From contig JAPLXC010000004.1 of assembly GCA_026396275.1 (NCBI GenBank), positions 1,193-65,192 on the forward strand: a stretch of DNA of 64,000 bases, in the 5' to 3' direction. Below the pieces are notes generated by a model that worked only from the letters and a program-made list of their open reading frames with translations, ran no database searches and was not told the origin of the DNA. Below are positions 1 to 64,000 of this stretch, one piece after another. Every line of letters begins with the position of its first letter. Positions within the stretch are counted from its first letter, which is position 1. Source of the stretch: Candidatus Moraniibacteriota bacterium. Its GTDB lineage: Bacteria; Patescibacteriota; Minisyncoccia; Moranbacterales; JAPLXC01. A program made the position numbers and the translations under genes.

Positions 1-225
1 TCACTCGGCGGCAATTATTTGGATGTTGAAAAAGGAGGAATTATTTGCAAGCACTGCCGTGGCGGAAGGCAGAACGCTATAGGTACCGGGGACAATACTG
101 TGAAGCTCATCCGGATTTTTTCCCGCAATAAAATTTCCTCTCTTCAAAAACTACGAGTTCAAAGAAAAGAAATTGATGAACTAAATGCGATTTCCCAGAA
201 GTTTCTTGAGTGGGTCGTAAAGTAG
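1..225 (+). CDS. recO: DNA repair protein RecO, C-terminal part (gene starts before window)
   Basis: Frame open from base 1; GGIICxxC Zn-finger remnant followed by helical tail typical of RecO C-terminus. Confidence 0.65.
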   Translation, partial: SLGGNYLDVEKGGIICKHCRGGRQNAIGTGDNTVKLIRIFSRNKISSLQKLRVQRKEIDELNAISQKFLEWVVK

Positions 226-286
226 CTTTTTACGATGCTCTTTTTGTGTTATAATTTACATACTAAAACTAAAGCGAATATGAATT

Positions 287-2209
287 ATGTCCTTGGGAGA
301 TCTAAATAAGGAACTCTATAATCCCAATTCAGATGCGGGAGAAAAAACTCATAAAAAGAGCCGATTTGACCCGGAACTTTCACCCCAGAACGATAGCCAG
401 GAATTTCAGAAAAAGGAGATGTGGATAAAAGGAAAAAAAGGACTAACTCCCGATCAGAAAAAAATAATTAAGCGAGGATTATGGGCAGTCGGCAGTATAG
501 TTCTTTTGGGTCTTCTCACCCTGGCTGTTTACGAAATCAGGAGGTCGGCTTTCAATGAGGAGAAAACGACCATAGGCCTAGAGGGGCCGACAGTTATTGA
601 CAGCACTCAGCCTGCTCAGTACATCATCCGTTATAAAAATGGTAATCGCGTTGATCTTAAAGATGCAGTGATCCGTTTGAACTACCAGGAAAATTTCCAG
701 CCGGAGGAAGCGGCAAACCTGAAAACCATAAACGCCAGCAATAGCCAGATCTACATTGGCACTATTAAGGCCCATTTCGAAGGTACAATTGAACTAAAAG
801 GGAAGTTTTACGCTCCCCAGGACTATATTGTTTATCTCCGGGCTACTCTTAGCTATACTCCTTCAAATTTCAACAGCACTTTCGAAGCCCAAAACCAGCT
901 GGGTGTCAGTGTGCAGACATCTCCTATTTTTTTGGAAATCGCCGCTCCCTTGGAAGCAGCTAGCGGAAATAGGGTGGAATATGTCATTGATTACAAAAAT
1001 CTCGGCACTCGGAATTTTTCCGATGTGCGGATTAAAGCCGAATACCCGGAAGGATTTCTGTTTTCTTCCGCGGAGCCGCAGCTGTCGGAGGGAAATAACT
1101 TCTGGTACATTGGAAAACTTGACCCCCAACAGGGGGGGAAAATAAAAATCCAGGGAACGTTACAAGGCGCGCGAAGCGAAGAGAAAAAAATAAATGTTTT
1201 CGCGGGTTCATTGAGCAGCAGCGGGCAGTTTCTTATTTACACTCAAAGTGACAAAACCACTAAAATAATCGTTTCACCTTTAAGTATAACGCAGTCAGTT
1301 AACAATCAGCGAAGTCCTTCAGTGAACGTGGGCGAAGAGCTTTACTACGTGCTAAAGTACCAAAATGAAGGCGAGATTGGACTACGGGACGTGATTATAA
1401 CCCTGGAAATCAAAAGTTTAGCGCTTAATTTTTCCAAACTTAAATTAGGAAATGGATTTTACGACCGGACTCACCAGACAATTACCTGGAAGGCCCCGGA
1501 TTTTCCTCAACTGACTAATCTGGGTCCGGGAGAAGGAGGGGAAATCAGGTTTTCCGTTCCGGTAACGAGTCAGATTCCCGTGGACAACGAAAACGACAAA
1601 AATTTTACCGTCACATCAACCGCTAAAATCGACAGCCCTGACATTCCGACTCCTCTTGGATCGAATAAGATTATCGATAGCGATACGCTTGAATTTAAAT
1701 TAAACTCCAAAGTTATCCTGGAAACCCTTGGATATTACGCTGATCCCAACATTCCTAACTCCGGACCGGTTCCCCCGCAAGTGGGGAAAGAGACAACTTA
1801 TACTATTCACTGGAAGATTACTAACGTCAATAACGATATTGCTGATACAAGGGTCGTATCTTCGCTTTCCACCGGCGTGAAGTGGACCGGAAAGATATAT
1901 CCAGAAAGTGAAAATATCGCCTTTAATGAGCGCACTAATCAAATAATTTGGGAAGTAGGAAAACTTAAAAACGGTATTGGAATTTTAAACCCCAAACGGG
2001 AAATAAGTTTTCAGGTAAGCATTATCCCCCAAATAAACCAGGCAGGACAGGAAGCGCTTCTACTTACTCCCTCGATTCTAACAGCCAAAGACCTCTTTAC
2101 TGGGGAAGAATTACGAGCTGAAACGCCAAAGAAGAACACGCTGTTACCAGAGGACGTTAGCATTGGCGGGAATTATAAGGTGGAAAATCCCGGTAATGAA
2201 CCCGGCTGA
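287..2209 (+). CDS. Membrane-anchored surface protein with repeated Ig-like/DUF11-type beta domains
   Basis: 640 aa; one N-terminal TM helix, repeated YxIxYxNxG...L.P.xxG motifs. Confidence 0.65.
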   Translation: MSLGDLNKELYNPNSDAGEKTHKKSRFDPELSPQNDSQEFQKKEMWIKGKKGLTPDQKKIIKRGLWAVGSIVLLGLLTLAVYEIRRSAFNEEKTTIGLEGPTVIDSTQPAQYIIRYKNGNRVDLKDAVIRLNYQENFQPEEAANLKTINASNSQIYIGTIKAHFEGTIELKGKFYAPQDYIVYLRATLSYTPSNFNSTFEAQNQLGVSVQTSPIFLEIAAPLEAASGNRVEYVIDYKNLGTRNFSDVRIKAEYPEGFLFSSAEPQLSEGNNFWYIGKLDPQQGGKIKIQGTLQGARSEEKKINVFAGSLSSSGQFLIYTQSDKTTKIIVSPLSITQSVNNQRSPSVNVGEELYYVLKYQNEGEIGLRDVIITLEIKSLALNFSKLKLGNGFYDRTHQTITWKAPDFPQLTNLGPGEGGEIRFSVPVTSQIPVDNENDKNFTVTSTAKIDSPDIPTPLGSNKIIDSDTLEFKLNSKVILETLGYYADPNIPNSGPVPPQVGKETTYTIHWKITNVNNDIADTRVVSSLSTGVKWTGKIYPESENIAFNERTNQIIWEVGKLKNGIGILNPKREISFQVSIIPQINQAGQEALLLTPSILTAKDLFTGEELRAETPKKNTLLPEDVSIGGNYKVENPGNEPG

Positions 2210-2227
2210 AAAATGGATAAAGCATAA

Positions 2228-3355
2228 ATGCTCAAAATAATTTCCCATAAAAACGGGAGAAGAATAGGAAAACTGGAGACGAAAAGCGGAGCAATAAATA
2301 CTCCGTTTTTTATGCCGGATGCGACGAGAGGATTTGCGAAGTCTCTTGGTAAAGAGGATTTGGAAAAAATCGGCGTTGGGCCGATGGTGGTAAACACTTA
2401 TCATCTTTATCTTCAACCGGGAATTGACCTAATTAAAAAAGCCGGCGGGATAAATAAATTTATGAACTGGGAGGCACCGCTTCTCTCTGACAGTGGAGGC
2501 TATCAGATCTTTTCACTCATTCACAAAAATCCGGAAATGGGAAAAATCACGGACGACAAAGTGATTTTCAAATCGCCGCTTGACGGAAAAGAACATGAAT
2601 TCACTCCGGAGGAGGCGATTCAAATCCAATTTGACTTAGGTGTTGATATGATGGTGGTGCTGGATGACTGCCCGCCGAATAGTTATCCCAAAGAGAAAAT
2701 AGAAGAAGCCGTGAAGCGGACAATAGGGTGGGCGAAAAGATGCAAAGAAGAATATAACAGACAATTAAGAGTGAGAAATGAGAAGTTGAAAAGAAGGCCG
2801 TTAATATTTGGGGTAATTCAAGGCGGGACATATAAGGATTTGCGGAAATATTGCGCTGAAGAGTTAATTGAAATTGGATTTGATGGACTGGGTTTCGGCG
2901 CGCGGCACCATGATGAAAAAGGAAATTTAATGGAAGAATTACTTAAATTTACCGCCAATTTAATACCAGAAAATTATTTGCGTTTTGCTTTGGGAGTTGG
3001 AACGCCGGAAGATATTGTACAATGTGCGGTAATGGGATGGGACATATTTGATTGTGTGATTCCCACCCGTGAAGGCCGTCATGGCAAATTGTTTATTTGG
3101 AAAAGTGACCCAAATGACGCGAATTTTCATCCGAATGGCCCGAATGGATTTTATGAAACCGTAAACATTAATAATGAAAAGTTTAAAACAGATCTTTCGC
3201 CAGTAGATGAACATTGCGATTGTGAACTTTGCCAAAATTACAGCCGGGCATATCTAAGTCATTTGTTCAAAGCGGGCGACCCATTAGCAATGCGCCTGGC
3301 GACAATTCACAATTTGCGGTTTTATCTGCGGCTTATGAAACAGTTACAGTCTTGA
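2228..3355 (+). CDS. tgt: tRNA-guanine transglycosylase
   Basis: TPFFMP, NTYHL, DSGGYQ, FDCVIPTR and CxCxxC...H Zn site. Confidence 0.95.
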   Translation: MLKIISHKNGRRIGKLETKSGAINTPFFMPDATRGFAKSLGKEDLEKIGVGPMVVNTYHLYLQPGIDLIKKAGGINKFMNWEAPLLSDSGGYQIFSLIHKNPEMGKITDDKVIFKSPLDGKEHEFTPEEAIQIQFDLGVDMMVVLDDCPPNSYPKEKIEEAVKRTIGWAKRCKEEYNRQLRVRNEKLKRRPLIFGVIQGGTYKDLRKYCAEELIEIGFDGLGFGARHHDEKGNLMEELLKFTANLIPENYLRFALGVGTPEDIVQCAVMGWDIFDCVIPTREGRHGKLFIWKSDPNDANFHPNGPNGFYETVNINNEKFKTDLSPVDEHCDCELCQNYSRAYLSHLFKAGDPLAMRLATIHNLRFYLRLMKQLQS

Positions 3356-3433
3356 TTTTAGAAACCGTTAAACAGCGGTATTTTGCAAAAATGCTTCCAG
3401 TTGTTAAAATTGATGTAATAAGCAAAAAGAGAA

Positions 3434-4744
3434 ATGGTAAACCCAGTCATCACAATAGAAAATCTTCGCGTTATCTACAACCAGGGAAAATCCAACGAAA
3501 CCCGTTCTCTGGACGGAGTCAATCTTAAAATATTTCCCCGGGAGTACATTATCGTTCACGGTCCTTCTGGTTGTGGCAAATCAACCCTTCTTTATTCTAT
3601 CGCCGGATTGCAAGCACCGACCTATGGAGAAGTGACAATTGAAGACAAAAAACTTTCTCAAATGAAAGAGCGGGAAAAAGTGGAACTTCATCAGGTGGGA
3701 GTGGGAATGATTTTTCAGGCCTTCTATTTAATTTCCTCATTGAGTGTGATTGATAATGTTTGCCTCCCCCGGGTTTTTCGCGGTGAAGATCCGGAAAAAA
3801 GAAAAAGTGATGCCTTGGTGCTTCTGCGCCGGTTTGGAATTGCGGAGCAAGCCAATAAATTCCCCGGCCAGCTTTCCGGAGGGCAAAAACAGCGAGTAGC
3901 AATCGCTCGCGCTCTAATAAATAACCCCCAGATTATTTTGGCCGATGAGCCCGTGGGAAATTTAGATAGTGAGTCAGCGGAAAGTGTGCTCCAGATCCTA
4001 AAGGAACTAAATGAAGTCGACAAAAGAACGATAATTATGGTTACTCATAACTCTGAATATTTGCATTATGCTGATCGAGTGATTCACATGAAAGATGGGA
4101 TCATTGTCAGCTTGGAAGTAATTGAAGAAAAAAGACCTATCTCAGTGGTGAAAGAAGAAGTAGCCATTCAACCTGAAGAAATTTCCACTGATTTAAAACT
4201 ATTAATGCGAATGTTTAAAAATCTTTCTCCTCAACAAGCCGGGGTCTTGATTGTTCCTTTTAAGGCCAAACAGCTTCTTTCTCACGTGGTGTCAGAATTT
4301 ACTGAAGAACAGCTGACTTCAGCGGAAAATTATTTGAAAGAGTTTCTCTTTCGCAATATCGATATCAAGGAACTGGAAAAAAGCTTGGATCTTGATTATG
4401 ACGAAGGCGGAGCCGGATGGAATAAAAGAAGAGCCATTGCCTTTGCCCAGCGAGTAAGACAAATAATGAATCAGGTAGAGGCGCTCACAGCTAATCCGGA
4501 AACCGCTGCCAACACTTTTTCTGACTATCTTCTTGAACACTTTAATATTAAACTCAGCGATGATATCAAATTGCGGTTTCGCTCCTTTATTAAGTTAAGA
4601 ATTGACAATAAAATAGACCGTTTCAGCTTGCAGCAGCGTTTGGATACCCCCAAGATATTAGGAGGAATAGGACTGTATAAAACAACAGCTGAGAAAGTAG
4701 TGCGGGAGATAGAAGTGGTAATGTTGCTTAAATATTCAGCTTAA
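3434..4744 (+). CDS. MacB/LolD-type ABC ATPase with ~200 aa C-terminal extension
   Basis: [25 protein letters not shown]. Confidence 0.9.
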
Positions 4745-4747
4745 ACT

Positions 4748-5962
4748 ATGAAATTTTCCGATATTTTCAAACTTTCAACCAGAATGTTCAAAGCGAGAAC
4801 TTCGCGCACGCTTCTTACGATTTTAGGCATGAGTATTGGAATCGGTGCTATTTTATTCCTGGTATCGCTTGGATACGGCTTGCAGAAAACCTTACTTAAT
4901 AAGATCACTACTTCCGACGCGCTGCTTACTCTGGATGTGACTGAAGCCAAATCAGCAACCGTTTTTCTTAATCGCGAGACCCTCAAAGTGATGGCAGAAA
5001 TGGAAGGGGTAGGGGAAGTAAGTCCCGCTTATCAGTTGAACGCCCAGGGACGCCTTGGCGATCTTTCAGCTGATTTTTCTGCCGTAGTGGTAAAGCCGTC
5101 ATTTCTAAAATTGGGGGGATATCGGGTAAGTCAGGGGCGCTTACTGAATGACGAAAGTCCTCAGGAAATTGTGGTTACTTCAACGGTCTCCCGCGTATTT
5201 GGGAAAAATGCGGATGAGATAATTGGAAAAGAAATAAAGTTTAGTTTTTTGGTGCCCGAGCAGGACAAAACAGGAGAAGTATCAAAAAATTCGCAAGTCA
5301 AGACAAAACGGGTGGAATCCGACAAAGCATACGTAGTAGCCGGCGTCATTGAAGGGGAGGATAGCATTATATATATCAATTCCAAGTCCCTTGATAATTT
5401 TTCCATTGATCATTTTAGCCAGGTTAAAGTGAAATGCAGAACGAATCAGGCGTTGGGGTTAGTTCGGGATCAGCTCATTAGCCAGGGATTTTTAGTATCG
5501 GCACTTTCCGATACGGTTGAGGAAGCAAACAAAGTGTTCAGGGCCATTCAGATTGTGCTAATGCTCTTTGGAGTTGTTGCTCTTGTAGTAAGCGCTATCG
5601 GGATGTTTAACACAATGACTATTGCTCTTTTGGAGCGGACGGAGGAAATCGGGATAATGAAGTCCATTGGCGCTTCCAATGCGGGAATATCTTTAATATT
5701 CGTTATGGAATCGGCTATTATGGGATTTTTGGGAGGAGTATGCGGTGTTTTTATCGGCTTTGTCAGCGGGGAGGTTTTTAATGGACTGATAAATTTTATT
5801 GCCCGGCGTTTTGGAGGAGAATCAGTGGACTTGTTCTACATTCCTTTGTGGTTCGTGCTACTTATCATTCTTTTTGCCGGTTTTGTTGGCTTTTCCACCG
5901 GGTTTATTCCGGCCAGACGGGCAAGCCACATTGATCCTCTGGAAGCTTTGAGGTATAAGTAA
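4748..5962 (+). CDS. MacB/FtsX-family ABC permease
   Basis: RTLLTILGMSIG, ERTEEIGIMKSIGA, PARRAS.IDP.EALRY. Confidence 0.9.
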   Translation: MKFSDIFKLSTRMFKARTSRTLLTILGMSIGIGAILFLVSLGYGLQKTLLNKITTSDALLTLDVTEAKSATVFLNRETLKVMAEMEGVGEVSPAYQLNAQGRLGDLSADFSAVVVKPSFLKLGGYRVSQGRLLNDESPQEIVVTSTVSRVFGKNADEIIGKEIKFSFLVPEQDKTGEVSKNSQVKTKRVESDKAYVVAGVIEGEDSIIYINSKSLDNFSIDHFSQVKVKCRTNQALGLVRDQLISQGFLVSALSDTVEEANKVFRAIQIVLMLFGVVALVVSAIGMFNTMTIALLERTEEIGIMKSIGASNAGISLIFVMESAIMGFLGGVCGVFIGFVSGEVFNGLINFIARRFGGESVDLFYIPLWFVLLIILFAGFVGFSTGFIPARRASHIDPLEALRYK

Positions 5963-5966
5963 AGCT

Positions 5967-6806
5967 ATGAAAATTCTTAGCGGAAAAAGAGCAGCTCTAA
6001 AAATATTAAATAATCTTGAAGTCAACATCAGGAAATTACCCGCCGCTCCCGGACTGGCAGTGCTTTTAATTGGAGACGATAAACCCTCACATTTATATGC
6101 CCGCTTAAAACAGGAAGCAGCAAAAAAAATAGGAGTTCGTTTTTATCTTGTTAAATTTAAAGAGAATGCTGCCGAGAGAAAAATTATTGAGAAAATATCA
6201 GTGCTTAACAAAAACGGAAAAATAAACGGAATTATAGTTCAGCTTCCACTGCCCTCAAAATTCAACGCACGGAGAATTATCAAAGCCATTGATCCGGAAA
6301 AAGACGTAGACGGATTTCATCCGGAAAATATGAAGCTGTTTTTGAAAAGCAAAGAAAGATTCTGGCCGGTTTTTCCGCGGGCAATTGTTAAACTGATTGA
6401 AGAAAGTCGTCTTAAACTTTTAGGAAAAAAAGCAGTGGTTTTAGCAAATTCGCAAAGTTTCGGGAAGATAATGGTGGCAGCTTTAGGGAAGAAAAAAATA
6501 AGAGCCAAATATATCTTGTTTAAAAAAGTTAAGGAGAATGTTAAGTTAATCAAAAAAGCAGACATCATTGTGGTTGCAATGGGAATTCCAAATCTCGTAA
6601 AAGGGAAAATGATTAAAGAGGGTGCAGTAGTAGTTGACGGAGGAATTACGAAAAGAGGAAAGAAGGTACTAGGAGATGTTGATCGAGAGTCCGTAAAATA
6701 CGTGGCTTCCTATCTTTCCCCGGTTCCCGGAGGAGTTGGGCCAGTAACGGTAGCCTGCCTTTTTTGGAATGTTTACTTAGCCACTAAAGAACAACTCAAG
6801 GATTAA
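5967..6806 (+). CDS. folD: Methylenetetrahydrofolate dehydrogenase/cyclohydrolase
   Basis: GIIVQLPLP, KDVDGFHP, PVPGGVGPVT. Confidence 0.93.
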   Translation: MKILSGKRAALKILNNLEVNIRKLPAAPGLAVLLIGDDKPSHLYARLKQEAAKKIGVRFYLVKFKENAAERKIIEKISVLNKNGKINGIIVQLPLPSKFNARRIIKAIDPEKDVDGFHPENMKLFLKSKERFWPVFPRAIVKLIEESRLKLLGKKAVVLANSQSFGKIMVAALGKKKIRAKYILFKKVKENVKLIKKADIIVVAMGIPNLVKGKMIKEGAVVVDGGITKRGKKVLGDVDRESVKYVASYLSPVPGGVGPVTVACLFWNVYLATKEQLKD

Positions 6807-6889
6807 GAGATTAAGTAAAAAACTGATTGTTCCAGATAACTACGATCGCTGCCAAGTAGAATAATTGTTTTTGGCAAAGTCGGCTTTAT

Positions 6890-6920
6890 AAAATCTTCCT
6901 TTTGACGGAGGGTTTTTTTG
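6890..6920 (+). terminator. Hairpin + U-run just upstream of leuS
   Basis: aaatcttcc-ttttgac-ggagggttt-tttt. Confidence 0.5.
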
Positions 6921-6937
6921 TTGATAAACTTAATAGT

Positions 6938-9889
6938 ATGGAAAAATACAACTCGCGGAAAATAGAGAAAAAGTGGCAGAAGAAATGGGAAGAAAGCGGA
7001 ATTTACAAGAATTACAAAAAAGACAAGAAATTCTACGCTCTTGATATGTTTCCTTATACCTCCGGCGAGGGTTTGCACGTGGGCCATCCGAGAGGATACA
7101 TCGCCACTGATGTCGTTTCCCGTTTCAAGATGCTTCAGGGAGCAAGCGTTCTTCATCCGATGGGATGGGACGCTTTTGGCTTGCCAACAGAAAATTACGC
7201 CATCGAGCATAAAATTCACCCGCGGATCGTGACCGAAAAAAATATTTCTGTTTTTAAAAAACAGCTTCAAATGTTTGGTTTTACCTATGATTGGGATCGG
7301 GAGATTAATACAACGGATCCGGGATATTACAAATGGACGCAGTGGATTTTTTTGAAAATGTTTGAAAAAGGACTGGCTTATGAGTCGAACGAGCCGATTA
7401 ACTGGTGCCCCTCCTGCAAGACAGGGCTGGCGCTGGAGGATTTGGAAAAAGGATTATGCGAACGTTGCGGAACGCAGGTAGTGCAGAAAAAAATGAGACA
7501 GTGGGTTTTAAGGATGACAAATTATGCTGATCGTCTGCTTTACGATCTGGACAGCGAAGATCTAGATTGGGAGGAGCAGATTTTAGAACAACAAAGAAAC
7601 TGGATCGGGAGAAGCGAGGGAACAGAGTTCAAGATGCCAGTTGTCATTGCGAGCGAAGCAAAGCAATCTCGTACAGAAGAATCAAATTCAGAGATTGCCG
7701 CGTCGCCTTCGGCTCCTCGCAATGACATCTATATTGAAGTTTATACCACCCGTCTGGATACGGCCTTTGGGATGACATATGCAGTAGTAGCACCGGAACA
7801 TCCAATCGTCGCTTCGCTTCTCAAAATCAAAAATCAAAAATCAAAAATCAAAAATATTGAAGAAATTAGAAATTATATAATCCGGTCACAGAATAAAACA
7901 GAGCTGGAAAGAATGGAGGCAAAGGAAAAAACAGGAATGGAAATTAAAGGAATAAAAGTTATAAATCCTTTCACTAATGAGGAAATTCCGTTATTTGTTG
8001 CCGATTATGTTTTAGGCCACTACGGCACCGGCGCAGTGATGGCTGTGCCAGCACACGATGAAAGGGACTGGGAATTTGCGAGGAAATATAATTTACCCAT
8101 AAAACAATCAATCGTTCCAAATTACAGAGAATATGAAACTACAATAAAGACCCTAAATGCACTTAGAGAAATCTATAGAGCAGCTGAAAAAAAAGACTTA
8201 AGATTTTGGCTACTTGGCGGACTAGCTTGCGCTTTTTATGCGGGAATAATTTATAGGGAACACAATGATTTAGATTTAATTACCGAAAATGAAAATGACC
8301 GTATTAAAATGTTTCAATTATTGGAAAATTTGGGATTTAAAAAAATAAAGGAGAAAAAAATATCAGAAAATCTCATCAACTTTGTTTATCAACGAGGAGA
8401 AATTGAAGTTGATATTGGACCCAATCAAGGCGAATTTGGTTTGGCTGGTGATTTTGAGGAAGATATTAAATATCTAGGAGAATACCAGTCAAGAGTATTA
8501 AGCAAACGATTTGTCAAAAGTTTTAAAGAATATCAGTTGAAGACTAGAGATGAAAAAAAAGACCAAATAGACGTGGAATATTTAAGTGGTAAAGTTTTGA
8601 TTGATGATGAAGTATTGGTTAATTCTGAAAAATATTCAGGACTAACTTCCCAAAAAGCCCGAGAGGAAATGGCAAAGTGGCTGGAGAAACAAAGAATCGG
8701 CAAGAAAAAAATAAATTACAAAATGCGTGACTGGGTGTTTTCCAGACAGCGTTACTGGGGAGAACCCATTCCCATAATTCACTGCGAGAAATGCGGTGCA
8801 GTAGGGGTGCCGGAGAAGGAATTGCCTGTTACTTTGCCGGATGTTGAAAGTTACGAGCCGACCGGGACGGGCGAATCGCCACTGGCGAATATCAAAGATT
8901 GGGTGAACACCACTTGTCCCAAATGCGGCGGACCGGGAAAAAGAGAAACCAATACTATGCCTCAATGGGCGGGCTCCTCCTGGTATTATCTTCGCTACAT
9001 TGATTCAAAAAATGAAAAGGAACTTGTTGGAAAAAAAGAAGAAAAAAAGTGGATGCCGGTGGATCTCTATGTGGGCGGGATAGAACACGCTACTCGTCAT
9101 CTTCTCTACGCACGATTCTGGCACAAGTTTTTATACGATATTGGTGTTGTTTCCACAAAAGAGCCGTTTAAAAAATTAGTTCACGTCGGGCTCATTGGCG
9201 GAGAGGACGGCAGAAAAATGTCCAAGCGCTGGGGCAATGTCGTCAGTCCTAACGACGTGATAGAACAATTCGGAGCGGACTCAATCAGATTGTATGAAAT
9301 GTTTATGGGGCCTTTCACCCAGGGTATTTCATGGAGTACGGCAGGGGTAAGTGGGATGAGGAGATTTTTGGAGAAAGTATGGAAATCGCAAAATCGAATT
9401 ATGAATTACGAATCAGGAATTAAGAATAACGTTGAAAATTTATTGCATAAGACAATCAAAAAAATAACAGAAGATATAGAAAATTTCCGATTTAATACCG
9501 CACTAAGCTCGATGATGATATATATTAATCAACTTGAGAAACAAAAGAAAATATCCATGATTCATTATTCACAATTCCTAATTCTATTGAGTCCCTTCGC
9601 CCCCCATATCGCCGAAGAGCTATGGGAGAAACTAGGACACAAAGAAAGCATATTCCGGCAGTCCTGGCCGAAGCATAATCCGCAATTGATAAAAGACGAG
9701 GAAATAGATCTGGTAATCCAAGTCAATGGAAAAGTCCGCGACACTGTTAAAGTATCAGCCGATATTTCCGAAGATGAAGCGAAAAAACTAGCCTTTGAAA
9801 ATCAAAAAGCAAAAACCTTTACAAAGGAAAAAGTAATTAAAAAGGTCATTTTTGTAAAAGGCAAGTTAATTAATATCGTAGTTTCTTAG
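6938..9889 (+). CDS. leuS: Leucyl-tRNA synthetase with an inserted nucleotidyltransferase-like domain and in-frame repeat insertions
   Basis: MFPYTSG-HVGH, GWDAFGLP, YGTGAVMAVPAHD, DWVFSRQRYWG, KMSKR; start moved to ATG 6938. Confidence 0.95.
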   Translation: MEKYNSRKIEKKWQKKWEESGIYKNYKKDKKFYALDMFPYTSGEGLHVGHPRGYIATDVVSRFKMLQGASVLHPMGWDAFGLPTENYAIEHKIHPRIVTEKNISVFKKQLQMFGFTYDWDREINTTDPGYYKWTQWIFLKMFEKGLAYESNEPINWCPSCKTGLALEDLEKGLCERCGTQVVQKKMRQWVLRMTNYADRLLYDLDSEDLDWEEQILEQQRNWIGRSEGTEFKMPVVIASEAKQSRTEESNSEIAASPSAPRNDIYIEVYTTRLDTAFGMTYAVVAPEHPIVASLLKIKNQKSKIKNIEEIRNYIIRSQNKTELERMEAKEKTGMEIKGIKVINPFTNEEIPLFVADYVLGHYGTGAVMAVPAHDERDWEFARKYNLPIKQSIVPNYREYETTIKTLNALREIYRAAEKKDLRFWLLGGLACAFYAGIIYREHNDLDLITENENDRIKMFQLLENLGFKKIKEKKISENLINFVYQRGEIEVDIGPNQGEFGLAGDFEEDIKYLGEYQSRVLSKRFVKSFKEYQLKTRDEKKDQIDVEYLSGKVLIDDEVLVNSEKYSGLTSQKAREEMAKWLEKQRIGKKKINYKMRDWVFSRQRYWGEPIPIIHCEKCGAVGVPEKELPVTLPDVESYEPTGTGESPLANIKDWVNTTCPKCGGPGKRETNTMPQWAGSSWYYLRYIDSKNEKELVGKKEEKKWMPVDLYVGGIEHATRHLLYARFWHKFLYDIGVVSTKEPFKKLVHVGLIGGEDGRKMSKRWGNVVSPNDVIEQFGADSIRLYEMFMGPFTQGISWSTAGVSGMRRFLEKVWKSQNRIMNYESGIKNNVENLLHKTIKKITEDIENFRFNTALSSMMIYINQLEKQKKISMIHYSQFLILLSPFAPHIAEELWEKLGHKESIFRQSWPKHNPQLIKDEEIDLVIQVNGKVRDTVKVSADISEDEAKKLAFENQKAKTFTKEKVIKKVIFVKGKLINIVVS
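7642..7727. repeat. GTCATTGCGAG-family palindromic element, in frame in leuS
   Basis: tgtcattgcgag...ctcgcaatgaca inverted ends; encodes VIASEAKQS...APRND. Confidence 0.85.
7823..7855 (+). repeat. AAAAATC heptamer tandem array, in frame in leuS
   Basis: (aaaaatc)n encoding KIKNQKSKIKN. Confidence 0.9.
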
Positions 9890-9890
9890 C

Positions 9891-10547
9891 ATGAGAGTAA
9901 TTTATCTTGATCTTAATGACGAACATAAATTTAATTTGGCAATTTCTGAAGCAGTTCAATATTTAAAAGAGGGTAAAATTATTATTTATCCAACAGACAC
10001 AATTTACGGAATGGGGTGCGACGCGTTTTGCGAAAGAGCGATAGATAAAATTTTTTCCATCAAGGGGCGGGAAAATATGAAGCCGCTCTCTATTCTCGTG
10101 AAAGACATTGAAGAAATAAGAAAATATTCATTTGTTGACAGCAAAAGAGAAAAAATTATTTCTGCTCTGCTCCCCGGCCCTTTCACTCTCATTCTTCCGG
10201 AGGCAAAAAATATTCCCAAACTGGTAACTGGCGGAAAAAACGCCATCGGAGTAAGAATTCCAGACAATCCTATTACCAAGAAGCTTTTGAAAAGCTTTGA
10301 GCGTCCCATAGTCAGCACTTCAGTGAATATCTCCGGCAGAGAGCCCCTAAGCGACCCGTTTAAAATCGTTGAGGAATTCAAGATTAAAAAAATTCGGCCG
10401 GATTTAATTCTGGACTGCGGAAAAATTCCTAACGCGCGCCCCTCGGTCATCGTGGACATAACCAGAGAAAACCCGCAGATAAAAAGGAGTGAAATATTGA
10501 GCGTTCAAGAAGTTAGAAAACTGTTGCAAAAATTAAGCGCGCTTTAA
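9891..10547 (+). CDS. tsaC: Threonylcarbamoyl-AMP synthase (Sua5/YrdC)
   Basis: YPTDTIYG, KGR..KPLS, LPGPFT, GVRIP, STSVNISG. Confidence 0.93.
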   Translation: MRVIYLDLNDEHKFNLAISEAVQYLKEGKIIIYPTDTIYGMGCDAFCERAIDKIFSIKGRENMKPLSILVKDIEEIRKYSFVDSKREKIISALLPGPFTLILPEAKNIPKLVTGGKNAIGVRIPDNPITKKLLKSFERPIVSTSVNISGREPLSDPFKIVEEFKIKKIRPDLILDCGKIPNARPSVIVDITRENPQIKRSEILSVQEVRKLLQKLSAL

Positions 10548-10577
10548 CGCTAAATACAAAGTACCGGAACTAAAATT

Positions 10578-12407
10578 ATGTGCGGAATTATTGGCTACAC
10601 CGGAAAACAAAACGCAGCCCCTATTCTAATTGAAGGACTAAAACGTCTTGAGTACCGCGGCTATGACAGCGCCGGCTTAGCAGTGGTTAATAATGGAAAA
10701 ATTTTTGAGTCCAAAGCAGTCGGTAAAGTGGCAGAACTCGAAAATAAAATAAACGGGAAAAATATTTCCGGAACTGCCGGCATTGCTCATACCCGCTGGG
10801 CGACTCACGGGAAACCCAGCGATCAAAACTCGCATCCTCATAGTGATTGCCGGGGTGAAATTTATCTGGTTCACAATGGAATTATCGAAAACTACAAGGA
10901 GTTAAAAGACAAGCTTGCTAAAAAAGGTCACAAATTTTCTTCAGAAACGGACAGTGAAATTATTGCCCACCTTATTGAAGAACTGACCAAAAAAATGGAT
11001 TTTGAAGAAGCAGTTATTGAAGCGCTTAAAAATCTAAAAGGTACTTATGGCTTGGCAATCATAAATAAAAAATTTCCAAGAAGAATTATCGCCGCCAGAA
11101 TGGGAAGTCCCTTAGTAATCGGTCTGGGCCACAATGAAAATATTATCGCTTCGGATGTTTCGGCCATAGTGCGGCATACGGATAAAGTAATTTATCTTGA
11201 AGATGGAGAGGTGGCAACAATCGAGCCGGATAATTACGAAGTAACAAACATCAAAAAGCAAAAAGTTGACAAGAAAATAACAAAACTTGATTGGACGATT
11301 GAAAAGGCCCAGAAGGGGGGATTTGCCCATTTTATGCTCAAAGAAATTTTTGAGCAGCCGGAAGTGGTAGGAAACGCCACTCGTGGGCGATTGGTTGTTC
11401 CTGAAGGAATGGCGAAACTTGGGGGCCTGCGTGATGTTTCTGAAAGATTGCGGGAGTTGGAGAGAATAATCATAGTCAGTTGTGGAACATCATATTATGC
11501 CGGACTGGTCGGAGAATATATGCTGGAAGAATATGCCGGGATTCCCGTTGAAGTAGAATACGCCAGCGAATTCCGTTATCGCAAGCCAATTCTTGATAAA
11601 AACACGGCAGTACTGGCCATTTCCCAATCGGGAGAAACAGCTGATACTTTAGCTGCCATTCGGGAGGCAAAAAACAAAGGAGCGCTGACTCTCGGAATTG
11701 TAAATGTCGTTGGGTCAACTATTGCCCGTGAAACAGACGCTGGGGTCTACAATCATGCCGGTCCGGAAATTGGAGTAGCTTCAACGAAGTCGCTTACCTC
11801 GCAGTTAAGCGTTTTAGTACTGATAACCTTGCTTATGGGGCGCCAAAGAGCAATGTCATATGTTATGGGAAAAAGAATTGCCAGTGAAATGGCAAAAATC
11901 CCCAAACTTATTTCGACGATTCTCAAAAAATCAAACGAGGTTAAAAAAATTGCCAAGAAATACGCAAAATACGAAAACTTTTTGTATATGGGAAGAAAAT
12001 ATAATTATCCGATTGCCTGCGAAGGAGCACTCAAGATTAAAGAAATTTCCTATATCCACGCCGAGGGCTACCCGTCAGGTGAGATGAAACACGGACCAAT
12101 CGCCCTAATTTCCGAAAATTTCCCTTCAGTGTTTATAGTTCCCCGTGACAGCGTTTACGAAAAAAACCTAAGCGGAATGCAGGAAATTAAAGCCAGAGAA
12201 GGTTCCATTATCACCGTAGCTACGCAAGGTGACAAAAAAATCAGAAAAATCGCCGATGACGTTATTTATATTCCTAAGACACTGGAGATGCTTACTCCAC
12301 TTTTATCAATTGTTCCATTACAACTGCTGGCTTACTATGTAGGAACTCTCAAGGGCTACGATGTTGATAAGCCGAGAAATTTGGCAAAAAGTGTGACGGT
12401 TGAGTAG
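10578..12407 (+). CDS. glmS: Glutamine-fructose-6-phosphate transaminase
   Basis: MCGIIG, HTRWATHG, SQSGET, PRNLAKSVTVE. Confidence 0.97.
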   Translation: MCGIIGYTGKQNAAPILIEGLKRLEYRGYDSAGLAVVNNGKIFESKAVGKVAELENKINGKNISGTAGIAHTRWATHGKPSDQNSHPHSDCRGEIYLVHNGIIENYKELKDKLAKKGHKFSSETDSEIIAHLIEELTKKMDFEEAVIEALKNLKGTYGLAIINKKFPRRIIAARMGSPLVIGLGHNENIIASDVSAIVRHTDKVIYLEDGEVATIEPDNYEVTNIKKQKVDKKITKLDWTIEKAQKGGFAHFMLKEIFEQPEVVGNATRGRLVVPEGMAKLGGLRDVSERLRELERIIIVSCGTSYYAGLVGEYMLEEYAGIPVEVEYASEFRYRKPILDKNTAVLAISQSGETADTLAAIREAKNKGALTLGIVNVVGSTIARETDAGVYNHAGPEIGVASTKSLTSQLSVLVLITLLMGRQRAMSYVMGKRIASEMAKIPKLISTILKKSNEVKKIAKKYAKYENFLYMGRKYNYPIACEGALKIKEISYIHAEGYPSGEMKHGPIALISENFPSVFIVPRDSVYEKNLSGMQEIKAREGSIITVATQGDKKIRKIADDVIYIPKTLEMLTPLLSIVPLQLLAYYVGTLKGYDVDKPRNLAKSVTVE

Positions 12408-12567
12408 ATTATAGTGTTATCCCTTAAGGAACAGCGACTTTACGGTGTGAATAAAACGAATCTTACAAAAAAGATCAGGCGAGAACCCTGTTCTTTAATT
12501 TTCTTAATATTTAGATTATTCCACTTGGCAACGATCGCGGCTATCTGGAATAATCAGTTTTTTTACT

Positions 12568-13011
12568 TTATTCTCCGATAATCTGCAAAGCGATTTTTCG
12601 CGGGCGGGAACGGTCAAGTTCTACGGCAAAAATTCTTTGCCAAGTTCCCAGTTGAAGCTGATTCTTAACGATGTTGAGAAAAGTCGAAGTGGGGAGATGA
12701 ATGGATTTCACGTGAGCGTGGCCGTTGGAGCATTCATTGTCGCACATGTTAACAGTACGGATTTCAAAATTGTCGTGAAGATATTTATAGGTTCGGGGCG
12801 CCAATCTTTCCAAAAGCACTTTCATGTCCTTGATGAGCAATGGTTCAGCTTCGTTGACGATAATGGCCATGGTAGTATGGAGCGACTGGATATTTATCAC
12901 TCCGTTTTTGATACCGGCTTCTTTTATTTTCTTCTGGATTTTTTCGGTGACGTCGATGAAATCCAGAGTAGCGTTAGTCTTAAGGTTAATAATGTGATTA
13001 ATGATTTTCAT
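12568..13011 (-). CDS. yjbQ: YjbQ/UPF0047 family protein
   Basis: HTT..I.VNE, NGHAH.K, LGTWQ.I..ELD. Confidence 0.85.
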   Translation of the reverse strand: MKIINHIINLKTNATLDFIDVTEKIQKKIKEAGIKNGVINIQSLHTTMAIIVNEAEPLLIKDMKVLLERLAPRTYKYLHDNFEIRTVNMCDNECSNGHAHVKSIHLPTSTFLNIVKNQLQLGTWQRIFAVELDRSRPRKIALQIIGE

Positions 13012-13128
13012 AGCTGTGCTTAATTATTATAATATCCGTTATTATAATCCTTTTTGGATAGAATTTAAAGATTTTGTCAAGATGGCAATGATTTTGATTT
13101 TTCCTTGAATTAACAATATAATGGCCTT

Positions 13129-13965
13129 ATGCTAAGCGAAGTTTTGCAATCAGTAGTGCTGGGAGTTGTACAGGGATTAGGAGAGTTTTTGCCAATTTCT
13201 TCAACGGCCCATTTAATACTTGTACCCTATTTTTTCTGCTGGAAAGATCTGGGATTGGCTTTTGACGTGGCGCTGCATATCGGGACGCTCATTGCCGTAT
13301 TAGCATATTTTTATTCTGATTGGATTAAAATTTTTGATCTGGCGATTGATAATTTAAAATTAAAAAAAGCAATTTGCAATAATTCACTATCCCGCGGCCG
13401 CGGGATAATGTACAATCGGAATTTATTGTGGTTTTTGGTTATTGCCACCATCCCTGGGATACTAGCTGGATATTTTTTGGAAGAAAAAGCGGAAACAATT
13501 TTTCGCAGTCCCTTGCTTATCGCGTTCACGCTGGCTTTTTTTGGACTCATACTCTATCTGGTTGACCGCCGCGTTCAGCATAAAAAAACACTGGGAGAAA
13601 TCACTTCTTTAGATTCAATTATTATCGGCCTCTCTCAAGCCATAGCTATTATTCCGGGAATTTCTCGATCCGGTGCCACTATTACGGCGGGGCTTTTCCA
13701 AAAATTGGACCGGGTAAATGCTGCTCGGTTTTCATTTCTTCTTTCCACTCCGATAATTTTCGGGGCGGCAGTGTTTAAGCTTCCTCACCTTTTTCGCGAA
13801 GGAATAAATATTGCCATGGCAGTCGGCGTGCTAACCTCCGCCATTAGCGGATACCTAGCGATAAAATATCTTTTGAAATTCGTACAGAAATCAAGCTATG
13901 CAATTTTCTTTTGGTATCGCTTGGTATTGTCACTGGCAATAGTTCTTGTTTATTTTTTGAAGTAG
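13129..13965 (+). CDS. uppP: Undecaprenyl-diphosphate phosphatase
   Basis: QGLGEFLPISSTAH, PGISRSG.T, AARFSFLLS.P. Confidence 0.93.
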   Translation: MLSEVLQSVVLGVVQGLGEFLPISSTAHLILVPYFFCWKDLGLAFDVALHIGTLIAVLAYFYSDWIKIFDLAIDNLKLKKAICNNSLSRGRGIMYNRNLLWFLVIATIPGILAGYFLEEKAETIFRSPLLIAFTLAFFGLILYLVDRRVQHKKTLGEITSLDSIIIGLSQAIAIIPGISRSGATITAGLFQKLDRVNAARFSFLLSTPIIFGAAVFKLPHLFREGINIAMAVGVLTSAISGYLAIKYLLKFVQKSSYAIFFWYRLVLSLAIVLVYFLK

Positions 13966-14014
13966 TTTCGCAGTGGGCACACCAAGATTCGAACTTGGGA
14001 CCTCGTCATTATCA

Positions 14015-14157
14015 GCTTGCCCCGCACTAAAATTCAATCTTTGTTTATACTTTTAGTGGGCGATGGAAGACTCGAACTTCCGACCTCGTCATTATCAGTG
14101 ACGCGCTCTAACCAACTGAGCTAATCGCCCAAATACTTCTTGAATTTTTAGTGCGGG
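14015..14157 (-). mobile_element. CCCG...CGGGGCAAGC palindromic element carrying a tRNA
   Basis: Inverted arms ccccgcactaaaattcaa / ttgaatttttagtgcgggg enclose the inner tRNA. Confidence 0.75.
14057..14130 (-). tRNA. tRNA-Ile(GAT), intact, nested in the interrupted tRNA-Ile
   Basis: GGGCGATTAGCTCAGTTGGTTAGAGCGCGTCACTGATAATGACGAGGTCGGAAGTTCGAGTCTTCCATCGCCCA, full cloverleaf. Confidence 0.95.
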
Positions 14158-14216
14158 GTGAACGCTCTATGCCTGCCGGCAGGCAGGTAACCAACTGAGC
14201 TATGTGCCCTTATCCG

Positions 14217-14289
14217 TGGACCGTGCCGGAATCGAACCGGCTGCCTCCGCAGTGCAAATGCGGCGCTCTACCAGGTGAGCTAACGGCCC
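14217..14289 (-). tRNA. tRNA-Ala(TGC)
   Basis: GGGCCGTTAGCTCACCTGGTAGAGCGCCGCATTTGCACTGCGGAGGCAGCCGGTTCGATTCCGGCACGGTCCA; G3:U70 pair. Confidence 0.95.
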
Positions 14290-14365
14290 TGCGAGAGGCT
14301 TATACTTAATAAAATAACACTAAAAGCTATTATAACCAATTTTTTCAATTTGTCCAGATCCCAAT

Positions 14366-14393
14366 TTGACAAAAAATCTGCTTATTATACAAT
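14366..14393 (+). promoter_or_regulatory. Sigma70-like promoter for secE-nusG
   Basis: TTGACA-16-TACAAT. Confidence 0.55.
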
Positions 14394-14515
14394 AATGTAA
14401 AAGCCCTCGGGGCTTTTTAAAAAAGGGCATAATCTCGAAACCCGCAACCTGAAACCTAAAAATCAACATATCAATATGTTTGAATCCAAATGGTTACAGG
14501 TTACAGGCTACAGGA

Positions 14516-14704
14516 ATGATTAATAAAGTTGTCACATTTATAAAAGAAGCACGGATTGAACTGAAAAAAGTTAACTGGCCGTCAAAAAAGCAAACTATTA
14601 ACTACACACTGATAGTTATTGGAATAAGCTTGGCAGTAGCGGCTTTTTTGGGAGGGCTGGATTATGTGTTTGGATATTTATTGAAGGTATTTATTATCAA
14701 ATAG
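14516..14704 (+). CDS. secE: Preprotein translocase SecE
   Basis: ELKKVNWPS + one TM; start moved to ATG 14516 because upstream is repeat DNA. Confidence 0.93.
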   Translation: MINKVVTFIKEARIELKKVNWPSKKQTINYTLIVIGISLAVAAFLGGLDYVFGYLLKVFIIK

Positions 14705-14799
14705 ATAACTCGAATATCCCGAAAAATTAAACCGAATGACCCGAAAATTTTTTCGAATCATTCGGGTAATAATTCGCAGATTCGGGTTATATTACAAAA

Positions 14800-15345
14800 A
14801 TGGCGAAGCAAACGCAACATCACGGAAGAGCTTGGTATGTAATCCATACTTATTCCGGATATGAAGATAACGTCTCGCGCAATTTGCGCCAGCGTATTGA
14901 ATCAATGGATATGCAGGATTTGATTTTTGACGTGATTGTGCCTAAGGAAAAGAAGATTAAGATTAAAAACGGAAAAAGGGCAGTAATTGAAGAAAGAATT
15001 TATCCCGGCTATGTTCTGGTAGAAATGATCGTGACTGATGCTTCCTGGTACGTGGTGCGCAATACTCCTAATGTAACCGGCTTTATTGGATTGGGAACAA
15101 CTCCGACGCCGGTTGATCCAAAAGAAATAGAACTGCTCAAAAAGCGGATGGGCGTGGCCGAGCCGAAATACAAGATTGACGTGAAGCCGGGAGACGCCGT
15201 GAAAATAAATGATGGACCGTTTAAAGATTTTGACGGTAAAATTCAGGAAGTTGACGAGGAAAAAGGAAAAATCAAAGTGCTAGTATCGATATTTGGAAGA
15301 GAAACACCGGTAGAATTGGACTTTTTACAGGTGAAGAAGATTTAG
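14800..15345 (+). CDS. nusG: Transcription factor NusG
   Basis: WYVIHTYSGYE, YPGYVLV, KOW, FGRETPVELDF. Confidence 0.97.
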   Translation: MAKQTQHHGRAWYVIHTYSGYEDNVSRNLRQRIESMDMQDLIFDVIVPKEKKIKIKNGKRAVIEERIYPGYVLVEMIVTDASWYVVRNTPNVTGFIGLGTTPTPVDPKEIELLKKRMGVAEPKYKIDVKPGDAVKINDGPFKDFDGKIQEVDEEKGKIKVLVSIFGRETPVELDFLQVKKI

Positions 15346-15356
15346 TAGGTATGGCT

Positions 15357-15468
15357 ATCCCGCACCAATTCCGAACATAGTTTTACGTAAAGTAAAGTTA
15401 TATCCACGGAATCGCCTGCGGCTTAGTTCTGGTAATTATTAAATTTTTACAATGAATTAGTGCGGGAT
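15357..15468. mobile_element. 112 bp element with 15 bp terminal inverted repeats (CCCGCAC family)
   Basis: atcccgcaccaattc ... gaattagtgcgggat, one mismatch. Confidence 0.65.
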
Positions 15469-15507
15469 GCTCATTTTTTTAGCTACTCACTACGCTCATA
15501 GACAAAA

Positions 15508-15930
15508 ATGGCAAAGAAAATCAAAACAGTGGTAAAATTGCAAATTCCAGCCGGAAAAGCTACTCCAGCTCCTCCTATTGGGCCGGCCTTAGGCCAGCAT
15601 GGACTGAATATCCAGGATTTTTGCGTGAAATTTAACGAAAAGACAAAAGACAAAGGAGAAGATGTTATTCCAGTGGAAATCACCATTTACGAGGACCGGA
15701 CTTTTGAATTTATTATGAAAACTCCTCCGGCGGCGGAACTTCTCAAAAAAGCGGCTGGCATTGAAAAAGGAGCGGCTAATCCCTTGAAAGACAAGGCGGG
15801 AAAAGTGACCAAAGAGCAAATTCGCCAAATTGCCCAAACCAAAATGGCCGATCTTAATGCCAATGATATTGAAGGAGCGGAAAAAATTGTAGAAGGGACG
15901 GCAAGGAGCATGGGGATAAAAATAGAGTAA
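15508..15930 (+). CDS. rplK: 50S ribosomal protein L11
   Basis: [30 protein letters not shown]. Confidence 0.98.
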
Positions 15931-15931
15931 T

Positions 15932-16011
15932 TCTCTACGAAGTACGAACGCCTACGAAACTACGAAAATATAAATTAAAGTTCGTAATTTCGTAAATTTC
16001 GTAATTTGTAG
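15932..16011. repeat. Inverted pair of TACGAA-type tandem arrays
   Basis: four tacgaa units followed by ttcgta units. Confidence 0.8.
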
Positions 16012-16020
16012 ACACATCGT

Positions 16021-16695
16021 ATGAAACGCGGAAAGAAGTATAAAACTGTCGCGGAAAAAATTGATAAGAATAAATCTTATCCTATTGATGAGGCGGTTAA
16101 GCTTGTCAGGGAAAAAAAAATCGCCAAATTCGATGAATCAGTCGAAATTCATATTAAGCTTTCCATTGATACCAAAAAGGGCGAAGAGCAAGTGCGGGGA
16201 ACTGTAGTTCTTCCTCACGGAACGGGAAAAAGCAAAAAGGTGGCGGTCATTACTTCAACCAAGGTAAGGGAAGCCAAAGATGCAAAAGCGGATATTGTCG
16301 GTGGCGAAGAAATGATAACCAAACTAAAAAGCGGAAAATTCAACTTTGATGTTTTAGTAGCCACTCCCGAAATGATGCCGCGCCTGGCTTCAATCGCCAA
16401 GATTCTGGGACCCAAGGGACTGATGCCCAGCCCCAAAACGGAAACCGTTACGGAAAAAGTGAAAGAAACAGTAGAAATGCTTAAAAAAGGAAAAGTCAAT
16501 TTCAAAAACGATGACACTGGAAACATCCATCAAATAATCGGCAAAGTTTCTTTTACTGAGGAGCAGCTCAAAGGAAATTTTGAAGCATTTCTGGAAGCAG
16601 TTAAAAAAGCAAAACCAGCTACAGTGAAAGGAAAATTTATTAAGTCAATTTCAGTTTGTTCCACAATGGGCCCGGGAATTAAAATTGGGATATAG
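16021..16695 (+). CDS. rplA: 50S ribosomal protein L1
   Basis: KFDESVE, RGTVVLPHGTGK, LGPKGLMP.PK, STMGPG. Confidence 0.97.
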   Translation: MKRGKKYKTVAEKIDKNKSYPIDEAVKLVREKKIAKFDESVEIHIKLSIDTKKGEEQVRGTVVLPHGTGKSKKVAVITSTKVREAKDAKADIVGGEEMITKLKSGKFNFDVLVATPEMMPRLASIAKILGPKGLMPSPKTETVTEKVKETVEMLKKGKVNFKNDDTGNIHQIIGKVSFTEEQLKGNFEAFLEAVKKAKPATVKGKFIKSISVCSTMGPGIKIGI

Positions 16696-16716
16696 AATTA
16701 AGAATTATAGATATGC

Positions 16717-16742
16717 AAAAAGATGCTTGAAAGCATCTTTTT
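16717..16742. terminator. Bidirectional intrinsic terminator after rplA
   Basis: aaaaagatgctt-ga-aagcatcttttt. Confidence 0.75.
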
Positions 16743-16749
16743 AAATTTG

Positions 16750-16809
16750 TTGACATTTATGATTTAATATTTTAGGATGTTATGAAGCTCTTTAAAATAA
16801 AAGGGAGGT
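16750..16809 (+). promoter_or_regulatory. Promoter + boxA-like motif + strong SD
   Basis: TTGACA-17-TAGGAT, GCTCTTTAAAA (16787), GGGAGGT. Confidence 0.65.
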
Positions 16810-16814
16810 AAAAA

Positions 16815-17831
16815 ATGAATATAAAGGTAAGGAAGATAAGGGAAGATGCTAAAGTTCCAATTAGGGCATCTGATGGTGCAGTAGGATATGATGTTTTTGC
16901 TTCAAGGGTACTGGATAAATTTACCAAGGAAGTAATTCAGGATTTGCCGGTAGAAATACTTGGTGGCGCTAGTGTATTAATCGGTATTGGAGTAAAAATG
17001 GCTGTGCCCTGGCCGTATGAGTGCCAAGTTAGACCCAGGAGTGGTCTTGCGAGTAAATTTGACATCGAACTTTCTAATTCTCCAGGAACAATAGATCCCG
17101 ACTTCAGGGGCGAAGCAGGTGTTCTTTTGAGAAATAGAGGAAAAGAAACTTTTGTTGTGGAAAAGAATATGAGAATTGCTCAATTAATTTTCTCTAAAGT
17201 CGAAATCCCGATTTTAGAAGAAACGAAAGAGCTCCCTGCAACTAGGAGGGGAACTGGCGGTTTTGGATCAACAGGACTTCATGGAGATGGATTAGGGACT
17301 GATGAATATAATGAATACATAAAAGAAATGGATAGGTATTATATGAGAGTGGTTCTTGCAGTAGCGGATCGCTCCACATGTGTCAGGGGGGTAAAAAAAG
17401 TAAATGGTAAATATGAAAGAGATAAAAAGGGAAAATTGGTTGGCCAGAATCGCAGATTCGGTTGTGTGATTGTGAAGAATGATAATATCCTTGCTCAAGG
17501 TTTTAATGACCAATATTACGGTTCTCCAAAATGTGCTGACGCAGGATGTTTGAGGGAGGAGTTGAATATTCCCTCTGGTACGCAAATTGAAAAATGCAGA
17601 GCAATGCATGCCGAGTGGTGGGCATTCACTAATGCAGGTAAAATGGATAGCTCGCCGACACTTAAAGGTGCTACTGTCTATGTCAATGCGGAACCATGCG
17701 AAATATGCGCAAAGATGATTGTTGGTTTTGAGATTGATACAGTTGTTTTACTAAAAGGTATTTATCCAACTAATGGCATCAGGATTTTAAAAGAAGGAGG
17801 AGTGAATATAAGGTATATTGAAATTAATTAA
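16815..17831 (+). CDS. dUTPase - dCMP deaminase fusion protein
   Basis: N-half: GYD, RPRSGLA, GTIDPDFRGE, RIAQL, RGTGGFGSTG; C-half: HAE and PCEIC Zn deaminase motifs. Confidence 0.9.
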   Translation: MNIKVRKIREDAKVPIRASDGAVGYDVFASRVLDKFTKEVIQDLPVEILGGASVLIGIGVKMAVPWPYECQVRPRSGLASKFDIELSNSPGTIDPDFRGEAGVLLRNRGKETFVVEKNMRIAQLIFSKVEIPILEETKELPATRRGTGGFGSTGLHGDGLGTDEYNEYIKEMDRYYMRVVLAVADRSTCVRGVKKVNGKYERDKKGKLVGQNRRFGCVIVKNDNILAQGFNDQYYGSPKCADAGCLREELNIPSGTQIEKCRAMHAEWWAFTNAGKMDSSPTLKGATVYVNAEPCEICAKMIVGFEIDTVVLLKGIYPTNGIRILKEGGVNIRYIEIN

Positions 17832-17839
17832 GACCTAGA

Positions 17840-17873
17840 AAGGCTCTTAGTTTGAATAAACTAAGAGCTTTTT
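17840..17873 (+). terminator. Intrinsic terminator
   Basis: ggctcttagttt-gaat-aaactaagagct-tttt. Confidence 0.75.
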
Positions 17874-17944
17874 CCTTTATTAAGCCGTTTTTTGACAAGT
17901 TTGGCTAAAGGCGGTACAATGAAATAACTGATTACTAACTTCCT

Positions 17945-18469
17945 ATGGCTAAAAAAGCTTTAAAAAAGAAAAATAAAAAGAGCGAGGAAAAGTATATTCG
18001 TCCGTCTTGGGATGAGTATTTTTTAGATCTAGTAGAAGCTGTTGGAAAAAGAGCTACCTGTGATAGAGGGAGAACAAGCTGTATAATTGTTCGCGAAAAA
18101 AGAATTCTTTCCACCGGTTATGTCGGTTCACCAATCGGAGCCAAGCACTGCGACGATGCGGGGCATGAGATACACACGGTTATCCAAGAGGATGGCACTC
18201 AATCTCGGCATTGCATCAGAACCAGCCACGCGGAGCAGAATGCTATTGCCAATGCTGCCAGATTCGGTATGCCTCTGGAAGGCGGAACACTTTATGCCCA
18301 TATGGCTCCCTGCTACACTTGCGCCAAAATGATTATAAACTCCGGGATAAAAAGAGTGGTCTGCCGGGTTGATTATCATGGCGCCAAACGCGCTAAAGAA
18401 ATTTTCAAGGAATGCGGGATTGAATTTGAACAGATTGAAGATAAAATGCAAACTTATAAAGATATGTAA
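17945..18469 (+). CDS. dCMP deaminase (ComEB-like)
   Basis: RPSWDEYF, RATCDR, HAEQNAI, PCYTC. Confidence 0.92.
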   Translation: MAKKALKKKNKKSEEKYIRPSWDEYFLDLVEAVGKRATCDRGRTSCIIVREKRILSTGYVGSPIGAKHCDDAGHEIHTVIQEDGTQSRHCIRTSHAEQNAIANAARFGMPLEGGTLYAHMAPCYTCAKMIINSGIKRVVCRVDYHGAKRAKEIFKECGIEFEQIEDKMQTYKDM

Positions 18470-18531
18470 TTCAAACGTACTACTTTTTCTGGTGTATGCT
18501 AAAAAAGCAGCACGCTTACAAAAAGTCAAAA

Positions 18532-19083
18532 ATGAGAAAAATAATCGCCATACTTGGATTACCCGGAGCTGGTAAAACCGAAGTTATAAATTATCTTATA
18601 AAAAAATACAACTGGCCGAAAGTTTATTTTGGCGATGTTACTTTTGATGAAGTTAAAAGGCGCGGATTGGAAATAAATGAGAAAAATGAAAGAACGGTGC
18701 GAGAAGATTTGCGCGCAAAATATGGAAGGTTGCATTATGCGTCGCAGGTAATAAAAAAGATTGAAGCGTTGCCGTCCGACACAAATGTCCTTGTGGAGAG
18801 TTTATACGACTGGAGGGAATATCTTTTTTTCAAAGAAAAATTTGGAAAGGAATTTATGACAATTGCGACTTATGCTTCGCCTGAAACTAGGTATGAGAGG
18901 CTGTCAAAAAGGCCAGAAAGGCCATTGACTCCGGAAGTAGCCCAAAGCCGGGATTATGCTCAAATTGAGAATCTTTTTCAAGCCGGACCAATTGCGATGG
19001 CGAATTATACCATAAATAATGAAGGTACATTTGAAGAACTTTATAGTCAGGTTGATGAGATAATAGAAAATATAAATAAATGA
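18532..19083 (+). CDS. P-loop nucleotide kinase (dephospho-CoA/NMP kinase-like)
   Basis: [15 protein letters not shown] lid; start moved to 18532. Confidence 0.75.
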
Positions 19084-19874
19084 AACAATATCTAGATTTA
19101 TTGCAAAAAATAATGGAAGAAGGGGTTAACAAAGAAAATAGAACCGGTATTGATACAAGAAGTATTTTTGGTTATCAATTGCGTTTTAATCTGGAAGAAG
19201 GATTTCCGCTTCTTACGACCAAAAAAATGCATCTGAAGTCCATTATTCACGAACTAATTTGGTTTTTGAAAGGCGAAACGAATATAAAATATCTTCACGA
19301 CAATGGAGTAACGATCTGGGACGAGTGGGCGAATGAAAAAGGGGAACTCGGTCCGGTTTATGGCTATCAATGGCGGCACTGGAAAAAATATGAGGGAGGG
19401 GAAGTTGACCAGATCAGCGAGGCGATTGAAAAAATAAAAAACAAGCCAAATGACCGAAGAATAATAGTGAGCGCCTGGAATGTTGGGGAAATTGAAAAAA
19501 TGGCGCTCCCTCCCTGCCATTTATTATTTCATTTTTATGTAGCCGATGGAAAATTATCCTGTCTAATGTATCAGCGAAGCTGTGATACTTTTCTGGGAGT
19601 GCCGTTCAATATTGCATCTTATGCACTTCTTACTATGATGTTTGCGCAGGTTTGCAGTTTGAAACCGGGAGAATTCGTACATATTTTGGGTGATACCCAT
19701 ATCTATCATAATCATTTTGATCAAGTGAAACTGCAATTAAGCCGGGAACCAAAAAAACTGCCGACTATGAAAATCAATCCGAAAGTGAAAAATATTTTTG
19801 ATTTTAAATACGAAGATTTTACACTGGAAGGATATGATCCCCATCCGGCGATTAAAGCGCCAATCGCGGTTTAG
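19080..19874 (+). CDS. thyA: Thymidylate synthase ThyA
   Basis: NRTG, MALPPCH, YQRSCD.FLGVPFN, GDTHIY. Confidence 0.97.
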
Positions 19875-19877
19875 AAA

Positions 19878-19935
19878 TGTCACTCCGGGCTTGATCCGGA
19901 ATCTAATTAGATTCTGAAACAAGTTCAGAATGACA
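19878..19935. repeat. GTCATTCC-family palindromic element
   Basis: tgtcactccgggcttgatccggaatc...ttcagaatgaca. Confidence 0.8.
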
Positions 19936-19947
19936 TATTAAAATGTA

Positions 19948-20436
19948 ATGAAATCGACTATCTCTATCATCGCAGCTATTGCCGAAAAAAATCGGGCTAT
20001 CGGCAAAGATAATAAATTGCTTTGGCATATTCCGGAAGACCTAAGACGTTTTAAAAATCTCACCACTGGACACGCAATAATAATGGGGCAAAAAACTTTT
20101 GAGTCGCTTGGAAAACCTCTGCCAAACCGCACCAATATTGTTATTTCGAACAATCCCGATTTTAATCCCCAAAATGTTATTGTGACAAGATCAATTGAAG
20201 AATCTCTGAAAAAAGCTAGGGAAATAGAGAAAGAAGAAATATTTATTTGTGGCGGAGGATTAATTTACCGACAATTTCTACTACTGGCTGACAAATTGTA
20301 TTTAACTATTATTGAAGGAAACTTTGAAGCTGATACTTTTTTTCCAGATTATTCGGAGTTTAGTAAAATTGTTAAAGAAGAAAAAAGTTCAGATGAGAAA
20401 TATAATTATAAATTTGTGGAGTTAGTCAGAGAATAA
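19948..20436 (+). CDS. folA: Dihydrofolate reductase
   Basis: IGKDNKLLW.IPEDL..FK, PLPNR.NIV, GGG.IY, DTFFP. Confidence 0.95.
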   Translation: MKSTISIIAAIAEKNRAIGKDNKLLWHIPEDLRRFKNLTTGHAIIMGQKTFESLGKPLPNRTNIVISNNPDFNPQNVIVTRSIEESLKKAREIEKEEIFICGGGLIYRQFLLLADKLYLTIIEGNFEADTFFPDYSEFSKIVKEEKSSDEKYNYKFVELVRE

Positions 20437-20440
20437 AAAT

Positions 20441-21055
20441 ATGAAAAAAAACAAGAAACGGAGATTGTTCATTGTCTTTGAAGGACTTGATGGTTCCGGC
20501 CAGACAACGCAAATAAACTTATTAGAAAAATATCTAAAATTAAAAGGAAAAAAAGTGCATATGACAGCTGAACCATCAAGCAGTTTAATTGGCGGATTAA
20601 TTCGGGCAGTTTTGACGCATCATTGGAAATTGAGCAACACCGGATTACAGCTTCTCTATTGCGCTGACAGGGCGCATCATCTTGAAACAGAAGTGTACCC
20701 GGCGCTTGCGAAAGGAAATATCGTGTTATCAAGCCGCTACTTTTTTTCAACCATCGCCTTTGGCTCTTTGAATAATGACACTAGATGGCTGGAAAAAATC
20801 AATGAAAAATTTCCAAAACCTGATGTCACTTTTTTCATCAATGTTTCTCCAAAAGAGTGCATTAAAAGATTAGATCTTTCAAGATTCAGAAAAGAAATTT
20901 TTGAAAAGGAGGAAAAAATGGGAAAGGTCTTAAGAACCTATATTAAAATAGGTAAAAACAAAAAATATAAAAATTTCTTTACTATCAACGGGGAACAGCC
21001 CGTCGAAAAAATTTCACAGGATGTAATTAAAATTATTGACAAATTTATTAGATAA
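20441..21055 (+). CDS. tmk: Thymidylate kinase
   Basis: FEGLDGSGQTTQ, AEP, LLYCADR..H, PKPD. Confidence 0.88.
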   Translation: MKKNKKRRLFIVFEGLDGSGQTTQINLLEKYLKLKGKKVHMTAEPSSSLIGGLIRAVLTHHWKLSNTGLQLLYCADRAHHLETEVYPALAKGNIVLSSRYFFSTIAFGSLNNDTRWLEKINEKFPKPDVTFFINVSPKECIKRLDLSRFRKEIFEKEEKMGKVLRTYIKIGKNKKYKNFFTINGEQPVEKISQDVIKIIDKFIR

Positions 21056-21129
21056 TATTACACTAAAAAGCCGATAATTTTGTAAGGAAGAAATAAAAGC
21101 TTTTTGAAAATTTAAGGAGGTGGGAGAAG

Positions 21130-21852
21130 ATGATTTTTGAAGATAGTAATACTGTTATGGTTAATGGCCGGATTGATGATGGTTACAGAGAAGCAATGCT
21201 TCTTTGCGTGAGAAATGGCTGGGATTTTGTAGTAAAAGGCGGGAGTTATGTCGGGCAAATTAGAAAACAGTTGGAAAATGTCCAGATAATAATAGGGGAT
21301 CCGAGTAAAAGACCGCTGGCTCCAGTTTTGCCGCCTGGAATTCCCGCCAGTACCAGTGATGAAAAAATAGATAAATATTTTGCCGAATATCTGATGAGCA
21401 CCGAGGTCAAAGAAAATGAGGAATATACCTATGGCACCTACATTGTTCCACAAGTTCCGAAAATAATCGAAATATTGAATAAGGCAAAAGGAAACACTAA
21501 TCAGGCCTGCATAAGCATCGGGGATATTAATTCAATTAATCTTCCTGATCCACCCTGTTTAAAGCTTATAAGCTTTAAGGTTGTAAAAGGAAAATTGATT
21601 ATGACAGTTTTTTTTAGATCTTGGGACTTATATGCAGGTCTGCCAGAAAATCTGGGAGGGCTGCAACTACTCAAAGAATTTGTTTTTGCTCATCTCGATT
21701 TTGAGTGCTCTGACGGGAAAATGATTGCTTATAGCGACGGGCTTCACCTCTATGAACAGTACTTTGATTTAGTAAATGTTCTGAATGTGGATAAAGTTGT
21801 TATTAGCAAAATAGCGGCAAAAGATAAGGAGGAATTTTCAAAAACTCTTTAG
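21130..21852 (+). CDS. Second, divergent (archaeal-like) thymidylate synthase-fold protein
   Basis: YTYG, DPPCL, FRSWD..AGLPEN, GLHLY; own promoter (21036-21064) and SD. Confidence 0.8.
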   Translation: MIFEDSNTVMVNGRIDDGYREAMLLCVRNGWDFVVKGGSYVGQIRKQLENVQIIIGDPSKRPLAPVLPPGIPASTSDEKIDKYFAEYLMSTEVKENEEYTYGTYIVPQVPKIIEILNKAKGNTNQACISIGDINSINLPDPPCLKLISFKVVKGKLIMTVFFRSWDLYAGLPENLGGLQLLKEFVFAHLDFECSDGKMIAYSDGLHLYEQYFDLVNVLNVDKVVISKIAAKDKEEFSKTL

Positions 21853-21934
21853 TTGCAAAAAGGTCGACATCCGTCGGCCTTTATTTTTTTGACCAGTATG
21901 ATAAGATAAAATTGATTTGAAGACAAGCCATTTT

Positions 21935-22474
21935 ATGAAAAGGAGAAATATCGAAGTTGAAATTAGGAGTTTTATTTCCAAAGAGGAATATGATGAATTA
22001 CTGAAATTTTTTGAAGAGAGAGGAAAGCTAATTAGCAAAGACAAGCAGGAAACTTATTATTTTAAAGGACTGTGGGATCTGCGGATCCAAAAGAATAATT
22101 TTTATTCAAAGATCTGGTTCAAGAAAGGAAAAATTCATGACGACTTCCGGGAAGAAATTGAAATAAAATTTGATAGCGGTGATTTTAATGAATTAAAAAA
22201 ATTGTTTGATGCTCTTGGTTATAAGGTCGATATAAAATGGCTGCGAACTAGACATACTTTCAGATGGCAGGGAATTACAGTAACAGTTGATTTTACCAAA
22301 GGATACGGCTATATTATTGAGCTGGAAAAAATGACAAGGAGAATAGAAAAGGAAAAAGTAGTCAAGCTACTAAAAGGAAAGTTAAAAATGCTTAGCATTC
22401 GAGAAACGCCGCGGGAGGTGTTTGAGAAAAAATTTCAGTTTTATAAGAAGAATTGGGAAAAACTAGCCAAATGA
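21935..22474 (+). CDS. CYTH-domain (CyaB/triphosphate tunnel) protein
   Basis: EVEIR (ExExK/R), LRI, REEIEI, IELE. Confidence 0.8.
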   Translation: MKRRNIEVEIRSFISKEEYDELLKFFEERGKLISKDKQETYYFKGLWDLRIQKNNFYSKIWFKKGKIHDDFREEIEIKFDSGDFNELKKLFDALGYKVDIKWLRTRHTFRWQGITVTVDFTKGYGYIIELEKMTRRIEKEKVVKLLKGKLKMLSIRETPREVFEKKFQFYKKNWEKLAK

Positions 22475-22896
22475 AAATTTTTGTCAAAAAACTTGAGCCC
22501 GAGGCAAAGATTCCTTCCTACGCCCATCCCGGAGACGCCGGAATGGATTTGTATTCTCTGGAAAACGTGAATATAAAACCAGGAGAAAGAGTTTCTTGCC
22601 GAACCGGAATTGCGATACAAATCCCGGGTGGCTATGCCGGGCTCATTTGGGACAAAAGCGGAATTGCTTGGAATGGTGGAATTAAAACAGTAGCAGGAGT
22701 AATTGACAGTGGTTATCGGGGTGAAGTCGGAATTGTTCTTGTTAATTTAGGTCATAAAGATTATAAAATAAACAAAGGCGACAAGATTGCCCAAATGCTT
22801 ATACAGAAAGTTGAGGATCCGGAAATTATTGAAGCAGAGAACCTAGAAGAAAGTGCCAGGGGCAACGGAAGATTTGGAAGCACAGGAGTAAGCTGA
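22471..22896 (+). CDS. dut: dUTP diphosphatase
   Basis: DAGMDL, DKSG, GVIDSGYRGE, IAQ, RG.GRFGSTG. Confidence 0.95.
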   Translation: MKIFVKKLEPEAKIPSYAHPGDAGMDLYSLENVNIKPGERVSCRTGIAIQIPGGYAGLIWDKSGIAWNGGIKTVAGVIDSGYRGEVGIVLVNLGHKDYKINKGDKIAQMLIQKVEDPEIIEAENLEESARGNGRFGSTGVS

Positions 22897-22902
22897 AATA
22901 AT

Positions 22903-22992
22903 ATGAAATACATATCAGTAATAGGAATGGAAGTCCACCCTGTAAAGTCACGAGGCATGACCACGGGGCAAGTATTGAACTTATATGAGTAA
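22903..22992 (+). pseudogene. Relic gatB 5' end broken by a 35 nt insertion
   Basis: MKYISVIGMEVH-[35 nt]-IEL, matching GatB start KYKATIGMEVHVEL directly downstream. Confidence 0.8.
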
Positions 22993-24490
22993 ATACAAAG
23001 CCACAATTGGCATGGAGGTTCATGTCGAGCTCAAAACAAAGAGCAAGATGTTTTGTGATTCTAAAAACGCGATGGGAGAGGAAAAAAAGCCCAACGTTCA
23101 TATCTGCCCGGTTTGCACGGGCCAGCCCGGCACTCTTCCGGTTCCCAATCGCCAGGCAATAGAATTTGTGCAGCTGGCCGGGTTAGCATTGAATTGCGAA
23201 ATTGCAAAAGAATCCAAATTTGACCGCAAAAATTATTTTTATCCCGATCTTCCCAAGGGCTACCAAATTTCACAGTACGATCAGCCGTTATGTAGAAGTG
23301 GAAAATTAGAAATGGGGAGCGGGAAGATTATCGGAATTACGAGGATTCACTTAGAAGAAGATACGGGAAAATTAATACACCCCGTAAAATCGCTTCGCGA
23401 TAACGGGGCAAGCCCCGCCGGGGCAGGTTATACTTTAGTAGATTTTAACCGGGCTGGAGTGCCACTTATGGAACTAGTGACGGAACCGGATATTGAATCC
23501 GGAGCCGAGGCGCGATTATTTTGTCAAAAACTCCAGCAAATTTGCCGCTATCTTGAAATTTCCGAAGCCGATATGGAAAAAGGGCACATGCGCTGCGAAG
23601 CTAACATCTCGCTATACAAAGAAGGCGAAAATAAGCTAAGTGGAGTTAAAGTGGAAGTAAAAAATATCAACTCTTTCAAGTTTGTTGAGAAAGCTATTGA
23701 TTATGAAATTAAAAGACAAACTGAAATTTTAGAGAAAGGTGAAAAAGTAATTCAGGAAACTAGAGGCTATGACAGCAACAAAAATATTACTGTATCCCAG
23801 CGAACCAAAGAATCAGCTCATGATTACCGCTACTTTCCCGAACCAGATATTCCGCCACTGAAGTTTACTGAAGATTATATTAATAACTTGCGCGCTAAAC
23901 TCCCGGAACTTCCCGATGCCAAAAAGAAAAGATTAATCGCGGAATATAATTTATCTTCGGAAAATGTTGAGGTAATAGTCAGCGATAAGGGTTTGGCGGA
24001 TTACTTTGAACAGGTAGTTTCAGAAATTAAAGAAAAAAGGGAAAGCAGTGAAGTATGTGCGGATGAAAATAAATGCGTTAAACTTTCGGCCAACTATATC
24101 GTCAGCGAACTGCAAAAGCATCTGATTCGCGACGGGGTGACGGTTAGGGACATAAAAATCACTCCGGAAAACTACGCGGAACTTGTAGGTTTTATCGCGG
24201 ATGGGAAGATAAGTTCCAGTGCTGCCCAGACAGTCCTTGAAGAAATGTACAAAACCGGCGGAGATCCATCACAGATAATCAAGGCCAAAAACTTGGCCCA
24301 AGTCAGCGATGAAAGTGAGTTAGACAAAACTATCCAACAGGTGCTTGACAAAAATACTCAATCAATGGAGGATTATAAAAAGGGGAAAGCCAATGCGTTG
24401 CAGTTTTTGATAGGCCAAGTAATGGCAAAAACCGGCGGCCGGGCTAATCCCAAAATGGTGGCAAAAATACTAAAAATTAAATTGAACTAA
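22985..24490 (+). CDS. gatB: Asp/Glu-tRNA amidotransferase subunit B
   Basis: GMEVH, FDRKNYFYPDLPKGYQISQ, DFNRAG.PL.E, DYRYFPEPD. Confidence 0.97.
   Translation: MSKYKATIGMEVHVELKTKSKMFCDSKNAMGEEKKPNVHICPVCTGQPGTLPVPNRQAIEFVQLAGLALNCEIAKESKFDRKNYFYPDLPKGYQISQYDQPLCRSGKLEMGSGKIIGITRIHLEEDTGKLIHPVKSLRDNGASPAGAGYTLVDFNRAGVPLMELVTEPDIESGAEARLFCQKLQQICRYLEISEADMEKGHMRCEANISLYKEGENKLSGVKVEVKNINSFKFVEKAIDYEIKRQTEILEKGEKVIQETRGYDSNKNITVSQRTKESAHDYRYFPEPDIPPLKFTEDYINNLRAKLPELPDAKKKRLIAEYNLSSENVEVIVSDKGLADYFEQVVSEIKEKRESSEVCADENKCVKLSANYIVSELQKHLIRDGVTVRDIKITPENYAELVGFIADGKISSSAAQTVLEEMYKTGGDPSQIIKAKNLAQVSDESELDKTIQQVLDKNTQSMEDYKKGKANALQFLIGQVMAKTGGRANPKMVAKILKIKLN
23381..23413 (+). mobile_element. 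33 nt CCCG...CGGGGCAAGC element in frame in gatB
   Basis: cac|cccgtaaaatcgcttcgcgataacggggcaagc|cccgcc; adds PVKSLRDNGAS. Confidence 0.75.
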
Positions 24491-24494
24491 AAAT

Positions 24495-24842
24495 ATGCCA
24501 AATCGAGAAATTATAACGCCAGAGGCGTCAGAGATAGACAAGAAAAAACCTCGTGTTGAAAGCGAGAACATTGGTCGATTGGCCAAGGCGATTTATTGCA
24601 TGATAGAAGATTCTGTGGCAATTTTAAGAGAAAAGGGCAATGAGGAAACGCTACTTAAAGAAATAAAAGAGAAAATAGATAATTCAGACATAGTAGTTAC
24701 TTTTTTGACTTTCCAGGAAATAAGAGATTATATAGAGGATATGAAAAACAAAGACTTAAGGAACAAAGACAAAGAAATCAAATATGAATATTTTTCCGGC
24801 ATCTTGGATAAAGTGGAAAAGATGTATAATCCTAGCAACTAA
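24495..24842 (+). CDS. Hypothetical protein
   Basis: 115 aa ORF 4 nt after gatB, charged helical composition. Confidence 0.55.
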   Translation: MPNREIITPEASEIDKKKPRVESENIGRLAKAIYCMIEDSVAILREKGNEETLLKEIKEKIDNSDIVVTFLTFQEIRDYIEDMKNKDLRNKDKEIKYEYFSGILDKVEKMYNPSN

Positions 24843-24878
24843 GTTTGGCATTAGATTACGTAATAAAAGGAGGTGAAA

Positions 24879-25037
24879 ATGGCAGGGCCATTATTGACAG
24901 AAAAGCAATTAAGGCAAAACAAAAAATGTGTCTGTAGGAGATGCAGTCATTGCCACTCAAAGATATGCAAAGGTTGTGAAAATCCTGAAGTAAGTAAGAA
25001 AAATTGCAACGATAATTGCAATGTATACTTAAAGTAA
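24879..25037 (+). CDS. 52 aa Cys-rich small protein (not in ORF track)
   Basis: AAGGAGGTG SD, MAGPLLTEKQLRQNKKCVCRRCSHCHSKICKGCENPEVSKKNCNDNCNVYLK, hairpin at 25044-25067. Confidence 0.6.
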   Translation: MAGPLLTEKQLRQNKKCVCRRCSHCHSKICKGCENPEVSKKNCNDNCNVYLK

Positions 25038-25075
25038 AAAAATAGGTCTCGATATTAATCGAGACCTTAAAAATT

Positions 25076-26002
25076 TTATTTTAAGAATTTTTCACTTGCT
25101 TCCTTAATTTTCTTATAACTTTCTAGCCATTCAACTCTTTTGTCTTTCCTGAACCATGTCATTTGCCGTCTGGCGTAGTTTTTAATTTCTTGATAAAGTT
25201 TTTCTTTCATTTCCTGAAGTCCTATTTTCTTTTGCAGATACAGCGCAATCCAGTGATATTCAAGGCCGAAACTTTCCAGCCGTTTCCATCTTACGCCATA
25301 TTTAAAATGCAAATCTTTTACTTCCTTTATCATTCCCTGATAGAATCTTTTTTCTAACCGAACTTTGATATTTTTGTGCAATTTTTCTTTTGGCAGTTTT
25401 ATTCCAATCTGAAGAAATTGGAAATTGGAAATTGGAAATTGGAAATTTGGTTTTGGGACATATCCCAAAACTTTGGCTATCTCAATTGCCCTAATCAACC
25501 TCACTTTATTATTTTTGTCAATATTTTTCGCTCTTTCGAAATCTAATTTTTGAAGCATTTTAAATAATGTTTCCGCGGACCTGTTGCGTAACTTGTTACG
25601 TAACTCTTTATTGGGCGCAACGGCGGGGAACTGGACATTATCCATAATGGCTTTGATCCAAAATCCTGTCCCGCCGCAAATAATAGGCAATTTACCGCGT
25701 TTTAAAAGAGCAGGGATAATTTTGTCAACTGCTTTTTTAAATTTTGCTACATTATATTCAGTTTTTGGGCTAACAATATCTATCATGTAGTGGGTAATTC
25801 CTTCGGATATAAATGTTTTATGCTTCATGTTGCATGTTCCATGAATCTTGCCTGTTCCTATGTCCATATGACGATATACTTGCCGGCTGTCAGCTGAAAT
25901 CACCTCGCCGCCGAATTTTTTGGCAAGTTTAATCGCAACGTCAGACTTGCCGCTGGAAGTTGGCCCCAATATTACAATAATTTTACCACTCGAATTTTTC
26001 AT
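25076..26002 (-). CDS. miaA: tRNA dimethylallyltransferase
   Basis: GPTSSGKS, SADSRQVY..MDIGTGK, GGTGFW, YARRQMTWF; start moved to 26002. Confidence 0.95.
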   Translation of the reverse strand: MKNSSGKIIVILGPTSSGKSDVAIKLAKKFGGEVISADSRQVYRHMDIGTGKIHGTCNMKHKTFISEGITHYMIDIVSPKTEYNVAKFKKAVDKIIPALLKRGKLPIICGGTGFWIKAIMDNVQFPAVAPNKELRNKLRNRSAETLFKMLQKLDFERAKNIDKNNKVRLIRAIEIAKVLGYVPKPNFQFPISNFQFLQIGIKLPKEKLHKNIKVRLEKRFYQGMIKEVKDLHFKYGVRWKRLESFGLEYHWIALYLQKKIGLQEMKEKLYQEIKNYARRQMTWFRKDKRVEWLESYKKIKEASEKFLK

Positions 26003-26012
26003 ACTAAATGAA

Positions 26013-26048
26013 ATATGCAAATCCTTGCATATGCAAGGATTTGCATAT
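26013..26048. repeat. Perfect 36 bp palindrome
   Basis: atatgcaaatccttgcat|atgcaaggatttgcatat. Confidence 0.85.
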
Positions 26049-26066
26049 GGACGCTAAGGGGGCGTA

Positions 26067-27440
26067 TTATGATAAAATTCCCTCTAAATTCCAAATGTTA
26101 GCTTTAATAATTTTAATTTTGACAAATTTGCCAACGAGATTTTTTTGAGCGCTTTTAAATTTTACATTCTTCATTGTTCTGGTTCTGCCGAAATAAAATC
26201 CATCTTTTTGGCTGTCTATTATGACTTTAAATATTTTTCCCAAATAATTTTTATTATTCTCAAATGCCGTAATTTTCAGAATTTCATTCAAAAATTTTTC
26301 CCGCCTTTCTTTTTCTTTTTTGGAAACATTATCTTTCATCTTCCAAGCGGCGGTTCCCGGGCGGGGAGAAAATTGGCCAAAGTAAACCATATCATATTTG
26401 ACTTTTCTCATAATTTCAGCGGATTTGGCAAATTGTTTTCTGGTTTCCCCGGGAAAACCAACAATTATGTCAGAGGTTATCGCATATAAAACTCCCGGCT
26501 TGTATTTAGTAAACGCGGATTTAATTTTTTTAATCAGTCCCGGATAATGTCTGGCCGTATAGTTTCTGTTCATTCTTCTTAGTATTTCGTCGTCTCCGGC
26601 CTGGATGGGAAGATGCACATATTCACAAACTTTTTCGCATTTAGCAATTGTCTTAATCAATTCATCTGACATATCTTTCGGGTGGCTGGTTAGAAAATGA
26701 ATCCAGAAATTGCCGGAGATAGCATTTATTTTTTTAAGAAGCTTGGAAAAGTTTATTTTTCTATAATTATAAGAATTCGCGTTTTGTCCAAGTAAAATAA
26801 TTTCTTTATATCCCTTTTTCACTAAAACTCTGACTTCCTTAATAATTTCCTTTGCCGGACGGGAAATTTCCCTCCCTCGGGCATAGGGGACAACGCAATA
26901 AGAGCAAAAGTTGTTGCAGCCGGTCATGATCGGCACGAAGGCAGAATATTTTGTGTTGTATTTTGGCTCAATGTTTAGGTAATTGTCATTGCGAGGGAGC
27001 CCGTCAAAGGCGGATAAACTCCGCGACCGTGGTAATCCTGTAGATTTATCATCATTTAAATTATCTAGAGATTGCTTCCACCGCCAAGGTGAGGTCGCAA
27101 TGACAGACAAAATTTTTTCCGGGAATTCTTTTATTCCACAAAACAAATCAACTTTATCTTTTAACCTTCTCTGCACATCTTTTCTATTTGCCAAGCACCC
27201 GGTTAAAACAATAATCTTTTTTGTTCTATGTTTTGTGTTCCATGTTGTAAGATTATGTATTTGTCCATAAACCCGATCCTCTGCGCTTTGGCGCACGCCG
27301 CAGGTGTTGAAAATCACCAGATTGGCCTCATTGATATTTTTCCCTGGCTTAAATTTATGCAATTCCAAAAATGCCGCAATTCGTTCAGAATCGCTATAAT
27401 TCATCTGACAACCAAAGGTTTTAATAAAATATTTTTTCAT
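26067..27440 (-). CDS. miaB: tRNA methylthiotransferase MiaB
   Basis: TFGCQMN, NTC, GC, CNNFCSYC radical-SAM motif, TRAM C-terminus. Confidence 0.93.
   Translation of the reverse strand: MKKYFIKTFGCQMNYSDSERIAAFLELHKFKPGKNINEANLVIFNTCGVRQSAEDRVYGQIHNLTTWNTKHRTKKIIVLTGCLANRKDVQRRLKDKVDLFCGIKEFPEKILSVIATSPWRWKQSLDNLNDDKSTGLPRSRSLSAFDGLPRNDNYLNIEPKYNTKYSAFVPIMTGCNNFCSYCVVPYARGREISRPAKEIIKEVRVLVKKGYKEIILLGQNANSYNYRKINFSKLLKKINAISGNFWIHFLTSHPKDMSDELIKTIAKCEKVCEYVHLPIQAGDDEILRRMNRNYTARHYPGLIKKIKSAFTKYKPGVLYAITSDIIVGFPGETRKQFAKSAEIMRKVKYDMVYFGQFSPRPGTAAWKMKDNVSKKEKERREKFLNEILKITAFENNKNYLGKIFKVIIDSQKDGFYFGRTRTMKNVKFKSAQKNLVGKFVKIKIIKANIWNLEGILS
26984..27105. repeat. GTCATTGCGA-family element in frame in miaB
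   Basis: tgtcattgcga...tcgcaatgaca inverted ends. Confidence 0.85.
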
Positions 27441-27450
27441 TCAATTTATA

Positions 27451-27517
27451 TGTCATTCCGGACTCCAATCCGGAATCTAGTTAATTTTACTGGATTCCCG
27501 CCTGCGCGAGAATGACA
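27451..27517. repeat. GTCATTCC-family palindromic element
   Basis: tgtcattccgg...gaatgaca. Confidence 0.8.
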
Positions 27518-27630
27518 GTTAAAATTGCTTGACAGCTAAAGGTTTTGATGAAATACTTCATGGAAGTTTCTTTAACAAACAAGTATTCATTAGGATACTT
27601 AATAATAAAACTAAAATCAAGGGAGGATAA

Positions 27631-27897
27631 ATGAAGCCGGGAGTTTTAGAACGTAAGATAAGAAAGATAGTAGAATATTCAAGAGACAAACAGCCGATGT
27701 TAAGAATCATCAAAAATAATGGTGAATCAAAATTCGGCGAATATATTCAATTAGGAATCATTGAAGGCGGCGGAAGAGCTCTCTTTACCAGAGATTCGGG
27801 GATCAGCGTTTATCCCTTGCGTGAGATTTCTGGCGTAGAATATATTTCAAAAAGTATAGCATGTTATGCATTAAACCGATCGCTGATTTTTAATTAA
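27631..27897 (+). CDS. Small hypothetical protein, possible Sm/SH3-like fold
   Basis: SD GGGAGG, boxA-like GTTTCTTTAACAA at 27566, TTGACA at 27529. Confidence 0.6.
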   Translation: MKPGVLERKIRKIVEYSRDKQPMLRIIKNNGESKFGEYIQLGIIEGGGRALFTRDSGISVYPLREISGVEYISKSIACYALNRSLIFN

Positions 27898-27928
27898 AAG
27901 TTTCAGTGAAAATCAAAGGAGGAGGAAA

Positions 27929-28210
27929 ATGGAGAAAAAACAAATGCAAAAAGAAATAAAAGAAATTATTAAAAGAAATGGTGCTTTTCCTGCCCTAGTT
28001 GTTTTGACTAAGAAAGGTCTTTTGATTCTTGGTGAGCTTCAAGCATTATACTCAGACAGATTGGCGCTAAGAAAGTTTAATACGCCTCCAGAACAAGCAG
28101 AAGGTTGGACATTTATAACGCATTCAGCTGTTGAAAAAATAAAACATGTGCCGCAGATTGAATTGATTAATATGATCAACAATCTTGAATCTTGCTGTCT
28201 TGTTTGGTAA
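27929..28210 (+). CDS. Small hypothetical protein, possible Sm/Hfq-like fold
   Basis: SD AGGAGG; helix + five short beta-strand pattern; terminator near 28238-28281. Confidence 0.6.
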   Translation: MEKKQMQKEIKEIIKRNGAFPALVVLTKKGLLILGELQALYSDRLALRKFNTPPEQAEGWTFITHSAVEKIKHVPQIELINMINNLESCCLVW

Positions 28211-28377
28211 AATATGCGCCATTTAAATGTACGCAGAAAGTAAAAATAAGCCGACGGAAAATCCGCTCAGCTTTCTTTTTTGTCCAAATTTCTGATAAGT
28301 AACTATTCGCGCGAATAGTTACCAGTACTTTATTCGATGTTACACTTAACGTCGGCCGACAGTATGTGTAGTAAGAG

Positions 28378-30159
28378 TTATTTCTTTTCTGTGATTTCTT
28401 TGGTAATTTTTTCAATAAATTTCTCCAATTTCATAGTTTCCTGATTTCTATTATCTCTTTCTCTAACGTTCACACTATCACTTCCCATTTCTTTTTCTCC
28501 AACCACTAGCATATATGGGATTTTTTGCTTTTCGGCATCGCTGATGCGTTTGCCTAGTGTCTCGGATTGGTTGCTAATTTGAGAGCGAATATTATTAGCT
28601 AATAGAAGCGAATTAATTTTTTCAGCGTATCTAGAAAACTTTTCTGAAATTGGGATAATTACCGCCTGAACAGGAGAGAGCCAAACGGGAAAAGCGCCGG
28701 CAAAGTGTTCCGTAATAATTCCAATGAATCTTTCAAAAGCGCCAAAGATGGCAGCGTGAATCATCACCGGCGTTTTTTTCTTTCCGTCTTTATCTACATA
28801 TTCTATCTCAAACCTTTGGGGAAGTTGAAAGTCAAGCTGAATGGTAGCTAGTTGCCAAGAGCGGCCCAAGGCGTCTTTAATGTCAATATCAATTTTCGGC
28901 CCGTAAAAGACACCCTCTTTATCTTTTATTTCGTATTTAACTCTTTCTTTCTTAAGCGCATCTTCTAAATCTTTTTCAGCTTCATTCCAAGTCCTAATAT
29001 CTCCCATAAAATCATCTGGCCGGGTGGAAAGATAAAATTTCGGCTCAATTCCAAAACAACCATAGTATTCTCGCGTCATCTTGAGCAATATCCTGATTTC
29101 TTCTTTAACCTGATTTTTGGAGAGAAAAATGTGCGAGTCATCCTGGGTAATTTGGCGAACACGCAAAAGGCCGTTAAGCTCACCCGATTTTTCGTTGCGC
29201 ATCACATGGCCGATCTCCGTATATCTTATTGGAAGTTCTTTGTACGACCTTTGTTTTTCCTGGTAAATTTTTATATTAAAAGGACAGTCCATTGGCTTGA
29301 TAACATACTTATTACTGTCGACTTCGAAGTGAAACATGCTTTCTTTATAATGCTCCCAGTGGCCGGAGATTTCCCAAAGTTTTCTTTTAGCCAGGATCGG
29401 CGTCTGTATTTCTTCATAACCGTATTTCTTACGTATGTTTTTTCCTAATTGTTCTAGTTCGTTCCAGATAATCATTCCCTTGGGATGCCAGAAAGCCGAA
29501 CCGGGAGATTCAGGGTGAAAGGAATATAAATCCAAATCTTTCCCCAGTTTTTTGTGGTCTCTTTTTTCAGCTTCTTCCATATTTTTCAAATAATCATTCA
29601 GCTCTTTTTTGGTTTGAAAAACCACGCCATAAATTCTTTGCAATTGCTTGTTTTTTTCATCGCCTTTCCAATAAGCGCCGGAGATTTTGGTAAGTTTAAT
29701 CGCGTCGGGATTTATTTCGCCAGTAGAATCCAAATGTGGTCCTGTACAAAGATCGACGAAGCCCCCAGTTTTATAAATTGTTACCATCACCGATTTTTTT
29801 TCTTTTGACAGTATACTCCGATCGGAGCATACTGTTATATTAGCAGAAATGTCATTTAGAAGTTCGACTTTATATGGCTGGCCGGCTTTTTTGAAATGTT
29901 TAATGGCATTCTCGGCTGTGATTTCTTGCCTCTCAAATGGATAATTAGCTTTAATGATTTTTTTCATTTTTTCCTCCAGGATTTCCAGGTCTTCGGGAAT
30001 GAGAGTCCGCGGCAAATCAAAATCGTAATAAAAACCATTTTCAATAGCCGGGCCTATCCCAAATTTGGCTTCGGGAAACATTTCCAAAACCGCCGCGGCA
30101 AGAACATGCGAAGCCGAGTGCCTTAAAATTTCTAGATCGCTATTTTTTTTGCTTAACAT
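28378..30159 (-). CDS. thrS: Threonyl-tRNA synthetase
   Basis: RHSASH, DLCTGPH, RDHKKLG, KPMDCP, FYGPKID, G.FERF; start moved to ATG 30159. Confidence 0.96.
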   Translation of the reverse strand: MLSKKNSDLEILRHSASHVLAAAVLEMFPEAKFGIGPAIENGFYYDFDLPRTLIPEDLEILEEKMKKIIKANYPFERQEITAENAIKHFKKAGQPYKVELLNDISANITVCSDRSILSKEKKSVMVTIYKTGGFVDLCTGPHLDSTGEINPDAIKLTKISGAYWKGDEKNKQLQRIYGVVFQTKKELNDYLKNMEEAEKRDHKKLGKDLDLYSFHPESPGSAFWHPKGMIIWNELEQLGKNIRKKYGYEEIQTPILAKRKLWEISGHWEHYKESMFHFEVDSNKYVIKPMDCPFNIKIYQEKQRSYKELPIRYTEIGHVMRNEKSGELNGLLRVRQITQDDSHIFLSKNQVKEEIRILLKMTREYYGCFGIEPKFYLSTRPDDFMGDIRTWNEAEKDLEDALKKERVKYEIKDKEGVFYGPKIDIDIKDALGRSWQLATIQLDFQLPQRFEIEYVDKDGKKKTPVMIHAAIFGAFERFIGIITEHFAGAFPVWLSPVQAVIIPISEKFSRYAEKINSLLLANNIRSQISNQSETLGKRISDAEKQKIPYMLVVGEKEMGSDSVNVRERDNRNQETMKLEKFIEKITKEITEKK

Positions 30160-30171
30160 ATTTTCATTATA

Positions 30172-30330
30172 GCTAAAAAATAAAAGACCTAAAAACATAG
30201 GTCCTGGGCCCCGATGTAACTTCGGGGGGTTCCACCCAAGTTGTCCGATGTAACCATCAAACCACTCTTTAAGCTGTTGCGCCAGCTTCTGCGGAAACTC
30301 GACGGTTGGTAGCCGTGTCATTGTTTCATT
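30172..30330 (-). promoter_or_regulatory. T-box riboswitch leader of thrS
   Basis: TGGG-TGGAACC-CCCCG-aagttacat-CGGGG-CCCA antiterminator, then GACCTA..TAGGTC-T-rich terminator. Confidence 0.8.
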
Positions 30331-30375
30331 CAATTAATTGTAGTATATTAAAAATATTCAAAAAATGCAATATTT

Positions 30376-31161
30376 ATGATCAATGTCAAAAATCTCACCA
30401 AAAAATTCGGCGATTTCGTCGCTGTGGATAATTTTTCTTTTTCAGTTAACAAAGGGGAAATTTTTGCGTTTTTAGGGCCGAATGGCGCCGGGAAAACTAC
30501 CACCATAAAAATATTTACGACGCTCCTTCAGCCGACGAGCGGGAAAGTTTTGATAAACGGCTTTGATCCGGTGGAAAATCCGGATGACGTACGCTGTTCT
30601 TTTGGAATTACTTTTCAGGACCAGAGTTTGGATGATGAGCTTACGGCTTATGAAAATATGGAATTTCACGGAGTACTTTACGGCATTCCCAAAGTAACTC
30701 GCCGAACCAGGATTGAAGAATTGTTAAAGATTGTCGAGCTTTGGAAAAGAAAGGATGATTTGGTCAAAGAATTTTCCGGCGGAATGAAAAGACGGCTGGA
30801 AATTGCCCGCGGGCTTCTTCATCACCCGAAAATTTTATTTTTGGACGAACCAACATTAGGACTTGATCCGCAAACACGAACTCTCATTTGGAATTATATT
30901 AAAAACTTGAATGAGAAAGAAAAAATTACCGTTTTTTTTACGACGCACTATATGGAAGAAGCCGAAAAAGTAGCAGATCGAATCGCCATCATTGATCACG
31001 GAAAAATTATATCGGAAGGTACCGCGCAGGAATTAAAGTTAAAAACCAACACAATATCACTTGAGGACGCATTTCTTGCTCTCACCGGTGAAACTATCCG
31101 CGACGAAGGCGGGACGGCAATCGAAAGATTAAGAACGGCGAGAAAAGTGTGGAGAAGATAA
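30376..31161 (+). CDS. DrrA-type ABC exporter ATPase
   Basis: GPNGAGKTT, FSGGMKRR, LDEPT.GLDPQ, TTHYMEEA. Confidence 0.92.
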   Translation: MINVKNLTKKFGDFVAVDNFSFSVNKGEIFAFLGPNGAGKTTTIKIFTTLLQPTSGKVLINGFDPVENPDDVRCSFGITFQDQSLDDELTAYENMEFHGVLYGIPKVTRRTRIEELLKIVELWKRKDDLVKEFSGGMKRRLEIARGLLHHPKILFLDEPTLGLDPQTRTLIWNYIKNLNEKEKITVFFTTHYMEEAEKVADRIAIIDHGKIISEGTAQELKLKTNTISLEDAFLALTGETIRDEGGTAIERLRTARKVWRR

Positions 31162-31301
31162 TATTGAAAATTTCTAATTACTAATTTCTAATGTCTAATC
31201 AAATCCCAATTTAGGAATGAACAAACTAATAAAATTTTAGACATTATCATTTCAAGTATTGGTTATTAATCAGAAATCAGGTCAATTATAAATTGGACAT
31301 T

Positions 31302-32057
31302 ATGAACATAGTGAATATTATATATATTCTCTGGCTTCGGCAGGTGAAAAGATATTGGCGTTCGAAGCCCAGAATGATCGGCTCTTTAGGCCAGCCAATA
31401 TTGTTTCTGGTGGCTCTGGGTTTTGGCTTCGGTCCGATTTATCAGTGTGCGGGCGGAGGAAATTACATCGAATTTTTAGCGCCGGGCATTATTGCCATGA
31501 GTATCATCTTCACCGCCATGTTCACTGGTATTGAAGTCATTTACGACCGTCAGTTCGGGTTTTTGAAAGAAACGCTGGTGGCTCCGGTGCCGCGCTGGGC
31601 TATAATGTTTGGCCGGACTCTGGGCGGAGCAACAGTCGCAGCCTTGCAGGGAATTGTGGTTTTTATAATATCGCTTTTCATCGGATTCCGGCCGGAAATA
31701 GCGGCGCAGTCGCTTCTGGCTTTGGTTTTTATGGTATTAATTGCGATTTTTTTCACCGCCTTTGGAACAGCCATTGCTTCGCGCCTCGAAGATATGCAGG
31801 CCTTTCCTTTGATAATCAACTTTCTTATTATGCCTCTTTTCTTTCTTTCCGGAGCGCTTTTCCCGATAGAAAATGTTTCAGGGGCATTGCATACAATTAC
31901 AAGCTTCAATCCACTCTCCTACGGCGTGGACGGTATTCGCGGGGCGCTGACAAATCAAATTCATTTCGGCTTCACAAGTGATTTTACTTTTTTAATCATC
32001 GTGACTTTTCTGGTACTGGCAATTGGAACATATCTTTTTTCAAAGGTTGAGGTTTGA
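31302..32057 (+). CDS. ABC-2 (DrrB-type) permease
   Basis: DRQFGFLKE.LVAP, FFLSGALFP, NPLSYGVD. Confidence 0.9.
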   Translation: MNIVNIIYILWLRQVKRYWRSKPRMIGSLGQPILFLVALGFGFGPIYQCAGGGNYIEFLAPGIIAMSIIFTAMFTGIEVIYDRQFGFLKETLVAPVPRWAIMFGRTLGGATVAALQGIVVFIISLFIGFRPEIAAQSLLALVFMVLIAIFFTAFGTAIASRLEDMQAFPLIINFLIMPLFFLSGALFPIENVSGALHTITSFNPLSYGVDGIRGALTNQIHFGFTSDFTFLIIVTFLVLAIGTYLFSKVEV

Positions 32058-32166
32058 GTTTACTGAATTTTAAGAAGTGGTAGAATAGGATTAACTAATA
32101 ACTTACTACTAACTACTAGCTGCTTCCGCCAAAGGCGGATTCTCCCCTGGCGAAAACAACAACCAT

Positions 32167-33363
32167 ATGCCAGAAGAATTCAAAATCAAAAACGAGGATG
32201 TAATGCCTATGAAAAAAAGCAAGAAACCAGTGATAATTATTAGCACGGTTATTGTAGTGATTTTAGCGCTTGGCGCGCTGGGATATTTCGGCTGGAAATA
32301 CTATTCAGGAAAGCAAACACAGCTTAATGAGCTGAAACAGCAATTGGAAAATCTTAAGAAAGAATCGGAAAACCTGGCCGGCCAGGCAACTACGCAGGAA
32401 AATCAAGCGGGAAATGAAGGACAGAGTGAAGAAACGGCGGACGAATATGCCGGCTGGAATATTTATACCAATTCAGAAGTAGGATATCAGCTGAAATATC
32501 CGGCTGACTGGACAGTAAAAGAAACAAGCGAACATAGTGAGATTCTGGATAAGTATGTGAAATATGTGACTTTGTATACTCCTGGCAAGAAATATTTTCT
32601 TCACTGGGGGCTGAAATACAAGGGTGATAATTTTGGAGCCACCGACCGTACGGGACTGGGCGCCGGGGATTTTATAAATACCGGAAAGAAAATTGCGATT
32701 CTCGGAACAGAAGTGGATGTGGTGAAGCAGGTGTATAAAGGTGAAACCCAGGAAATGTTTTTTCCTAATGCCGGGGAAACTAAAACTTCCGACGGAAAAT
32801 ACTCTTTTGTAAATTCATTTACATATAACACAACTCACAAATCAACCGATCCGGATCTGGCCGGAATTCCGGAGGAAAAACTAGCCGAAAAAATTCTTAT
32901 ATCGGTAAAAATTATTCCGCGCACGGCCGTTCAAACCGGCTGCGCTTCAACTTTGACTGCTTCTGATAAATTGGCGATAAAAACCTGGAAAACTTATAAA
33001 AACGACAAATACGACTATTCCTTTAAGTACCCGGCCGATTGGACTTACGACAAAGTAAGCGATAAGCTTATAAATTTTGAGGGAAATGATGACGTTGTTT
33101 TTTCTTGGCGAAGCGAAGAGATGACAGCACTGGGATACGAGGGCTGGGAACTGGACACAACAAAAAATTTGAAAGTAGCCTGCCAAAGCGCGAAATCGAC
33201 TTATCTTGAACAAGGAGATGAGCGGATGATTTTCACCCAATTTAAAAAAGATAGTATCAACCATATGACCAACTTCGGTTACAAATACATCGGCGCCTCG
33301 CTTTCCAGCGACATGGTGGAGATGTATGACTTAATTTTGAAAAGTGTGGAATTTAGTGATTAG
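32167..33363 (+). CDS. Membrane-anchored protein with coiled coil and two PsbP-like domains
   Basis: N-terminal TM; W.xY.N..xYxxKYPADW motif occurs twice. Confidence 0.7.
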   Translation: MPEEFKIKNEDVMPMKKSKKPVIIISTVIVVILALGALGYFGWKYYSGKQTQLNELKQQLENLKKESENLAGQATTQENQAGNEGQSEETADEYAGWNIYTNSEVGYQLKYPADWTVKETSEHSEILDKYVKYVTLYTPGKKYFLHWGLKYKGDNFGATDRTGLGAGDFINTGKKIAILGTEVDVVKQVYKGETQEMFFPNAGETKTSDGKYSFVNSFTYNTTHKSTDPDLAGIPEEKLAEKILISVKIIPRTAVQTGCASTLTASDKLAIKTWKTYKNDKYDYSFKYPADWTYDKVSDKLINFEGNDDVVFSWRSEEMTALGYEGWELDTTKNLKVACQSAKSTYLEQGDERMIFTQFKKDSINHMTNFGYKYIGASLSSDMVEMYDLILKSVEFSD

Positions 33364-36300
33364 TAAATGTCAATCCTTCCTTCTGGAATAACACTTTTTA
33401 ATTCTTCTTTCAGTTTACCATTGTCTTTGATGCAGTATGGGGTCTCCAGTTTAGACCCGTTGATATTAAGATAAATCTTCATTGCTCCCAGCTCGCATTG
33501 ATCAAAGAAACGAGATAGCTTTTTAATGGTTTCCTGCTGGGAATGAGAAGGAAGAGTGATGACTAGCTTTTTCCTTTCTTTATTGTAACCGCTGCTGGTC
33601 TTTTGGATTGACTGGACTCTTTTGAAATTATCCAAATCCTGCTGGCTTATAATCTTCGCCTCATCCGCTATTAATTTAAACACACCCTCCTTATCGGAAA
33701 GTTTTCCTTCAACAATTACTATTCTATCTTCCTCCCATACTCCTGACGTTCTTTCCAGAACCTTGGGAAAAACAAGAATCTCAAGCCGCCCCTGCAAGTC
33801 CTCGATGGTCACGAAAAGCATGGTACTGTTTTGGTTTCTCACGTGAACCTTTTGAATTCTGCTTATCACTCCGCCGAGGCGGACTTTGCCGCCAACCATT
33901 TTTTTGTCGAGAGACCGGATAGGAATAACCGTTTTTTCCAGGTACTCGCGAAAATCAGAAACAGGGTGATCGCTGACGTAAAGCCCCAAAAGTTCTTTTT
34001 CCCACCCGAGCTTTTGTTTTTTAGTGGCCGGTTCAGTAGCAACCAGCGGAATAGTGGGGGGAGCAAGAATTGAATCACTAAACAAGCTTGATTGATTGGA
34101 ACAACGTGACTTTTGAATATTGCGGGAAAAGATTAGGATGTTTTCTAAACTGGCAAGCAATTGATTGCGCTCGCCTAATTCGTCGAGAGCTCCAACTTTA
34201 ATCAATGATTCCAGAGATTTTTTGTTCAGGTCCTTGTGCTGAATGCGCTCGGTGAAATCAGCAATACTCTTGTATTTTCCGCTGCGCTTCCTTTCCTCGA
34301 CAACTTCATGGGCTATGGTATGACCGACATTTTTTATGGCATTAAGCCCAAAGCGAATCCGTTCCACCTTGTCTTCTCCGATAATCACCGCAAATTCCTC
34401 AAAACTTTCATTAACGTTGGGAGGAAGGACTTCTAGTCCCATTTCAGTGGTTTCGGCGACTTCAATGGCGATCCGGTCGATGTCATCCTGGTCGGAAGTG
34501 AGAAGCGCTGCCATAAATTCAGCCGGGAAGTGGGCTTTGAGATAAGCTGTTTGGTATCCGATAAGCGCGTAACAAGCGGCATGAGACCGGTTGAAACCAT
34601 AGCCAGCAAAGGGCTCAATAAAATCAAAAACCTTTTCAGCGATTTTCTTTCCAATTCCGTTGCGGACGCAGCCCTCAACAAACTTGATCCTTTGCTGTCT
34701 GATTAGTTCGGGAATCTTTTTGCCCATCGCTTTCCGGAGAACATCGGCTTCTCCGAGAGTGAAACCGGCCAGGTCTCTGGCGATCTGCATAATTTGTTCT
34801 TGGTAAACCGCGACGCCGTAGGTGTTTTTGAGAATTGGTTCCAGTTTGGGATGAAGATAGTTGATTTTTTTCTTTCCGTGTTTTCCGGCTATGAAATCCG
34901 GAATCCACTCCATGGGTCCCGGACGGAAAAGCGCCACCATGGCGATAATATCTTCAAAGTTAGTCGGCTTGAGCTGCTTCAGATACCGCTTCATTCCCGA
35001 ACTCTCCAACTGAAATACCCCGGTGGTCTTGGCTTCTTGGAGAAGCTGATAAGTTTTTTTGTCATCCAAGGGGATATCGTCAATGTTAATATCAATATTT
35101 TTTATTTTGCGCACGATTCGAAGCGCGTTTTGAATAATAGTGAGGTTTTTAAGCCCCAGAAAATCCATCTTCAAAAGTCCGATTTTTTCCACGTAGCTTG
35201 ATTTAGTGGAAGAAGAATATTGGGTAACTGTCCCTTCCTTTTTCCCGGCGATTTTCTGAAGAGGGGAATATTCCGTTACCGGATTTTTCGTAATTACCAC
35301 TCCGCAGGCGTGCATTGAAGCGTGACGGGCCACTCCCTCTAGGCGCCGGGCGCTGTCAATGAGTTTTTTAGCGGCGGGGTCGGACTGGTATAATTGCCTG
35401 AATTCACTGGCTTGATCCAGCGCGTCTTCAATAGAAGAAAAAATCGGGATCATTTTAGCCGCTTTGTCGCAAAAATCGTAAGGGTATCCTAGGGCTCGGC
35501 CGGCATCGCGGATAGCGGCGCGCGCCGCCATTGTTCCAAAAGTGATGATTTGGGCCACTTGATCATGCCCATATTTTTGGCGCACATAATCAATTACTTC
35601 GTCGCGCCGATCATCAGCAAAATCCATATCAATATCGGGCATTGAGATTCTTTCCGGGTTGAGAAAGCGTTCGAATAAGAGATTATATTTAATAGGATCA
35701 ATATTGGTTATTCCAATAAGATAAGAAACCAAGCTTCCCGCAGCGCTTCCCCGGCCAGGTCCGACAACGATTTTGTTTTGTTTGGCCCAGTTGACAAAGT
35801 CCTGGACGATCAGAAAATACGAAGCAAAAGCGGTCTTTTCTATGACCGAGAGCTCATATTCCATTCGCTGGCGGTGTTCTTCAGTAAACCCTTTTCCGAA
35901 TCTTTTTTCCAGTCCTTCTTCAGCAAGATGCCGAAGATAACTCTCTGGAGTAAAACCAGAAGGGACTTCTATTTCAGGCAGAATGGTTTTTCCCAAGTGA
36001 AGTTCAAAGTTAATTTGATCTACTATTTTTTGAGTGTTCGCGAGGGCTTCCGGAATATGCCGGAAGGTCTCTTTCAGTTCCGCCGGCGTTCTCATTGAAA
36101 GATCAAAAGCAGTGAGATTCATCCGGTCTTTTTCCTGAACCTTCCGGTTGGTTTGAATGCAAATCAGAATATCCTGAATCGGCGAGTCGTCCTTTTGCAC
36201 GTAATGAACATCGCTAGTGGCAACAACCGGAATTCCGGTCTCGCGGGAAATTTTTATTATCCCCTCGCTGGCAATTTTTTGCGCCGGATAATTTGGATGA

Positions 36301-36848
36301 TCTTGCAATTCCAAAAAGAAATTACCCCGGCCAAAAATTTTTTCGTATTCCAGGGCTGCCTGCTTCGCCCTTTCATATTTACCAGAAACAATATGGGAAG
36401 GAATTTCTCCCTCGATGCAGCCGCTAAGGCCTATCAAGCCCTCTGAATGGCGGCGCAGAATTTCTTTATCAATCCTGGGCTTGTAATAAAACCCTTCAAG
36501 ATGGGATACGGAAATAAGTTTCATTAAGTTTTTGTATCCCTTCTCGTTTTTAACTAAAAGGATGAGATGATAACGAAGACGGTCTTCGGCAGTCGGATTT
36601 TTATTGGCCAGCCCATTGGGAGCCAGATACATCTCGCAGCCGATGATCGGTTTTATTCCCCGCTCTTTGGCTTTAATGAAAAATTCCACGGCGCCATAGA
36701 GCACTCCGTGGTCAGTGAGAGCCAGGGAGTCCATGCCCAGTTCCTTGGCGCGATCAAGAAGCTCGTCGATTTTGGCGAGACCGTCGAGAAGAGAATAATG
36801 AGAGTGGACATGTAAATGAGTGAATTTGGGTTTTGCGGTTTCGGACAT
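33360..36848 (-). CDS. dnaE: DNA polymerase III alpha subunit
   Basis: HLHVHSHYSLLDG PHP, GRGSAAGS, MPDIDMDF, YGFNRSH, OB fold; no intein. Confidence 0.97.
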   Translation of the reverse strand: MSETAKPKFTHLHVHSHYSLLDGLAKIDELLDRAKELGMDSLALTDHGVLYGAVEFFIKAKERGIKPIIGCEMYLAPNGLANKNPTAEDRLRYHLILLVKNEKGYKNLMKLISVSHLEGFYYKPRIDKEILRRHSEGLIGLSGCIEGEIPSHIVSGKYERAKQAALEYEKIFGRGNFFLELQDHPNYPAQKIASEGIIKISRETGIPVVATSDVHYVQKDDSPIQDILICIQTNRKVQEKDRMNLTAFDLSMRTPAELKETFRHIPEALANTQKIVDQINFELHLGKTILPEIEVPSGFTPESYLRHLAEEGLEKRFGKGFTEEHRQRMEYELSVIEKTAFASYFLIVQDFVNWAKQNKIVVGPGRGSAAGSLVSYLIGITNIDPIKYNLLFERFLNPERISMPDIDMDFADDRRDEVIDYVRQKYGHDQVAQIITFGTMAARAAIRDAGRALGYPYDFCDKAAKMIPIFSSIEDALDQASEFRQLYQSDPAAKKLIDSARRLEGVARHASMHACGVVITKNPVTEYSPLQKIAGKKEGTVTQYSSSTKSSYVEKIGLLKMDFLGLKNLTIIQNALRIVRKIKNIDINIDDIPLDDKKTYQLLQEAKTTGVFQLESSGMKRYLKQLKPTNFEDIIAMVALFRPGPMEWIPDFIAGKHGKKKINYLHPKLEPILKNTYGVAVYQEQIMQIARDLAGFTLGEADVLRKAMGKKIPELIRQQRIKFVEGCVRNGIGKKIAEKVFDFIEPFAGYGFNRSHAACYALIGYQTAYLKAHFPAEFMAALLTSDQDDIDRIAIEVAETTEMGLEVLPPNVNESFEEFAVIIGEDKVERIRFGLNAIKNVGHTIAHEVVEERKRSGKYKSIADFTERIQHKDLNKKSLESLIKVGALDELGERNQLLASLENILIFSRNIQKSRCSNQSSLFSDSILAPPTIPLVATEPATKKQKLGWEKELLGLYVSDHPVSDFREYLEKTVIPIRSLDKKMVGGKVRLGGVISRIQKVHVRNQNSTMLFVTIEDLQGRLEILVFPKVLERTSGVWEEDRIVIVEGKLSDKEGVFKLIADEAKIISQQDLDNFKRVQSIQKTSSGYNKERKKLVITLPSHSQQETIKKLSRFFDQCELGAMKIYLNINGSKLETPYCIKDNGKLKEELKSVIPEGRIDIY

Positions 36849-37159
36849 AATTCGTGTTTAAAAAATCCCAATTTCAAAACCCAAATGTCAAATAAAATCC
36901 AAAAAATTAAAAATAAAAAACGGCCTTATGGAGCGTTTAAAAAATCTTGGAAATTTGAGCTTTGAAATTTGACATTTTTTTATTCTATCCTCATTCCCCG
37001 GGTTGCCCCTTTGGAGTTTGCAGGGTAGTTCTCTACGAATTACTAATCACATACGAATGTACGAATCCGTGATTTGATTATAGCAGGTTTGGGGAAAAAG
37101 AAAAGAAGCGACGGTTTATATGTCGCTTCTAGCGGTTTTTAAACAAGGAATGCTTCACA

Positions 37160-37381
37160 TTACCAAGGCGTCCTTCTTCGGGTTTTACTCTCAATTTTGC
37201 CAATATCAGTTGGTAATTTGTTCAGTTCCACCATTTTTTCGTAGAAGCTTTTTAAGCTTCTTCCGGAGGCCTTTAATGCTTCGTGCAAATAAAGAATTAT
37301 AACTGCCGGAAGAAGGATAATTAATCCTGCTAATACTTTTAAAACTTCTATCGGATGAAGGTACCACCTATAACTTTTCAT
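37160..37381 (-). CDS. Small membrane ORFan
   Basis: AAAGGAGG SD, one TM, hairpin at 37104-37130. Confidence 0.55.
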   Translation of the reverse strand: MKSYRWYLHPIEVLKVLAGLIILLPAVIILYLHEALKASGRSLKSFYEKMVELNKLPTDIGKIESKTRRRTPW

Positions 37382-37428
37382 TAGTTCCTCCTTTGCTGTG
37401 AACTTATTTAAGATGTTATAATAAATTT

Positions 37429-38142
37429 ATGAAAAAGTCAACCTTTGAACTAGAAAATAAATTATTGAATGATGGCTATGATTTTATTATCGGCATTGAT
37501 GAGGCGGGGAGAGGGCCATTGGCGGGCCCCGTCGTTGCTGCTGCAACGATAACCCGCAATTTCCAATTTCCAAATCTCAATTTCCAAAAAAATGTCAAAT
37601 GTCAAATGTCAAATGTCAAGATGTTTGATCTTATCCGCGATTCAAAAACCTTATCTGCGAAGCAGCGGGAAAAATTATTTGATTTCATTCAAGAACACTT
37701 TTACGTAGGGATCGGAATTTGCGATCACCGGACAATTGACAAGGTAAATATTTTGCAAGCGAGTTTTTTGGCGATGAAAGCGGCCCTATCAGACCTGAAA
37801 TCAAAAATCAAAAATCAAAAATCAAAATTACAATTTAAAAATCAAAAAGAAATATTAGACACCAGGTACAAAATACCAGATACAAAATACATAGTACTCG
37901 TTGATGGCAAGCACAAAATTCCCAATTTTTCCCATAAGCAAAAAAATATCGTCAGCGGTGACAAACTTGTGAAATCCATTTCCGCTGCTTCAATTGCGGC
38001 TAAAGTCACCCGTGACCGGATAATGTTGAAAATGCATAAAAAATATCCACACTATGGATTTAGATTAAAAAAGCATGGACCTTGCCGAATTCACCGGAAA
38101 AGTTTTAAGCCGGTAGAAAAACTTGTCAAAGCAAAGAAATGA
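37429..38142 (+). CDS. rnhB: Ribonuclease HII with three in-frame heptamer arrays and a short C-terminal deletion
   Basis: GIDEAGRGPLAGPV, DSK, VDG, AASIAAKVTRD, HRKSF. Confidence 0.9.
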   Translation: MKKSTFELENKLLNDGYDFIIGIDEAGRGPLAGPVVAAATITRNFQFPNLNFQKNVKCQMSNVKMFDLIRDSKTLSAKQREKLFDFIQEHFYVGIGICDHRTIDKVNILQASFLAMKAALSDLKSKIKNQKSKLQFKNQKEILDTRYKIPDTKYIVLVDGKHKIPNFSHKQKNIVSGDKLVKSISAASIAAKVTRDRIMLKMHKKYPHYGFRLKKHGPCRIHRKSFKPVEKLVKAKK

Positions 38143-38188
38143 TGATAACTTAACAATGTAGCCATTAACAGTTTAGCAATTTACGATT

Positions 38189-38395
38189 ATGTCTGTACCA
38201 AAGCAGCGTCATACTAAAGGCAGAAGAGATCGAAAAAGGAAAAGATTCACAGTTCGCGCCAAGAAAATGCAAACTTGCCCGAAATGCTCAAAACCGGTGC
38301 TCCCTCACCGCGTTTGTTTGGTATGCGGTTATTATAAAGGAAGGGAAATCATGGACACGCTTAAAAAGTCAAAAGGCAAAAAAGTAAAAAAATAG
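38189..38395 (+). CDS. rpmF: 50S ribosomal protein L32
   Basis: MSVPK, CPKC...PHRVC..CGYYKG. Confidence 0.93.
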   Translation: MSVPKQRHTKGRRDRKRKRFTVRAKKMQTCPKCSKPVLPHRVCLVCGYYKGREIMDTLKKSKGKKVKK

Positions 38396-38518
38396 AGATG
38401 ACTCCCCGCACCAAATTCCGTTAATTCTCTACGAACTACGAATTTTTACGAATGTACGAATCTTGGTTGTTTTATTTTTTCGTACTTTAGTACTTGTTCG
38501 TAATTCTTAGGCAACTTC

Positions 38519-39010
38519 ATGGCAAATAGACATCTTCAGCGTTCCGTGGCGATGCAGTCCCTTTTTGAGTGGGATTTTCAAGGGCGCAAAAATGAAGAAG
38601 TGCCAGAGATTGTCGAACGCAATGTTCAAGAATTTGCTTCCGGACTGGAGGATTCCAGTTTTGTCAAATCACTGGTGGAGGGAGTCCTAAAAAACCGCGA
38701 TAAAATAGACGCTTTAATAGAAAAATGCGCTCCCGAGTGGCCGCTGGACCAGGTGACGGCCGTGGATCGCAATATTCTGCGGCTGGGGATTTATGAGCTG
38801 ATGTTTGGCAATTATGAGGAGGTTCCTCCCAAAGTGGCTATAAATGAGGCAATTGAGCTGGCTAAGACCTTTGGAGGGGAAAATTCCGCCCGGTTTGTCA
38901 ATGGTGTGCTGGGAACAATTTATCGGGAAATGGGAGAGCCCCTTAAAGACGATGATGGCCAGAAGAGAAAACAAAAAGCGGAAGAAATAAAGAAAAATAG
39001 TGGAAAATAG
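38519..39010 (+). CDS. nusB: Transcription antitermination factor NusB
   Basis: [30 protein letters not shown]. Confidence 0.96.
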
Positions 39011-39020
39011 TTAATTTTTT

Positions 39021-39132
39021 AAATCCGAAATCCCAAGCTCAAATTTCAAATAAAATCCAAAATCCCAAATCTAAAATTTATTAATTTGGAATTGGAATTT
39101 CATTTGGCATTTGGATTTTGAACTTTGGATTT
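39021..39132. repeat. Inverted pair of degenerate heptamer arrays (AAATCCC / TTTGGAT)
   Basis: aaatccgaaatccc...aaatctaaa then tttggaattgg...tttggattt. Confidence 0.75.
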
Positions 39133-39141
39133 ATCATCTTT

Positions 39142-39825
39142 ATGATTGAAAATCTTTCCAAAAAGCTCGGAGTAAAGTTTAAAAATCAGGATTTGCTTCA
39201 GTCGGCGGTGACTCATCGCTCTTACCTTAATGAAAATCGTAGTTACGGAATAGAGCATAATGAACGGCTCGAGTTTCTGGGTGACGCGGTTTTGGAATTG
39301 ATTATCACTGAATACTTGTATAAAACTTACTCCAACCCTGAAGGAGAGCTAACTAGCTGGAGATCGGCTTTGGTCAATGGAGAAAATCTGGCAAAAATCG
39401 CCGGAGAGCTGGGAGTGGAAGAATTCCTACTTATGAGCAAAGGTGAAGCCAAGGATACGGGGAGAGCCCGTCAATATTTGCTGGCCAATGCTCTGGAAGC
39501 CATTATTGGAGCGATCTATCTTGACAGAGGATACCAGGAAGTCCAGCAATTTGTTTTGAAGTACATCGTGGCAAATTTAGACGAGGTATTGAAGAAAGGA
39601 CTTTATCTTGACGCGAAAAGCGTTTTTCAGGAAAAGTCCCAGGAGGAAGAAAAGATCACCCCTTCCTACCGGGTGCTAGAGGAATGGGGGCCCGACCATG
39701 ACAGGCATTTTGTGGTAGGCGTGTTTCTTGGTGAAGAGTTGATTGCCAAAGGGGAAGGAAAGTCAAAGCAGGAAGCCCAGCGGGAGGCGGCAAAAAAAGG
39801 ATTGGAAGTTAAAAGATGGATGTAG
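39142..39825 (+). CDS. rnc: Ribonuclease III
   Basis: NERLEFLGDAVL, EAIIGAIYLD, dsRBD; start moved to 39142. Confidence 0.96.
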   Translation: MIENLSKKLGVKFKNQDLLQSAVTHRSYLNENRSYGIEHNERLEFLGDAVLELIITEYLYKTYSNPEGELTSWRSALVNGENLAKIAGELGVEEFLLMSKGEAKDTGRARQYLLANALEAIIGAIYLDRGYQEVQQFVLKYIVANLDEVLKKGLYLDAKSVFQEKSQEEEKITPSYRVLEEWGPDHDRHFVVGVFLGEELIAKGEGKSKQEAQREAAKKGLEVKRWM

Positions 39826-40032
39826 TAGATACTAAGATACTGGGATATTAGGATATTCATTGAAGTTTGTAGAAATTAAAGGGGAGAAGTTATCCACAAT
39901 TGATGAAAAATTATATTTTGCTATAATTAACCTAATAGAACAGGGAAGAACAAATTTTAAAAGGAGGACTTGAGGGGTGCATAGTCATGACGCATTTTTG
40001 TTTTTTAACAATAAAAAAGGAGAGAGAATATT

Positions 40033-40215
40033 ATGCCCGAAAATTGGTGGTATCTTATTTTTGAAACTTTTCTAAACCCTGTCAAGTTGATAACTGGTGT
40101 AATAGTTGTGGCGCTAACCTACGTTGTCCTATATTTCATATTCGGCCGCGATAAAAAATCCTGTTTATTGAAAGGAGGTGATTACGGTAAAAAAGCCAGA
40201 GGGAAAATGTTGTAA
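40033..40215 (+). CDS. Small membrane ORFan in an SD-rich tract
   Basis: AAGGAG SD, one TM. Confidence 0.45.
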   Translation: MPENWWYLIFETFLNPVKLITGVIVVALTYVVLYFIFGRDKKSCLLKGGDYGKKARGKML

Positions 40216-40523
40216 GATTCATCATGTTGTTTACTGGATTTATGTGCTACGCTCTAATCTTGCAAGATTAGAGCGTAATAAATTTTTCATTAAAAGGAGG
40301 TCACCATGATTTTTACAAGGATTTTCAAAAAAATTGCAACTAAAAATTCTTTGTAAAAGGAGGTGATCGGGCAACGGCTATCAGAAGTAGACGACCCAAT
40401 CTAGACGGATAACCGGTTTATAAAAAAGAGAGGTGAAATTTAATTTAGGCCGTTCGTGCCAAATTTGACTGGTTATTTCGCAACCAGGGGGCAGAGCGCT
40501 TCCTTGGAGATTTCAAAAGATAG

Positions 40524-40549
40524 AGGGCTGGATTTATCCAGCCCTTTTT
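40524..40549 (+). terminator. Intrinsic terminator
   Basis: agggctgga-ttta-tccagccct-tttt. Confidence 0.75.
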
Positions 40550-40672
40550 AAATTGTTCGACAGCTTGAAAAATGGTACAATAGTTCCATACGAATAATAA
40601 TTCAGATGATATCCAAATTAAGAACGAATTCGGATAGTAATTCGGATATAATTCGGGTAGGAATTCGTATCT

Positions 40673-42262
40673 ATGTACGACATAATAATCAAAAACGGGA
40701 AGATTATTGACGGTACCGGCCAGCCGATGTTTGCGGCTGACATTGGAATTAAAGAGAGCAAAATAAAAGAAATAGGAGATCTCCATAATGAAAACGCGGA
40801 GGTTGTTATCAATGCTGAAAATCACTATGTGGCGCCGGGATTTATTGACGTCAATAACCACTCTGATACCTACTGGAGGATTTTTCTGGATCCGGAACTC
40901 CCGAGTTTGATTTATCAGGGAATCACCACCGTTGTTGGTGGAAACTGCGGATCGTCACTGGCTCCCTTAGTCAATCAGGAAATTATTCAAGCAATTCAAA
41001 AATGGGCGGATATCCGAAAGGTCAATCTTAACTGGCTGACCATGAAGGATTTCCTGGCGGAGATAGAGTGCCGAAAGCCCTCTGTTAATTTCGCCACTTT
41101 GGTGGGCCACAGCACGCTGCGCAGGGGACTGCTTGGCAATGAAGTCAGGAGTTTGAACACGGAGGAGTTGAAAATAATGAAAAGGATGCTGAAAAACGCT
41201 CTGAAAGAAGGAGCCCTTGGTCTTTCCACGGGCTTGGTTTATACTCATGCCAAATTGGCCTCCGAAAAAGAAATTGCTGAAATTGCCGAAGTCGTCAGCA
41301 GCTACGGGGGCGTGTATACGACTCACGTTCGGGGAGAATCCCAGGAGCTTTTGGAAGCAGTCGAAGAAGCAATCAAGACCGCTTCAGCCACGGGAGTGAA
41401 ATTGCAGATCTCCCACCTCAAGGCGATTGGCGAAAAGAATTGGCACTTGATGGATGAAGCGCTAAATCTTATTGAAACCGCCCGCACCAGCGGAATTGAC
41501 GTGAACTTTGATGTTTATCCTTACACCGTAACGGGTTCGGTTCTTTATATCCTTCTTCCTGACTGGGTAGCGGAAGGAGGAAAAAGGGCGATGATCCACC
41601 GGCTCAAAGACCCTAATATTCGCGTGCGGGTATTGCGGGAAATGGAAGAGGATAATTTTGATTATTCCAAAGTCGTCATTTCCATTTCTCCTTTGGATAA
41701 AACCCTCACGAGAAAAAGAGTTGTTGATATTGCCCGGGCGCAGGAAAAAACGGTTGAGGAAATAATTGTTGATCTTTTAATAGCCAGCGAGGGAAGAGTC
41801 ATAACGATGATGGACGTGTTGAGTGAGAAAAATGTGGCCAAAGCCATTCAGCATCCTTTTTCCATAATTTCCTCCAACGGCGCGGGGTACAGCATAGAGC
41901 ATAGCGAATCAGGAGAAGTGGTTCACCCCCGCAATTTCGGATCGTTCCCCCGGGTGCTGGCCCGCTATGTCCGGGAAAAAGGGATTTTAAGTTGGGAGGA
42001 AGCCATTCACAAGATGAGCAGCAAACCGGCGGAGAAATTCGGGATTAAAAAGCGTGGCGTACTTGAAAAAGGAAATGTCGCTGATGTTATTGTCTTTCAT
42101 CCGGAGGATATTCAGGATCTGGCTACTCCGGAAAATCCCTATCAATATTCACAAGGGATGCAGTGGGTCATTATAAATGGAGAAGTGGTAATGGAAAAAG
42201 GGAATTATTTGGGCAAAAGGGCGGGAGAAGTGATCAGAAGATCTTCGTCAAGGTGGTTTTGA
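40673..42262 (+). CDS. N-acyl-D-amino-acid deacylase family amidohydrolase
   Basis: PGFID..HSD, GNCG, SHLK, YPYT, HPR.FG.FPR. Confidence 0.85.
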   Translation: MYDIIIKNGKIIDGTGQPMFAADIGIKESKIKEIGDLHNENAEVVINAENHYVAPGFIDVNNHSDTYWRIFLDPELPSLIYQGITTVVGGNCGSSLAPLVNQEIIQAIQKWADIRKVNLNWLTMKDFLAEIECRKPSVNFATLVGHSTLRRGLLGNEVRSLNTEELKIMKRMLKNALKEGALGLSTGLVYTHAKLASEKEIAEIAEVVSSYGGVYTTHVRGESQELLEAVEEAIKTASATGVKLQISHLKAIGEKNWHLMDEALNLIETARTSGIDVNFDVYPYTVTGSVLYILLPDWVAEGGKRAMIHRLKDPNIRVRVLREMEEDNFDYSKVVISISPLDKTLTRKRVVDIARAQEKTVEEIIVDLLIASEGRVITMMDVLSEKNVAKAIQHPFSIISSNGAGYSIEHSESGEVVHPRNFGSFPRVLARYVREKGILSWEEAIHKMSSKPAEKFGIKKRGVLEKGNVADVIVFHPEDIQDLATPENPYQYSQGMQWVIINGEVVMEKGNYLGKRAGEVIRRSSSRWF

Positions 42263-42383
42263 AATAAATCAAAAATTAAAATGCAAAAATCAAAATGACA
42301 ATGCAAAGTCCAAAAAGAATAATTTTCTTTTTATATTTTAATTTGTCATTCCTGCCCGCCGGCGGGCAGGTTGAATTATTATT

Positions 42384-43790
42384 ATGGATTTAACTTTCTT
42401 CAAAAACAAAAGGGTTACCGTTTTTGGTTTGGGATTGCAGGGAGGAGGAGTAGGAACGGTAAAATTCTTGGTAAAGCAGGGAGCACGGGTAATAGTTACC
42501 GATATCAAAGCCAAGGAACAGCTGGTCCCTTCGCTCGAAGCTCTCAAGGGGCTGAAAGGCGTTGAATTTGTTTTAGGCCAGCATCACCGGGAAGATTTCA
42601 TCAAAGTGGATATGGTAGTGAAAACCCCTCCTGTTCCCTGGAACAATGAATATGTAAAACTGGCGCTAGCTCATAACATTCCGGTGGAGATGGACTCCAG
42701 TTTGTTTTTTAAGTTCTGCAAAAATCCTATTATCGGAGTGACTGGTACGAAAGGAAAGACAACAACAGCCACACTAATTTATGAGATTTTGAAACTGGCC
42801 GGGAAAAATCCCGTGAAGGTCGGAATCGGCCAGGCATCCGTGCTGGATAGATTAGAACTCTTAAAAAAGGATTCGGTGGTGGTGTTTGAACTGTCCAGTT
42901 GGCGGCTGTCGGCTTTGGGAAAAGCGCAAATGAGTCCTCACATCGCGGTGATTAAGAATATTCTTCCTGACCATCTTAACTATTATAGAACCATTGACGA
43001 CTATCTGACTGACAAAGAAAATATTTTCCTTTATCAGAAACCCAAGGACTTTCTGATTATCAATGAAGACGATGAAAGGTTGAGAGAATCATCTAAAAAG
43101 GCCAAGTCGCAGATAATCAGATTTTCCGGACGTCCGATCAAGGAGGGGAAAGCGGTATTTCGCGAAGACAATTTTATTTATCTTAACGACGGCGTGGATA
43201 CCAAGAAACTTGTAGATATTAAAGATATTAAGATTCCCGGCGAGCATAATATTTATAACATTATGGCTGCCGCTGCCGCCGCCTATGTTTACGGAATACC
43301 AATTGAGCAAATAAAAAAGGCAGTAGTCGATTTTTTCGGCGTTCCGCACCGGCTGGAATTCGTGAGAGAACTTCGCGGCGTTCGCTATTTCAACGACACG
43401 GCGGCGACCATTCCTGATGCGATGATGAGTGCCCTTGAGTCATTTGTGGAGCCGATTGTTCTAATCGCCGGCGGAACTGACAAGAAACTGGATTTTTCCC
43501 GGGCCGGAGAAGAGATTTTAAAGAAAGTTAAATATCTGGTACTCCTTAAAGGCGATGCAACAGAAAAACTTCTGGAGTGTATTGGAAAAAATTTACCCGA
43601 GAAAGAAAAAGGACAGAGCATAGAATTTGAAGTGGTTGATTCCATGCAAAGGGCGGTAGAGCTGGCTTCTCAAAAAGCAGAAGAAGGGGATGTCGTGCTT
43701 CTTTCGCCGGGAGCGGCGAGCTTTGGATTATTTTTAAACGAGTTTGACCGCGGAGATAAGTTCCGGGAGGCGGTTAACACTATTGAGTAG
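42384..43790 (+). CDS. murD: UDP-MurNAc-L-Ala:D-Glu ligase
   Basis: GVTGTKGKTTT, ELSSW, DHLN, HRLE, ND..AT, LLSPGAASF..F.N...RG. Confidence 0.93.
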   Translation: MDLTFFKNKRVTVFGLGLQGGGVGTVKFLVKQGARVIVTDIKAKEQLVPSLEALKGLKGVEFVLGQHHREDFIKVDMVVKTPPVPWNNEYVKLALAHNIPVEMDSSLFFKFCKNPIIGVTGTKGKTTTATLIYEILKLAGKNPVKVGIGQASVLDRLELLKKDSVVVFELSSWRLSALGKAQMSPHIAVIKNILPDHLNYYRTIDDYLTDKENIFLYQKPKDFLIINEDDERLRESSKKAKSQIIRFSGRPIKEGKAVFREDNFIYLNDGVDTKKLVDIKDIKIPGEHNIYNIMAAAAAAYVYGIPIEQIKKAVVDFFGVPHRLEFVRELRGVRYFNDTAATIPDAMMSALESFVEPIVLIAGGTDKKLDFSRAGEEILKKVKYLVLLKGDATEKLLECIGKNLPEKEKGQSIEFEVVDSMQRAVELASQKAEEGDVVLLSPGAASFGLFLNEFDRGDKFREAVNTIE

Positions 43791-43914
43791 CTTAAATACA
43801 ACCAGAGCGAAGTGAATTCCAAAGGTTGACAAAAGGTGAAAATTGGCCTATAATAGATATAAGAACAAGTAAAAGGGTGTTTCTAGGGTGAAACGCCTTT
43901 TTTGATTTTTTGCT

Positions 43915-44627
43915 ATGAAAAGCCATTTTCAGAGCATTTTTAGGATAAGAAGTCCAAAGCTGCTAGTTGCAACAGCCGTTCTTTTCGGCATGCTTGTGTT
44001 CTTTCAAGCCCAACCGGTTTGGGCTAGCGAAGTAACGGTTCAAAATATTATTCAACTGGTAAATAAAGAGAGAATCTCACAAGGACTGGATGCGCTAACA
44101 GAAAACTCGCTGCTTTCGCAAGCAGCCCGGGAGAAAGTCAGTGATATGGTCAAAAATAATTATTTTTCCCATACTTCGCCAAGTGGAATATCTCCCTGGC
44201 ACTGGGTAGAAAAAAGCGGCTACGATTACAAGTATGCAGGAGAGCTCCGGCTGTGGGAGTTGTCCGCTCACTGGAAAATGAACCAGCCAAGCAACCGGTG
44301 GAAGAAAAAACGGCCAGTCAGGAGAAAAGCCAATCACTTATTCCTTTGTCAAAAAGCTTGTATTTTGAGCAGGTTGGAGAGGTTAAAAAAACGGAAACAG
44401 GATGCGCCAATGGACTGTGTTATTTTAACCAGGCCAATAGCTTGTTTTATCCGGAAAGAAAAATTTCAGAAGAAGCAGCTTGGCTTGTGGCCGTGGTCGT
44501 TCTTCTGCTTTCCATTATTTTCAATGCGATAACGCTTTCCCGCCAGAATAGCCACAATCCTTTCATTGCCGCTAATACCGTAATCTTGCTTATGGTTTTA
44601 ACATCGGTGATTTTCTGGAAGATGTAG
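43915..44627 (+). pseudogene. CAP/SCP-domain protein with internal frameshifting deletion near 44243
   Basis: CAP motifs (LVN.ER, YFSHTSP, GYDYKYAGE) stop abruptly; second frame (44244-44627) supplies linker + 2 TM. Confidence 0.7.
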
Positions 44628-45003
44628 CTACATGTTAGAGCAAGGAGAGAGTAATAATGCTGAATAATGACTTTTTAATATAGCGGAAACCGGTTCCTTA
44701 ACATAAAAACATAAACAAAAAAGGGGAATATAAAAAAACTTTAAAGGCAAGAATCCTTGCCTTTCCCTTTAAGTAGGGAAATAATATTAAAAAGAAACGA
44801 TCCAGAATCGTTTCTTTTTTGTTCTCCTCCGCTCAAATACCCAGCGGCTTGCCGCGGGGATAAAGGCGAAAGATATTAAAGAAGTTCCAGTGATAATAAA
44901 AGGGCTTTGGCGAATTTCGCTAGACACCTCGCAGCTTAACTGCGAGGAGCTTCATTTTGCGGTTTCTTGAAAAAAATAGAAAGGTAGAATATACTAAAGA
45001 AGT

Positions 45004-46317
45004 ATGGAACAATTCGAGATTATCGGTGGGAAAAAGCTAAAAGGGGCGGTAACAGTTAACAGCTCTAAGAATGCAGCTGTTGCTTTATTAATGGCATCTC
45101 TTATTAATAAGGGGAAAACTACACTTAAAAATGTGCCCCAAATTGAAGAAGTTAACCGGCTAGTCGAGGTGCTTAAAAGCATTGGAGTAAAAATTTCGGC
45201 AAAAGGCAGGAATCTTGAGATAACTTCACCGGAAAAAATTGAAATTGGAAAAATTAACAGAACATCGGCGAAAAAGACAAGATCAATCGTTCTTATGATC
45301 GGAGCATTAGCGGGAAAATTGAAAAATTATACTATTCCCCAATGTGGGGGATGCCGCCTGGGCAGCAGAACTGTTGTTCCTCACTTTATGGCTCTTAAAA
45401 ATCTCGGATTGATAATTAGTACAAACAGTAAGGGTTTTAGGGTCAATTCAAAAAAACTTAAACCGGCGGAAAAAATTGTCCTTTATGAAACGGGTGACAC
45501 AGCTACCGAAAACGCGCTTTTGGCAGCCGCTCAAGCAAAAGGAAAAACAACAATAAAATTAGCATCAGCTAATTATATGGTCCAAGACCTTTGCTTCCTG
45601 CTTGAAAAAATGGGAGTGAAGATAAAAGGAATAGGAACAGGAACACTTGAGGTTTATGGTATGAGAAATATAAAAAAGGATGTGGTTTATAAAATTAGTG
45701 AGGATCCAATAGAAGCCATGTTTTTTCTTTCCATCGCGGCTACTTGTCAGGCAAATCTGAAAGTAAAAAGATGCCCGATTGATTTTTTGGACCTTGAACT
45801 CTTAAAACTTTCCAAAATGGGATTACGCTATAAAATAGTAAGACGCTATGCATCCGGAAATGGGAAAACGAAATTGGCCGATATCGTAACATGGCCTTCA
45901 AAGCTAGTGGCGCTTGAGGACAAAATTCATCCTCTTCCTTCAGCGGGGATAAATATAGACAACCTCCCGTTCTTTGTCCCTATTGCCTGCGTGGCTAGAG
46001 GAAAAACACTTATTCATGACTGGGTTTATGAAAATAGAGCGATTTATTTTACGGAACTTAATAAGCTGGGAGCGCGGGTAACCCTTCTTGATACTCATAG
46101 AGTAAATATTGAAGGACCTGCGAAATTAAAAGGTTCGAAAATTTTATGCCCGCCGGCGCTTCGCCCAGCGGCGATAATTCTAGTCGCCATGCTCGCGGCC
46201 AAAGGTAAGTCAATTTTAAAAGGCGTTTATCCGATAAATAGGGGATATGAAAATTTGGAAGAACGGCTCAAAAAAATCGGAGCAGATATAAAATTTTTTT
46301 CAAACAATGAAAAATAA
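45004..46317 (+). CDS. murA: UDP-GlcNAc 1-carboxyvinyltransferase
   Basis: SKNAA, GGCRLGSR, TEN, YENR, I.RGYENL. Confidence 0.9.
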   Translation: MEQFEIIGGKKLKGAVTVNSSKNAAVALLMASLINKGKTTLKNVPQIEEVNRLVEVLKSIGVKISAKGRNLEITSPEKIEIGKINRTSAKKTRSIVLMIGALAGKLKNYTIPQCGGCRLGSRTVVPHFMALKNLGLIISTNSKGFRVNSKKLKPAEKIVLYETGDTATENALLAAAQAKGKTTIKLASANYMVQDLCFLLEKMGVKIKGIGTGTLEVYGMRNIKKDVVYKISEDPIEAMFFLSIAATCQANLKVKRCPIDFLDLELLKLSKMGLRYKIVRRYASGNGKTKLADIVTWPSKLVALEDKIHPLPSAGINIDNLPFFVPIACVARGKTLIHDWVYENRAIYFTELNKLGARVTLLDTHRVNIEGPAKLKGSKILCPPALRPAAIILVAMLAAKGKSILKGVYPINRGYENLEERLKKIGADIKFFSNNEK

Positions 46318-46762
46318 AACGCAAAACTTAATACCAGGAAAAGATTGTATTGGGGTCGAAGGAGGCGTCTTGATTTTTAATAAAAAAGGCGAGGTACTTT
46401 TGATGAAACGGAGTAAAAATTCCAAGAATGAAGCTGATTGGTGGTCGAAACCCGGCGGAGCAGTGGATTTTAATGAAAAAGCAATAGATGCGATGAAAAG
46501 GGAAATAAAAGAAGAATTGAATGTTGATATAAATATCTGGGGCTATTTGCCGCATACTGATCATATTATAAGAAGAGAAAAGCAGCACTGGGTAGCTATA
46601 AATTATTTAACAAACATAAAAAAGGGGAAACTGAAAATAATGGAACCACATAAGTGTGAAGAAATCAGATGGTTTAGCATGAAAAAATTGCCAAAAAGAA
46701 TTACTCAAACTGCTAGAGAACCAATTAAGAATTATTTGGCGGGGAAATTTATCAAGTTATAG
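46307..46762 (+). CDS. NUDIX hydrolase
   Basis: PGG.V...E....AMKRE.KEE Nudix box. Confidence 0.88.
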   Translation: MKNKTQNLIPGKDCIGVEGGVLIFNKKGEVLLMKRSKNSKNEADWWSKPGGAVDFNEKAIDAMKREIKEELNVDINIWGYLPHTDHIIRREKQHWVAINYLTNIKKGKLKIMEPHKCEEIRWFSMKKLPKRITQTAREPIKNYLAGKFIKL

Positions 46763-46765
46763 TAG

Positions 46766-46834
46766 TGTCATTCCCGCGGAAGCGGGAATCCAGTATTTAT
46801 CTTTCTGGATTCCGGCTCGGAGGCCGGAATGACA
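46766..46834. repeat. GTCATTCC-family palindromic element
   Basis: tgtcattcccgcggaagcgggaatcc...ccggaatgaca. Confidence 0.85.
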
Positions 46835-46882
46835 TAATTATATGATTCGTATATTCGTAAGTGATTAGTAATTAGTAGCCGT

Positions 46883-47896
46883 ATGAGTTTATTTGTCCGA
46901 AAAATTGGAATTGATCTGGGGACAGCCAATACTCTGGTTTTTGTTCCTGGGCGCGGAGTGGTCATCAACGAGCCATCAGTGGTGGCCATTTCTATTTTAG
47001 AAAATGAAGTGCTAGCAGTAGGAAACCAGGCAAAAGAAATGCTCGGGCGCACTCCGGACTCAATCGTCGCTAGCCGTCCTCTCAAAGACGGAGTAATCGC
47101 CGATTACCGGATAACCGAGGCAATGCTCAAATATTTCATCAACAAAGTGACTGGCAAAGTTCGTATTTTCCGTCCAGAGGTGATGATTTCCATTCCGGCG
47201 GGAATTACTTCAACTGAACGCCGGGCAGTCGTTGATGCCGCTATCAAAGCCGGAGCGAAAGCCGCCTACATCGTGAAAGAGCCATTGCTTGCGGCTATTG
47301 GTGCGGGAGTTCCCATTCACAGCGCCCAGGGAAATATGATAATTAACACCGGCGGCGGCACCACGGAAATTGCCATTATCTCACTGGGAGGAGTAGTGGC
47401 GGCTCACAGCGCTCGGGTAGGCGGCAACAAACTCGACCAGGCCATTTCCGACTACGTTAAGCGCAAATACGGTTTGGCAATCGGAGAAAGAACCGCCGAA
47501 GAAATAAAAATAAGCATCGGATCAGCTATTGCTCAAGTTAAAGAAGAATATATCGAGGTCCGCGGCCGCGACTTGATGGGAGGGCTTCCCAAAATGATCC
47601 GGGTATCTTCCAATGAAGTGACAGAAGCCATTCAGGATGAATTGCGTGAAATTATTAATGCCATCAAAAAGGTCTTTCAGGAAACACCACCGGAACTGGC
47701 GGCAGATGTTATTGATAAGGGAATGGTGCTTTCGGGAGGAAGCGCTCTGCTTCGCAATTTCGACCAGCTGATCACTAAAACAATAGGAGTTCCCTGTTAC
47801 GTGGCCGACGATCCTCTGTTTTGCGTGATAAAAGGGATTGGAATAGCTCTGGATAATTTGGAGGTGTACAAAAGGACAATAATGCTGACGAAATAA
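46883..47896 (+). CDS. mreB: Rod shape-determining protein MreB
   Basis: GIDLGTANT, EPSVVA, PLKDGVIAD, GGGTTE, PPELAAD. Confidence 0.95.
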   Translation: MSLFVRKIGIDLGTANTLVFVPGRGVVINEPSVVAISILENEVLAVGNQAKEMLGRTPDSIVASRPLKDGVIADYRITEAMLKYFINKVTGKVRIFRPEVMISIPAGITSTERRAVVDAAIKAGAKAAYIVKEPLLAAIGAGVPIHSAQGNMIINTGGGTTEIAIISLGGVVAAHSARVGGNKLDQAISDYVKRKYGLAIGERTAEEIKISIGSAIAQVKEEYIEVRGRDLMGGLPKMIRVSSNEVTEAIQDELREIINAIKKVFQETPPELAADVIDKGMVLSGGSALLRNFDQLITKTIGVPCYVADDPLFCVIKGIGIALDNLEVYKRTIMLTK

Positions 47897-47962
47897 TTCA
47901 TATAACATATAACATGAAACATGTAACAGAATAATTGTTTTATGTTTTATGCTTTATGCTTC

Positions 47963-49186
47963 ATGTTGATTGGCATTGATGCTTCCCGGGCTTTTATTAA
48001 AAACCGCACGGGAATTGAGGAATATTCTTATCAAGTAATCAGAAACCTGGTCCCGCTACTTAAAGATGATCAGGTTGTTTTATATGTGAGAAAAAATCAA
48101 AAATCAAAAATCAAAAATCAAAATGTCAATGTAAAAATTAAAATTATTAAATTTCCCTTTTTATGGACTCAATTAGGTTTGTCGCTGGAAATGCTGTTTC
48201 ACCCCGTTGACGTATTGTTTATCCCGGCGCATACGGTACCGATAATCCATTCCAAAAATACAATCGTGACAATCCACGGACTGGAATATGAATTTTTCCC
48301 GCGGGCTTATTCTTTTTGGGAAAGATTATATATGCGCTGGTCGATAAGAAATTCGTGCCGGTGGGCAAAAAAAATAATCGCGGTTTCAAATAATACTAAA
48401 AAAGATTTAATGAGATTGTATAAGGTGCCGGAAGAGAAGATTGAAGTTATTTATGAAGGCTATGAGGATTGTCATTCCGGGCTTGACCCGGAATCTAGTC
48501 TAAAAAACTTAGATGCTACACTGGATTCCCGTTTTCACGGGAATGACAAATATTTATTATTCATCGGCCGATTAGAAGAACGCAAAAATATAGTTGGTAT
48601 TATTAGGGCCTTTGAGATATTAAAAAAGCAACATAAAATTCCGCACAAATTAATACTCGCCGGAAAATTCGGTTATGGTGAAGATAAAATAAAAAATTAT
48701 ATTTCCAAATCGTCTTATAAGTCCGAGATAATTACGCCTGGATATATTAGCGAAGAAGAAAAATGGGAACTTTTAAAAAATTCCGACGTATTTTTATTCC
48801 CGACTTTTTATGAAGGTTTTGGCCTGCCGATTCTTGAAGCCCAAAGCGCGGGAGTGCCGGTGGTGGCGGGTAATAATTCGTCAATACTGGAGATCACTAC
48901 AGTATCTGCCTCCCCTCAGATGAGGGGAGGAAATGAAGGAGGGGAGTTGAAAAAAACATATGATCAGCCCCTCACTCTTAATCCCTCTCCCCATTTGGGG
49001 CGAGGGGGAGTAGAGTCCACACTTTTAGTGAATCCTCATAACCCCGAAAAAATTGCCGAAGCAGCCTATAAGCTTATTTCTAACAAGGCCTTGAGAGATG
49101 ATATAATACAAAGAGGCTATGAGAATGTGAAGAGGTTTGGGTGGGGAAAGTGCGCTGATCAAATTGCTAAATTATTAACAAAATAA
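47963..49186 (+). CDS. GT4 glycosyltransferase with three in-frame repeat insertions
   Basis: TIHG, GRLEERKN, YEGFGLPILEA; start moved to 47963. Confidence 0.9.
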   Translation: MLIGIDASRAFIKNRTGIEEYSYQVIRNLVPLLKDDQVVLYVRKNQKSKIKNQNVNVKIKIIKFPFLWTQLGLSLEMLFHPVDVLFIPAHTVPIIHSKNTIVTIHGLEYEFFPRAYSFWERLYMRWSIRNSCRWAKKIIAVSNNTKKDLMRLYKVPEEKIEVIYEGYEDCHSGLDPESSLKNLDATLDSRFHGNDKYLLFIGRLEERKNIVGIIRAFEILKKQHKIPHKLILAGKFGYGEDKIKNYISKSSYKSEIITPGYISEEEKWELLKNSDVFLFPTFYEGFGLPILEAQSAGVPVVAGNNSSILEITTVSASPQMRGGNEGGELKKTYDQPLTLNPSPHLGRGGVESTLLVNPHNPEKIAEAAYKLISNKALRDDIIQRGYENVKRFGWGKCADQIAKLLTK

Positions 49187-49243
49187 AAAAGGAGCAAGTT
49201 CGATTACATAAACTTGCCCCTTACTCCGGTTGTTTCTATTGAT

Positions 49244-49570
49244 CTAACATCGAAATCCGTTGAACCAGAAATTTAACATACGCCATGCCATTTGTATAAT
49301 GATACCAATTACGAAAAGTATAGCAAAAAAAGCATATGCAAGTGGATAAACTAAGAAGAAAACCCATTTTGATGATTTAAAATCTGATTCTGAAAATTCC
49401 TTTTTTTGGCTTTCTCGTAAGCGATCCACATATCTTTCTGGTTTTCCTGATTCTTTCCAAGAAGCAAATACATGTGCTACTGGGAATGCCCATCTTGCAT
49501 AAAAACCTACAGAAATAAGTCCGAGCAATAAATATGCAGGGATGATATATACAAACGGAATTCCTAACAT
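49244..49570 (-). CDS. Small 2-TM ORFan
   Basis: GTTCTTTA directly followed by GGAGG SD; hairpin at 49191-49222. Confidence 0.55.
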   Translation of the reverse strand: MLGIPFVYIIPAYLLLGLISVGFYARWAFPVAHVFASWKESGKPERYVDRLRESQKKEFSESDFKSSKWVFFLVYPLAYAFFAILFVIGIIIQMAWRMLNFWFNGFRC

Positions 49571-49642
49571 ATTGTCCTCCTAAAGAACTAGAATTTTGAA
49601 ATCTAACCTAGCAAGATTTCAATAGACAATAATAGCATACCC

Positions 49643-50857
49643 ATGCAAAAAAGTCAAGCCCGTAAAGATGCTTCGCATCCATGGGCCAAGGAATTAAAAG
49701 TAGCTCTTATTCACGATTTTCTCCTTTACCCTGGCGGGGCGGAGAGGGTTTTGGAAGTGCTCGCGGAGATGTTTCCGGAAGCGCCTATTTATACGTTACT
49801 TTATGATCCGGAAAAAATGAGGGGGAAGTTTTCCGGTAAGGACATTCGCGTTTCATATCTCCAGAAATTTCCTAAGTTTTTACGCAAACGCTACCAGTGG
49901 CTTCTGCCGCTTTTCCTGGTTGTTCCGGAAACGTTCGATCTTCGCGATTTTGATCTGGTAATATCGTCTTCCGGCGCCTGGTCAAAAGGAATTGTTACCA
50001 AGCTCAATACCATTCATATCGCCTACATTCACTCGCCGATGCGCTTTGTGTGGGACTATAACGAGCGGTACCTAAAAGAACAAGGACAAAAGAAAATCTG
50101 CTTATTAAAAAGGTTTATTTTAAGCTACGCCCGCCTCTGGGATCGCCTGGCAGCCGACCGGCCGGATTATTTGATCGCTAATTCGAAGTACACACAGGAA
50201 AGGATAAAAAAATATTACCGGCGTGAAAGCACGGTTATTTACCCGCCGGCATATATTGATGTCGTTGCGAGAAGCGAAGCGGCGCGGCAATCTCGTTCAA
50301 ATAAGGATAGTGTTATTACTCCGGGGTCCCTCGATTTTGCTCGGGACGAAGAGAAATTCTTTCTCGTCGTTTCCCGTCTCTCTCCCTACAAAAAAGTTGA
50401 CGTTGCGGTCGAGGCCTTCAATAAACTAGAACTGCCTTTAGTTGTTATTGGAGAAGGGAAGCAGGAAAAGTACCTGAAGCTAATCGCTCGAGGAAATATT
50501 CAGATACTGGGCTGGCAGAATGATGAAACAGTAGAGCGTTATTATTCAGGTGCCCGGGCTTTTATATTTCCCGCCGAAGACGACTTTGGCATTACGATGG
50601 TTGAAGCAATGAGTCATGGTATTCCAGTAATTGCCTATGGCAAGGGCGGGGCAATAGAGATAGTTCAAGAGGCAGTTACCGGAGAGTTTTTTCATGCCCA
50701 AACGCCGGAAGTTCTGGCTGACGGAGTGAGAAGATTTATGGAGAAGGAAAAAAAATATGATAAGGAAAAGATAAGAAAAAAAGCGGAGGAATTCAGTAAG
50801 GAGAAATTTAAGAAAGAGTTCAGGGAGTTTGTAAATCATATAACATATAACGTATAA
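49643..50857 (+). CDS. GT4 glycosyltransferase
   Basis: HDFL...GGAERVL, SRL.PYK, EDDFGI..VEA. Confidence 0.9.
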   Translation: MQKSQARKDASHPWAKELKVALIHDFLLYPGGAERVLEVLAEMFPEAPIYTLLYDPEKMRGKFSGKDIRVSYLQKFPKFLRKRYQWLLPLFLVVPETFDLRDFDLVISSSGAWSKGIVTKLNTIHIAYIHSPMRFVWDYNERYLKEQGQKKICLLKRFILSYARLWDRLAADRPDYLIANSKYTQERIKKYYRRESTVIYPPAYIDVVARSEAARQSRSNKDSVITPGSLDFARDEEKFFLVVSRLSPYKKVDVAVEAFNKLELPLVVIGEGKQEKYLKLIARGNIQILGWQNDETVERYYSGARAFIFPAEDDFGITMVEAMSHGIPVIAYGKGGAIEIVQEAVTGEFFHAQTPEVLADGVRRFMEKEKKYDKEKIRKKAEEFSKEKFKKEFREFVNHITYNV

Positions 50858-50890
50858 CCTTTTTGTTTTATGTTATATGTTTCATGCTTT

Positions 50891-51811
50891 ATGAATATAA
50901 TTGGCCATCAAAAAATACTAAATTTACTGGATCGAAGCTTAAAGCGGGACAGTATTTCCCAGGCCTATCTTTTTGCCGGCCCAGAGTCAGTAGGGAAATT
51001 TACCATTGCCCAGGAATTTGCCAAAAGCGCAATTAACGGAACTGATTTTATCTCATCAGTCAGCCGTAAAAGAGATGAAAAAAGCCGACCCCTTTTAGAT
51101 TTAATAATCGTGGAACCCGAGAAAGAAGAAAAAAGGGGAATTACAAAGGAAAAGGAAATAAAAATAGAGCAAATACGGAAAGCCCGGAAAAACCTTCTGC
51201 TTTTTCCTTTTCAGAGAAAATATAAAGTGTTAATCGTAGACAATGCGCACCGAATGAATGAAGCATCCCAAAACGCGTTGCTGAAAATTTTGGAAGAACC
51301 CAACTCCACCTCCGTTATTATTTTAGTCACCCATGATGAATCAAGAATTCTGCCCACGCTTAAATCGAGATGTCAAAAAATATTATTTTCCCTCGTCAGT
51401 GAAGAAAAAATAAAAAAAGGTCTTGAGAAAAAAGGAATGCTGGTTAGCAACGAGCTTATTTCCTTGTCTCTCGGTCGTCCCGGAATAGCTCTGACTATCA
51501 GCGATAAAAGGGAAGAGTTTCTTTTGAGGCAGGAAGCATTGGAACAGCTCCAGGGCCTTCCGGCGCAAAGCTTAAACCAGCGGCTGGAAATGGCGGAAGA
51601 ATTGTCAAAAAACATAGTTAAGACGGCAAAAAAATTAGAGCTGTGGATCTGGATAACGCGTTTGCAGGGACTGAAAGAATTTCAGCGGAAGGAGCAATCC
51701 GGCCAGAAGAATTTCAGCCGGGCTGAACTAATTGAAAAAAGCCTTTCTGTTCTTCAGCAGACCAATGCCAATAGCCGTCTGGTGCTGGAGAATTTATTAA
51801 TAAATCTTTGA
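50891..51811 (+). CDS. holB: DNA polymerase III delta' subunit
   Basis: YLFAGP..VGK, QNALLK.LEEP, LPTLKSRC; start moved to 50891. Confidence 0.9.
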   Translation: MNIIGHQKILNLLDRSLKRDSISQAYLFAGPESVGKFTIAQEFAKSAINGTDFISSVSRKRDEKSRPLLDLIIVEPEKEEKRGITKEKEIKIEQIRKARKNLLLFPFQRKYKVLIVDNAHRMNEASQNALLKILEEPNSTSVIILVTHDESRILPTLKSRCQKILFSLVSEEKIKKGLEKKGMLVSNELISLSLGRPGIALTISDKREEFLLRQEALEQLQGLPAQSLNQRLEMAEELSKNIVKTAKKLELWIWITRLQGLKEFQRKEQSGQKNFSRAELIEKSLSVLQQTNANSRLVLENLLINL

Positions 51812-51812
51812 A

Positions 51813-52742
51813 ATGGTCTTTTGGAGAAATAGAAAAAAAGATTCAAAAAAAATCCTTCTGCGCAAAAGCACTCGAGAGTTTCCGCGCCGCTCTTTCGATG
51901 ACCCACCCCGATTTTTAAAAGTGCTTTATTATATTTTGCTGATGCTGTTTTTGGGGGTAACAGTATATGTTTTCTTTTTTTCTTCCTTTCTTCAAGTAAA
52001 GTCGTTCGCAATAAAGGGAATAAAAAGTTTGCCTTCCGAGGAAGTCCTGAGAAAAATAACTTCTCCGCTGGAGGGGAATTATCTGGGGTTTGTTCCCAGG
52101 AATAATTTGGTCTTGATTTCTGAAGAAAAACTGAAAAGTGATCTCTCGCGCCAGTTTCGAAGGATTAAATCAGTGGAAATCAAAAAGTCCTTTCCCGATC
52201 TTTTAGCAATAAACATTGAAGAGAGGGTATCACTAGTTCTCTGGTGCTCGGGAGGCCCCTGCTATCTAGTTGACGAACAGGGATACGCCTATAATAATGC
52301 TGACCTCGATTCTCCGGAAGTAACCCAGAATAATTTAATCCGGCTGGTTGATATAAGTGCCCAGCCAGTAAACATCGGCGAACGCTTGCTCAGTAGCGAG
52401 TATCTGAATTTTGTGATTGCCGCCAGAGAAGCCCTTAAGAAAGAGTTAGGTATAGAGCTATCCGATGAGTTTCAAACAAGATCGCGTTTTGCGGAAGAAA
52501 TTCAGATTGAGACATCCGAGGGCTGGAAGGCATATCTTTCCAGTCAGCTGCCTCTTAATCAGTCGGTAAGGACGCTCAAAACCTTTCTGGAGGAAGAAGT
52601 TGATTCATCAAAACGCGGCCGCTTGGAATACGTGGATTTGCGGGTGAATAATAAAGTTTATTATAAAATGAAAGAAGAAGATAAAAGTCAAAATGTTTCG
52701 GAGGATAAATCAGAGGATAAGAAAGGAAAATCCGAGGAGTGA
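51813..52742 (+). CDS. ftsQ: FtsQ/DivIB-like protein
   Basis: TM + POTRA (K.FPD.L.I.IEER), LEYVDLR..NKVYY. Confidence 0.75.
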   Translation: MVFWRNRKKDSKKILLRKSTREFPRRSFDDPPRFLKVLYYILLMLFLGVTVYVFFFSSFLQVKSFAIKGIKSLPSEEVLRKITSPLEGNYLGFVPRNNLVLISEEKLKSDLSRQFRRIKSVEIKKSFPDLLAINIEERVSLVLWCSGGPCYLVDEQGYAYNNADLDSPEVTQNNLIRLVDISAQPVNIGERLLSSEYLNFVIAAREALKKELGIELSDEFQTRSRFAEEIQIETSEGWKAYLSSQLPLNQSVRTLKTFLEEEVDSSKRGRLEYVDLRVNNKVYYKMKEEDKSQNVSEDKSEDKKGKSEE

Positions 52743-52780
52743 GTAATAAAGTTTCCTAAAGTTGAACTTTAGAATTTACT

Positions 52781-54598
52781 TTACTTTGCCGGAATGTAAT
52801 AGATGAAAATTGAGTCGCCGGCCCGGGCGTAAGGCGAATATGACTTCAGCCACTCGTAGCTTTTTTCTCCCGGCTGTTTTGCCTTGCTGATGTTTTCCAT
52901 CAAGAAACCGGCGGAGATGGCGTACCATCCTGCTTCGGGATTATTACCGGAATGCCAGGGGATAAAAGCGTTGCCAAAATAATAGCCGGGATTCGATCCG
53001 CCGAAGTAATCAATGCGGATTTTGCTGATGGGGTCTTGCGGATGTGATTGATTGTAATCGCTGACCCAATTCCGCAGCCGCTTCAGATCCTGCCCCCAGT
53101 CAGCGTTTGAATCCGTGACGTACTTATATCCATTCTTCGGTCCTCCCACCAGTTGGTTAAAATAAGAAAGATAGCTGGGAAAGAATATTAACGGTTCCAA
53201 TACAATCCAGATTACCAATCCCGCCAGGATTATTTTGAAGGTCTTTTTGGTTGTTTCGGAGTTGGCGCTTTTGATCCAATCAAATACTTTTTTGGAGACC
53301 AGAACATAGGCAAAGGGAAGAATGGGAAATAAATGGCGAAAACCAATATTAAGATTGCCGGTAATGCTAAGGTAGACATAGAGAGCGATAAAAGCCAGCA
53401 TTGTGTAATAGGCGACTCCGGTTTGCAGATAAAATTTAATTGTTCCTCCGATTTTTGCCAATATATTACCCGGGTAGGAAAATATGTTTTTTACGGTCTG
53501 AAAAATAGCTAAACCCGCCGCAGCCAGGAGAAGCAGAAGGAAAGGAATTGTTTCTTTAATAAGAAATACTACGGGGAAGTAAGCCGGGGAAGCATGATTG
53601 GAAACATTTCCCAGGAAGTAATAAGTATTGCCTCCTTCCACGCGCACAAAGACCATAAAGACGCCCAGAAAATATTCACTCAAGGGCTTGAGAAAAGAAA
53701 TAGCGCTCATTTTAATAACAATGGATTTAGAAATAATTCCCATTCCGGAATCGGAAAAAACTGCTTTGGAAATATCCTGGACTTTTTCAGCCGGCATATT
53801 AAAGGTGTTGTAAAAGTACACAATCCAAATTATTGCGAAGCAGATGATAATAATAAGCATATACTTCCCAACGTACTCCCAAATTTTTGCCCAGCGGAAT
53901 CGAGAGTCGCTTCTCTGGTCGAAACCCGGCTTCTTTTTCGCCAGCGCGTAGGTGATTGCAATGATTCCAAAAACAGGAAAGAGGAGAACGCCGGAAAACT
54001 TGGCCAGTTCCGCCAGAGCCAGGAATACGCCGGCCAGCACGGTGTTTTTCCAGTTCGGGTTTTTGACGAATTTTACGAAGAAGTAAAAAGCGATAAAAAT
54101 AAAAGCAGCGATTCCAATATCCGTGGTAACGTAATGATTGTGGCCCAGAATGTTGGGGTCAAAAGCGTAAAGAACAAGGGCAAAAAGTCCGGCGGCGGTT
54201 CCGGCCAGTTCTTTCGTCCAGCGGAAGATGAAAAATCCCAAAAGCAATGCAACCAGCAAAATCGGAACCCGCGACCAAAAAGTAATCGCGTCAGCGTTAT
54301 TTTGATGGATGAATTTATTTCCTAGATTCCATTGCTCGTTGACACCGCTCATCCAAGCCGGATCATCAGTCGGGAACTTGACGTTGAGAAAAAGCAAAGG
54401 AATGCCGGCCAGATCCTTGAGAAGGGGCGGATGTTCGGGGTTAAGCCGCATGTCGTTGTATTTCACGTAGGTGTAAGCTGAGGGAATATGCGCCTGTTCA
54501 TCCATTGTTGTTGACTCCTGGGAAAAAACTATCAGGGAAACGGCAAAAAACCAGCCGAGAATTGCCAAAACAATGAAGGTGGAATATTTTTTAAGCAT
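52781..54598 (-). CDS. GT-C (PMT/ArnT-like) glycosyltransferase
   Basis: DE..H, NPEHPPL, multi-TM, DSN.DWGQDL. Confidence 0.8.
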   Translation of the reverse strand: MLKKYSTFIVLAILGWFFAVSLIVFSQESTTMDEQAHIPSAYTYVKYNDMRLNPEHPPLLKDLAGIPLLFLNVKFPTDDPAWMSGVNEQWNLGNKFIHQNNADAITFWSRVPILLVALLLGFFIFRWTKELAGTAAGLFALVLYAFDPNILGHNHYVTTDIGIAAFIFIAFYFFVKFVKNPNWKNTVLAGVFLALAELAKFSGVLLFPVFGIIAITYALAKKKPGFDQRSDSRFRWAKIWEYVGKYMLIIIICFAIIWIVYFYNTFNMPAEKVQDISKAVFSDSGMGIISKSIVIKMSAISFLKPLSEYFLGVFMVFVRVEGGNTYYFLGNVSNHASPAYFPVVFLIKETIPFLLLLLAAAGLAIFQTVKNIFSYPGNILAKIGGTIKFYLQTGVAYYTMLAFIALYVYLSITGNLNIGFRHLFPILPFAYVLVSKKVFDWIKSANSETTKKTFKIILAGLVIWIVLEPLIFFPSYLSYFNQLVGGPKNGYKYVTDSNADWGQDLKRLRNWVSDYNQSHPQDPISKIRIDYFGGSNPGYYFGNAFIPWHSGNNPEAGWYAISAGFLMENISKAKQPGEKSYEWLKSYSPYARAGDSIFIYYIPAK

Positions 54599-54613
54599 AG
54601 TGGTTTGGTAATT

Positions 54614-56212
54614 TTAATTTATAATTACGGCTATAAAATCCGAAGGATAGCCGGGTCTTGAGTCAATTTTTTCCACTTTGGCGTTAGGATAAAATGTTTT
54701 CAGCCGGTCAATAACACCTTGATTGTAGCCCATAAGGATAATAACCATAGGTTTTTCAAGCACAATATCAGAACCGCGTTTTAAAAATATCACTTCTCCT
54801 GCCTTCCGGTAGGTCAGGTATTTAATCACATGAGCGCTGATAGGAAGACCGTCTTCCATAATCTTGCCGCTTCCGTTGACGAAAACATATTTGTGAATGG
54901 AAGCCGGGGTGCTATTGAGGTAAAGCGACATATTTTTCAGGTTTTCATTAAACTGTCCGTGCTGTTCCGGCCGGTGATTCCAAAATACGAAATATTTAAT
55001 TGTCTCGGTGGCGCCTATAGAGATAAAAGCGATGGCAAGGAGAGAAATGACAGAGAGTTTGAAAAAGTATCCTGCCCGTCCTGCTCTTCCCAAAACCCAC
55101 AGGATGGAGATGGTGGCAATGATAAAAACCACCGGCATTGTTCCAATTGAACGCAAAGCATGAGGAAGCCCTTCAGCAGTGAGAAACTCCGGCATAAGCA
55201 TCACCACAAACCAGGCCAAAAGAAAAAGATAAATCTCAAATTTTTTGTCCCGGACACCGTGACGGAAACGCAAAATGAGAAGGTGCGCGGTCTTTATCAC
55301 CAGATATATCAGCCCGGTTAGGAAGAAAAATCCCGCAATCGGATTAAGAATGGGATAAGGCGGGTAATTATGCCGCCAGTTCTGGTCGCCCCAGAAATTG
55401 TATTTTATCAAACTTAATCCCAAACTTTTTCCCAGTGTTTCGAAAAGATGCCCTTTGTTGACTTCGGAGGAAAACACCGAAATGCTGCCGGAGCGGGACT
55501 GAAAATGTTCCGGGTGTTTGACAAAATCGTAAAGCATGGGAGAAACCACAACCAAAATGGCAATAGCAAAAACAATAATTGGCTTCCAATTTTCCTTAAG
55601 AAAATTTTTCCGGTTGATAAGAAGAATTATAAAGAGTGATACCAAAATAAGAGGAGCAATCCGAAAGGCGATATAAGTGTGGAATCCCAGTCCGAAAATA
55701 AGACCGGCTAAAATAAAATTTAAATAATGTTTCGTCCGCAGGCCGCGGAAGAGGAAATAAAAAGAGAAAGTGAGTAAAAAAGGGACCATAATTGCCCGGA
55801 AAGAAATGCGGGAAAAATTAATGGCCCAAAAGGAGAAGGCCAGAAGATACGCGGCAATCAGCCCCGATCGGGTGCTGCGAAACAGCTCCTTTGTCAGAAG
55901 ATAGATTCCTAAAACGGTTAGTGTTCCGAAAAGAATTGACCAAAACTTAATCCCCAGTATGGTATTCCCGAATATTTTAATGGAAAAGGAGATAAGGTTC
56001 ATAAATAATCCCTCCCGGCCATAGTTGTTGGTGTAAAAAATTTTGTAATCGCCGGTTTCATTGGCTAAAATCGCATCGGTGCCGTTCACTGATTCGTCGG
56101 GATAAATGCCGGCCGGGATACTGTCGATTTTATAAATTCGCAAAAACAGGGCAGTCAAAACTATCGCTGAAATCAATATCGCGTTGGCAATTTTTTCATT
56201 TCTGTTTTTCAT
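54614..56212 (-). CDS. GT-C (PMT/ArnT-like) glycosyltransferase
   Basis: LRIY....P.G...DE, multi-TM, PHALRS. Confidence 0.8.
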   Translation of the reverse strand: MKNRNEKIANAILISAIVLTALFLRIYKIDSIPAGIYPDESVNGTDAILANETGDYKIFYTNNYGREGLFMNLISFSIKIFGNTILGIKFWSILFGTLTVLGIYLLTKELFRSTRSGLIAAYLLAFSFWAINFSRISFRAIMVPFLLTFSFYFLFRGLRTKHYLNFILAGLIFGLGFHTYIAFRIAPLILVSLFIILLINRKNFLKENWKPIIVFAIAILVVVSPMLYDFVKHPEHFQSRSGSISVFSSEVNKGHLFETLGKSLGLSLIKYNFWGDQNWRHNYPPYPILNPIAGFFFLTGLIYLVIKTAHLLILRFRHGVRDKKFEIYLFLLAWFVVMLMPEFLTAEGLPHALRSIGTMPVVFIIATISILWVLGRAGRAGYFFKLSVISLLAIAFISIGATETIKYFVFWNHRPEQHGQFNENLKNMSLYLNSTPASIHKYVFVNGSGKIMEDGLPISAHVIKYLTYRKAGEVIFLKRGSDIVLEKPMVIILMGYNQGVIDRLKTFYPNAKVEKIDSRPGYPSDFIAVIIN

Positions 56213-56510
56213 TGGTTTGTGTTTTTAGCCGTGTTTCTCCGCCTACGCAGAAGACCGCGGACATGAGACCGGGGATGAATGTTATATAACTCTTCTGCTT
56301 CGACGGATTTCACTCCGCCGAAGAAAAAGGCAATACCGGATGCGCAAGTTTGCGGAGATTCATTTTCCTACTCCATTATAGCATAAATTTCTGATTATTT
56401 GGTTATGCACACGCATTCATCGCGAAGCGCTTTTGTGGTATAATTGAATCAAACAAACGAAGTAAGATTTAAGCCAATAGAGACCTGGTCTCTCTTTTGG
56501 GATTTGAAAA

Positions 56511-59402
56511 ATGAAAGATAAAGGAAATATTATTAATGTATATTCGAGCGATCAAGGAAAAAACAGGCCCCGTCTTTTCGACATGCTTAAGGAAAATTCC
56601 GGTTCTGGTGAGAAAATAACTAGTGAGGAGAAAAAATTACCTGAAAAAAGCGTTGGGGCAACTTCAGGTTCGGAATTTAAACCGCTGGAGAAGCCAAGCG
56701 GAATTGATTCCGAAAAGGGGATAGAAAGTGAACAGCTAAAAGCCGTTCCGGAAAAACCGTTTGATGAGAAGCAAAAAGAGCGGCTGCTTAGTAAGGAAAA
56801 TAAAATATTTTTAGATGATTTTAAAGAAAAGATTGAAAAAGGAATCCTGAAAAAACTTAACAAATCGGATGAGAAAGAAAATGAAAAATTGGAAGCTAAA
56901 AAAATTAGTAAAGCGCTAGAAACCCTTTCTGTACTCAATAAAGGCAGAACATTAGCAATCGAGAGAGGTGATAATTGGTCAGATATTAATATTCGCAAGA
57001 CGCAACCGGATGAGGTTGAGGAATTAAGTCCAGAAGGATTAAAATTAGTTCTGTCCAAAGAAGAAGAATACAATGCAGGACTAAGAAAATTAAGTGAAAA
57101 AAAGGAAAAAGAAAAAGAATTAACAAAAAGGGATAAGGGAAAGAAAGAAGGAAAGAAAATAACTTTCAAAACAAAAAAAGAAACTAAGCAAGTTAAAGAA
57201 GAAAAAACCGAACTGTTAAAGAGTTCTATTGTTGTGGCCCTAGAAAAAACTAGCGGAATGCCGCAGGAGAGTATTAAGAAGGAGAAAGAAGCTGATAAGG
57301 AAACACCAGAAACATCTACAGCGAAGGAAGATATAAGCGCTGAAGACGCAAAAAAACGCAACGAGGAATATATCCGCAAGCACCGGGAGGAAATGAAAGA
57401 TTATCACCCTCGTATGAAGGCGGAAGAGGTTGAAAGAAAAAGAGCGGAAAAAGCCCAGAAAGAAATTGAAGCTACAGAATCAGATAAAGAAAAGGCGAAG
57501 CGCGAGTACAAAGAAACGCAGGAAAGGCAGGAAAAATTAAGGCAATCAAAAGAAGAACTAGATCAAGCCCGCCCCGACTATGCCGAGATGGATTATAAAA
57601 AAAGAAAATTATGGATGAATGTGAGAAATTATTTCGGCAATATTATCGGGAAGGGTTGGAAAAGCAGATTTAGGAATGACATAGAAACTGAAAAGGCAAA
57701 AGATTCAAGCGGCGAAGAAAGGGAAGTTATCAAAGACGAGGATGTCGCCTATATGGAAGCGATCTATTACAACAAGCTCTTTAACTACAAAAACGCAGTT
57801 TTGGAAGATATTCGGGAGCGGGGACTTTCCGGAGAAGAAATTAAAAAAGAATTGGCCAAAGAAATACTCTTTTTAGATCACGATGAACCGCTTAATTTAT
57901 GCAATGCCCGCACGCAGGCCAGAACTGAATATCTAAAGCAGGATAAAAGTTTGTTTCATCTAGCGGAAATGACAATTACCAGATTCCTTAATTTCTACAA
58001 CAAGCTCCCGCGCAAAACAAAATGGGCAATCACCGCCGGAGTGTGGGCAAGCGGATCAGCAGCTTTAATTGGCGGAAAAAGGATTTTAGCCGGCCTCATA
58101 ATGGGTGCGGGAACAGCGCAATTTTTAGATGTCGTAGAAAGACAACTTGACTTTCGAAAGTCCCGCAGGGAAACAGAGAAGATGCTAGCGGGATTTGAAG
58201 GAAGAGATGACCAACTGAAGGATTTGGATAAGATTCTTAAAGAAAAAATTTTTCAGTCCGATGCCAAGTTTCAGCGCCGCAAATGGCTGTCATTCTATAA
58301 TAGAGCAGTGGGAACGCTAGTCGCGACTGCAATTTGCTCCGGCGCTATGGCGGAAATTACTCACTGGCTTTCGGAAAAACTGGGACTGGCTGTTCCCGAA
58401 AAACTTCCTTCAGAAGAAAAAGTAACAGCGCCGGAAGGGGCAATAGCACCGGAAGAAACGCCAGCGGAAGTTGTGTCACCGGTGGAACTGGCGGTGGAAA
58501 AGGGAAGCAGTTTGGAGGGGTCAATAATAAATTATCTTGAGCAAAATCCGGATTTAATGGAAAAGTATCAAGGACTTCATGGCGGGCGGGAATTTAATTC
58601 CGGGCAAATCGCCCACCGGATGGCGCTGGAGTGGGCAAAGGATAACCCGAATTTCCCCGAAGGGCCGCCGAGTTTAATCCATCCGGATACTAAAATAACC
58701 ATTGATCCGGAGAATTTAAAGATAATAAATGTTGAAGACCCGCAAGACCTCGGATATTTGCCGGAAAAAGAGGAGTTGGCAGGAAGCGTGCGAGAAAAGA
58801 TAGCTGAAGAAATAAAAAAGCCAGAATTTGCCCGCGCGGTTGAACTTGAGCACGCGGGACTGCGCGAATCCCCGGGTGATTTTGCGGCGGAAATTGACGA
58901 GTTGAACCAAAGCCAGATTGAAGAAGCGGAAAATCGTTTTTCTGAACTGGATCAGGATGTTAAAGAAGCTCAAGAAGATATTCTTCGCCGTTACGATACC
59001 AACTATGACGGGCGCTTGGATGACTGGGAAAAGCAAGACGGAGGCGCGGAGGCGGATCTTGAGCGAATTGAATCAATGGAGCAGCAGAAAGAAATGGAAG
59101 CGGGAAAAATAGAACAACTGGCAAATTCCATCGGTGATTTTAAGTCCAATGTGACGGCACTGCGTAAAGGACTCTCATTGGGTGATATCAATAACTGGAG
59201 CGCAATGAAGAATATGACATTTGAAAATGCGCAGGATACCATGGATATTTCTTTTCGCAAAAAACTTTCTTTGCTAGTCAAGTACTGCCGTGATGAACTC
59301 AAACTGGGAAATACCGCTCGCCCTCGATCCGAGGAGACACTGGAGGAATGGACCCGGAGAATTGCCCGGATTGCTCCGCCAATAAAAGATAAGGCATTTT
59401 AA
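56511..59402 (+). CDS. Large K/E-rich membrane protein with LysM-like and EF-hand-like motifs
   Basis: 963 aa; central hydrophobic helices; VEKGSSL...LIHPD; DTNYDGRLDDWE. Confidence 0.65.
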   Translation: MKDKGNIINVYSSDQGKNRPRLFDMLKENSGSGEKITSEEKKLPEKSVGATSGSEFKPLEKPSGIDSEKGIESEQLKAVPEKPFDEKQKERLLSKENKIFLDDFKEKIEKGILKKLNKSDEKENEKLEAKKISKALETLSVLNKGRTLAIERGDNWSDINIRKTQPDEVEELSPEGLKLVLSKEEEYNAGLRKLSEKKEKEKELTKRDKGKKEGKKITFKTKKETKQVKEEKTELLKSSIVVALEKTSGMPQESIKKEKEADKETPETSTAKEDISAEDAKKRNEEYIRKHREEMKDYHPRMKAEEVERKRAEKAQKEIEATESDKEKAKREYKETQERQEKLRQSKEELDQARPDYAEMDYKKRKLWMNVRNYFGNIIGKGWKSRFRNDIETEKAKDSSGEEREVIKDEDVAYMEAIYYNKLFNYKNAVLEDIRERGLSGEEIKKELAKEILFLDHDEPLNLCNARTQARTEYLKQDKSLFHLAEMTITRFLNFYNKLPRKTKWAITAGVWASGSAALIGGKRILAGLIMGAGTAQFLDVVERQLDFRKSRRETEKMLAGFEGRDDQLKDLDKILKEKIFQSDAKFQRRKWLSFYNRAVGTLVATAICSGAMAEITHWLSEKLGLAVPEKLPSEEKVTAPEGAIAPEETPAEVVSPVELAVEKGSSLEGSIINYLEQNPDLMEKYQGLHGGREFNSGQIAHRMALEWAKDNPNFPEGPPSLIHPDTKITIDPENLKIINVEDPQDLGYLPEKEELAGSVREKIAEEIKKPEFARAVELEHAGLRESPGDFAAEIDELNQSQIEEAENRFSELDQDVKEAQEDILRRYDTNYDGRLDDWEKQDGGAEADLERIESMEQQKEMEAGKIEQLANSIGDFKSNVTALRKGLSLGDINNWSAMKNMTFENAQDTMDISFRKKLSLLVKYCRDELKLGNTARPRSEETLEEWTRRIARIAPPIKDKAF

Positions 59403-59433
59403 TTAAAGTAATTTTTTTAATTTTTTAAAATTT

Positions 59434-59745
59434 ATGGACCAATTATCCGACAGCCAGAATCCGGCCGTCAAGCAATTAATCAAAGAGCTGGGCATAGAAA
59501 AACTTCCCCAGGACGCCCAAAGCGACATAATTATCAAAGCGTCAGAAGCGCTTCTCAAGAGAATTTTTCTGGAAACGATGGAACAGTTGGGCGAAGAAAG
59601 CCGGACCCAGTACGAAAAGATGATTATTGACGGCGCCTCGCCGGCCCAAATGGAAGAATTTCTGAAAGCCAGCATTCCAAATTACGAAGGGGTTGTCCAA
59701 AAAGTAATCGATGAGTTTAAAGAGGAAATAAAAGGTAATTTATAA
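59434..59745 (+). CDS. Small acidic helical hypothetical protein (DUF5663-like)
   Basis: ELGIEKLP..Q, IPNY...V.....EFK pattern. Confidence 0.6.
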   Translation: MDQLSDSQNPAVKQLIKELGIEKLPQDAQSDIIIKASEALLKRIFLETMEQLGEESRTQYEKMIIDGASPAQMEEFLKASIPNYEGVVQKVIDEFKEEIKGNL

Positions 59746-59820
59746 CTTAATAACTTAACTGCCTGACTGCCCACAACTCAATTTCAAAGTTTCCGGTTGT
59801 AGGTTGTTAGCGCTTAGTTT

Positions 59821-60255
59821 ATGTCCAACCTCGAACCAATTGAAGAAAAAGATCTTAACATAGAGGGAAAATTCAAAGGCGAGAAAAAAGAGACGCCTCA
59901 ACCAGAGGCAGAAAAAGAAATTTTTAAAATTGAAAAAGAAACGCCGCCTGAAACAAACCCGGCTGAAAAAGAGGGCGCTTACGGAAAAATACTTTCTAAA
60001 ATAAAACAATTGGGCCAGCCGGTTTTAGGCGAGGAAGAAATAAAATCCGACGCCGAGAGTGTTTTTCAAAAGAACGACGCCCAGAGCCAAATCCAGCATC
60101 TGGTGGACATAGCATTGCAAAAAGGAGTAGTCCACGCGGTAAAAGTGGCCAGTCACCTGGAAAATAATTATGTGCTGGATATGTTTCATGATAAACTGCT
60201 AGCAGATGAGCTCCACAAGGCGCTTACTGAAAAAGGACTGATAAAAGATCTGTAA
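59821..60255 (+). CDS. Hypothetical protein
   Basis: A..KG...AV..A......Y.LD.FHD.L motif, in operon with ATPase. Confidence 0.65.
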   Translation: MSNLEPIEEKDLNIEGKFKGEKKETPQPEAEKEIFKIEKETPPETNPAEKEGAYGKILSKIKQLGQPVLGEEEIKSDAESVFQKNDAQSQIQHLVDIALQKGVVHAVKVASHLENNYVLDMFHDKLLADELHKALTEKGLIKDL

Positions 60256-60291
60256 ATTGTAAGAAAGTAAAACAAAAATAGCAACAAAAAA

Positions 60292-62781
60292 ATGTTTCCC
60301 TTTGATCTCAACGCGATTTTTATCCCAGCTGTTGCGCTTTTGTCACTGGCAGTGTTTACCAGCGGCGCTTATTTGATGTTTCGCAGCTTTTTTCTTTTCC
60401 GGGCCCAGATCAGTCGTTCTATAAACACGGACTTGGAAGTAGTGCGGGTGTCCCGGCTGATGATAAAGAAAGAGGAACAAGTGAAAGAAGGATGGAAGGA
60501 GGAAATCGGGGCGATGGAACAGCTCTTAACCACACTTTCAAATGTAAAAGAAAGGAAATCATTTTTTTTCCGCTTTCTTTATGACGAACCGAGCATTGTG
60601 TTGGAAATCGCCAAGCCCGCCCAAAGCGAAGAAATATTTTTCTACATTGCCATTCCCAAAAAGTTCAGAGAATCCGTGGAAAAGCAAATCCACGCCTATT
60701 TTCCCAATGCGTCGCTCGAAAAAGTTCCCGATTACACCATTTTTTCCCCAGTTGGCTTTACGGCGGCGGCGGTGCTCACGCTTAAAAACAAATCAGCCCT
60801 TCCCTTCAAGACCTATGAGACAATGGAAGTTGATCCGCTTAATGAACTTTCCAATGCTCTTAGCAAGTTAAAAACTGAAGAAGAAGGAGCGGCCATCCAA
60901 ATTGTGCTTCGGCCGGCCGGCTTGCAGTGGAAAAGCTTCGGCCGGACAATCGCCCATAAAATGCAGCAGGGGAAACGCCTAAGGGATGTTTACTCGCCGT
61001 CTCTTGCCAGAAACTTAAGTAAGGAATTGCGGGGAATGATGGCTAGCACCAGCCAGAAAGAATTTTCTCAAAAAGAAAGAGAGGTAATTCAGCTTACCCC
61101 CGAAGAGCAGGAGCTTATCAAATCAATTGAAAGAAAGTCCAATAAAGTCGGATTCCGGGTTAATATCCGCCTGCTGTCGGCCGCGGCAACTCAACAAAAA
61201 GCCGAAGAAATCCTCTCTCATCTGGAAAACGCCTTTATTCAATTTGAAAACTCTGACATTAATCATCTGGTGGTGAAAAAAAGAGTCAAGGCAAAACGAA
61301 TTGCTTTTAATTACATCTTCAGGGAGTTTAGCGAGCAAGATTCAATTATTCTCAACACCGAAGAAATAGCCAGTATCTATCATTTTCCTATTTCCACCAC
61401 CGAAACGCCGAAAATAAAATGGCTCAAGGCCGGCGCGGCTCCGCCTCCGCCCAACATTCCCGCAAGCGGGATTCTTTTGGGCTACAACGATTATCGCGGG
61501 ATGAAAACGGACATTCGCCTGGCGGAAGATGATCGCCGCCGCCACTTGTATGTTGTCGGGCAGACCGGCACCGGAAAATCCGCCTTTCTTCAGGAAATGG
61601 CTAAGCAGGATGTGAAGAGCGGAAAAGGAGTATGCTTTATTGATCCTCACGGGGATGCGGTGGCTGATATTCTGACGGCCGTGCCCAAAGAACGGGCTGA
61701 AGATGTGATCTTTTTTGATCCTTCCGACAGTGAGCGCCCCTTCGGGCTCAATATGCTGGAATACGACCGCCCGGAGCAGAAAACGTTCGTGATTAATGAG
61801 ATGATTAATATCTTTGACAAACTTTATGATTTGAAACAGACCGGTGGGCCGATGTTTGAACAGTATATGCGAAACGCCATGCTGCTGGTGATGGAAGATC
61901 CGGCTTCCGGGTCAACGCTTATGGAAATTCCCAAGGTTCTGGCCGACGAAAAATTCAGAAGGATGAAGCTGGCCAAATGCGCCAATCCGGTAGTAAGTGA
62001 CTTCTGGCTTAAGGAAGCGGAGAAAGCCGGCGGGGAAGCGGCGCTGGCCAATATGGTGCCCTACATCACTTCCAAACTAACCCAGTTCATCGCCAATGAC
62101 CTGATGCGTCCCATTATCGCCCAGCAGAAAAGCACTCTGAACTTCCGCCAAATTATGGACGAGAAAAAGATTCTTCTCATTAATCTTTCCAAGGGCAAGA
62201 TCGGCGAAATGAACAGCTATCTTTTGGGAATGGTGATCGTGGGAAAAATTCTGATGTCGGCTCTTTCCCGGGTGGATATTCCCGAGAGTGAAAGAGGGGA
62301 CTTTTACCTTTACATTGATGAATTTCAAAACGTGACAACCGATTCCATTTCTCAAATTCTCTCTGAAGCCCGCAAGTACCGCCTCAATCTCACCATGGCT
62401 CATCAGTTTATCGGGCAGCTGCGTGAGGAAATTTCCAAAGCGGTCTTTGGAAACGTGGGATCAATTTGCGCTTTTCGGGTCGGACCGGAGGACGCGGAAT
62501 TTTTGGAAAAGCAATTTGCGCCGATATTCACCGTCAATGATCTAGTAAACGCCGACAATTATAATTGCTTCGTGCGTCTTTTAATTAGCAATGAATCCAC
62601 CAAGCCCTTCAATATGAAGACCTATCCGCCTACCGGCGGCGACCAGGAGGTTGCCAACCATCTCAAAGAACTCTCCCGCCTCAAATACGGCCGCGACGCG
62701 CAAATTGTCAACCGCGAGATTCTGGAACGGATAAAACTGGCCAACACGCCCGGCGAGAACGAACACCTCCCGGCTTTGTAA
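60292..62781 (+). CDS. VirD4/TraD/HerA-type P-loop ATPase with N-terminal TM
   Basis: RRHLYVVGQTGTGKS, IDPHGD, LYIDEFQN, SEARKY, HQF..QL. Confidence 0.85.
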   Translation: MFPFDLNAIFIPAVALLSLAVFTSGAYLMFRSFFLFRAQISRSINTDLEVVRVSRLMIKKEEQVKEGWKEEIGAMEQLLTTLSNVKERKSFFFRFLYDEPSIVLEIAKPAQSEEIFFYIAIPKKFRESVEKQIHAYFPNASLEKVPDYTIFSPVGFTAAAVLTLKNKSALPFKTYETMEVDPLNELSNALSKLKTEEEGAAIQIVLRPAGLQWKSFGRTIAHKMQQGKRLRDVYSPSLARNLSKELRGMMASTSQKEFSQKEREVIQLTPEEQELIKSIERKSNKVGFRVNIRLLSAAATQQKAEEILSHLENAFIQFENSDINHLVVKKRVKAKRIAFNYIFREFSEQDSIILNTEEIASIYHFPISTTETPKIKWLKAGAAPPPPNIPASGILLGYNDYRGMKTDIRLAEDDRRRHLYVVGQTGTGKSAFLQEMAKQDVKSGKGVCFIDPHGDAVADILTAVPKERAEDVIFFDPSDSERPFGLNMLEYDRPEQKTFVINEMINIFDKLYDLKQTGGPMFEQYMRNAMLLVMEDPASGSTLMEIPKVLADEKFRRMKLAKCANPVVSDFWLKEAEKAGGEAALANMVPYITSKLTQFIANDLMRPIIAQQKSTLNFRQIMDEKKILLINLSKGKIGEMNSYLLGMVIVGKILMSALSRVDIPESERGDFYLYIDEFQNVTTDSISQILSEARKYRLNLTMAHQFIGQLREEISKAVFGNVGSICAFRVGPEDAEFLEKQFAPIFTVNDLVNADNYNCFVRLLISNESTKPFNMKTYPPTGGDQEVANHLKELSRLKYGRDAQIVNREILERIKLANTPGENEHLPAL

Positions 62782-62799
62782 CAAAAGGATTCCCAAACA

Positions 62800-62831
62800 A
62801 AAATTCCTAAAGTCCGGCTTTAGGGATTTTT
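62800..62831. terminator. Bidirectional terminator
   Basis: aaaattcctaaag-tccgg-ctttagggatttt. Confidence 0.7.
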
Positions 62832-62894
62832 AAGGTTTCTTACGTTACACTTTATTCCGATCTGGGTGAAGTGTATTAAAAGAATTTACAAATA

Positions 62895-64000
62895 TTATTG
62901 CAAGTTAAGAAAAACCGCTCCACCTTCAGCGGTTATGAAGTAGGCCTTGTTATTTTTGGGATCAATTGAGAGCTGACGGGCGCCTTTGAGAAATTCGTGA
63001 TAGTACTGGGAAATTATTTCTCCGTTTTTCCTCAGCACCACCAGCCGGGAATTGGAAATGTCAAGAACGTATAATTTTTCCATCTGGCGGGTGGTTGCCA
63101 CTTTATCAAAGTGAATGGGTGTGGCGCTTTTTTCCACTGCCAGCTCCTGCTTTTTTCCCCGAAACAACTTTACCAGTTCCGCCCCGGTGGCAAGGTACAC
63201 ATTTTCATCTATGGCGATATCTTCCGCATCACCGAGATTCATCTCTTCTTTTAACCAGTTGGTTTTGGGCCCGAATCCGCCCTCCGCGCGGGGGTAACGG
63301 TATATTTGGTTAGAATTGACGTCAACCAGATAAAGATAGGTAAGATACGAAGCCAAAGATTGAACCTTGGCGTTTTCCGGTATCCCAATTTTATTCTCTT
63401 TAATATCGCGGGAAATGGTGCCAAAGGAGAAAATTTTGTTTCGATCAGTGAGAAGAAAAATCAGTTTAAGGTCCTCCATATAAGTTGAGTCTAGAACATT
63501 TCCGGCTTCTTGAGGCAGAGAAAATTCGCTGGTGCCGCCGTTTTCCTCCCGCTGAATTATTTTTTGCGGCGCGATAAGGAAAAGATTATTATTAGAAAAT
63601 TCGGCGGTGGTTATTTTTTCACTAACAGGAATTACCTCCACCCCGGCGGAAAGATTGATATTTTTATCAGCGGCTAGAACTTCCCGCTGGCTTTTTTCCT
63701 GCGGCACGGCGGGAGGGAAAGTACTTCTTTTATTTTTTATGCCGATTATTACCAGCGGGACGATTAAAATAGCCAGAAGGATAAGGATTCCGTACAGGCG
63801 CTGCTGATAAGTCAGGACGGAAAATGCAGATCTCGCTTTTTTGAGATCAGGAAGAAACTGGCGGGTTTTTTCGCGGAAAGCAGTCAGGGTTACTTTTCCG
63901 AAAGGCGCAAAAATTTTATCCTTCACCTTTTCCGGGCGCTCTGCTGCTTGAGGCGGGGCTGGCGGAATATCAAGCGAATCTTTTCTTCTGGGTCTAAGGC
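62895..64000 (-). CDS. Membrane protein with C-terminal beta-propeller-like domain (5' end outside window)
   Basis: Frame open to window end; one TM; repeated YLYLVD/LYVLD blade motifs. Confidence 0.65.
   Translation of the reverse strand, partial: LRPRRKDSLDIPPAPPQAAERPEKVKDKIFAPFGKVTLTAFREKTRQFLPDLKKARSAFSVLTYQQRLYGILILLAILIVPLVIIGIKNKRSTFPPAVPQEKSQREVLAADKNINLSAGVEVIPVSEKITTAEFSNNNLFLIAPQKIIQREENGGTSEFSLPQEAGNVLDSTYMEDLKLIFLLTDRNKIFSFGTISRDIKENKIGIPENAKVQSLASYLTYLYLVDVNSNQIYRYPRAEGGFGPKTNWLKEEMNLGDAEDIAIDENVYLATGAELVKLFRGKKQELAVEKSATPIHFDKVATTRQMEKLYVLDISNSRLVVLRKNGEIISQYYHEFLKGARQLSIDPKNNKAYFITAEGGAVFLNLQ

Follow-up and report, generated by a model that had tools for sequence, protein, structure and literature searches.

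An intact tRNA-Ile(GAT) gene lies inside a second, broken tRNA-Ile gene on the minus strand of the window, by which we mean the whole stretch of 64,000 nucleotides that was analysed. A first-pass annotation had described such a tRNA within a tRNA, and every part that it named was found where it had been placed. The genome under study (G000) has 810,038 bases, is 99.67% complete and carries 47 tRNAs; its outer tRNA-Ile gene is compared below with L028, the intact tRNA-Ile gene of the genome G007. The features of the locus and its surroundings are, in the reading order of the minus strand:

15357..15468, strand not assigned: the same arm pair as at the tRNA-Ile locus, here without a tRNA, in the nusG-rplK spacer (repeat search; gene names by eye)
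14480..14704, plus strand: secE (context), above the TIGR00964 cut-off
14329..14356, minus strand: promoter-like site upstream of tRNA-Ala, 11/12 consensus match, putative function
14216..14289, minus strand: intact tRNA-Ala(TGC), 6 nt upstream of the outer tRNA-Ile (ARAGORN, Rfam)
14188..14209, minus strand: outer tRNA-Ile, 5' strands of acceptor and D stem and D loop, identical to the start of L028
14168..14187, minus strand: CCTGCC-type palindromic insert of 20 nt in the outer D loop (comparison with L028)
14163..14167, minus strand: 3' strand of the outer D stem plus nt 26 (GAGCG), at the left junction (comparison with L028)
14159..14162, minus strand: left foot TTCA, in place of the CGTCA of the shell; same foot at other loci
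14140..14158, minus strand: left arm with CCCCGCAC core, 13 nt of it pairing perfectly with the right arm
14056..14130, minus strand: cargo, intact tRNA-Ile(GAT) (ARAGORN; Rfam, 74 bits)
14020..14037, minus strand: right arm with GTGCGGGG core, pairing with the left arm
14016..14019, minus strand: right foot CAAG, the same in L167 and CGAG in L159
13973..14015, minus strand: 3' part of the outer tRNA-Ile (anticodon loop, 3' stem strand, T arm, 3' strand of the acceptor), identical to L028
13129..13965, plus strand: uppP (context; NCBIfam UppP models, best E 1.8e-72, below curated cut-offs)

Structure and integrity of the locus

The unit that interrupts the resident gene, hereafter the cassette, spans 14162-14016 and consists of TTCA, an arm, the intact tRNA-Ile(GAT), the second arm and CAAG. 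It had been put at about 140 nt, inserted before the anticodon; the split is real and falls between nt 31 and 32 of the resident gene, and the length is refined to 147 nt, the TTCA and CAAG feet included. Apart from the D-loop insert and the missing CGTCA (nt 27-31, the 5' strand of the anticodon stem), the outer shell is letter-identical to L028, and its 3' part (14015-13973) displays a CTGATAA loop, a CCAAG/CTTGG T stem and TGTGCCC. The left junction may equally be viewed as an insertion after TCA, with the preceding two bases turned into one T. A test for target-site duplication was negative at this site, five target bases being lost or rewritten and none duplicated. The arms were rightly described as inverted: 13 nt are perfectly complementary (14158-14146 with 14032-14020), and pairing reaches about 5 nt beyond a 1-nt bulge past this core. 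The fold scores z = -4.6 as RNA and -5.9 as DNA, the inner tRNA itself contributing to both values, and 22 of the 39 genomic occurrences of CCCCGCAC[CT] lie within 300 nt of a tRNA, a zone that makes up 3.0% of the genome. The arm structure is beyond chance. D-loop inserts related to that of the outer gene (14187-14168) occur at the same site in L158, L164 and L305, and elsewhere in G000. One further CCTGCC-type palindrome lies at 42351-42370 of the window, with no tRNA there.

The cargo is the sole Ile(GAT) gene among the tRNAs of this genome, which has an intact tRNA for each of 46 types (three CAT genes counted apart). It agrees with the outer-type gene at 63 of 74 letters, with 42 nt as the longest identical run, so a recent local duplication is excluded, as the first-pass annotation had argued; that run spans the entry site. 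No donor with matching flanks was found, the best matches of relatives over the cargo reaching 94-95% (40 genomes). Tandems of tRNA-Ala and tRNA-Ile with spacers of 2-18 nt are present in several relatives (L007, L008, L009, L011 and L021), and the outer gene thus occupies an ancestral slot: it is the former resident tRNA-Ile behind tRNA-Ala, now dead. Between the left foot and the start of the cargo no promoter-like site was called, and the site upstream of tRNA-Ala probably drives the cargo tRNA-Ile as well. The Ala-Ile unit (13973-14704) faces away from secE here and towards it in L008, L021 and L023, a local inversion.

A chimeric assembly of the tRNA genes of two strains is scarcely credible as the source of this arrangement. 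For the right junction, no bridging piece was among the Logan pieces listed for run X1, and pieces listed for runs X2-X4 bridged neither junction, X3 and X4 holding only small shares. Against a chimera, a 96-nt Logan contig from X1, a separate assembly of what may be the source sample, bridges the left junction (14104-14199) with 0 differences. Misassembly would add neither arms nor feet, nor would it repeat the junctions in unrelated assemblies, and we take these recurring junctions to be a stronger argument against an artefact than the X1 contig.

The anticodon-arm interruption closed by a helix resembles intron-containing and split tRNA genes as presented in the available parts of PMC4390854 and PMC4033280, from which it differs in that the exons do not seem to rejoin cleanly, EndA and a ribozyme are missing and a complete second tRNA lies inside. 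Excision of the insert at the RNA level, with folding of the arms and religation of the outer tRNA, is an extremely improbable reading. It would account for the long helix that the arms close, and two RtcB RNA ligases are encoded in the 810-kb genome (C1:1256-2530 and C19:25142-26476). When ARAGORN was run after removal of the inserts, one of six rejoinings yielded an Ile(GAT) call at the default threshold; this one needs two separate excisions and leaves an anticodon stem that is one base short, with three of five pairs. G000 has no match to the EndA model PF01974 (the control was positive in four archaea), and Rfam found two tRNAs but no group I or II intron in the window. In comparable shells around tRNA-Ala(CGC) the foot has taken the place of the anticodon, the 3' part is missing from several shells, and an intact tRNA of every type is at hand, which also speaks against splicing. 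The first-pass annotation was right to set aside tRNA-restoring islands as well as group I/II introns: the two outer halves are dead, and no ribozyme matched.

Other observations concern the tRNA set and the rest of the window. The tRNA-Arg of G000 has the anticodon GCG, ACG being absent from the calls; ARAGORN reported no tmRNA, and Ser(CGA) was called twice. A leucyl-tRNA synthetase-like ORF of 995 aa at 6902-9889 contains inserted stretches, and at 16815-19083, judged by eye from familiar motifs, an ORF of 338 aa seems to join a dUTPase to a deaminase domain; a second deaminase and a kinase-like ORF come after it.

Recurrence at tRNA-Ile and other tRNA genes

Both junctions recur in the genomes G287 (L159) and G357 (L167), with different shells and cargos. 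The three shells have three different acceptor and T stem types, and their acceptor stems are still fully paired; each was thus split as a separate working gene. The left junction alone is also present in G003, L114, L161 and L164. As search patterns, the left junction occurs in 3 of 319 genomes of the order and the right in 2 of 401 genomes of the class, both counts including G000. Most relatives have a plain gene, and at none of 29 compared loci outside G000 does the left arm stand directly before the intact tRNA-Ile. A metagenome scan for the arm plus an intact Ile(GAT) gave six loci, and a broken Ile 5' part stands before each of them (by eye); two have the left junction of G000 and four have neighbouring junctions. 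Similar units were found in three records labelled Uhrbacteria, Peribacteraceae and Parcubacteria. A looser pattern gave at least 120 loci in a contig scan, of which 11 were kept after filtering, and no frequency is to be drawn from them: six are real units, L048, L068, L097, L100 and L105 with both arms and L114 with the left one only, all within a cognate shell (by eye), and the five others looked like chance. A phage vector was considered and rejected, as the 6 and 24 matches in viral contigs lacked the right arm and were chance-like; no relative of the arms was found in viral contigs.

Ten tabulated Ile cassettes have ten different cargos (56-70 of 74 letters alike) and ten different spacers, and no identical cassette occurs at two sites in this small sample. 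A single old insertion that spread by recombination through the tRNA core, its cargo and spacers being replaced later, would explain why identical junctions appear in distant lineages and why G000 and L164 agree at the start of the left arm and spacer; the core flanking the entry site, which hardly varies among Ile genes, also suits it. At least three junction types within Ile alone do not fit such descent, nor does the use of the same foot at tRNA-Ala, tRNA-Val and tRNA-Met genes, nor L167, whose shell and cargo both carry the other anticodon-stem type, and we regard this account as decidedly unlikely.

Units of this kind are not confined to tRNA-Ile. A search for tRNAs bracketed by the arms, proposed with the first-pass annotation, was productive: an arm followed by a tRNA start gave 10 matches in 7 of the 319 genomes of the order. 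All ten lie inside a broken copy of the same isotype (by eye; for Val(CAC) the cognate shell rests on 15 upstream letters), and the reversed pattern, used as a control, gave none. In G000, both arms lie within 100 nt of seven of the 47 tRNAs (Ala CGC, Leu CAA, Thr TGT, Val TAC, Gly CCC, Ser CGA and Ile), and the left arm only near five more; Ala(CGC) is nested two deep. The TTCA left foot is seen again at the Ala, Val and Met loci of G000; L308 and L310 have it with the polarity reversed. Both arm polarities occur, and the orientation of the cargo is always that of the shell. Among the points of entry are the D loop, the anticodon arm and the T arm. An alignment scan placed own-isotype debris above the background maximum at 17 of the 47 tRNA loci, the threshold being a score of 30, the maximum of 135 random windows (1 of 94 reverse-strand controls exceeded it); Phe and Gly(GCC) were dropped from an initial 19 because their debris belongs to a neighbour.

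These data bear on the two options that the first-pass annotation had left side by side. The first, an element that brought a replacement for the essential gene it destroyed, fits a cargo that is the only Ile(GAT) gene and units that always sit in a broken copy of the same tRNA. The second, in which the gene was first split by an empty arm element that later took in a foreign tRNA-Ile, comes out as less likely, and we consider it very improbable. Arm pairs that are empty or hold no tRNA do exist in G000 (C14:94455, 15357-15468 of the window, and C8), and inserts pile into one another. Since Ile(GAT) is single-copy, the intermediate would have had no decoder of AUU and AUC unless a second chromosome copy covered the loss, and two independent steps would leave the constant cognate cargo unexplained. 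Two of the tRNA-free pairs can be described further: that in the nusG-rplK spacer (15357-15468) has a similar interior at the same site in L277 (G242) and is absent from the spacers of three other relatives, and that at C8:15490-15601, feet included, lies within an open frame of 630 aa that it leaves unbroken.

GIY-YIG nuclease genes between the same arms

The arm core of the cassette also surrounds genes for GIY-YIG proteins (L225/L240, L244, L248 and L251). L225, in the genome G001, is flanked by CCCCGCACC arms, and its product is a GIY-YIG protein by its features and predicted structure, the nearest solved structures being Slx1 and UPF0213 at weak E-values (6e-4 to 7e-3). Relatives of this protein gave 23 matches in 21 of 151 genomes of the class. 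Exact inverted repeats of at least 11 nt enclose 18 of the 23, compared with 6 of 589 ORFs of G000 taken as a control, and the CCCGCAC/GTGCGGG core surrounds four of them, the query included. The GIY-YIG proteins are mostly single domains of about 80-100 aa, typically about 85 aa, with no separate DNA-binding domain. No NCBIfam model was found for L225 or for the Ile-linked nuclease described below.

G000 itself has eight matches to PF01541, none on the contig of the tRNA-Ile locus. Five of these eight genes are each preceded by a broken 5' part of a tRNA, and the end of the gene directly adjoins an intact copy of that tRNA. The one closest to L225, on C20, is 49% identical to it and is flanked by CCCCCACCAC-type arms; no GIY-YIG gene lies inside CCCCGCAC arms in G000, and no arm pair encloses a tRNA and a nuclease gene together among the loci examined. 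For a wider sample, the best-scoring short 63 of 139 matches from 30 relatives were combined with the eight of G000 and three others, and 73 of these 74 gave a protein. By the cut-offs used, an intact tRNA adjoins 21 of the genes, another 21 are enclosed in inverted repeats, and neither holds for the remaining 31. In a tree built on only 88 columns, with 30 of 70 inner forks unresolved, clades follow the tRNA isotype (Ile, Ser GCT, Trp, Pro, Gln TTG) or the arm type across host families.

A separate Ile-linked clade comprises 17 matches in 16 of 151 genomes of the order, none of them in G000. Two are at Pro(TGG); the other 15 begin right behind a tRNA-Ile gene or a broken copy of it. After them comes a repeated Ile 3' part with a small hairpin in place of TCACTGA, a signature that differs from the arms of the cassette. 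The cargo at these loci is often identical to the 3' part of the target, so the enzyme cannot simply destroy all intact genes. A single-protein query found no relative of this nuclease in viral contigs. Several GIY-YIG genes have other notable surroundings: L187 (G003) lies between 19-nt inverted repeats, apparently in the start of the RNase P RNA gene (by eye), and L242 and L261 are arm-bounded genes at the 5' end of tRNA-Val(GAC) and tRNA-Ala(TGC), respectively, with an upstream copy of some 11 nt from the start of the tRNA.

Nucleases next to tRNA genes could also leave such structures behind without any mobile unit. A nuclease would break the resident tRNA, a foreign tRNA-Ile fragment would patch the gap by homology, and the arms would be written or copied on, each locus being made once and in place. 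Differences among all ten Ile cargos and spacers suit such a repair scar, as do both arm polarities relative to the tRNA and arms that extend inward by locus-specific complementary letters; in L162 a downstream copy mirrors the left spacer and the first tRNA bases, as expected from fold-back copying. The fixed polar feet, TTCA and CAAG, resemble element ends instead, and the same arm type surrounds nuclease genes and also occurs outside tRNA genes. We know of no repair enzyme that writes such an arm motif, and overall a scar seems unlikely.

A candidate mobile cassette and its relation to known systems

With modest confidence, we lean towards a non-autonomous, arm-bounded cassette that carries a cognate tRNA and is moved in trans by a Slx1-like GIY-YIG nuclease of about 85 aa. 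The anatomy, the precision of the site, the cognate rule and the shared arms are direct observations. According to this proposal, the nuclease would nick the foot of a hairpin or cruciform formed by the arms and so let the arm-bounded DNA move in trans; as it has no separate DNA-binding domain, it probably reads DNA shape. Two factors would bring the unit to rest in a cognate gene: pairing of the cargo with the target over the identical run of 42 nt that spans the site, and survival, since a cell whose single-copy tRNA gene is hit could live on only if the cargo is cognate. Joining may have proceeded on the left through the common TCA and on the right flush. The cassette would be tolerated because a cognate tRNA is aboard, the cargo being transcribed from the promoter of the resident tRNA-Ala. 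The dead shell could then gather further hairpin inserts, and repeated cycles may have nested tRNAs two or three deep. Activity of the enzyme, mobility, and the respective shares of homology and selection in targeting are proposed from sequence. Against a cassette stand the lack of the same cassette at two sites, of an arm pair with both a tRNA and a nuclease gene among the loci examined, and of an exactly matching nuclease in G000; neither cleavage nor excision was observed, nor a circular form or an unoccupied allele.

Short non-autonomous units with inverted or palindromic ends are familiar from MITEs, passenger IS derivatives and REP/REPIN-RAYT systems, where an enzyme gene flanked by the same repeats acts in trans. 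The cassette resembles MITEs and non-autonomous IS in that it has terminal inverted repeats in common with elements that encode a GIY-YIG protein. Unlike a MITE, it shows no target-site duplication at the Ile site and is not the same element at several sites (10/10 differ). It further departs from MITEs and REPINs in its association with a GIY-YIG nuclease instead of a DDE or HUH transposase and in an essential cargo that replaces the target. RAYT was rejected as a partner, since both Y1_Tnp genes of G000 are flanked by other repeats. These two RAYT-like genes (C19:3480 and C7:68358) are each flanked and interrupted by a short palindrome of their own.

Islands and prophages that use tyrosine integrases also split tRNA genes, often at the anticodon region, while the host keeps a working gene; according to the available part of PMC4383910, the target is rebuilt from a fragment that they bring along, a single displaced fragment stays behind, and the integrase is encoded on the element. 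Like them, the cassette splits a tRNA gene near the anticodon and the host retains the tRNA function. It differs in its size of 147 nt, without any ORF of at least 50 aa, in its inverted arms, in a complete and different tRNA between two dead halves and in the lack of target duplication. By analogy, its design works like that of a tRNA-targeting island combined with a MITE- or REPIN-like non-autonomous unit.

The closest enzymatic parallel is SegB of phage T4, a free-standing GIY-YIG nuclease encoded in a tRNA cluster, which cuts tRNA genes, those of its own phage included, and spreads with neighbouring tRNAs. As given in the accessible part of PMC2330249, SegB cuts at a T-arm motif, has a C-terminal NUMOD3 DNA-binding part, spreads via long flanking homology and is thought to be held at a low level. 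The likeness lies in GIY-YIG genes that adjoin tRNA genes, which holds for five loci of G000 and not for the Ile locus, and the difference in single domains of about 85 aa, nearest Slx1/UPF0213, that are chromosomal and arm-bounded. Slx1 is a structure-specific nuclease whose stand-alone prokaryotic homologues consist of a minimal GIY-YIG domain without auxiliary domains and, in the portion of PMC1564403 at hand, are treated as mostly vertically inherited, with a predicted role in repair; the inverted repeats and tRNA cassettes around the present genes set these apart and are not mentioned there.

Our search of the literature, mostly of non-subscription papers in their main texts without supplements, found no description of nested tRNA cassettes, and nested tRNAs are not mentioned in the available parts of two reviews of tRNA diversity (PMC4390854, PMC4033280) and of a meeting report (PMC10714607). 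The nested cassette is real and recurrent, and apparently unpublished. Three things have been measured here: the repeated splitting of separate working genes at the same Ile junctions, the match of cargo to shell, with its control, and the number of GIY-YIG genes linked to the arm type. The shared arm ends point to mobile DNA of a kind not yet described, which disrupts essential tRNA genes and supplies a spare.

To conclude, tRNA genes usually count as stable core genes that are inherited vertically and serve as passive landing pads. In this 810-kb genome they appear to have been overwritten from inside again and again, with older cognate debris at no fewer than 17 of the 47 loci. Annotation of split tRNAs in such genomes as introns or prophage attachment sites is thus inadvisable. 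If the link to the nuclease holds, the abundant family of GIY-YIG proteins of about 85 aa would gain a function, in a mobile-element chemistry that dispenses with integrase and transposase and in a very small, possibly cargo-guided insertion system. More tentatively, and with some doubt, these units may represent a new class of mobile DNA in ultra-small bacteria, in which the Slx1-like nuclease would recognise its own palindromic ends and the cargo tRNA would guide the unit into the matching gene and replace it. If so, at least a third of the tRNA genes of this genome would have been exchanged for foreign copies over repeated rounds.

Follow-up and report, generated by a model that had tools for sequence, protein, structure and literature searches.

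Integrative elements that restore the gene they enter, such as the tRNA-targeting islands and e14 in E. coli icd, are kilobase units with an integrase and att sites that rebuild the end of their target. REPINs are moved by RAYT; their REP ends are palindromic, at least 16 nt long, mostly extragenic and accompanied by an adjoining Y1 HUH gene (Bertels and Rainey 2011, PMC3116915). Rickettsia palindromic elements measure about 150 nt, encode a conserved peptide and lie in frame in unrelated protein genes (reviewed in PMC10969869). SsnA, a GIY-YIG protein of 94 aa, cuts single-stranded DNA (ssDNA) beside an oriented hairpin and requires a C right after the stem; it tolerates a stem built from two separate pieces and modulates transformation (PMC11893778). 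Chenal et al. (2025) described the NTS-ssnA-NTS layout as IS-like and suggested, without demonstrating it, a mobile origin; 2% of the NTS repeats lie inside genes (PMC11893778). In rRNA genes of CPR bacteria, the part of a further report considered here describes GIY-YIG-encoding, non-intron insertions at scattered, poorly conserved sites, and many short ORF-less insertions of unknown kind (PMC11270868).

In this study we analysed a window of 64,000 nucleotides (the whole stretch of DNA under consideration) from the tiny genome of a Candidatus Moraniibacteriota bacterium, which carries three short, hairpin-ended inserts, one in a tRNA gene and two in the essential gene gatB. An earlier note on this DNA had proposed all three, and all were found where it placed them; as it had also stated, no transposase, and no mobiliser of the elements, lies in the window. 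Two of the three adjoin or surround an intact second copy of the part they break. We consider it somewhat probable (roughly 55%) that the inserts are gene-less offshoots of GIY-YIG cassettes of ~280 nt, placed by the nuclease together with host recombination and often accompanied by replacement parts. Literature searches returned no description of this element family. The features are as follows.

14159..14209, minus strand: broken tRNA-Ile, 5' half, comprising the acceptor and D arm as far as the anticodon stem; the acceptor strand can pair along its whole length with the 3' half.
14169..14188, minus strand: palindromic insert of 20 nt in the D loop of the broken tRNA, a separate repeat type whose core occurs three times in the genome.
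14016..14158, minus strand: cassette of 143 nt (including CAAG) with class A arms; left arm CCCCGCACTAAAA, intact tRNA as cargo, right arm TTTTAGTGCGGGG plus CAAG.
14056..14130, minus strand: intact tRNA-Ile(GAT) within the cassette (tRNA call).
13974..14015, minus strand: remainder of the broken tRNA-Ile, its 3' half from the anticodon loop on to the acceptor end; occurs once in the genome.
22903..22937, plus strand: original gatB start, now stranded (11 codons and 2 nt), with the N-terminal type of most relatives.
22938..22972, plus strand: hairpin element of 35 nt, class B, which breaks the frame (CCCTGTAAA...ACGGGGCAAG).
22973..22984, plus strand: 10 nt in which the GatB reading of the stranded start goes on, plus 2 nt preceding the fresh ATG.
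22985..24490, plus strand: intact gatB with replacement start, 501 aa (Pfam GatB_N, GatB_Yqey).
23380..23412, plus strand: hairpin element of 33 nt, class B, in frame in a GatB loop and adding 11 residues.

The earlier note overlooked that the insert in the tRNA contains a complete tRNA gene. This cargo is the only intact tRNA-Ile(GAT) of the genome (47 tRNAs called), and it differs from the broken one at three acceptor pairs and two T-stem pairs, with pairing kept throughout. Removal of each insert had been said to restore the host sequence. This holds for the gatB body and for the gatB start, where an open GatB start of 15 codons results, but not for the tRNA, which after removal lacks one base, shows a single substitution in its anticodon stem and retains the separate 20-nt insert in the D loop. 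The exact tRNA-Ile junction of the window was absent from 120 relatives, eight other matches being due to chance. Among eight tRNA cassettes, one interrupts what is left of another tRNA, and around two no relic can be recognised; strict homology of cargo and target was rejected as a general rule. The insert in the gatB body is absent in 29 relatives, and an empty-site comparison gave, without the insert, the loop length of all 29 relatives read; the same codon is occupied in two distant gatB genes.

Because 2 of 100 shuffles reach the three copies of CGGGGCAAG seen in the window (shuffle mean 0.47), the window alone is weak evidence for a motif. The genome-wide frequency check suggested by the earlier note came out in favour of one, with 17 copies against 4-5 expected from Markov models of order 3-5; in 12 of these a CCC-type left arm pairs with the copy, and paired arms number 21 in the genome as compared with 2-6 in 10 shuffles. 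Of 151 genomes of the order, 19 contain the family CCCCG...CGGGGCAAG (0 for the reversed pattern as control), and metagenomes add 123 loci; viral contigs held no copy of the class B pattern. Gene-less elements measure 27-57 nt, and their arms of 6-13 nt pair only mutually and are not self-palindromic. Interiors are highly variable, as the earlier note had observed (132 distinct sequences in 137 copies), and fold better than shuffles. Target duplications of at least 3 nt were found at 4 of 151 sites (shuffled mean 5.9). As to the target itself, TNCA precedes 10 of 137 dereplicated sites with 6.7 expected, the commonest 5' 5-mer accounts for 8 of 137, and only a loose bias is seen (GGYGA 15 vs 1.0). 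TTCA is frequently the outer end of the cassette arm itself. The base after CAAG is C in 77 cases (20 expected), T in 32 (37 expected), G in 16 and A in 12, and the junction reads A, element, mostly C. The ends are asymmetric, with A before and CAAG after, and the C directly after the stem is invariant. The earlier note's observation therefore stands in part: its inserts, their interiors and the absence of duplication were recovered, while a fixed TNCAC target, a fixed Y after CAAG and a clean restoration of the tRNA were not.

Repeated insertion into conserved genes, also put forward by the earlier note, was seen as well: 42 of 151 sites fall within long open frames, and hot spots recur at one codon. 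Selection of targets for folding was ruled out, empty sites folding no better than controls. We likewise rejected a burst of autonomous activity for the 27 copies of one genome (G078), most of which ride in a larger repeat or in 8-mer tandem repeats; one G078 copy adjoins an IS30-like gene.

The layout at the gatB start, i.e. a dead start, the element, ~10 nt and a fresh start whose differences lie mostly in third codon positions, is found again elsewhere. A replacement-layout score of at least 30 was reached at 13 of 166 sites, all in the orientation of the element (0-2 in five swapped controls), and 11 sites across five genes were analysed, single in orientation throughout; this count leaves out a near-identical tandem copy (L233), a weak case with the ATG 114 nt away (L158) and a locus of the same layout found later (L154). 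Mismatches between old and fresh start at codon positions 1/2/3 amount to 21/14/74 over the 11 sites (p 1e-13); in 8 of them, 11-15 nt separate CAAG from the fresh ATG. Such layouts hold two separately evolved alleles. In one genome pair, the scope of this polarity test, the fresh copy of G002 agrees with its sister genome G013 from the conserved Met on, in 8 of 8 codons (background 47% per codon), whereas its first codons differ; hence the foreign part seems to be short and the body native. For gatB we claim no donor lineage, since the whole-protein GatB tree leaves the placement of this genome's protein without resolution; the first alignment window is closer to one family (f6) on a basis of ~16 residues. 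A promoter scan at gatB gave 1 match with 1.4 expected. At positions 27440-27561 of the window a near-consensus NTS repeat shows the same layout of dead and fresh start.

A search for nuclease genes flanked by the same ends, as the earlier note had recommended, found that the arm cores bracket small GIY-YIG genes, without the CAAG end. In relatives, the same CCCCG arms enclose GIY-YIG genes of 84-87 aa. Exact class A arms spaced 260-320 nt apart enclose a Pfam GIY-YIG domain in three of four matches (201 genomes), the fourth being a tRNA nest. For CCCCGT...ACGGGG arms it is 6 of 10, the reversed control giving 6 matches; three of the four matches without GIY-YIG have just 6-8 paired bases. Bracketing inverted repeats were present at 57 of 80 relatives of the cassette nucleases compared with 0 of 77 control pairs, and 25 of the 57 have a CCCYG core. 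Gene-less class B copies occur in three of four genomes with a class B cassette (G001-G150) versus 18 of 150 overall (p 0.005; three families, small n). At one locus (L130) a stop-interrupted GIY-YIG gene in inverted arms sits within a dead gene start, and a fresh one comes after it. In the genome under study, no cassette has arms that match class A or class B exactly. At C20:43489 it has an 84-aa GIY-YIG gene between related arms, followed by ACAAG, whose protein joins the class A cassette proteins at only 64% support. Of the eight GIY-YIG matches in this genome, five have a tRNA immediately downstream, and several of them follow a tRNA start broken by a hairpin. The best solved relatives of the cassette proteins are UPF0213 proteins. 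Two SRM-flanked Ssn-like proteins share 29-41% identity with the cassette proteins and form a pair apart from them at 100%, with deep nodes lacking support. A CAAG-ended gene-less copy near a GIY-YIG gene was seen at only 2 of 124 loci not selected for CAAG (L123, L323).

The earlier note had suspected an HUH (Y1) transposase, TnpA- or RAYT-like and acting in trans, which would peel the hairpin from single-stranded DNA and paste it beside a short target, the GIY-YIG genes being mere cargo. We regard this as unlikely. Absence of duplication, strict orientation, an A before the stem in 52 of 56 copies and hot spots recurring at one codon would all suit such an enzyme, and Y1 genes do occur in this genome and in four of five others checked. 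Yet there is no fixed tetranucleotide target, and the 14 Y1 loci inspected include none enclosed by these arms: the two Y1 genes in this genome have unrelated palindromes of their own, and at 12 loci from four other copy-bearing genomes no bracketing pair was found. Guide-type complementarity between flank and element equals that of shuffles (187 vs 187.6, single linear register), and long elements with these arms carry GIY-YIG genes or tRNAs, never a Y1 gene. What remains of the earlier interpretation is a dispersed, oriented, non-autonomous and variable hairpin that hits conserved genes, without its fixed target and its HUH/Y1 mobiliser.

It is likewise improbable, in our estimate, that another nuclease serves the CAAG-ended subfamily and that the likeness to the GIY-YIG arms reflects old common descent only. 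A CAAG-ended GIY-YIG cassette was indeed not found: no nuclease cassette ends in CGGGGCAAG among 80 relatives, the 14 (201 genomes of the order) and 21 (151 genomes of the class) matches of ACCCYG to CGGGGCAAG 260-330 nt apart, nearly all chance pairs, enclose no GIY-YIG, and no GIY-YIG was near class B copies in 173 loci scanned (flanks 0.5-1.5 kb); moreover, many repeat families lie beside other small proteins in these genomes. One such ACCCYG-to-CGGGGCAAG match lies just upstream of a GIY-YIG cassette (L375, a locus selected by pattern). Against another nuclease, clustering of reading frames around class B copies gave housekeeping targets only and no recurring neighbour enzyme, and this genome (99.67% complete by markers, 22 contigs) has no reverse transcriptase, no IS110 and a single, sub-threshold DUF559 match. 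There might also be no dedicated enzyme at all: hairpin fragments of DNA taken up by the cell could be patched in by illegitimate and homologous recombination, selection keeping in-frame, intergenic and self-repairing events. A ComEC gene is present, the target is loose, 10 of 42 in-frame copies need an extra base or a nearby indel, and selection would leave both the frame bias and the replacement copies; nevertheless we hold it to be quite unlikely. The ends are fixed around 132 interiors, the orientation is fixed and the fresh ATG mostly lies 11-15 nt past the end, which argues for an enzyme that reads the ends, and the arms are conserved around nuclease genes. An assembly artefact or chance motif is hardly credible. 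It could draw on the origin of the sequence as a metagenome-assembled genome, on the weak window-only motif test and on the tRNA nest, which is bridged by no contig piece among the matches listed from public runs; yet contigs from two public runs (X1 record 7, X2 record 16) span both gatB inserts with 0 differences, each relic sequence occurs once, its differences from the intact copy being compensatory or synonymous, and the same layouts appear across many other assemblies. Either run may be the source sample, runs with small shares are uninformative on habitat, and strain-level empty sites were not seen in the public runs. A variant within the gatB-body element in X1 probably stems from a different locus.

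If the inserts are offshoots of GIY-YIG cassettes, the parent unit would be a pair of inverted arms around a tiny nuclease gene from which gene-less copies derive. By analogy to SsnA, the small Ssn-like nuclease might cut single-stranded DNA beside the stem, although SsnA chemistry is an extrapolation at 29-41% identity. The GIY-YIG domain is a hydrolytic nuclease, so joining must be the work of host enzymes. Incoming single-stranded DNA could be the vehicle, which the ComEC gene of this genome would suit, and host recombination during DNA uptake would place the hairpin piece. Element and replacement tRNA or gene start presumably enter in one step, and hence an essential gene would never be without a working copy. 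The elements would thus spread without any transposase. Several points speak against this proposal: no CAAG-ended nuclease cassette turned up in the searches above, this genome lacks cassettes with the exact arms, cargo and target tRNA do not always agree, and a strand-transfer enzyme explains precise, duplication-free junctions more easily.

More speculatively, and with doubts on our side outweighing confidence, these units might form a class of transposase-free mobile DNA, in which an 84-residue GIY-YIG ssDNA nuclease in a stem loop spreads its own cassette and gene-less hairpins of 30-150 nt via natural transformation, gains entry even to essential genes and tRNAs because it brings along a foreign start or an entire tRNA as replacement, and so continually swaps alleles and adds loop peptides across CPR genomes. 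If true, this would be the smallest mobilising enzyme for a REPIN-like element, with the chemistry of a nuclease rather than a transposase, and the mobility of nuclease-hairpin units, a hypothesis left open in the Ssn paper, would become testable. One process would then account for tRNAs nested in broken tRNAs, for duplicated starts that differ synonymously and for short peptides inserted into housekeeping proteins of CPR genomes. Annotators would be warned of false starts and pseudo-tRNAs, and the sequences may lead to a large pool of small ssDNA nucleases whose cognate hairpins can be read.

How does this family compare with the systems described before? Classical MITEs mobilised by DDE transposases differ in their fixed-length target duplication, which is lacking here, and the ends here are asymmetric. 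Gene-restoring integrative elements similarly leave the old target end displaced, next to a replacement that works but has diverged, whereas the units here measure ~50-150 nt in total, are integrase-free and can carry a whole tRNA. The elements themselves are gene-less at 33-143 nt, or enclose GIY-YIG only. Like Rickettsia palindromic elements, the inserts are palindromic and survive in frame in unrelated protein genes, but they are 27-57 nt long with a hypervariable interior, are accompanied by replacement starts and, when long, have a tRNA as cargo. With REPINs and IS200/IS605 they share non-autonomous hairpins, two inverted ends with a spacer, absence of target duplication and a presumed service of many copies by one enzyme gene; unlike REPINs they have arms of 6-13 nt that are not self-palindromic, often lie in frame in genes and go with GIY-YIG instead of Y1, and unlike IS200/IS605 they have no fixed 5' target of 4-5 nt. 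CPR rRNA insertions also include GIY-YIG genes in non-intron insertions; inverted arms, a gene-less family and tRNA or protein genes are not mentioned in the part of that report considered here (PMC11270868). The likeness to Ssn (SsnA, CDD cd10448) lies in a single-domain GIY-YIG protein of less than 100 aa between oriented hairpin repeats, which also occur dispersed without the gene and have a C after the stem. A small GIY-YIG gene flanked by the repeat, as in the Ssn/SRM system, is found here for the arm cores and not for the CAAG end, and the arms do not match the NTS/SRM consensus; true SRM-like copies form a separate family of 41 in this genome. Whereas each flank has a complete hairpin in Ssn, the single stem around a gene or a tRNA is closed by two half-arms here, and many copies are intragenic; insertions whose orthologous sites are empty, and replacement parts, are observed as well.

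Three inserts that the earlier note had described were recovered in the window, and they are a real feature of this genome:

14016-14158, minus strand: insert in a tRNA gene, class A arms
22938-22972, plus strand: 35-nt insert at the gatB start, class B arms
23380-23412, plus strand: 33-nt insert in the gatB body, class B arms

Class A arms read CCCCGCACYA...TRGTGCGGGG, give elements of mostly 60-140 nt and often enclose a tRNA; class B arms read CCCCGTAAA...ACGGGG and give elements of 27-57 nt that contain an inner hairpin. The window holds three copies of the right-end 9-mer (0.47 on average in shuffles, 2 of 100 of which have at least three) and the genome, 810 kb in 22 contigs, holds 17 where 4-5 are expected; 12 of the 17 pair with a left arm. 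Arms paired at ≤400 nt occur 21 times in the genome, against 2-6 in 10 shuffles. The gatB-start layout is bridged by a contig of public run X1 and the gatB-body insert, with 0 differences, by a contig of public run X2; that the inserts are an artefact is hardly conceivable.

The class B pattern recurs in 19 of 151 genomes of the order and in 5 of 401 genomes of a phylum sample (own genome counted in each, reversed controls 0), as well as at at least 123 metagenome loci; viral contigs gave 0 copies. The base before the stem is A in 52 of the 56 copies of the order sample; without genome G078 the figure is 25 of 29. The 27 copies of G078 are mostly carried within either a larger repeat or tandem 8-mer repeats (a reading that included 7 additional right-end sites). 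At L079 and other G078 loci this repeat of about 110 nt, present in many copies, contains the class B element and adjoins a 325-aa gene, presumably IS30-like, with Pfam matching its HTH only. Interiors differ in 132 of 137 elements, and their folding is better than that of shuffles. In G684 (L375, L393, L395) CCCCGT/ACGGGG arms flanked by CAAG form dense mosaic arrays, one of them directly 5' of a GIY-YIG cassette. Elsewhere in the own genome (G000), a class B copy ending in CAGA lies in frame in a pgk-like gene (C7:20039-20073), and a decayed left end lies in a pseudouridine-synthase gene (C14:83619) at a codon also hit in locus L049; both host identities are partly our assumption and partly from domain search.

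The surrounding region comprises a tRNA pair, genes that we take from their motifs to be nusG-rplK-rplA, a nucleotide-metabolism cluster and gatB. The cluster (16815-22896) encodes a 338-aa dUTPase-deaminase fusion, a second deaminase, a canonical thymidylate synthase, a CYTH protein, a second dUTPase and, at 21130-21852, a second, very divergent thymidylate-synthase-like protein (E 1.6e-7). An SRM-like hairpin doublet (19879-19936) occupies the gap between thyA and the next gene; the genome has 41 SRM-like sites and an SRM-flanked 96-aa GIY-YIG gene (C14:23158-23445). The nusG/rplK gap holds a 110-nt element with related arms (TCCCGCAC...GTGCGGGA; 15358-15467), with a similar copy in similar flanks at C21:12529-12622. 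Short tandem-repeat arrays in inverted arrangement fill intergenic gaps at 14415-14520, 14708-14790 and 15935-16012, and 7-9-mer families like these dominate the over-represented 12-mers of the genome.

A fixed TNCAC target, as proposed earlier, is not real, because TNCA precedes only 10 of 137 dereplicated sites (6.7 expected) and TTCA 3 (2.5 expected). We found a loose 5' bias, GGYGA at 15 sites versus 1.0 expected, and the base 3' of CAAG was C at 77 sites (20 expected), T at 32 (37 expected), G at 16 and A at 12. The absence of target duplication was borne out: duplications of ≥3 nt occur at 4 of 151 sites, against a shuffled mean of 5.9. A C at the next position lets the boundary slide by one base. 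The gatB relic of G002, a genome of another family, is the single clearly informative case for the exact boundary; its conserved Met comes back only if the boundaries are set behind A and behind CAAG. Lengths are multiples of three at 32 of the 42 sites in long open frames, with eight 3n+2 and two 3n+1, these ten requiring an extra base or nearby indel; outside long frames the count is 56 of 109. Removing the gatB-body insert, which adds 11 residues, gives the loop length of relatives, empty in 29 of 29 (fetched from 60 genomes searched). This position is a recurrent site, since in two distant gatB genes (L208, L209) the same His codon position is followed by a 33-nt copy.

At the gatB start a stranded relic of the gene start is followed by the 35-nt element, 10 nt prolonging the GatB reading and a fresh ATG. 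G002 has the same layout with another element at another codon. Screening 166 sites for this layout gave 13 at score ≥30, all in the element's orientation, with 0-2 in swapped controls. We analysed 11 of them (lepA 1, uvrB 2, uvrA 2, dnaE 4, gatB 2; L233 and L158 dropped); Pfam backs dnaE and uvrA (L033, L040), and lepA and uvrB are in part names we presume. The fresh ATG lies 11-15 nt past CAAG in 8 of 11. Mismatches between stranded and fresh starts fall 21/14/74 at codon positions 1/2/3 (p 1e-13; several of the 11 share a codon and may derive from a single event), and because they lie mostly at position 3 the two starts are alleles that evolved separately. The fresh gatB of G002 agrees with that of the sister genome G013 (tree support 94/86) in 8 of 8 codons counted from the conserved Met, against 47% per codon gene-wide, and the stranded copy has the N-terminal type of G013. 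The simplest reading, drawn from this one pair plus L154, would be one inserted piece, consisting of element, a few old-type bases and a short start of foreign origin, that recombination set into a native body. Element and replacement start would thus enter together, and gatB would never be lost. A miaB-like gene of the window (radical SAM, UPF0004, TRAM; 27440-27561, minus strand) shows a stranded 11-codon start and a fresh start separated by an NTS/SRM-like hairpin doublet (27451-27517), the gatB layout with a different repeat family; this near-consensus NTS repeat suggests that GIY-YIG-linked hairpins produce such a layout in general. At L039:1-1494 (minus strand) a lepA-like GTPase gene combines a dead-start layout with an in-frame PDDEXK_3 nuclease domain (residues 89-202).

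The tRNA insert carries the sole intact tRNA-Ile(GAT) of the genome, and the halves flanking it form a second tRNA-Ile, with a further 20-nt insert in its D-loop. The two differ at three acceptor and two T-stem pairs, all complementary, hence both were once functional. Excision does not restore the tRNA as cleanly as claimed earlier: the anticodon stem of the emptied gene lacks one base. This junction was absent from 120 relatives searched. L178 shows an independent class B insertion on the opposite strand of a tRNA-Ile anticodon arm. Among eight tRNA cassettes of the genome, the surrounding relic clearly belongs to the same tRNA in four (Ile, Val, Gly, Ser-TGA) and partly in one (Ser-CGA); in another we read it as Glu, and for the remaining two no relic could be recognised. 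The Val cassette has six additional bases, including TTCA, that are not host-derived. Five of eight GIY-YIG matches of the genome lie directly 5' of a tRNA gene (C5:20729, C8:19991, C3:7497, C10:2250, C14:71788), often preceded by a hairpin-broken copy of the 5' end of that tRNA and with a stop codon that overlaps the start of the intact tRNA.

What moves these elements? A Y1 transposase acting in trans, the mobiliser proposed at the outset, seems unlikely: both RAYT-like Y1 genes of the genome (C19:3276-3926, C7:68133-68804) have their own palindrome repeated around and inside them, and 12 Y1 loci in four other genomes are unbracketed by our arms. Of the earlier proposal, inserts, duplication-free junctions and variable interiors are supported; the fixed target and the Y1 mobiliser are not. 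Small GIY-YIG genes, in contrast to the Y1 genes, are enclosed by arms of the same build as the elements. An 84-aa GIY-YIG gene lies inside 3 of 4 exact class A matches, and class B cores enclose one in 6 of 10, by a profile built from relatives of three of the six cassettes (two also Pfam matches). Bracketing repeats flank 57 of 80 GIY-YIG relatives but none of 77 controls. The left arm is commonly preceded by TTCA and the right arm followed by TAAA or TGAA, where the gene often has its stop codon; since TTCA so commonly borders the left arm, it accounts for much of the TTCAC noted earlier. Gene-less class B copies (minis) occur in three of the four genomes bearing a class B cassette (p 0.005).

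That a different nuclease serves the elements is equally improbable. No cassette ending in CAAG was found among the 80 relatives or the long arm-to-CAAG matches of order and class genomes, which favours such an enzyme; against it, the own genome has no reverse transcriptase, no IS110 and a single sub-threshold DUF559 match. That no dedicated enzyme takes part is slightly less probable still. We favour, at a probability of roughly 0.55, mobilisation by the cassette GIY-YIG nucleases together with host recombination. Besides the lack of CAAG-ended cassettes, three results speak against this reading: the scanned flanks of class B copies held no GIY-YIG neighbour, a CAAG mini lay close to a nuclease gene at only 2 of 124 loci not selected for CAAG, and the best GIY-YIG candidate of the own genome (C20:43489), which has related arms followed by ACAAG, groups with class A cassette proteins at a support of only 64%. 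The nucleases would cut incoming or displaced ssDNA beside stems, host recombination and ligation would insert the piece, and selection would retain in-frame, intergenic and self-repairing insertions. The genome has a ComEC gene, and natural competence is reported for Saccharibacteria (PMC10187176). PMC11893778 describes SsnA, a 94-aa GIY-YIG protein that cuts ssDNA on the 5' side of an oriented hairpin, needs C after the stem, accepts a two-piece stem and modulates transformation.

In main texts of a literature with few subscription journals we found, for CPR, no account of GIY-YIG cassettes bracketed by arms, of nested tRNAs or of replacement starts linked to hairpins. Non-intron insertions that carry GIY-YIG genes are on record for CPR rRNA genes, in the accessible part of PMC11270868 without arms or minis. 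Compared with known systems as far as the accessible texts describe them, our elements resemble REPIN/RAYT (PMC3116915) in mode of working, although the Y1 and fixed-target tests failed here. They share the general build of Ssn/SRM (PMC11893778) but have other repeats, and the cassette proteins are 29-41% identical to SRM-flanked Ssn-like proteins. In their in-frame survival within protein genes they are like RPEs (PMC10969869).
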